Source: Candidatus Binataceae bacterium
GTDB lineage: Bacteria > Desulfobacterota > Binatia > Binatales > Binataceae
Direction of reading: 5' to 3'
DNA length: 25,695 nt
Assembly (NCBI GenBank): GCA_035624805.1
Contig: DASPQU010000251.1
Span: 1-25,695, forward strand
Below, piece after piece: positions 1-25,695 of the stretch. Below the pieces are notes generated by a model. It searched no databases. It was given only the letters and a program-made list of their open reading frames with translations, and was not told where the DNA came from. Numbering within the stretch: position 1 is the stretch's first letter; every line of letters starts with the position of its first letter. The position numbers and the translations under genes were made by a program.

Positions 1-50
1 CATTGCGCGCTCCATTACCACACGACTGGCTCACTCGTCACGCCGGATGA

Positions 51-164
51 GATTTTGACGAGGCACAGGTGAAGTGCGGCAACCCAGTGTACGAATCCAG
101 CGTAGTCGCCGCGGATTCGGTACGTGTTATAGGGCGCGTAATCTGGAGCGGCCGACGACTCTAG
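51..164 (+). pseudogene. C-terminal remnant of an S24-family peptidase / LexA-CI-like repressor
   Basis: Manual translation gives DFDEAQVKCGNPVYESSVVAADSVRVIGRVIWSGRRL*. This resembles the S24 C-terminus (SDNPxY ... IIGRVVWxGRxL). An in-frame TGA at 48-50 cuts it off from upstream sequence. Not in the ORF track. Confidence 0.5.
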
Positions 165-188
165 TCGCCGATTTGCTCCGTTCGGCAT

Positions 189-953
189 TCACTCGTCGAT
201 GCGCCGCGCGGCGAAGCGCAATCGGACATAGTCGACGACCCACACGCCGTCGGGACCGCACAGCTTCTCACGGAGTTCGTCGCGCACTTCAAACAGAAAC
301 ACCCGACGCTCTCCAGGAGCAACGGCAGCGCTGAAGCTTTCTGCAAATGTTTCGAGCCACCCGATCACATCGCCGGGCAGCGGTGTCGGTCGAGGAATCA
401 GCGCGATATATTCAACTGCGAATTTACCTCTGACAAGCCGCGCCGAGTAATCTTCCACCGTCGGGAAGTACCATGGATTATGGGCCTCGCCGTCGATACC
501 ACGGCGCGCCATTGCCGCCATCAATGCGGATTTGATTTTCGCGACGCATCCGAATCCTCCCATCTCGCCCACGAAACGGCCGCTAGGTCGCAGCGCACGC
601 CACACACCCGCGATCACAGGGTCAGCCCGTTTCATCCAGTGAAGAGCGGCATTGCTGAACACGGCGTTGAATTCGCCGTCAAAGTTCAACGCCTCGGCGT
701 CGCCCACGCGGGCATCGAGGCCAAGCTTGCGCGCCCCGGCGATTTGCTCGGAACTCGCGTCAATTCCCACAACTTCGCATCCCGCATCCACCAGTTTTCG
801 CGTGAGCACGCCGTCGCCGCATCCGAGATCGAGGATTCTTTCGCCCTGGCGCGGGTCCAGCAGGCCGAGAACCGGTGCTCCGAGATCGGAAACAAACCTC
901 GCGTTACGCGCGTACCTTTCGGGATCCCATGATTGTGCGTGCGTCACCGTCAT
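189..953 (-). CDS. Class I SAM-dependent methyltransferase (trans-aconitate methyltransferase-like)
   Basis: Motif I ILDLGCGDG, VFSNAALHW, N-terminal WDPERY. Start moved from 1022 to ATG 953, which has a GGGAGAGG ribosome-binding site. Confidence 0.9.
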   Translation of the reverse strand: MTVTHAQSWDPERYARNARFVSDLGAPVLGLLDPRQGERILDLGCGDGVLTRKLVDAGCEVVGIDASSEQIAGARKLGLDARVGDAEALNFDGEFNAVFSNAALHWMKRADPVIAGVWRALRPSGRFVGEMGGFGCVAKIKSALMAAMARRGIDGEAHNPWYFPTVEDYSARLVRGKFAVEYIALIPRPTPLPGDVIGWLETFAESFSAAVAPGERRVFLFEVRDELREKLCGPDGVWVVDYVRLRFAARRIDE

Positions 954-975
954 ATCGCCTCTCCCGGTTGTAATT

Positions 976-995
976 TTATTAACTGTGGTTAATAA
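976..995. promoter_or_regulatory. Perfect 8-4-8 inverted repeat TTATTAAC-TGTG-GTTAATAA, probable MarR operator
   Basis: Seen directly in the AT-rich spacer between the divergent methyltransferase and MarR genes. A TATAAT lies at 1010-1015. Confidence 0.7.
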
Positions 996-1033
996 TCTAC
1001 AGGGTGCAATATAATATCGCAAGCCTCGAAGTG

Positions 1034-1510
1034 ATGACCGCGATCGAACGCCTGGGCGTGCTCACGGGACTTTACGAACGTCGTCGCGAAGCGCTGGCGC
1101 GCGAAGCGGGCCTGACGGTCGAACAATGGAGCGTGCTTGAGGAAATCGAAACCGAGCACTTCATGCCGTCGATGTTTGCGCGCCGGCGTTCGAGTTCCGC
1201 AGCGGCGGTTTCGAAAATCCTGCGACAGCTTCTCGACGCCGGGTTGATTGCGGTCGCAATCGGAACGGGTGATCGCAGGTGTCGCGCGTATTCGACAACG
1301 GCCAAAGGTAGCGAAAAGCTGTCCAGGGTGCGCGCCGAGCGCCGGCGAGCGATCAACGCGATATGGAGAGGATTCCCGGCGCAGCAATTACGGACGTTTT
1401 CCCGCTTCGCGGCGGCTCTTTCGCGGCGAATCGAAGACTATGAAATTTCGGCCCGGGTCCGTCGCAAAGTCAGCCGCGTCGATTCAGGAATCCGAAGACC
1501 ACAAACGTGA
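1034..1510 (+). CDS. MarR-family winged-helix transcriptional regulator
   Basis: GLTVEQWSVL, AVSKILRQLLDAGLI, DRR..Y..TAKG pattern. Start uncertain (1004, 1031 or 1034); 1004 would place the TATAAT inside the CDS. Confidence 0.85.
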   Translation: MTAIERLGVLTGLYERRREALAREAGLTVEQWSVLEEIETEHFMPSMFARRRSSSAAAVSKILRQLLDAGLIAVAIGTGDRRCRAYSTTAKGSEKLSRVRAERRRAINAIWRGFPAQQLRTFSRFAAALSRRIEDYEISARVRRKVSRVDSGIRRPQT

Positions 1511-1628
1511 CTCCCAGAAATATCAGTGGCAGTATCGCGTTGGGCTTCGCATCGGCGACCGTCGCCAAAATACCGGCAACGAAGATGAACCCGCATCCCG
1601 CACTGATAAAGATAAGCGACTTTTCCAT
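1470..1628 (-). CDS. Small 52-aa protein with two predicted transmembrane helices
   Basis: Manual translation: MEKSLIFISAGCGFIFVAGILATVADAKPNAILPLIFLGVTFVVFGFLNRRG*. Two hydrophobic runs, a short polar loop and a basic C-terminus. Below the ORF-track length cutoff; RBS weak. Confidence 0.55.
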   Translation of the reverse strand: MEKSLIFISAGCGFIFVAGILATVADAKPNAILPLIFLGVTFVVFGFLNRRG

Positions 1629-1735
1629 AGTCGTCTTGTCACCGCCCCGCGACCCGCACCGATGGCCCTCCGCGCTCCATAGTACCGACTCGCGGTTGGA
1701 TAATCCATATCAAAAAGTCACTGGAGATTATCTCT

Positions 1736-2974
1736 TCAAGCGAGCATTCGATGAGTATTCTCCGTAAGGCAGGCGGTTTCGAGCCCGTACGGACATGCGT
1801 CAGCACACGCACGCGAACTGCATTCGAGACAGGCGGAGGCGTTCACCGACAACAGTGTATATTCCCGCACTGCAAGATCGCGATCTTTATAATCCAGTGC
1901 ATACATTCGAGAACGAAGCACTTCACCGATCGGTACGCCGGCCGGACATGAACTCTCGCATATCCCGCACCCGATACGGCAGTAGCTGTCTGAATTCGCA
2001 ACCGCGTAGCGCTTGAGAAGGTCAGCATCGTCTTCAAGCAGCGCCGTAGCCCCCGACGCTCCCACGTATTCATCGACCATCGCGGCGCTGGTCATCGTCA
2101 CGATCAGCGCATTCACATTCGGATTGGAGAGCACCCATCGAAAGGCGGCTTGCGGAAACGTGGCGCCGTTTTTCTGATAAGGACGCATGTCGTTGATACG
2201 TCCGCCCATCAGGGTCTTCATCGCAATCACGCCTACGCCCTTGTCGTGGGCCTTGGCGAGGATACGCGGCAACTCGGGCTGTAGCGCAACGAAATCGAAG
2301 CTGCGCAGGAAACGCTGATAGAAGCGCGGATCCTGCCCAAAGTTGTACGCGCACAGAATCACGTCGAACTTGCCGGAATCGATCGCGTAGTCCAGCGACT
2401 CGTGCAATCGTCCCGCGTGACCTGACACTCCCGTGAACCGGATTTTCCCCTGCTGCTTCGCGCGATCGGCAAACTCATGCCATTCAGGATTTTTGAGCCG
2501 TTCGACATCGTTGCAGGCATGCTGGAAATACACGTCGACGTGATCCGTGCCGAGGCGGCGCAGGCTGCCTTCGAGAGCCGCCATGATTGACTCTCGTTTC
2601 GAATCGGGCGTCGTGATCATTTTGGAAGTGAGAAAAACCTTGTCGCGCCTGCCGACGAGCGCCTTTCCCAGGACGATTTCCGAATCGCCGCCGGTGTAGC
2701 TCTCCGCGCTGTCGAAGTAGTTGACGCCGCAATCGAACGCGTGCCGGACGATATCCTCGTCGCCCAATCGCAGCCTACTCGCTCCGAACGAGATGTCGGA
2801 AATTCTGAGGCCCGTGCGCCCCAGCGTGCGATAATTTGCGATCCTCGTGGGACGAAGATCGATCGATGCCGTCGCGGCAAGAGGCGAGAAAATCCCCGCG
2901 CCCAGCGAAGCTGCCGCGGCGTTTTTCACGAAATCACGGCGACCTACAATCCGTCGCGTCCAATCGAGGGCCAT
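1736..2974 (-). CDS. Aldo/keto reductase with twin-arginine signal and C-terminal 4Fe-4S dicluster
   Basis: RRDFVK Tat motif; YRTLGRTGL, FDSAESY, LGTDHVDVY AKR motifs; C-terminal CRIGCGICESSCP ... CLECSSRACADACP. Confidence 0.92.
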   Translation of the reverse strand: MALDWTRRIVGRRDFVKNAAAASLGAGIFSPLAATASIDLRPTRIANYRTLGRTGLRISDISFGASRLRLGDEDIVRHAFDCGVNYFDSAESYTGGDSEIVLGKALVGRRDKVFLTSKMITTPDSKRESIMAALEGSLRRLGTDHVDVYFQHACNDVERLKNPEWHEFADRAKQQGKIRFTGVSGHAGRLHESLDYAIDSGKFDVILCAYNFGQDPRFYQRFLRSFDFVALQPELPRILAKAHDKGVGVIAMKTLMGGRINDMRPYQKNGATFPQAAFRWVLSNPNVNALIVTMTSAAMVDEYVGASGATALLEDDADLLKRYAVANSDSYCRIGCGICESSCPAGVPIGEVLRSRMYALDYKDRDLAVREYTLLSVNASACLECSSRACADACPYGLETACLTENTHRMLA

Positions 2975-3095
2975 CGGCGAACTCCTTATCGGCAGGTTTA
3001 GTGAATTTTACTAGAGCGCCTTGCCGCCGACAATTTGACGATTACGGGCGCGGGATGCTTTGCTGAGTCCGAATTCAACTCGACGGGAATCACCG

Positions 3096-3551
3096 ATGGG
3101 CAAGTATTTTGACGAGTTCAAAGTCGGCGAGACGTTTCAACATCAGCCGGGACGCACCGTAACCGAAACCGACAATCTGCTCTTCACCACGCTGACGATG
3201 AATCCGCAGCCGCTACATCTTGATGCGGAATTCGCCTCGAAGCGCGAGTTCGGACAGCGCCTCGTAAACAGCATTTTCACGCTGGGGCTCATCGTTGGAC
3301 TGTCGGTCGGCGACACGACGCTTGGCACGACGGTGGGAAATCTCGGCTTCGAGAAAGTCGAATTTCCCAAACCAGTGTTCATCGGCGATACTCTTTATGC
3401 GGAGACCGAGGTGGCGGAGTTGCGCCCGTCAAAATCGCGGCCCGAATGGGGCATCGTGATCTTCGAGCATCGTGCAAAAAACCAGCGCGGCGAGTACGTG
3501 ATGAAATGTCGGCGCGCGGCGATGATGCTGCGCAAGCCGGCGGGTTCGTGA
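3096..3551 (+). CDS. MaoC-family (hot-dog) acyl-CoA dehydratase/hydratase
   Basis: [41 protein letters not shown]. Start moved to ATG 3096 (MGKYFDEF). Confidence 0.92.
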
Positions 3552-3575
3552 ACCATGCCGGACGGAGGTCTGCAT

Positions 3576-4502
3576 ATGTCGTCGCGTCGCGCGATCCACT
3601 TCGTTCCGGGCGCTAATGAAAAGCTGCTCGCGAAATCAGTCGAATTCGCCGCCGACACGCTCGTGCTTGATCTTGAAGATTCCGTGACGCCGGAGAACAA
3701 GGAGGGCGCACGCAAGACCGTCAACGAATGGCTCAGGAGCGCTGATTTTCGCGGCAAGGAGCGGATGGTGAGGATGAATCCGCTCGATACGCCGTGGGGG
3801 GTTCAGGACCTCGAGGTCACGATGGAGGGGCGGCCCGACTCGTACATGGTGCCGAAAGTGCGCACCGCCGACGACCTGCTGCGCGTTGACAAAATCATCA
3901 GCGAGATTGAGCGGCGTTACGGGCATCCTGCGGGCGGCGTAAAGTTGCTGGTAATCGCGACTGAAACGCCGCAGGGTTTGCTCAATATACGGGATTTCGG
4001 CGGATGCCCGCGGGTTGATTCGATGTCGTGGGGCGCGGAGGATCTCTCGGCTGCGATCGGCGCGCGGCGAAATCGCGACGAGCGCGGCGAATTCCTCGAA
4101 GTGTTCCGTTATGCGCGCGTCATGACGCTGCTCGCCGCGACCGCATCCTCGGTGCAGCCGATCGATACCGCTTACGTGAACCTTCGCGACATGGATGGAT
4201 TTCGCCGCGACTGCATCGAGGGCGCATGGATGGGATTCACCGGGAAGATTACGATTCATCCCGCGCAGATCGATATCGTCAACGAGGTATTCTCGCCGTC
4301 GGAGCAGGAGTTGGCGGACGCCCGGGAATTGCTTGCCGCGTTCGAGGAAAATCAGAAAGCCGGCAGGATGACCTTCAGCTTCAAGGGCGAGATGGTCGAC
4401 GTCCCTCATCTGAATCGCGCCCGAACCATCATCGAGCGTGCGCGGCGCCCGTCGGGCCGCCGACAAAAATCAACTTCTGAAAGTGGAGAGGGCGCGACGT
4501 GA
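3576..4502 (+). CDS. CoA-ester lyase, HpcH/HpaI-CitE family
   Basis: FVPG, ADTLVLDLEDSV, MVPKV, WGAEDL, GFTGKITIHPAQI. GGAGGT at 3564-3569 supports ATG 3576. Confidence 0.92.
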   Translation: MSSRRAIHFVPGANEKLLAKSVEFAADTLVLDLEDSVTPENKEGARKTVNEWLRSADFRGKERMVRMNPLDTPWGVQDLEVTMEGRPDSYMVPKVRTADDLLRVDKIISEIERRYGHPAGGVKLLVIATETPQGLLNIRDFGGCPRVDSMSWGAEDLSAAIGARRNRDERGEFLEVFRYARVMTLLAATASSVQPIDTAYVNLRDMDGFRRDCIEGAWMGFTGKITIHPAQIDIVNEVFSPSEQELADARELLAAFEENQKAGRMTFSFKGEMVDVPHLNRARTIIERARRPSGRRQKSTSESGEGAT

Positions 4503-5350
4503 ACTACGCTGAGAAATTTCTGATCCCACCGGGCAGGAAAGTTCGTCTCGCGCACATCAATCCGAGTTTCACCGGCAGACACGAAGACAAGACCTCGGCG
4601 CAGGGAGAGGTCCTTCATTACACAGAGAAGATGCGGGCGCTGCAGTACCAGATGTACGCCGAGAATCGCCGCTCGCTGCTGATTATCCTGCAGGCGATGG
4701 ACGCGGGCGGGAAGGACGGGACCATTCGCCACGTGCTCGGCGCGATGAATCCTATGGGATGTCGCGTTCAATCTTTCAAGGTTCCCTCGGCGGAGGAAGC
4801 CTCGCACGAGTATCTATGGCGGGTGCATCGCGCGGCGCCGGCCCTCGGGCAAGTGGTTATTTTCAACCGCTCGCACTACGAAGACGTGCTGGTTACTCGC
4901 GTTCACGGCTCGCTCAAGCGCGCCGATTGTGTGAAGCGATTCAAGGAAATCAATGAATTTGAGCAATACCTAATTGATAATCATGTGCATATTCTCAAAT
5001 TCTTTCTGCATATCAGCAAGGACGAGCAGCTCAACCGGTTCAAGGACCGGCTGGACGATCCAACGCATCACTGGAAGATAAGCGAGAACGACTACGCGGA
5101 ACGCGAATACTGGAATGACTATATGCACGTCTACGAAGACCTGCTGCATCATTGCAGCACCAGGGCGGCGCCGTGGTTCGTGATCCCGTCGAATCACAAG
5201 TGGTTTCGCGATCTCGCGGTATCTCAGATCGTGGTGCACACCCTCGACTCGTTCAACATGAAGTTCCCCGAAACGAAGGTCGACATCGACGACATCCGTC
5301 GCAAGTACCATCGCGCCCTCCGCGAGGAGAAGGGCATTGCGCACGCGTGA
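4499..5350 (+). CDS. ppk2: Polyphosphate kinase 2 (class III-like)
   Basis: Walker A DAGGKDG, FNRSHYEDVL (class III-type), KFFLHISKDEQ, PWFVIPS. GTG start overlaps the lyase stop (GTGA). Confidence 0.93.
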   Translation: MNYAEKFLIPPGRKVRLAHINPSFTGRHEDKTSAQGEVLHYTEKMRALQYQMYAENRRSLLIILQAMDAGGKDGTIRHVLGAMNPMGCRVQSFKVPSAEEASHEYLWRVHRAAPALGQVVIFNRSHYEDVLVTRVHGSLKRADCVKRFKEINEFEQYLIDNHVHILKFFLHISKDEQLNRFKDRLDDPTHHWKISENDYAEREYWNDYMHVYEDLLHHCSTRAAPWFVIPSNHKWFRDLAVSQIVVHTLDSFNMKFPETKVDIDDIRRKYHRALREEKGIAHA

Positions 5351-5422
5351 TTCGCGCCGGCCCTATGGCGGCGACGAGCGGTTTCCTTTAACATCACACG
5401 AGCGCCAGTTCGCGAAGGCCCG

Positions 5423-6700
5423 ATGCCTGACACCACCAGCGATCTCGCCCATAACGCACTCGGATTCGTGATGGCGCTCGCGATCGGCTTTTTGGTCGGT
5501 CGCACCCGCGAGCCCACGGCGACGCAGCCTCCGCGCCCCGGCGTCCGCGACTTCCTTATTATCTCCCTTCTCGGCGCCATCGCTGGATACGCGGGTAACG
5601 CTCCCGTGTTCGTCTCGTTGTTCGTCGCCACCTCGGCGATGCTTCTCCTGATGCGAGCGCATCATCCCGAGCGCAGCGGAATCACGACCGAGCTGGCCGC
5701 CCTGGCGACTTTTGTCGTCGCAAGCCTTTGTGTCGGCGAGCAGCGACAGCTAGGCGCGGCGCTGGGAATAGTGCTGGCGACGATCGTGGCGCGGCGCACG
5801 GAGTTGCGGCGCTTCGTTCGCGAGGGAATCTCGGACGACGAATATATCGACACGTTGAGTTTCCTCGGACTGATCTTCGTCATCTATCCGTTGCTGCCCA
5901 AGGGCGGATTCGGTCCGTTCGGATTTTTCGAACCGCGGCGAATCTGGATGTTCGTGATATTGGTGTCCGGCGTTTCGTACGTCGGATATTTCCTGACCAA
6001 GTTCAGCACGCCCCAGCGTGGAGCGATTTTGACCGCGATCGTCGGTGCGCTCGCGTCGACAACAGCCTACACAACCGGGCTCGCACGCGCGGTCAGAGAA
6101 TCTCCGGAATCCGCGCTGGAATCGACACGCGTCGGGCTGGTCGGAAATTCGATCATGTTTCCGCGCATGCTGGTGATCGTCGGATTGGTCACCCCTGCGC
6201 TCGCTGCCGGCGCTGCGCCTGCATTCGCCGCGATGGCGCTGGCAGGTTTTATCGCCGCGGTACTGCTCGGCAGATCGGTTCGATCGAGCGACGCTTCGGT
6301 ACCGGTCAGCACGTTCCGCAACCCGTTTTCGTTATGGCCTGCGCTGGAGTTCGGCTTTGTATTCACGATCGTGCTGCTTCTGACGCAGATCGGAAAGCAC
6401 TACCTGGGAGACAAGGGGCAGCTCGTCGTCGCTGCGATGAGCGGCGTCGTCGATGTCGATGCGATCTCGATCGCGTTGGCGCAGTTTGTCGGACAGGGCT
6501 CGACTTCGATCGCCACCGCGGTTGAAGGAATGATCCTGGCTGCTGCAACCAATGCGGCATTCAAGTCCGCGGTGGTAACTACCAGTGGACAGTCGGCATT
6601 CTACTCCCGGATGATGATCGGGTTCGTCGCAATGTTCGCGGCGGGCGCGGCCGTGCTATTTCTCGCAAATCCGGAACAATTCGCCAGACTCGTACAATAG
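5423..6700 (+). CDS. MgtC/SapB-family membrane protein with DUF4010 domain
   Basis: LAIGFLVGRTRE, PGVRDF, GITTELA, IWMFVILVSGVSYVGY, SGVVDVDAI; many hydrophobic helices. Confidence 0.88.
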   Translation: MPDTTSDLAHNALGFVMALAIGFLVGRTREPTATQPPRPGVRDFLIISLLGAIAGYAGNAPVFVSLFVATSAMLLLMRAHHPERSGITTELAALATFVVASLCVGEQRQLGAALGIVLATIVARRTELRRFVREGISDDEYIDTLSFLGLIFVIYPLLPKGGFGPFGFFEPRRIWMFVILVSGVSYVGYFLTKFSTPQRGAILTAIVGALASTTAYTTGLARAVRESPESALESTRVGLVGNSIMFPRMLVIVGLVTPALAAGAAPAFAAMALAGFIAAVLLGRSVRSSDASVPVSTFRNPFSLWPALEFGFVFTIVLLLTQIGKHYLGDKGQLVVAAMSGVVDVDAISIALAQFVGQGSTSIATAVEGMILAAATNAAFKSAVVTTSGQSAFYSRMMIGFVAMFAAGAAVLFLANPEQFARLVQ

Positions 6701-6704
6701 CCTC

Positions 6705-8246
6705 CTACAGAGCGCCCACCACGTCGTTGGAAACGGTGTCCCAGGCGCTGCGCTCGGCGTCGTAGGGCGCATCCTGGGCGCCGGCTTCGGATCCGAAAAT
6801 CATGGTCGCGCGGCGCACCTCGGCGTATCCGGGCCAGTCTCCGATACTCTCATTGCTTGGATTTCCGGAGCGCGCAAATGCAATCCACGCGTTCTGCATC
6901 TGATGCTCGAGTTTTTCGACCGCCGGCCCTGCGCCGGAAAACTGCGCCATCCCCGGAAGCTGATTCGTGCCGAAGACGAATCCGAGTTCGAGCGCGTGAC
7001 ACGATCCGAGAATTCCTCCCATCGCGGGCGAGCGCCAGGTGAACATGTAGCTGTAGGTGCGCGATTCGCGCGCGCCATGCGTTTCTGCCAGGCGCACGCC
7101 GGGCATCCGGAACACGCGATCGCTTTCGATTGCGGAAAACAACTCGGCCGGCGACGTCGATGCTCGACGCGAGGCGCGCGCCGCTTCATAGGCGCCGACC
7201 ATTTTCTCGGATTGTCCGTCCAACCGGCGCGAGAGCCGCGCGACGAGACCGGCGCGATCGAGCTTGCCGAGATTTGGATCCATGACTGCGAAGAGCTTCC
7301 ATTCCTCGAGCGTCGAGCCGACCATCACCGCCACGCCGGCGGCAGAGCCCTCCCCGACCATGTCGATCGGTTTGCGTGGCAGCACGACGCCGTCCGCCAC
7401 CGGATGATACGCCATCCCGAGTTCGGGATCGGGCGTTATGCCGTCGGCAAGCAGCGCGCCTTTGAGCAATTGCGCGGGCGTCAGCGCATAGAGCGAATCG
7501 ACGTTCGATGCAGACGCGCCGAGGCGCGCGATGACACGCTCGGCGACGCGATTTGCACGCGCCACCGATGACGCCGTATGGCACGCGCCGCTTTGCGGGA
7601 TCGCCTTGTGAAACAGTCCGCGTGCGGCAGGCATCCCAAGCAGAGTGCCGACGCTCATTCCGCCGGCGGATTCTCCGAAAATCAGCACGTTCTCGGGATC
7701 GCCGCCGAAGTTCTCGATATTGTCGCGGACCCACGTGAGCGCCGCGATTTGATCGAGGATACCCTCGTTGCCGGTCGACGGGATTTTCCCTCCGGTCACG
7801 TCGGCAAGGCGCAGGAAGCCCAACGCGCCGAGACGATAATTGATTGTCACGACAACCACGTCGCCGCGGCGTGCCAGCGACGAACCGTCGTAAATCGCCT
7901 GCGAGCCGGAGCCTATCGTAAACGCGCCACCGTGAATCCAGACCATCACCGGGCGGCGCGCGCGATCGGTGGCCGGGGTCCAGACGTTCAGGGAGAGACA
8001 ATCTTCCGATTGCTCCTGCTGGATCATCATCGCGGCAAGCGCGGAGAGCATCACCGGATTTTGCGGCGCGGCATATCCGAACTTGTTCGCATCGCGCGTC
8101 CCGCTCCACGACGCAGGCGCTTGCGGCGCCGTCCATCGACGAGCGCCGGTAGGTGCAGCGGCAAACGGAATTCCTCTGAAAACGTGAAGCCCGTTCAGCT
8201 CTTCGCCCTGCACTTTTCCATTGCGCGTGGTGACGATTGTGCTCAT
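6705..8246 (-). CDS. Type-B carboxylesterase/lipase (p-nitrobenzyl esterase-like)
   Basis: FRGIPFA, SEDCLSLNVW, WIHGGAF, nucleophile GESAG, CHALEL. Start moved to ATG 8246, which has a purine-rich RBS. Confidence 0.95.
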   Translation of the reverse strand: MSTIVTTRNGKVQGEELNGLHVFRGIPFAAAPTGARRWTAPQAPASWSGTRDANKFGYAAPQNPVMLSALAAMMIQQEQSEDCLSLNVWTPATDRARRPVMVWIHGGAFTIGSGSQAIYDGSSLARRGDVVVVTINYRLGALGFLRLADVTGGKIPSTGNEGILDQIAALTWVRDNIENFGGDPENVLIFGESAGGMSVGTLLGMPAARGLFHKAIPQSGACHTASSVARANRVAERVIARLGASASNVDSLYALTPAQLLKGALLADGITPDPELGMAYHPVADGVVLPRKPIDMVGEGSAAGVAVMVGSTLEEWKLFAVMDPNLGKLDRAGLVARLSRRLDGQSEKMVGAYEAARASRRASTSPAELFSAIESDRVFRMPGVRLAETHGARESRTYSYMFTWRSPAMGGILGSCHALELGFVFGTNQLPGMAQFSGAGPAVEKLEHQMQNAWIAFARSGNPSNESIGDWPGYAEVRRATMIFGSEAGAQDAPYDAERSAWDTVSNDVVGAL

Positions 8247-8402
8247 TCTTCTCTCTCCCCGGCCCGAATCGCAGTGTTCATTAAGATGTAACATCACGTT
8301 CGTAAACGGGGAAAGCCCGGCGACCGGTTTCGAATCGAAAAAAGAAACCCGGGGGGGGGACTCGATACGACGCGGAACACCTCGGCCATCCGACTGGCGC
8401 CG

Positions 8403-9902
8403 TTAATCCGACCGCCGTTCTTTTATGGTCGACCGTGCGATTGTGGCGAGGCGGCGCACGCTGTCTTCGATTTGAAGCGGCGGCGTCGCTGCGAAGCCGA
8501 GGATGAGTGCGCTGCGCGCGGGTTTGGTCATGTAATACGAGGACAGCGGAGTGACGCCGATTCCGGCGTCGGCTGCGCGGCGCGACACCTCGATATCGTT
8601 TGTCCCATCCGGCAGCCATCCGACGCAGTGCATCCCCGATTCGCCCGGATCAACATCGACCAGCCCTTTCAGATGCCGCTGGGCGGCATCGATCAGCGCA
8701 CGGCGCCGCTCGCCGTATGCAATACGCATCCGGCGAACGTGACGAGCGAAATGTCCCTCGCGGATGAAATCCGCCAGCGCAGCCTGCTCGATCGTCGGCG
8801 CATGTCGATCGGTGAGCGCAATCGCGGCTGCGAATCCCGCCGCGAGATGCTCCGGCGCGACCATAAATCCAAGCCGCAGCGCGGGAAACATCACCTTGCT
8901 GAACGTACCGATGTAAATGACGCGCCCTGCCGTATCCAGGCCTTGGAGCGCGGGCAGCGGACGCCCGACGTAGCGATACTCGCTGTCGTAATCGTCCTCG
9001 AAAATCCACGCGCGCCATCGATTCGCCCACTTGAGAAGCGCCATCCGGCGAGCGACGCTCATCGTCGCTCCGAGCGGGAACTGGTGCGACGGCGTCACAT
9101 ATGCGCCGCGCGCGGCCGGAGCGTCATCGATCCTGATTCCGTGCTCGTCGATTCCGATCGGATACAGTTGTGCACCCGATGCGACCATCGCCGCACACGC
9201 TCCGCGATACCCGGGATCTTCGACGATCACACGCGCCCCCGGATCGAAGAGCATCCGCGCCGCGAGATCGAGCGCCTGCTGCGAGCCCGATACGACGATT
9301 ACCTGCTCGGTGGTAGCGCGCACCGCACGCACCTCTCCGAGATAGTCTGCGATCGCTTCGCGAAGCGGACGGTAGCCCGCAGGGTCTCCATACCCCATCA
9401 GGCGGGTTGACGAAGCAGAGATTTTGTCCGCGACCATCCTGCGCCACAGTCCGGCAGGAAAGAGGTCGAATGCCGGCATGCTGTGCCGAAGCGCCATCGG
9501 AGGACCGCCTGTCGGCGCAACCGAGGTCGTCGTGCGCGCGAGCAATTTTCCGCGGCGTGAAAACCCTGCGGTCGAGGACAGGCGCAATCGCGAAGCAGGC
9601 TCGATATGTTTTGCGAGACGAAAATCGTCGGGCAGCGACGAACTCACGCGAGTGCCTGAACCGACGCGGCTTTCGACGTAGCCCTCTGCGGCGAGCCGAT
9701 CGAACGCGACGCTTGCCGTTATCCGGGCGATTCGGAATTCGGCGGCAAGATGGCGCGTCGAAGGGAGGCGCGAGCCCGGCCTGAGACGCCCGTCGAGAAT
9801 TGCGCGTGCGATTCCAAAGTAGAGCTGATCGGCGAGAGCGCGGTCGGCGGAGCGATCGAGCCGGACTGCGGAGAGATTGAATTGCGCGGTCTGTTTCGCC
9901 AT
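8403..9902 (-). CDS. MocR/GabR-family PLP-dependent transcriptional regulator
   Basis: N-terminal GntR wHTH (GSRLPSTRHLA, GSGTRV), EDPGY, YVTPSHQFPLG, EDDYDSE, YIGTFSKVMFPALRLG. The ORF-track extension to 10229 overlaps the divergent gene and is rejected. Confidence 0.95.
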   Translation of the reverse strand: MAKQTAQFNLSAVRLDRSADRALADQLYFGIARAILDGRLRPGSRLPSTRHLAAEFRIARITASVAFDRLAAEGYVESRVGSGTRVSSSLPDDFRLAKHIEPASRLRLSSTAGFSRRGKLLARTTTSVAPTGGPPMALRHSMPAFDLFPAGLWRRMVADKISASSTRLMGYGDPAGYRPLREAIADYLGEVRAVRATTEQVIVVSGSQQALDLAARMLFDPGARVIVEDPGYRGACAAMVASGAQLYPIGIDEHGIRIDDAPAARGAYVTPSHQFPLGATMSVARRMALLKWANRWRAWIFEDDYDSEYRYVGRPLPALQGLDTAGRVIYIGTFSKVMFPALRLGFMVAPEHLAAGFAAAIALTDRHAPTIEQAALADFIREGHFARHVRRMRIAYGERRRALIDAAQRHLKGLVDVDPGESGMHCVGWLPDGTNDIEVSRRAADAGIGVTPLSSYYMTKPARSALILGFAATPPLQIEDSVRRLATIARSTIKERRSD

Positions 9903-9909
9903 GAACCTT

Positions 9910-9957
9910 AATGGCCCTATGAATTTCTTGAAAATGGCAGCTTGTTGCGATGCCATT
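9910..9957. promoter_or_regulatory. Candidate MocR operator: AATGGC direct repeats plus an inverted copy
   Basis: AATGGC at 9910-9915 and 9933-9938; GCCATT at 9952-9957. AATGGCA-N11-TGCCATT forms a palindrome. Confidence 0.6.
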
Positions 9958-10028
9958 AAACAGCTACAAAATGCGCATCGCGGACGCAAGCATCGCGAGC
10001 ATCGACGCAATCGGAGGTCGTAGACGAG

Positions 10029-10703
10029 ATGAGAGACGGGAGGGCGGCGACAGCTCCCAGCCAACGGGTTGCGCTTGGACGACACGCCGAGCGTGGTCAA
10101 TACGATTTCGAGACCATCGCCGCGATTCTCGACGAGGCGCTCGTATGCCACGTCGGATTCGTAGTCGACGGGCAGCCATATGTGATTCCGACCACATACG
10201 CGCGTATCGGTCACGACCTCTATCTCCATGGCTCTCCGGTCGCGCGATGGATTCGTGTGCTCGGCAGCCGGGCGCCGCTGTGCGTTACCGTGACTCTGCT
10301 CGACGGCCTTGTGCTCGCGCGCTCAGCGTTTCGCCACTCGATGAACTATCGCTCGGTGGTCGTGCTCGGGCGCGCAACGCAAGTTGACGATCCGCAGGAA
10401 AAGATGGGCGCGTTCGAGGCGCTGGTCGAGCACGTCGCACCCGGGCGATGGAACGACGGCATCCGCCATCCAAGCGACGCTGAAATTCGCGCAACGATGG
10501 TGCTCAGGATTCCGCTCGACGAGGCATCGGCGAAGATGCGCAAGGGACCGCCGCTTGATGCGGAGGGCGACCTCGCGCGCGAGGTATGGGCGGGCCATCT
10601 GCCGATGCGTTGGGTCGCAGGCGATCCGATCGCCGATCCTGCGCTTGCGCCGTCGTTCGAGATCCCAGGCTATGTCGCGGAGTACACTCGCGCTGCGAAA
10701 TAA
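10029..10703 (+). CDS. Pyridoxamine 5'-phosphate oxidase-family flavin-nucleotide-binding protein
   Basis: ILDEALVCHVGF, PYVIPT, LYLHGS, VTLLDGLVLARSAFRHSMNYRSVV. GGAGGT RBS at 10013-10018. Confidence 0.92.
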   Translation: MRDGRAATAPSQRVALGRHAERGQYDFETIAAILDEALVCHVGFVVDGQPYVIPTTYARIGHDLYLHGSPVARWIRVLGSRAPLCVTVTLLDGLVLARSAFRHSMNYRSVVVLGRATQVDDPQEKMGAFEALVEHVAPGRWNDGIRHPSDAEIRATMVLRIPLDEASAKMRKGPPLDAEGDLAREVWAGHLPMRWVAGDPIADPALAPSFEIPGYVAEYTRAAK

Positions 10704-10731
10704 TCGTCGGGCGGCGAATTGGCGATCGCTC

Positions 10732-10799
10732 CTGGTCTTTATCCTCTCCCTGACTCTGGTTTCCCCTCTCCCTGACTAGGGAGAGGGTAGGGTGAGGGT
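10732..10799. repeat. REP-like intergenic palindrome CCCTCTCCCT-GACT-AGGGAGAGGG-TAGGGTGAGGG with an upstream partial duplication
   Basis: Perfect 10-bp stem at 10764-10773/10778-10787. CCTCTCCCTGACT is repeated at 10743-10755 and 10765-10777. Confidence 0.65.
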
Positions 10800-10901
10800 A
10801 CGCAACCGTTTGCGCACAAAACGGATGCTTTTCGCACCCCTCATTCTCTGCAAGAATCGCCGTCCGCGCGGATCCGGATGAGCGCGCGAGGGGAGGCGCC
10901 A

Positions 10902-11675
10902 ATGAAAGCGTCGTTTTCACAATCCAGGATTCTCGCGGTTCTACTGTCGGTCGCGCTCGCGGGATGCGCGAGCGCAAAGGTCACGCCCGAAACCGTCGCT
11001 GCTACGCCCGTCAAACCGGCGCGTCCGGATCGCGTCGTCGTTTACGATTTTGCGGTGAACTCCGGCGAGGTTTCGCCGAATCAGGGCCTCCTTGAAAAGG
11101 CCTATCGCGACATGGCGGAAAATGCCGAGCAGCAGCAGGCGAAGCAACTGCAAATGGCCCATGATGTCGCACGCGATTTGTCCGACGCGCTTGTCGAAAA
11201 ACTTGCGGCTCTCGGTTTCGCTGCAGGCGAGATACCGCGTGGTACGCCGCCTCCGGATGGTGCGCTCGTGTTCGACGGCAGTTTCGTCAACATCAGTCAG
11301 GGCAATCAGCTTCGCCGACTGGTGATCGGATTCGGCGCTGGCGCGTCGACGATCGATACGCAGGTGAACATCTATATGATGCAGGGTGGAAATCCGCAGA
11401 GTCTCCGCAGCTTCACCACGCACGCCGACAGCGGAAAGATGCCCGGCGCCGCGGTCACGATGGGCGCCGGCGCGGCTGCTCAGGGCGGAGCGACGGTCGC
11501 GGCGGGAGCGGCGACGGCAGGATTGGCGGGGGTGAAGACCTATCGGTCGTCGATGGGTTCTCTGGCGGATATGACGGCCAAGCAAATCGCGGCCTACTTC
11601 TCCCAGTACGCCGCCGATCAGGGATGGATCAGCCGCGATCAGGTGATGCAGGCAAGCGTCAGCACCCCCAAATAA
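10902..11675 (+). CDS. DUF4410-like lipoprotein
   Basis: Signal peptide with lipobox LAGC; VVVYDFAV, GN..RRLVIGFGAG, GKMPG. GGGAGG RBS before ATG 10902. Confidence 0.8.
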   Translation: MKASFSQSRILAVLLSVALAGCASAKVTPETVAATPVKPARPDRVVVYDFAVNSGEVSPNQGLLEKAYRDMAENAEQQQAKQLQMAHDVARDLSDALVEKLAALGFAAGEIPRGTPPPDGALVFDGSFVNISQGNQLRRLVIGFGAGASTIDTQVNIYMMQGGNPQSLRSFTTHADSGKMPGAAVTMGAGAAAQGGATVAAGAATAGLAGVKTYRSSMGSLADMTAKQIAAYFSQYAADQGWISRDQVMQASVSTPK

Positions 11676-11721
11676 CCGCCCTCTTCCCTCGTGAGCCCCT
11701 GACTCGCGCAGGCAACGGAGT

Positions 11722-12096
11722 CTAGACCGCCTGCAACCTCTCGCGTTCGCGGATTCGGTTGCCCAGTTCGATATGCACGACGGTGGGAACGTGCCTGCGC
11801 GCTTCGGCCTCTTCCATGTGAGCGAACGTCGCGATAATCACGACGTCGCCCGGCGAGCCTTTGAGCGCGGCGGCGCCGTTCAGGCAAACCTCGCCCGAAC
11901 CTCGCGGCGCATTGATCGCGTAGGTCTGAAGACGCTCACCGTTCGTAACGTTCCAGACGTGCACCTGTTCAAATTCGAGGATTCCAGCCGCGTCGAGCAG
12001 TTCGCGATCGATAGCGACCGAGCCTTCGTAATCGGGTTCGCATCCGGTGAGGACCGCCCGATGAATCTTCGCCCTGAGCATAACTCGCGTTGACAA
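11722..12096 (-). CDS. panD: Aspartate 1-decarboxylase
   Basis: MLRAKIHRA, self-cleavage YEGS, NGERLQTY, CLNGAAA. TTG start at 12096 with GGAG upstream. Confidence 0.95.
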   Translation of the reverse strand: MSTRVMLRAKIHRAVLTGCEPDYEGSVAIDRELLDAAGILEFEQVHVWNVTNGERLQTYAINAPRGSGEVCLNGAAALKGSPGDVVIIATFAHMEEAEARRHVPTVVHIELGNRIRERERLQAV

Positions 12097-12146
12097 ATTG
12101 ATAATCTCCGAAACAGACGAACAAAACTTGGGCTTCGATGGACCGG

Positions 12147-12998
12147 CTATGTGGGACACGAGAGCACGACGTTGTCGATTAGCCGCGTAGCTCCGACGCG
12201 CGTCGCGATCGCGAGCACTATCGGACGCTCGGGCGAAGCGGGCGCATCGAGGGTCTCTGCGTCCACGGCTTCGACATATTCGATTGCAACCGTGGGAGTC
12301 ACCGCGAGCACTCGCATCGCCGCCGCGACGAGATCGCCCGGGGCGCGAACGCCGCTCTCGTACGCCTTGCGCGCTGCCACGAGTGCGCGGTTGAGCGCGA
12401 GTGCGTCGGCACGCTCCGCAGGACTGAGATAGGCGTTACGCGACGACATCGCCAGTCCGTCGGCTTCGCGAACGATCGGCATCGGAACGATCTCGACATC
12501 CATGTTCAGGTCGCAGACCATCCGCTGAATCGCACGTAGTTGCTGAAAATCCTTCTCGCCGAAAAACGCCAGATGCGGCTTCACGATATTGAACAGCTTG
12601 GCCACCACTGTCGTCACACCGCGGAAATGACCGGGCCGGCTCTTGCCGCATAGCCCACGCGTCAAGTCTGTCACCTCAATCCAGGTCTGCGCGTCGGGCC
12701 GATACATCTCCGAAGCCGTCGGTGCGAACAGCACATCGACGGGAACCGTTTCCATCATCGCGCAGTCGCGCGCGAGATCGCGCGGATATCGCGAAAAATC
12801 CTCGCGCGGGCCAAACTGCGTCGGATTCACGAAAATCGACGCGACGACGACATCGCTGCGACGGCGCGCCTCGCGCATCAGGCTGATGTGCCCCTCGTGC
12901 AGGAATCCCATCGTGGGGACAAACCCTATCCGTTCGCCGCGTCCTCGGATGTCGTCCGCAAGACGATTCATCGCGCTGACCGTCTCAATCGTTTTCAT
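12147..12998 (-). CDS. panC: Pantoate-beta-alanine ligase
   Basis: VPTMGFLHEGH, SIFVNPTQF, RPGHFRGV, FGEKDFQQ, GLAMSSRN, RLIDN. Confidence 0.97.
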   Translation of the reverse strand: MKTIETVSAMNRLADDIRGRGERIGFVPTMGFLHEGHISLMREARRRSDVVVASIFVNPTQFGPREDFSRYPRDLARDCAMMETVPVDVLFAPTASEMYRPDAQTWIEVTDLTRGLCGKSRPGHFRGVTTVVAKLFNIVKPHLAFFGEKDFQQLRAIQRMVCDLNMDVEIVPMPIVREADGLAMSSRNAYLSPAERADALALNRALVAARKAYESGVRAPGDLVAAAMRVLAVTPTVAIEYVEAVDAETLDAPASPERPIVLAIATRVGATRLIDNVVLSCPT

Positions 12999-13831
12999 TG
13001 TCGGCCTTCCTGTATTCCGTAGCTGTGCTCAGGACCGGGAAAGGCGCGCTCTCTGACCTCGCGGACGTATGCGGTCGCGGCGGCGGTCGTTTGCTCCCAT
13101 AGATTCACGTAGCACTTCGCAAAGCGGGGGATGAAATCGGGAGTGAGTCCGAGCATGTCGTGCATCACGAGAACCTGGCCGTCGCATCCGACGCCTGCGC
13201 CGATTCCGATCGTCGGGATCGAAACCGCGCGCGTGATTTCCGAGGCAAGCGGCGCGGGCATCCCTTCGAGCACGATCGCGAACGCGCCCGCCTCCTCGAG
13301 TGCTCGCGCATCTTCGAGGATTCGCTCGCGGCATCCGGGGCCGCGACCGCTCCGACGGCCTTGAACGCGATGGCCACCCATGCGATGAATCGACTGCGGC
13401 GTCAGGCCGAGATGGCCCATCACCGGGATATCCACGCGCACCAGCCGCTCAACGGTTGATGCGATCGTAGTCCCGCCTTCGAGCTTCACCGCCTCTGCGC
13501 CGCCTTCCTTCAGCATCCGCCCCGCGTTGCGCAGCGCATCTTCGGCGCTCACCTGGTAGGACAGAAACGGCATGTCGGCGATAAGTAGGGCGCGCTTGCG
13601 ACCGCGCGCGACAATCCGCGTGTGATAGAGAATTTCGTCAACCGTGACGGGCAGAGTGCTGTCCTGCCCCTGTACGACCATCGCGAGACTGTCGCCTACT
13701 AAAATCGCGTCGATACCGGCGTCGTCGAAAATTCGCGCGAACGCGGCGTCATACGCGGTCAGCATCGTGATGGGCCGCCCCGCCGCCTTCATGCGGGCGA
13801 AATCGGTCACGCGTATTTTTTTGTTTTCCAT
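12995..13831 (-). CDS. panB: 3-methyl-2-oxobutanoate hydroxymethyltransferase
   Basis: MLTAYD, LVGDSL, ADMPF, AVKLEGG, GHLGLTPQS, IGIGAG, DGQVLV. ATG 13831 with CAGGAG RBS; stop overlaps the panC start. Confidence 0.97.
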   Translation of the reverse strand: MENKKIRVTDFARMKAAGRPITMLTAYDAAFARIFDDAGIDAILVGDSLAMVVQGQDSTLPVTVDEILYHTRIVARGRKRALLIADMPFLSYQVSAEDALRNAGRMLKEGGAEAVKLEGGTTIASTVERLVRVDIPVMGHLGLTPQSIHRMGGHRVQGRRSGRGPGCRERILEDARALEEAGAFAIVLEGMPAPLASEITRAVSIPTIGIGAGVGCDGQVLVMHDMLGLTPDFIPRFAKCYVNLWEQTTAAATAYVREVRERAFPGPEHSYGIQEGRQ

Positions 13832-13900
13832 CGTCGCTCCTGAACACAATCGGGCGTATGCGCAACCCTGGAGCGAGCCGACTCGTATCAACGAGCGCTC

Positions 13901-13951
13901 AAGTCTCTGGGTCCCAGTCCGCACTGCGGATCCGGGCGCGAGCCCAAGCTT
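13901..13951 (-). ncRNA. Candidate pan RNA motif (cis-regulatory stem-loop with two 3'-side bulged A residues) in the panB leader
   Basis: Minus strand AAGCUUGGG ... CCCAGAGACUU pairs with two bulged A residues on the 3' strand and encloses CCCGG-A-UCCGC-AGU-GCGGA-CUGGG. It ends 70 nt before the panB start. Folded by hand; no covariance search. Confidence 0.5.
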
Positions 13952-14086
13952 CGTATTTCGACGCGCCGCACTCTCTTAACGCTTCGGCGCCGAGCTCTTC
14001 ATTCGCGATCTCGCCCGGAAAGGTCCTCGACGGATCGTTTTGTTGCCTGTTTAGCAGATATCGGGGACTTAACGAAATATCCTGAT

Positions 14087-15247
14087 TCACTTCGCCACTG
14101 TGGTGGTCGCCTGAGGCATCGTGACCGGAAGTTGCGTCCGGACGCCGTTGCGCACGACGCTCAGATAGACGATCTGGCCGGGCTGCGCCGTGCGCATCCG
14201 CTCCTCGAAATCCAGAAAATTCGTAACGCGCGAGCCGTCCACTCCGATTATCATGTCATACGATTCGCCGACCTGCGCGTAATCGAGAATCGGCAGCACC
14301 ATGATCGCGGGCGGAAAGATCATCGCGGCCGCGATCGCCGCGCCGGACAGTACGTTGTGCGTCGTTCGCTTCAATGGCTTCAGACCGGCCTGCTCGGCAG
14401 GGCTCCCGCTGAATACCTGCATCACGAGGAGGCCGTCGGCTTCCTCGCCGCTCTTGAGCTTGCGATGCGTCTCGCGAACCTCAACGCCAATCGACGAGGT
14501 CTCGTCACCTTCCGCCATGAACTCGCGCAAGGTTCCGACTTTCGGATCCTGTTCCGGATTCTGCGACTGCTCGTATTTCGCGATCTCGCTTTGCGGCTGC
14601 TGACCGTTTGCGGATGCGGGCGGTGGAATCGGCTGCGTTTCAGGATTGGGCGCGACCGCTGAGTTGTCAGGCGCAACTGCCTGCGGAATCTCCTGAGTCG
14701 ATGGCGCGGTTCCGCTGATGATCACACCGGAATTCGGAAGCGCGGGCGCGGTGGGGCTCTTGATATCGGGGCGAGTTGGAGCGCCGGACGATGAGACGTC
14801 CGAATCGGGCGCGGGCTCAGGCGATGCATGCGCTTCGGCGCTCGGAGCGCTCGCCGGCGTCGGCGCGGACTCGAATGTCGACGGCGAAGCGGCAGCCGAA
14901 ACCGGTGACGATGTCGACGCGGCAACGGACGACGATGCCGCCATCGGCGACGAATCGGAGCCGTGCGCGGCTGCCGGCGACGCCGCCGCTATCGGGCTCG
15001 GACCGGAGTTTGCCGCTGCCGGCGTCGAGGGCGTCTCTGCGATTGCCGCTGCTGCTGGCGGCGCAGCCGCGCTCGGATTGGTTTCCGGCGCAAGAGGTGC
15101 GCCAGGCGCACCGCCATAGGGCATAACTCCCGCGCGTTCGGCGTCGCCGCCTGTGATCGGTGGGTTATCGGTTTGCGCGCGAGCGACCGACAGCGACGCG
15201 ATCGCAACCAGGACTATCGCCATTACCGCTGTCGCGGTTGCCTTCAC
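14087..15247 (-). CDS. Secreted protein with long Pro/Ala/Ser-rich linker and C-terminal PDZ domain
   Basis: Signal peptide (..VARA-QT), ~200 aa low-complexity region, GLLVMQVFSGSPAEQAGL ... DMIIGVDG ... VYLSVVRNG. Confidence 0.85.
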   Translation of the reverse strand: MKATATAVMAIVLVAIASLSVARAQTDNPPITGGDAERAGVMPYGGAPGAPLAPETNPSAAAPPAAAAIAETPSTPAAANSGPSPIAAASPAAAHGSDSSPMAASSSVAASTSSPVSAAASPSTFESAPTPASAPSAEAHASPEPAPDSDVSSSGAPTRPDIKSPTAPALPNSGVIISGTAPSTQEIPQAVAPDNSAVAPNPETQPIPPPASANGQQPQSEIAKYEQSQNPEQDPKVGTLREFMAEGDETSSIGVEVRETHRKLKSGEEADGLLVMQVFSGSPAEQAGLKPLKRTTHNVLSGAAIAAAMIFPPAIMVLPILDYAQVGESYDMIIGVDGSRVTNFLDFEERMRTAQPGQIVYLSVVRNGVRTQLPVTMPQATTTVAK

Positions 15248-15258
15248 GTCCTACCCTG

Positions 15259-16140
15259 CTAGGCCAGACTCCAAAGGTTATCATGCTGTTTTACGCGACG
15301 CTCGCGATGAAGTTTTTTCAGATGCGAGCGGACGGAACTGGCGGCGGCCGGATGCAGATACTCGGGGACGTCGAAATAGATCTTCTTGACGATCGTCATC
15401 ACTTCCAGCGGCGAGGAACTTTCGAGCGTCTTGAGGACCTGGGTCTCCCGCAGCTCGCGATGGGCGATGTATTCGCGGATTTTCGCGCCCGCATTGTGGA
15501 TCGTCGGCCCGTGCGCGGGATAGATGGTCTCGGCTCCGATCGCGAGCAGACGATGCAGCGAATTCATGTAATCGCCAAGATCGCCGGTGTCGTCAGGAAT
15601 CACGGTCGTGCCCGCCCCAAGAACCACGTCGCCGGTAAAAAGAGCCTTCTCTTCCTCGAGGTAATAGCAGAGATGATCGGGCGCGTGACCGGGAGTATGG
15701 ATCGCGCGAAGCGTGGCGCCCTCGGTTTTGATGACCGCGCCGTCCTCGATCGCGATGAGCGGCTCACCGGCCGGGTTGTCGTGAGAGAGCCACGGTTTCT
15801 TCATCACTTCAACGCGGGGAAAGCGCGCGCGCACCTGCTTGACACCGCCTATATGATCGACATGCGCGTGAGTCAGCACGATTCGATCGAGACCGTCCGC
15901 AGCGCACAACTCGCGCATCGCCTTGTCGAGCAGCTCAGCCCAGATCGGAATCCCCTGACCCGTATCGAGCAGAATTGGCCGACGGCCGGTGCCGACAAGA
16001 TAGGTATTGGTGCCTGGTCCGGTGAATGCCGACGGGTTATGACCCAAAACCGTCGCGACACGCTCGGAGAGCCTGGCGTAGTCGGGCAGCTTCATTCCGA
16101 TCATTGAATCGGTGACGATCCGCGCGGGCGACTGTTCCAT
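15259..16140 (-). CDS. Metallo-beta-lactamase-fold hydrolase, LACTB2-like, with C-terminal winged helix
   Basis: NPSAFTGPGTNTY, THAHVDH, HTPGHAPDH, LFTGD, PAHG. GGAG RBS before ATG 16140. Confidence 0.92.
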   Translation of the reverse strand: MEQSPARIVTDSMIGMKLPDYARLSERVATVLGHNPSAFTGPGTNTYLVGTGRRPILLDTGQGIPIWAELLDKAMRELCAADGLDRIVLTHAHVDHIGGVKQVRARFPRVEVMKKPWLSHDNPAGEPLIAIEDGAVIKTEGATLRAIHTPGHAPDHLCYYLEEEKALFTGDVVLGAGTTVIPDDTGDLGDYMNSLHRLLAIGAETIYPAHGPTIHNAGAKIREYIAHRELRETQVLKTLESSSPLEVMTIVKKIYFDVPEYLHPAAASSVRSHLKKLHRERRVKQHDNLWSLA

Positions 16141-16159
16141 CGCTTCTCCACTTTTGCGT

Positions 16160-16930
16160 TTAACGGCGGTTGCGCTCGTAAATCAGGCGCAGCCCCTTAA
16201 GTGTCAGATATTCGTCAACTTCTTCAATCGTCTCCGATTCGGGCGCAATCAGGCTGGCGAGACCGCCAGTTGCGATCACGTGAGCAGGCTCACCCCGCTC
16301 ACGGCGAATCCGGTTGACGAGTCCGTCCACCAGCGCAGTATAGCCGAAAATCATCCCAGACTGGATCGAAGAAACGGTGGTGCGCCCGACCGCCTCGCGA
16401 GGCCGCGCAAGTTCGACGCGATGGAGCTTGGCTGCGTTCTCGATCAGCGCGTCCATTGAGACCAGGAGTCCGGGCGCGATCGCGCCGCCCGCGTACTCGC
16501 CCCGCCCGGTCACATAATCGAACGTCGTGGCAGTTCCAAAATCGACCACGATACAGGCGGTTGCGTACTTGTCGTACGCAGCGACTGCGTCCACGATCCT
16601 ATCCGCGCCGACTTCTTTCGGATTCTCGTACAGAATGGGCATCCCGGTTTTGATTCCCGGGCCAACCATTAGCGGGACAGCCTGAAAATACTGCTCAACG
16701 ATCTGCTCGATAACCTGGTTGAGGCCGGGGACGACGCATGCGACCGCAACGCCCTCGGGCCGCAACGGAGGCTTTAATCCCGCAATGTGAAAGAGAGTGT
16801 CAAAAATCGCGGCATGCTCATCTGCCGTGCGATCGGGATCGGTGGAGATTCTCCAGTGGCGGAGCAATTGATCGCCGGAATAAATGCCGAGGACGATATG
16901 GGTGTTGCCGCAATCAATAGTGACCAGCAT
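16160..16930 (-). CDS. coaX: Type III pantothenate kinase
   Basis: IDCGNT, VGADR, VVDFGTATT, GGAIAPG, IATGG, LTLKGL. Confidence 0.96.
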   Translation of the reverse strand: MLVTIDCGNTHIVLGIYSGDQLLRHWRISTDPDRTADEHAAIFDTLFHIAGLKPPLRPEGVAVACVVPGLNQVIEQIVEQYFQAVPLMVGPGIKTGMPILYENPKEVGADRIVDAVAAYDKYATACIVVDFGTATTFDYVTGRGEYAGGAIAPGLLVSMDALIENAAKLHRVELARPREAVGRTTVSSIQSGMIFGYTALVDGLVNRIRRERGEPAHVIATGGLASLIAPESETIEEVDEYLTLKGLRLIYERNRR

Positions 16931-16997
16931 CGAAAGTGTTCCAAGCCTTTGAAGAGATATAGGTATAGAGCGAAGCGGATGCCAGTGGGGGACTGCT

Positions 16998-17606
16998 TTA
17001 CCAGCGCCCCGCCCTGATCAAAGCTCGCAGACCGGCCGGACCCGGCATCCGGCGCGGGAAGCCGAGCGGACCGAGGTATCGGATTGGAGCCGACGCGATC
17101 GGATACCCGTACGCCGGACCCGGCAGCACGATCGGCGCCGAGAGAGGACGCGCCGGCACAAGAACAGGTACTGCAATGTAAACACGGGCCGCAGCCAGAG
17201 CTTCCTGCTGCTGATAATCGTCGGCATTTCCGTAATCGCCGGGATCATCCGGCGAATCAGCAGGGGGAATCGAAGCGGTCTGGACAGGAGGATTCACATT
17301 TATGGTCCCAACCGGATCGTTCGTGCCGGTTCCTTCGCCGGCTGTGGGAATCGTCGAGTAGGCGTTGTCGGCCGTTCCGCCGATTCGAGTCTCGTCGCAA
17401 TGCGCGCCGCCGGAATCGACGGCGCACTGCTGCGGAATCTCGAGCACAGGTTCGCTGTCATCCAAGCCCACGGTCGGATCGATTTCAGGAGTTATGATGT
17501 CGGACCCACAGCAGGCGGGAGACAAATAGAGAATTCCCACGGCGAGATGCAGGCAGAACCCGAAACGCCGCAATCTGTTCATCAGCGAGCCAATGCTGAT
17601 GCGCAT
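16998..17606 (-). CDS. Hypothetical secreted Pro-rich protein
   Basis: Basic-then-hydrophobic N-terminus, acidic/Pro-rich middle, Pro-rich tail. Fills the gap between coaX and the SDR. Start uncertain (17606 or 17582). Confidence 0.6.
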   Translation of the reverse strand: MRISIGSLMNRLRRFGFCLHLAVGILYLSPACCGSDIITPEIDPTVGLDDSEPVLEIPQQCAVDSGGAHCDETRIGGTADNAYSTIPTAGEGTGTNDPVGTINVNPPVQTASIPPADSPDDPGDYGNADDYQQQEALAAARVYIAVPVLVPARPLSAPIVLPGPAYGYPIASAPIRYLGPLGFPRRMPGPAGLRALIRAGRW

Positions 17607-17735
17607 GTTAAGACGATATCACCAGGCGCGAATCCTGGCCAATGTCACACAACCGTTTTTATTTTTCACTCAGCCCTCCGGACGGCGTCCGGGCGGGTTT
17701 TCACGTGATACGGTTGCAGCTAAGATGCGTGCGCC

Positions 17736-18476
17736 ATGGCAAACAAAGTTGCATTGATTACCGGCGCCGGTCGCGGAATCGGCCGCGATATCGCGCTTCG
17801 CTTCGCCCGCGAGGGATACGCCTGCGGACTTATCGCGAGGACCAAGTCGCAGCTCGAAGAAACGGCAGAACTGATCCACAAGGCGGGCGGCAAGGCGCTC
17901 GTGACACCGACTGACGTGTCCAAGCGCGAGCAGGTGCTCGCGTCTGTCGAGGCCGTCGAGCGCGAGCTTGGACCGATATCTGTGCTCGTCAACAACGCGG
18001 GCGCGTATCTGAAGAAGCGCCTCACGGAGATCGCCGAAGACGAATTCGATTTCCAGTTCAAGGTTAACTGCTACGGTCCGTTTTTCTGTACGCAGGCGGT
18101 AGTCGGGAAGATGGCGGAAGGTGGAGGCGGAACGATCATTTTCGTCCTCGGTTCCGAAAGCCGCGGGGGCCCCGCGCAGTATTCGGCCTATACGGCGTCA
18201 AAAGTTGCGCAGCGTGCGATCGCGGAATCGGTAGCGTATGAGTTCGGCCATCTGGGAGTGCATACCGCGGCACTCGACGTTGACGGCGCGGTGGACAGCC
18301 CGCGGGTTCGCGAGGCGATGCCCGACGTCGATCCGAGTTGGTTCGTATCGCCGGAGCAGATTTGCGACGAGCTGATTCATATTGTGAATCAGCCCAAGAG
18401 CTCGTGGACGTTCCAGGTTGACCTGCGATCGTACTCGCAATGGCGTCCGCGCGTGGCCCCCAAGAAAAAAGCCTAA
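17736..18476 (+). CDS. Short-chain dehydrogenase/reductase
   Basis: TGAGRGIG, NNAG, catalytic YTASK. Confidence 0.93.
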   Translation: MANKVALITGAGRGIGRDIALRFAREGYACGLIARTKSQLEETAELIHKAGGKALVTPTDVSKREQVLASVEAVERELGPISVLVNNAGAYLKKRLTEIAEDEFDFQFKVNCYGPFFCTQAVVGKMAEGGGGTIIFVLGSESRGGPAQYSAYTASKVAQRAIAESVAYEFGHLGVHTAALDVDGAVDSPRVREAMPDVDPSWFVSPEQICDELIHIVNQPKSSWTFQVDLRSYSQWRPRVAPKKKA

Positions 18477-18575
18477 GCGCGCGATACCGGACCGATCGCG
18501 ACGTATATTGTTAGCTCGCGCGATCCTTTACAGTTGATAGTCCGGGTGGCAAGCCGCCCGGAGCCTCGAATCGGT

Positions 18576-18652
18576 CGGGGCGTGGCGCAGACTGGTAGCG
18601 CACACGCTTGGGGTGCGTGTGGTCGCCGGTTCAAATCCGGCCGCCCCGACCA
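18576..18652 (+). tRNA. tRNA-Pro (anticodon GGG)
   Basis: 77 nt. Acceptor stem CGGGGCG/CGCCCCG, D arm GCGC/GCGC, anticodon arm CACGC-TTGGGGT-GCGTG, T arm GCCGG-TTCAAAT-CCGGC, encoded CCA. Confidence 0.98.
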
Positions 18653-18823
18653 ACCAATCCCCGGCAGACTCAAGTGCTCGGGTTCGCGAGATTCAGGGCC
18701 TTTGGCGTTGCTGTTCGGAAATTGCGGGGCCCTTTTCCAGGACCCCGCGTGCAGATTCCGAGTTGGGAAGATCGCCGACCTAACGTAGACTTTCCAAGCC
18801 TACATTGGTCGGCACGTTCACCC

Positions 18824-19050
18824 TCATGGGAAACTCACCGTGAATGGCGGCGTCAGGGAAAGCGAGCTCAGATCAAAAGTCTGCGCCGCTCCAACAATCG
18901 CCGGAAAGGGCGTAACGACACTGCTGTTGTGGCACACGCCTGGCAAGCTCAGATTAGCGCCGCCGCAAGGAAATGTCTCGACGGACTTGATGGTCAGAAT
19001 CTGAATCGGCGTCGCCGCGTAGTACAACGTTCCGTTGTTGGTTCCCTGGG
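18824..19050 (-). pseudogene. 3' remnant of a secreted beta-rich protein lacking its 5' end
   Basis: PQGTNNGTLYYAATPIQILTIKSVETFPCGGANLSLPGVCHNSSVVTPFPAIVGAAQTFDLSSLSLTPPFTVSFP* reads like real extracellular protein. No signal peptide; the frame is closed by TAG at 19093-19091. Confidence 0.4.
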
Positions 19051-19223
19051 GAATGTCATTCGATGGAGCCGGCAATCTCTGGGTCTTCAACTACACGAGC
19101 GGGACGATTTCGGAGTTCGTGCCCGGCCAGTTACAGAGTAGCGGCTCTCCGGCGCCGTCGGTCTTTTTAACCGGGCTGCCGCTCTACGCAGGCGAACTTA
19201 CTTTCGGTCCGGCCTCGATGTAA
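19035..19223 (+). pseudogene. C-terminal remnant of an NHL-repeat / beta-propeller protein
   Basis: PWGMSFDGAGNLWVFNYTSGTISEF is an NHL-like blade. Only one blade is present, with an in-frame TAG at 19020-19022 just upstream. Confidence 0.6.
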
Positions 19224-19947
19224 TTACCGGCAACGGCCTGGTCGCCGGATGGCGCCGCTGCTCGCCAAACATGCGCCATCCGGCGATCGCCATCGCGAAA
19301 AGAAAAGCGAACGCGGCTACCAGCGACCATCGGCTGCCCGACCAATGCGCTCTCAGCGCCTTGAGGTCCAGTTCGGGTCCGCCCTGCGCGATCGGAGCCT
19401 CGACGCGATACACGCTCACGTTGCGAAAAAAAGCCCGACCATTGTTATAGGCCCACAATCCGCCGAGGCGCAGCGTGATGTCGACGTCGGCTCCGGGCGC
19501 CGGCACTTTCAGAGAAAATCCGACCCGGCCCCATTGTGTTGTCCCTTTGACCTGTTCGGAAGTTCCTCCCAATTCGGCAATACCGACTGTTGCGCCATAG
19601 AAGATCGGGCCCCATCCGACGTTCTCGGTCCGCACGTCAGCCGCGATGTAATACCAACCCGGATCCAGATGGACCGTTTGCACCCATCGCGCATCGTTGC
19701 CGTAGGCGCTGGTAATCTCGATCTCAACCTCGCCGGGATTGGACGCGTAGGGCGCAATCCATCGAAGCGACGTCTGATGATCGCTGCTCCACACGATACG
19801 CCGCCAGGCGCGGGGCGTATCGGAACTTCCGCGCGAGAAATCGCCATTGACGATCAGATTCTGCTCGGCGCGCGAGACAACCGGCGTGAAGAAAATCTGC
19901 AGCGTCACGATCAGAAAGTAGAATGGCAGATGGCGCATCGCCGTCAC
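19198..19947 (-). CDS. Exported, C-terminally anchored protein with a CBM4/9-like (galactose-binding-like) domain
   Basis: Signal peptide; NLIVNGDFS, DARWVQTVHLDPGWYY, LRLGG, GRAFFRNVSV; C-terminal TM plus basic tail. GTG start overlaps the PMT stop. Confidence 0.75.
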   Translation of the reverse strand: MTAMRHLPFYFLIVTLQIFFTPVVSRAEQNLIVNGDFSRGSSDTPRAWRRIVWSSDHQTSLRWIAPYASNPGEVEIEITSAYGNDARWVQTVHLDPGWYYIAADVRTENVGWGPIFYGATVGIAELGGTSEQVKGTTQWGRVGFSLKVPAPGADVDITLRLGGLWAYNNGRAFFRNVSVYRVEAPIAQGGPELDLKALRAHWSGSRWSLVAAFAFLFAMAIAGWRMFGEQRRHPATRPLPVITSRPDRK

Positions 19948-21467
19948 TGCTGATAGCGCTCGTAGGTCGTCCAGTTCGCGACGCCGGGCCCCTTAAGCCA
20001 CATCCGTGCATCGTATGCCTCCCGCGAAACGGGGACAGCCATCCATAGCGGGAGAAAATAGAGGAACGCGGCGGCCATCGCCGCGATTGATGCGGCGCTC
20101 GCGACTCGTCCTCCGTTTCGCATCGCGATTGCCGCAACCAACGTGGATGCAAGCACGGCGCTCGCCGAAAGCATTAGAGGCGTGGAGTCGACGGCGATGA
20201 AAATCGCCGGCGCGAGCGCAGCGAGAATAACGACGCGTTCCCATCGCGCGGCGTCACCGTTCCAACATCGTGCGAGTTCGCATCCAAGCGCGAGATAGGA
20301 AAGATAAAGCGCCGGCATGTAGTGATAGGGATACGTGGTGCGCGAGATTGGAAGGAAGATCGCGAGAAACGCTACGTATCCGATCACGACGAATGCGCTC
20401 GCCAGCGTAGGACGCTTCAGAATCCTGATTGCGTTAACGACTATCGCGGCAAGTCCGCTCCAACATGCGATCGGATTGGGCGCAAGCCATTCGGTTGCGA
20501 TCAGCCCATCGGGAAAACTTTCCTGCCAGTAGACGATCGGATGCAGCACTATCGGCCATGTCCACCACGGCGCCGCGCGCACGTCGCGCGCGAACGATCG
20601 TTCGCCCGACGTGATTCCGGTCTGAAGCCAGCCAGCGTCGCGAAAGTACTGCCAAATCGAACTCATCCCGCCCCATCTCAGGAATACGAAGTTCGGTACA
20701 AAAACCATCAGCCACGCAACCGCCGCGGTCGAGCCGACCAGCACAAAGGCGCCGACGATCACACGCGCTGACGGGCCGGCGGCGATCGGAGCGCAGCCGG
20801 ACCCTCGAGTCATCAGTTCGTACAGTAGAAAGCCGCCGATCAGGAGCGGCACGGCGACCGGCACGTACAGTTTGCCGGCGAGGCAAAGCCCGATACTGAA
20901 TCCCAGCATCGCGAGGCTGCGGCGACGTCGCCCGAGGGTTCCGGATTGCACGAATCGAAAAAAGAACAGGTACGAGAGCGCGGCGAACGTAACGTAGGTC
21001 ATCTCCTGCATCGCGGTTCGCGAATCAACGATGAACTCGCCGTCGCACAGGACCAGCGCCGCAGCGATCCACGCGGCGAGCCGCGAGCCGAACATCCTCA
21101 GCGCGAGCAGATACGTAATCGCGACCAGTGCGGTGCCGAGGATCGCATTCGACGCCCGCAAGGCGGCGGGGCTGTCGCCGAAAATCCGCATTCCCAGTGC
21201 GATCAACTCCACGGCAAGCGGAGGATGAGAATCGATAAATTGCTCGCCGCGCAGGTACGCGCCGGCTTCGCCGCCAAAGTTCAGTTCGTCGAACACGACG
21301 GCGTCGGGATGGCCGAGATTCCAGAAACGAATCGCAGCTGCGACGACGACCAGCAGGGCGATGGCGACAAGATCGGTTCGGCGCCATCGCGAACCCTTCG
21401 GAACCGGGTCGGCAAAGTTCGCCGCCGCGCCGCCGCTACGCGACGATTCGTAAGGTTCAGGTTCCAT
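19944..21467 (-). CDS. PMT/GT39-family lipid-carrier-dependent glycosyltransferase (protein O-mannosyltransferase-like)
   Basis: VVFDE catalytic loop, HPPL, DSRTAMQE; C-terminal WWTWP, NPIACW, YPYHYMPA, FLYFLP; many TM helices. Confidence 0.9.
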   Translation of the reverse strand: MEPEPYESSRSGGAAANFADPVPKGSRWRRTDLVAIALLVVVAAAIRFWNLGHPDAVVFDELNFGGEAGAYLRGEQFIDSHPPLAVELIALGMRIFGDSPAALRASNAILGTALVAITYLLALRMFGSRLAAWIAAALVLCDGEFIVDSRTAMQEMTYVTFAALSYLFFFRFVQSGTLGRRRRSLAMLGFSIGLCLAGKLYVPVAVPLLIGGFLLYELMTRGSGCAPIAAGPSARVIVGAFVLVGSTAAVAWLMVFVPNFVFLRWGGMSSIWQYFRDAGWLQTGITSGERSFARDVRAAPWWTWPIVLHPIVYWQESFPDGLIATEWLAPNPIACWSGLAAIVVNAIRILKRPTLASAFVVIGYVAFLAIFLPISRTTYPYHYMPALYLSYLALGCELARCWNGDAARWERVVILAALAPAIFIAVDSTPLMLSASAVLASTLVAAIAMRNGGRVASAASIAAMAAAFLYFLPLWMAVPVSREAYDARMWLKGPGVANWTTYERYQQ

Positions 21468-21663
21468 CGCGCGGTACAGAATACCTAAAGGCGCGCGAAG
21501 TCACACGATTTCACGATTTGATGCGAATGCTTGAAATGCAGGAAAGCGCCGCACCATAGTGACACATAATAATACAAAAAGTATTGCATTATAGTTGTCT
21601 TCTGATTTAACGTCGTAGGCGTCGCCATGCGACCAAATACTTCCAGCCAGGGGAGGGGAACCA

Positions 21664-22551
21664 ATGGCCATCGCTCGCAAATCAGGATTCCGGATACGTA
21701 ACGCAGGCGCAGTTCTGATATTGGCAGGGTTGCTAATCCTGCCCCCATCGATTGCTCGCGCTCACGGCAACGATTGCCGCGGCGGAGACGACGATGACAA
21801 AGACATCGCGGCTCTGGCAGCGCAGGTGGCGGCTTTACAGTCGCAGGTAAACGCGTTGAGCGGTCTTTCCGCCCAAATTGCTTCACTGCAGAGCCAGATC
21901 AATGCGCTGTCGACGCTTGCGACCCAGGTTGCAGGTCTCCAAACAACTGTCAACACGCTACAGACGAGCGTCAACGGATTTCAGCAGCAGATCTCCGGTC
22001 TGACGAACCTCGCGAGCCTGGGAACATATATCAGCATAAACCCGGGTACGGTTAACGGCGTTTTGGGTCCAAACCTGGTGTTCAGCGGCGTGAACGTGCA
22101 AATCGTCAACGGTTCGACTTCAACGACAACTCCAAATGGATTGGGCAATCTTATCATCGGCTACAACGACGATTCCGGGCCCTACCAGAGTACCACAGAC
22201 GCCAACCGGTCTGGATCGCATAACCTCATCGTCGGCGACGAGCATCGATACACCTCGGCGGGCGGAATCGTGGCCGGTTACGGCAATCAGATCAGTTCGC
22301 TTTACGCCAGCGTGACCGGAGGAACCCAGAACGCAGCCCTCGCCTACGCGTCCACTGTGAGCGGCGGAGACAGCAATAGCGCCAAGGGATCGCAGTCCTC
22401 GATCAGCGGAGGCCATTTCAATGTGGCCGCGGGTACGCAGGCAAGCGTAAGCGGCGGTGAATCGAACGGTGCCGACGGGGAATACGCTGCAGTGGGCGGG
22501 GGAACCGGAAACGACGCCACCACGCAATGGGAATTTCTGCCAGCTCCGTAA
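21664..22551 (+). CDS. Secreted coiled-coil + Gly-rich 15-residue-repeat protein (adhesin/fibre-like)
   Basis: Signal peptide (..ARA-H), coiled-coil repeats, GPNLVFSGVNVQI..GLGNLIIGYN core, five xxVxGGxxNxAxGxx repeats. Strong RBS. Confidence 0.85.
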   Translation: MAIARKSGFRIRNAGAVLILAGLLILPPSIARAHGNDCRGGDDDDKDIAALAAQVAALQSQVNALSGLSAQIASLQSQINALSTLATQVAGLQTTVNTLQTSVNGFQQQISGLTNLASLGTYISINPGTVNGVLGPNLVFSGVNVQIVNGSTSTTTPNGLGNLIIGYNDDSGPYQSTTDANRSGSHNLIVGDEHRYTSAGGIVAGYGNQISSLYASVTGGTQNAALAYASTVSGGDSNSAKGSQSSISGGHFNVAAGTQASVSGGESNGADGEYAAVGGGTGNDATTQWEFLPAP

Positions 22552-22574
22552 GGATTGATTAAGCGCTTGAACAG

Positions 22575-22610
22575 CGGGCTGTCCGGATTGTGGGCAGCCC
22601 GTATTCTTTC
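22575..22610 (+). terminator. Probable intrinsic terminator
   Basis: CGGGCTGTCC-GGATTGT-GGGCAGCCCG (10-bp stem, one G-U pair) followed by TATTCTTTC. Confidence 0.65.
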
Positions 22611-22868
22611 CGTTTGAAGCAAACTCAAGCCAATAAAAGCACAGCTTGGCATATCGAACAGGAAGTCGTTTTTCGTGCAATCCACGATAGCGAATGTCCG
22701 GAAGTCGCCGGGCGCAAATATTAAATGGAAGCGGGCTCGACGGAAATTGGGAAATCTTCCCAACGCCATGTTAACGTAATTTCCAACAAAAAGTAATACA
22801 AGTACAGCGGCGCTCAAAAGAGTCGATCCAATCTCAACAGAGCCCGCAAAAACACAAGGGGGAAAATC

Positions 22869-23620
22869 ATGAAACCGGATACTTGTCGATCCAGAACAGG
22901 CGCCGGAGTATTTCCGTCGTCCATCGCACTCGTCGCGCTGTTCCTGGCCATGGCGATTCCTGCGCGTGCACTGGCCGATGACAGCTGGAAACCAGTTGTA
23001 GCGGCAATGCAGGCGCAGATTGTCGCCCTGCAAAAACAGGTTCAGACGCTGCAGGCGGCGCTCTCGAGCAAGGCGGCGCAGAATGCCTTGACGCTGGGGC
23101 AGTACGTGAGTGTGACCCAGCACCGCAATACGGAGTCCGTGGACCAAACATCATTTTCAGCGGCGTCAACGTCCACATTCGCAGTGGCTCAGGACAGACC
23201 GTCGATACCAGCGGCCTCGGCAATCTGGTGGTGGGCTACGATGACGATTTCGGCGTAACGGGCCTCGATGCGTATCGGTCGGGTTCCAACAACCTGATTG
23301 TCGGAGATTACCACCAGTTTACCTCGGCCGTCGGAAACATTTCGACCGCGGTGGATACAACAATTCCGAGGGCTTTGCTTCGAGCGTCAGCGGAGGAATC
23401 AACAATTTCGGCACAGGCGACTATTCGAGCGTATCCGCCGGCGGCGTCAGCAACTATGCGACCGCCACAGGCGAGCGTGTCAGGCGGATTCAAGAATACT
23501 GCCAGCGGGTATTATGCGAGCGTGCTCGGAGGCTCATCCAACGTAGCGAGTGGAGTCGGATCGTCGGTAAGTGGTGGATCCGGCAACGTCAACAACAACC
23601 CAAATCAGGTGATGCCGTAG
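22869..23620 (+). pseudogene. Frameshifted paralog of the 21664-22551 adhesin-like protein
   Basis: Similarity to the upstream paralog switches frame near 23114, near 23350 and near 23470. The stitched product has the signal peptide, coiled coil, GPNIIFSGVNVHI..GLGNLVVGYD core and the Gly repeats. Confidence 0.85.
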
Positions 23621-23636
23621 CGCTTTTCGGTAGTAG

Positions 23637-23676
23637 GGCCGGAAAGCGAGTTGCCGCTTTCCGGCCTTTTGTTCTT
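23637..23676 (+). terminator. Intrinsic terminator
   Basis: Perfect 12-bp stem GGCCGGAAAGCG-AGTTGC-CGCTTTCCGGCC followed by TTTTGTTCTT. Confidence 0.85.
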
Positions 23677-23758
23677 GGCAACCACCGGAGAACGCTCGTT
23701 TTTCCGAGCACTTCTTGCAGAGTCGTGTCGACCTCGTTACTATCGCTCGCAACTAACT

Positions 23759-24235
23759 ATGATGCGAATTGACGCACTCATGAGAATAATTCTTGGCTTT
23801 ATCGCTCTGGGTTCGCTTTTGTTGACCGCGAATCTTTCCAACGCCGGGACCTGCCCGAATCCGCTTCCTGGCTGCACCTCCTCGGGTACCTTGGCGGATT
23901 TCACCGGAAATTTCGGCTGTACAGCGGTCACTACCAACGTGCCGAACGGCGGTTTCGCGCCCGTAAAAGCGAGCGTCCTTTTGATCTCGCCAGACGGAAA
24001 AGGGAATTTCGCCGGCAAGGAGGCGCAAAACTCCAACGACCCCTCCGTTTCCAACACTTACCAGGACTTTACCACGGTAGGCGGAATGTACTGTGTGAAT
24101 ACCGATGACACCGGCTATCTGTTTCCAACCGGGGGCTGCCCGATTGCCTTCGTCATCGATAGCGGCAAACAGGAGCTACGAGGCATCGATTCGTCTGAGC
24201 AAAGGGCGGGAGCAATGACGTGTCGGGAGCAGTAA
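23759..24235 (+). CDS. Secreted six-cysteine beta-rich protein, paralog 1 (unknown family)
   Basis: Signal peptide, then CPNPLPGC..GTLADFTGNFGCT..YCVNTDDTGYLFP..GCPIAFVIDSGKQE..TCR. Start is 23759, 23762 or 23780; the track start at 23651 lies inside the terminator. Confidence 0.85.
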   Translation: MMRIDALMRIILGFIALGSLLLTANLSNAGTCPNPLPGCTSSGTLADFTGNFGCTAVTTNVPNGGFAPVKASVLLISPDGKGNFAGKEAQNSNDPSVSNTYQDFTTVGGMYCVNTDDTGYLFPTGGCPIAFVIDSGKQELRGIDSSEQRAGAMTCREQ

Positions 24236-24303
24236 CTGACCTGCTCGCTTGCCGGCGTTACGGCCGGGCGCTCGCTAGTGAGGTGCGCGCTGCGAAGCCA
24301 CGA

Positions 24304-24762
24304 ATGAGGAAAGTCTTCTTAGTCTCAACGCTACTCTGCCTTCTCTTTGTCCGCGGCCCGGGTTGGGCTCAGACCGTGTGTCCAAGCCAGACCCTGAATT
24401 GTAGTTCGAAAGGCTCGCTCGCGGATTTTAGCGGCTCCTTTGCTTGCACCGTCGTACAAGCGGGCGTGTATGTCCAGAAGGTTAACCTGGCGCTGTTAAC
24501 ATCCGACGGTAACGGCAACATTTCGGGTAAATCCGCATCGGATAAGAACGACCCGGATACGATCGGCACCTTCAAGGATTTCAGCAACCAGGCTGTAAGC
24601 GCGACGTATTGCGTGAACTCCGACGATACAGGCTATCTTTTTCCCACATCGGGTCTGGCGGGGTGTCCGTTGGCGTTCGTAATCGATCGCGGCAAGCAGG
24701 AGGTGAGACTTTTGTCTTCTGCATCTCCGGCCGCGATCTTATTAACGTGCAGAAAGAGATAA
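24304..24762 (+). CDS. Secreted six-cysteine beta-rich protein, paralog 2
   Basis: MRKVFLVSTLLCLL signal peptide; CPSQTLNC..GSLADFSGSFACT..YCVNSDDTGYLFP..GCPLAFVIDRGKQE..TCR. Confidence 0.85.
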   Translation: MRKVFLVSTLLCLLFVRGPGWAQTVCPSQTLNCSSKGSLADFSGSFACTVVQAGVYVQKVNLALLTSDGNGNISGKSASDKNDPDTIGTFKDFSNQAVSATYCVNSDDTGYLFPTSGLAGCPLAFVIDRGKQEVRLLSSASPAAILLTCRKR

Positions 24763-24766
24763 CCCG

Positions 24767-25327
24767 ATGACTCGGCGGGCAACTATGGGTCACTTGAAAA
24801 GCAGGCGTGCTCCCGGAGCGCGTGCACTGGCGATAGCCGCCTTGCTGGCGTTGTTTTTCGCCGCCTTCGCCGAGTCTCCCCGCGGCGCGAGCGGGGCTTC
24901 ACCGGCTGCGACTGCCACTTCCCATCCGGCGTTTTTCAACGGCGAAGCCGCGCTTCCGGGAGGAGTCTTCTATTACCTGGTCTTTCCGGACGGCAATTTG
25001 TTCGGCTACTACACCTATACGTTCTTTCCGTTCCTGTACCACAACGATCTGGGGTTCGAGTATTTCGTCGATGCGGGAGGTCCGGCGCACGGCGCGTTCC
25101 TGTACGATTTCATTCGGTCGAACTGGTTCTATACCGATCCGGGAAATTTCCCATATCTTTACAGCTTCTCCGCACCCGGTTGGTATTTCTACTTTCTCGA
25201 TGGGGCGAACCCAGGCCATTACACCAGTAATCCCAGGATTTTCGCGAACCTTAATACGCAGGCGATCATTTTCAGTCCGCCGTATCCCGCCACCCAACTT
25301 AACATCTATTTGCCGGTGCTCGAATGA
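24767..25327 (+). CDS. Secreted aromatic-rich repeat protein
   Basis: Signal peptide, short Ser/Thr/Ala linker, then a 134-aa domain with 37 F/Y/W residues by hand count; ends IYLPVLE. Confidence 0.85.
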   Translation: MTRRATMGHLKSRRAPGARALAIAALLALFFAAFAESPRGASGASPAATATSHPAFFNGEAALPGGVFYYLVFPDGNLFGYYTYTFFPFLYHNDLGFEYFVDAGGPAHGAFLYDFIRSNWFYTDPGNFPYLYSFSAPGWYFYFLDGANPGHYTSNPRIFANLNTQAIIFSPPYPATQLNIYLPVLE

Positions 25328-25695
25328 ACACATGGCGAGCCATCCCCAGTTTGGTTAATCGCATCGTGTCTCGGTTTTCCGGTGTCGCATGCCTGGTCAC
25401 GATAGTAGCGGTCACAGCGTCGGCGCGCGCCGCCGAAGTCTGCCCGAATCCACTTCCTACCTGCTCGGGCACGAGCGGTACATTAAGCGATTTGAAGGGG
25501 ACTTTCGGTTGTACCGCGCTAAGAAACAATTCGGTGGGTGTCTCTCTCCTTCAGGTACGCAAGTTGGTTTCGCCCGGAGACGGAACGATGACCATGGATT
25601 TCGCGCAGAACTATAATTACGCGGACTCCGCGACGTATCAGGATTTCGGCGTGCAGAACCTTAATCTGACCTACTGCATCAATTCGGACGATACC
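25324..25695 (+). CDS. Secreted cysteine-rich beta protein, paralog 3 (runs off the window)
   Basis: Open frame from ATG 25324 (ATGA overlap with the previous stop): MNTWRAIP...ASARA-AEVCPNPLPTCSGTSGTLSDLKGTFGCT...YQDF...YCINSDDT. Absent from the ORF track. Confidence 0.85.
   Translation, partial: MNTWRAIPSLVNRIVSRFSGVACLVTIVAVTASARAAEVCPNPLPTCSGTSGTLSDLKGTFGCTALRNNSVGVSLLQVRKLVSPGDGTMTMDFAQNYNYADSATYQDFGVQNLNLTYCINSDDT

Follow-up and report, generated by a model that had tools for sequence, protein, structure and literature searches.

Among the described systems closest to the locus analysed here are the pairs of C-terminal sorting signal and membrane protease known as LPXTG/sortase, PEP-CTERM/exosortase and MYXO-CTERM/myxosortase. 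As set out in part of one study (bioRxiv 10.1101/2023.06.07.544157), such signals form the very C-terminus and are preceded by a low-complexity linker, signal-less homologues of their carriers exist, and in one-to-one systems the gene of the 'dedicated' partner is adjacent; a transmembrane segment and a basic cluster define the signals. Protein O-mannosyltransferases of family GT39 (actinobacterial Pmt, eukaryotic PMT1/2/4) glycosylate linkers of the Thr/Pro type, according to a section of PMC6151902, and their bacterial members have been examined only minimally so far, as stated in a section of PMC11727336. Further points of comparison are trimeric autotransporter adhesins (UspA1, YadA), calycin- and lipocalin-like barrels including that of Slam-dependent surface lipoproteins, and the C-terminal domains (CTD) of type IX secretion. 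The window, i.e. the whole stretch of 25,695 nucleotides that was analysed, spans a complete contig; its source organism is an uncultured bacterium from peat soil. A first-pass annotation had read its right-hand part as one glycosylated appendage or coat system. All genes listed there are present (ORF coordinates; ARAGORN for the tRNA). Our main reading, to which we assign a probability of roughly 0.65, is that the stretch combines, as a mosaic, three units with independent inheritance and does not represent one appendage system.

On the minus strand, a PMT-family glycosyltransferase of 507 residues (19944..21467; GT39-like, GT-C, according to Pfam) and a partner of 249 residues (19198..19947) are encoded by genes overlapping by 4 nt. 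Like the GT39 enzymes, the PMT exceeds the Pfam cut-offs of PMT (90.9 bits, cut-off 22.7), PMT_2 (49.8 bits) and PMT_4TMC (48.7 bits), and its sequence suggests a GT-C membrane enzyme acting on exported proteins. It also shares their Asp-Glu pair in the first loop (Asp60-Glu61, read from the sequence), which in those enzymes has a catalytic role. In contrast to GT39 Pmt, it reaches only 55.9 bits with the NCBIfam Pmt equivalog (cut-off 800), lacks a MIR domain and belongs to a type that always has a CBM-like membrane protein beside it, separate and translationally coupled or sometimes fused; moreover, four paralogous pairs of this kind occur in this one genome. The partner consists of a signal peptide, a CBM-like β-sandwich, a C-terminal transmembrane helix and a short basic tail. 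Its earlier label as a CBM is borne out only at the level of the fold: the AF2 model (pLDDT 88.0; strands 49-194, helix 206-227) retrieved CBM70 (4d0q, E 6.8e-10) and also CBM61, CBM4 (CBM4-2) and CBM16 in Foldseek, whereas the sequence has no match in Pfam, NCBIfam or the PDB.

PMT and partner form a real, conserved two-gene cassette. They stand side by side in all four occurrences in the own genome (tblastn), the other three pairs being located on contigs C102, C133 and C187; the partner gene was directly preceded by a PMT gene at each of the 19 loci checked in relatives, and two loci encode both domains as single-ORF fusions (L093, 1171 aa; L092, at least 1029 aa). The partner is present in 28 of 40 relatives, among them all 24 genomes of the same taxonomic family, and that of the nearest relative of the window cassette is 79% identical. 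Of the four pairs, the long form on C133 represents the 'core' copy shared across the family, and the other three, including the window cassette, are additional paralogues. We picture the PMT as a GT-C O-glycosyltransferase that faces the periplasm and is translationally coupled to its partner, a type-I membrane protein. The latter's periplasmic CBM-like β-sandwich is most likely a subunit with a lectin-like or acceptor-recognition role and would take the position of the MIR domains in eukaryotic PMTs.

The plus-strand genes begin beyond a divergent intergenic region of 196 nt (21468..21663, from ORF coordinates); a promoter-like match lies there on the plus strand at 21531-21560, such matches being no commoner than in shuffled sequences. 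FibreA (21664..22551) comprises a signal peptide, a heptad coiled coil of about 75 residues, a Ser/Thr-rich stretch and C-terminal repeats of 14-15 residues rich in Gly, Ser and Asn. As in UspA1 and YadA, there is a coiled-coil stalk, and the repeats match the UspA1 head (PDB 3pr7, E 1.9e-11, three stretches), while the Pfam models UspA1_rep and LbR_Ice_bind remained below cut-off. In contrast to these adhesins, the order is reversed, with the head following the coiled coil at the C-terminus; the YadA-type β-barrel anchor is missing (no match to Pfam YadA-anchor), and the protein stems from a family without a name that counts more than 3,092 homologues. Judged from sequence, the members of this very large family are secreted coiled-coil proteins that have UspA1-head-like repeats but lack a membrane anchor. 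FibreA itself is probably trimeric, its head would form a UspA1-like β-roll, and it presumably has its own terminator, the hairpin with a 12-bp stem at 22574..22602 (+). FibreB (22869..23620, +) is a frameshifted paralogue (44.5% identity over 155 aa, E 4e-22, tblastn) and a decaying duplicate of fibreA: the decay noted before is confirmed by frame changes at about 23113, 23345 and 23468. In the contig of a related strain (run X3), an additional base behind 23122 preserves the frame; at this point a second assembly of run X1 has the sequence of the window, but it carries 22 extra bases behind 23347. A second hairpin (23635..23668, +, 14-bp stem) follows fibreB. The tight coupling claimed for the locus is seen between PMT and partner, between cysB and the aromatic gene (4-nt gap) and between the aromatic gene and cysC (4-nt overlap), but not for fibreA, fibreB and cysA, which are separated by 317 nt (fibreA-fibreB) and 138 nt (fibreB-cysA), with a strong terminator-like hairpin in each gap.

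Three small secreted proteins with six conserved cysteines, all of the type called 'up', are encoded further downstream on the plus strand: cysA (23759..24235), cysB (24304..24762) and cysC (25324..25695, cut by the contig end). For cysA, the ATG at 23759 is the favoured start because the fibreB hairpin overlaps the upstream TTG of the longer frame. As for the fibres, duplication is evident from tblastn similarities far above chance (cysA/cysB 42%, E 3e-34; cysA/cysC 41%; cysB/cysC 34%). The AF2 model of cysB (pLDDT 76.1) has eight strands, and the three proteins are predicted to be 8-stranded β-barrels. With about 115 residues in a predicted up-and-down arrangement, the barrel resembles calycins, lipocalin-like proteins and the barrel domain of Slam-dependent surface lipoproteins; superposition on small β-barrels with VIA-align gave Z 10.2 (rmsd 2.5-2.7 over 100-105 residues), a value of a size common for generic barrels, and the best Foldseek match was PmSLP (9b3h_B, E 2.5e-3). 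Unlike these barrels, the cys proteins have six conserved cysteines and resemble no named family in sequence; moreover, in contrast to Slam-dependent lipoproteins, the barrel is encoded apart from the lipoprotein 'stalk' and not fused to it. The family is tiny, with 54 representatives among 1.84 billion proteins. CysC probably continues on contig C9, which shares 10 nt with the end of the window, in frame and within a conserved motif: in the cys profile, positions 2-112 are covered by the window part and positions 110-153 by the beginning of C9. This probable downstream flank begins with the C-terminus of a cys-family protein, followed by pcm, an M23 peptidase gene, apt and a cation-efflux gene, but no export channel.

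Between cysB and cysC lies the gene of the aromatic protein (24767..25327, +), starting 4 nt after cysB. Its product has a signal peptide, a short Ala/Ser/Thr linker, a domain of about 120 residues rich in Tyr, Phe and Trp, and a C-terminal extension of 16 residues (25277-25324). The domain matches no Pfam or NCBIfam model and was not found in any genome among the 400 examined from the window's class. Elsewhere it is the C-terminal module of Verrucomicrobiota proteins (the named relatives are all Verrucomicrobiota MAGs), attached to Kelch and DUF5122 propellers, a subtilase/sedolisin-type peptidase, BNR repeats and PMP repeats. The earlier proposal of an anchoring or sorting part fits this extreme C-terminal place on many different passengers, which, together with several copies per genome, is reminiscent of the type IX CTD; unlike CTD-like domains, the window protein has no passenger and bears an extra tail. 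Neither the three further intact copies of the domain in the own genome (domain alignment) nor any copy at 46 loci outside it has this tail; it is missing from the domain copies that have no cys neighbour.

The tail links the aromatic protein to a wider pattern. At all 11 strong cys loci, from 10 genomes of relatives, the product of the gene directly downstream of cys is a secreted protein or lipoprotein rich in Thr and Pro, and these clients end in [YF]xP[VLI]L[ENQ], as does the aromatic extension. Among the 810 frames of these loci, a loose version of the pattern hit, besides the clients, 2 unrelated ones; it hit none of 244 frames in 9 loci with weak cys hits, and 2 of 14,908 frames in the own genome, one being the aromatic gene. 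Some clients have no passenger, others carry choice-of-anchor D domains (55.4 and 99.8 bits against a cut-off of 45) or the aromatic domain. The adjacency of cys and client with a shared tail is the new point of this analysis, and sequence comparison supports that cys and aromatic protein are tied by the conserved tail. In relatives, the order is up-client or up-client-down; the window has three 'up' genes and one client. The genes cysA-cysB-aromatic-cysC probably constitute an operon, a locally expanded version of a module in which a small disulfide-bonded barrel gene directly precedes a tail-bearing secreted protein or lipoprotein. The module was traced mainly to the window's own taxonomic family.

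Like the sorting signals described above, the tail is a short, conserved stretch that terminates the chain; it follows a low-complexity linker, occurs on unrelated passengers of which tail-less homologues exist, and would have its partner encoded by an adjacent gene, this candidate partner being a small soluble barrel instead of a membrane protease. These shared attributes (bioRxiv 10.1101/2023.06.07.544157, in part), and the modelled resemblance of cys to ligand-binding barrels, would suit a tail that is a processing, sorting or degradation signal for unlinked machinery, with cys as, for example, small-molecule-binding calycins or export chaperones of the client. We consider this unlikely: the tail is followed by neither the hydrophobic helix nor the Arg cluster that define the signals in the portion of the study cited, and the small flanks examined (1.5 kb only for 7 of the 11 strong loci) show no recurrent candidate for a processing enzyme. 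The strict adjacency in 11 of 11 loci argues for the barrel itself as the tail's partner. The interaction that we favour, as a guess, is binding of the client's terminal peptide by the barrel; barrel 'heads' would then hang on lipid- or domain-anchored, Thr/Pro-rich stalks, which are probably O-glycosylated.

With respect to the linkage of the units, the first-pass annotation had itself named independent, unlinked occurrence of the families in other genomes as an argument against its reading, and this is what was observed: the families neither co-occur nor co-locate in the other genomes examined. Cys was found in 3 of 40 relatives and fibre in 6 others, without overlap; neither PMT nor the other families lie near cys, fibre or aromatic loci elsewhere within flanks of 1.5 to about 10 kb, and the window's flanking genes recur at none of 14 PMT cassettes in relatives. 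PMT-family enzymes have many secreted proteins as substrates, and the neighbouring PMT may therefore still glycosylate window products. That this paralogue was recruited for the accessory secreted proteins next to it, with no appendage being built, seems decidedly improbable: the four paralogous pairs suggest divided acceptor specificities, and in another genome a Thr/Pro-rich lipoprotein gene is divergent from a CBM-PMT fusion (L092:3404-4666), but short-type PMT cassettes show no repeated association with these families at the loci examined, and the window's aromatic client has a short linker only. Very improbable is a single dedicated system of fibre shaft, cys tips or coat, aromatic anchor and own PMT/CBM glycosyltransferase, which could draw on the divergent layout, on signal-peptide-like segments seen by eye on all plus-strand products as stated before, on the Ser/Thr-rich stretch of fibreA and the long GT39-type Thr/Pro linkers of clients elsewhere (PMC6151902, in part) and on the C-terminal behaviour of the aromatic domain, but fails because the families are inherited separately, and is further contradicted by the hairpins ending fibreA and fibreB, by the unrelated neighbours of the own genome's other three PMT cassettes, by the lack of an export channel in the window (no transporter or outer-membrane usher is visible, as already noted) and on C9, and by a base composition that differs among the units.

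For the mosaic of three units, the G+C values are 0.61-0.62 (PMT and partner), 0.58 (fibres) and 0.54-0.56 (cys and aromatic gene), compared with 0.603 for the genome. The window and C9 contain neither an integrase nor a tRNA-derived direct repeat. The tRNA reported beside the locus exists, as tRNA-Pro with anticodon GGG (18576..18652, +; ARAGORN), and as context only; it lies outside the interval 19198..25695 that had been assigned to the system.

All elements that the first-pass annotation had assembled into one glycosylated appendage or coat system were recovered by ORF and tRNA mapping, at positions 19198..25695 and together with a tRNA-Pro, and the paralogy of the families it had named is unambiguous according to tblastn. 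The idea that these elements form a single system found no support in co-occurrence or synteny across genomes, a test which had been set beforehand. The locus consists of three units – the PMT gene with its CBM-like partner, the two fibre genes, and the group cysA-cysB-aromatic-cysC – which differ in distribution, terminators, and base composition; two of the three contain a strictly conserved gene pair. A functional link of the units through glycosylation is possible. As the divergent secreted-protein genes and the neighboring glycosyltransferase gene are not co-inherited, the lesson for genome scans is that a neat arrangement can mislead.

On the minus strand, the gene of the PMT-family enzyme (507 aa, 19944-21467) overlaps by 4 nt with that of the partner (249 aa, 19198-19947). 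The genes fibreA, fibreB, cysA, cysB, aromatic, and cysC are located on the plus strand, 196 nt from the PMT gene, and cysC is truncated by the contig end. The tight coupling that had been claimed for the arrangement holds for PMT/partner and for cysB-aromatic-cysC, but not for fibreA and fibreB, each of which is followed by a strong, terminator-like hairpin with a stem of 12 bp and 14 bp, respectively. Because the longer cysA frame would start from an upstream TTG that lies within the hairpin behind fibreB, the starts of cysA and cysB were placed at ATG 23759 and ATG 24304, and the apparent overlap of the two genes therefore disappears. The cys and aromatic genes show the lowest G+C content of the stretch (0.54-0.56, compared to 0.603 for the genome).

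In the case of the PMT enzyme, the Pfam models PMT, PMT_4TMC, and PMT_2 all exceed their cut-offs (PF02366: 90.9 bits, cut-off 22.7; PF16192: 48.7 bits, cut-off 32.4; PF13231: 49.8 bits, cut-off 26.1), which indicates that both the catalytic domain and the C-terminal four-TM region are present. The first periplasmic/luminal loop contains, in the translated segment VVFDELNF, the Asp-Glu pair D60-E61, which we take to be the catalytic pair. Equivalence to the characterised bacterial Pmt was not supported, as the model NF058602 of NCBIfam matched only residues 10-163 and scored 55.9 bits versus a cut-off of 800. Eukaryotic PMTs possess MIR domains in a large loop, whereas no MIR domain was found among the Pfam matches of the window's enzyme at E up to 0.1.

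The model of the partner (pLDDT 88) comprises a cleavable-looking N-terminal helix, a beta-sandwich (residues 49-194), a TM helix (206-227), and a short basic tail. For the sandwich, Foldseek reported 148 matches in the PDB (E up to 0.001); the top one was CBM70 (4d0q, E 6.8e-10, TM-score 0.65 on target), followed by CBM61, CBM4-2, and CBM16. Thus, the label "CBM" assigned at first pass is justified at the level of the fold, but not by membership in a curated sequence family: no Pfam or NCBIfam match was found at E up to 0.1, the partner profile had no match among PDB sequences at E up to 1, and none of 42 partner homologues carried a precomputed Pfam domain.

The pair of PMT and partner occurs four times in the window's own genome, on the window's contig C251 and on C102, C133, and C187. 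The partner was detected in 28 of 40 relatives and in all 24 genomes of the same family (23 of 23 without the unpublished genome G017); in each of the 19 loci examined, the PMT gene lies directly 5' of the partner gene on the same strand. PMT and partner form a conserved cassette. The closest relative's partner protein is 79% identical to that of the window. Two other families of the class have single frames, of 1171 aa (locus L093) and at least 1029 aa (L092), in which a CBM-like N-terminal domain is fused to a C-terminal PMT. There are also forms of about 950-964 aa combining a CBM-like domain with PA14: a protein of 964 aa (L091:480-3374, genome G007) has an N-terminal CBM-like domain, a PMT_2 match in its middle, and a C-terminal PA14 domain; a protein of 951 aa (L094:4771-7626, G005) carries an N-terminal CBM-like and a C-terminal PA14 domain, with no PMT_2 match at E up to 0.001. 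These proteins constitute a third architecture linking the CBM-like domain to GT-C enzymes. A 420-aa lipoprotein with a long Thr/Pro linker (L092:3404-4666, G028) is encoded divergently from one of the CBM-PMT fusions and echoes the arrangement in the window.

The copy found family-wide, the "core" copy, is a long form, in which the partner accompanies a PMT of about 930-1054 aa that is extended at the N-terminus by about 490 aa. Hydrolase and MazG-like genes lie close to this long-form cassette in several loci, likewise on C133 of the window's genome. Moreover, a conserved membrane protein of about 657-725 aa, with the N-terminal segment …YAYFYQG.DQSTAARFDLMRS…, adjoins the core cassette in seven loci (L095, L098, L100, L103, L104, L105, and L107, belonging to G003, G019, G022, G020, G002, G004, and G016). 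Since the family-wide copy is the long form and none of 14 long-form loci in relatives shares flanking genes with the window, the window's short-form cassette is an extra paralogue.

Adjacency, translational coupling, and the fusions suggest that the partner docks to the PMT by its membrane helix, with a lectin-like domain exposed to the periplasm; there, it may play a role like that of the MIR domains in eukaryotic PMTs. The limited literature searched contained no description of such a cassette. If it works as proposed, it would be a GT39-type enzyme relying on a separate lectin-like subunit and not on built-in MIR domains, and its multiplication to four pairs in the small genome of an uncultured lineage from soil would offer a way into protein O-glycosylation beyond Actinobacteria.

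The proteins CysA, CysB, and CysC belong to a family with about 130 mature residues and six conserved cysteines. The model of CysB (pLDDT 76) is an eight-stranded up-and-down barrel, for which no Foldseek match reached E 0.001: closest came the barrel of the surface lipoprotein PmSLP (2.5e-3), followed by lipocalins. Alignments with VIA-align gave a Z-score of 10.2 and rmsd values of 2.5-2.7 over 100-105 residues for small natural as well as designed barrels, and no sequence-family match supported a lipocalin or calycin identity. As modeled, the fold is a generic barrel, to which no family name can be given. The family has very few members: among 1.84 billion representatives, its profile matched 54 with E up to 0.001, 43 of them at 1e-10. 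Among 400 genomes of the class Binatia, cys genes were detected in 15 of 94 belonging to the window's family, f1, three weak matches were found among the 55 genomes of family f8, and none in the remaining 251. In the Protein Atlas, the cys proteins are placed near clusters from Nitrospirota and Acidobacteriota (0.93-0.94), all of which are unnamed. In addition, nine loci gave weak profile matches (E 1e-4 to 1e-6) to more distant small secreted proteins without tail-bearing neighbors; they may represent a wider superfamily of small barrels. Four of them (L061, L062, L066, L067, from G198, G138, G057, and G343) encode secreted proteins of about 150-180 aa, some in tandem.

Beyond the window's own genome, 11 strong cys loci exist in 10 genomes, with the cys gene being broken in one of them (G041). 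In all 11, the gene directly 3' on the same strand, often separated by a few bp or overlapping, encodes a secreted protein, termed the client here. Most clients have a lipoprotein-type signal, a long Thr/Pro/Ala-rich stretch, and a conserved ending, the tail, which follows the motif [YF]xP[VLI]L[ENQ]. The endings are …DYMPVLE, …PYLPLLQF, …QYQPILE, …AFMPLLN, …AFAPLLQ, …LYGPVLN, …IYGPVLN, …PFLPVLGPSLY, …QYEPVLEWG, and …QYLPVL, and the proteins terminate 0-6 residues past the motif. A loose form of the pattern matches 10 of the 11 clients, and the eleventh lacks the final residue. Within these loci, only two unrelated matches occurred among 810 frames of at least 60 aa, and none of 244 frames in the nine weak-hit loci matched. 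Of the 14,908 frames with 80 aa or more in the window's genome, two match; one of these is the aromatic protein, whose gene begins 4 nt after cysB and whose sequence ends with …LNIYLPVLE. The passengers of the tail vary and include a linker alone, a 678-aa protein consisting mostly of Thr/Pro-rich linker, and, in the window, the aromatic domain. Some clients have a single choice-of-anchor D domain or two of them (NF012200, 55.4 and 99.8 bits, cut-off 45); the name "choice-of-anchor" refers to the alternative anchors that such domains carry at the C-terminus.

A second cys gene lies 3' of the client in four loci. These "down" genes form a clade separate from the "up" genes 5' of the client (support 96/94). 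That the tail is conserved merely owing to the start region of the gene behind it is contradicted by the seven loci which keep the tail without having a downstream cys gene. Reading cysB-aromatic-cysC as an up-client-down triad also fails, as cysC groups with the "up" and not with the "down" clade. CysA, CysB, and the partial CysC all group with the "up" type, and the window therefore represents a local expansion of "up" genes around one client.

C-terminal sorting signals offer a comparison. According to Haft and colleagues (10.1101/2023.06.07.544157), their attributes include an adjacent partner gene in one-to-one systems and the existence of homologues lacking the signal, and the signals are defined by a TM segment plus an Arg cluster. 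The tail has in common with LPXTG, PEP-CTERM, and MYXO-CTERM signals the unrelated passengers, the homologues without signal, and the adjacent partner gene; in contrast to them, it has neither a TM segment nor an Arg cluster. No description of the pairing of cys barrel and tail-bearing client was found in the limited literature searched. A complex prediction for CysB residues 23-152 and the aromatic protein, run without controls, gave a score of 0.00 and speaks neither for nor against an interaction.

The aromatic domain comprises about 120 residues and has four more copies in the window's genome (on C86, C512, C264, and C159), which are 56-68% identical to the copy in the window. Those on C86, C264, and C512 form the extreme C-terminus of a larger open frame; the one on C159 (C159:4678-5057) is divided between two reading frames and is probably a decaying paralogue. 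The domain was found in none of the other genomes of the class (0 of 400). Elsewhere, it is common, occurring in seven loci of four MAGs named Verrucomicrobiota or Chthoniobacterales and on 39 metagenome contigs. These soil metagenome contigs and Verrucomicrobiota MAGs (L078-L084, L109-L147) often have two to four carriers per contig. Where a frame is complete, the domain nearly always lies only a few residues from the protein end. The carriers range from about 200 to 1,270 aa, and their passengers are as different as Kelch and DUF5122 propellers, BNR and PMP repeats, and a subtilase carrying a pro-kumamolisin activation domain. Neither a cys, fibre, PMT, or partner gene nor a tail on the aromatic copies was found in any of the 46 outside loci. 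The domain matched no Pfam or NCBIfam model, including the CTD of type IX secretion, and the Protein Atlas places the aromatic protein near Verrucomicrobiota clusters (0.78), which are unnamed. Judged by its position and its changing passengers, it behaves like a C-terminal module for anchoring or sorting, may represent an undescribed domain of this kind, and was probably acquired horizontally. The copy in the window is passenger-free and possesses a 16-residue extension bearing the cys-linked tail; it is this copy which gained the extension.

We propose a mechanism of four steps, listed in the order of decreasing confidence. First, PMT and partner would form a periplasm-facing complex for O-glycosylation. 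Second, the tail would be a recognition element that is read by the adjacent barrel. Third, the barrel would thereby be tethered to a lipid-anchored or domain-anchored stalk. Fourth, the Thr/Pro stalks may be substrates of the PMT paralogues of this lineage. In Caldicellulosiruptor, a GT39 enzyme is reported to glycosylate comparable linker regions (PMC6151902).

Taken jointly, these steps would make cys barrels and tail a tag-receptor pair that functions without a TM segment, a reading to which we assign a chance of roughly one in five. A small disulfide-bonded barrel would capture the free C-terminus of a lipid- or domain-anchored client, and the barrel heads would be displayed on mucin-like Thr/Pro stalks that are O-glycosylated by the PMT plus lectin-like cassettes. 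In the window, a horizontally acquired anchoring domain of Verrucomicrobiota type would have been plugged in by gaining the tail. If this reading is true, the lineage would possess a glycosylated surface coat without a known bacterial counterpart, and the pair would be a very compact one-to-one system of tail and partner that breaks the rule of motif, helix, and basic cluster. The window would then also show a route to a new client, in which a foreign C-terminal domain acquires a 16-residue tail. Of lasting interest are the family-wide cassette of PMT and lectin-like subunit, and the barrel/tail-client pairing with its recruited foreign anchoring domain.

In fibreA, a signal peptide is followed by a heptad-repeat region of about 75 residues and, at the C-terminus, by repeats that are 14-15 residues long. 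These C-terminal repeats match the head of Moraxella UspA1 (PDB code 3pr7, E 1.9e-11) in three stretches at residues 224-290; the Pfam model UspA1_rep scored 15.5 bits, which is below the cut-off of 27. FibreA shares head repeats of the UspA1/YadA type with trimeric autotransporter adhesins, but it lacks their C-terminal YadA-like anchor: no Pfam match to this beta-barrel was found, and the protein stops within about 10 residues of the last repeat. As the anchor is absent, fibreA is not a trimeric autotransporter. A PHROGs search gave just weak coiled-coil matches. The family is very large (more than 3,092 proteins at E up to 1e-5 among 8,000 candidates scored); a few homologues are annotated as "trimeric autotransporter adhesin" by JGI, and most are unnamed. 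It occurs in six of 40 relatives, two of which are among the 24 same-family genomes, and none of these six has a cys gene. The C-terminus of fibreA (…EFLPAP) was considered as a variant of the tail and rejected, as fibre homologues in cys-less genomes have endings of the type W-x-[AG]-G-x-L. In the homologues L020, L021, and L026 (genomes G035 and G027), a Cys-flanked segment (…CGDV.GD..V.ASDAL.VL..AVG…) follows the signal peptide. By eye, it resembles a dockerin or EF-hand, and it is absent from fibreA; a dockerin identity was dismissed, as no Pfam match was found at E up to 0.01 for L020 and L026.

The decay noted at first pass is confirmed for fibreB, which contains three frame changes. At the first site, an independent assembly, the Logan contig of sequencing run X1, agrees with the window, and a contig from run X3, which stems from a related strain (95-99% alike), has one extra base behind 23122, by which the frame is kept arithmetically; therefore, this shift is a real strain difference. 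At the second site, a Logan contig of X1 has 22 extra bases behind 23347, which would keep the frame, and the shift may thus reflect a polymorphism or a collapsed assembly. This X1 contig with the 22 extra bases also shows the third shift, at about 23468.

The source MAG is fragmented (514 contigs, 2.54 Mb, completeness 82.6%, contamination 0.41%), and the window spans one of its contigs, C251, completely. The single homologue with an organism name bears the label "Candidatus Binataceae bacterium", by which the lineage is placed in Binatia and probably in Binataceae (family f1). Run X1, which is labelled as a peat metagenome, contains 93% of the words sampled from the stretch. The first 18.5 kb of the window carry ordinary chromosomal genes (panB/panC/panD, type III pantothenate kinase, PPK2, carboxylesterase, and short-chain dehydrogenase). 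A 202-aa frame on the minus strand (16998-17606) has a signal-peptide-like start and a Pro/Gly/Asp-rich body with no Pfam match. The gene of tRNA-Pro(GGG) is located at 18576-18652; a tRNA-targeted island was ruled out, as the tRNA has no direct repeat and an integrase is absent. An Arg-rich open frame of 177 aa (18608-19141, plus strand), which begins within the tRNA gene, is most likely not a gene.

No export channel, usher, or assembly ATPase of the chaperone-usher or pilus type is encoded between 19198 and 25695. Downstream, contig C9 of the same genome starts with the window's terminal 10 bases in the same frame; in the cys profile, the initial 43 codons of C9 correspond to positions 110-153, and the window's cysC to positions 2-112. 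Judged by this overlap, which sits in a conserved motif, a join of C251 and C9 is probable. The additional members or export channel for which the downstream flank was to be read did not appear on C9. Provided that the two contigs do join, cysC is the last gene of the locus, and behind it come pcm, an M23/LysM peptidase gene, apt, and a cation-efflux gene. A 293-base contig from run X2 aligns with the final 85 bases of the window (25611-25695) and extends 208 bases past its end.
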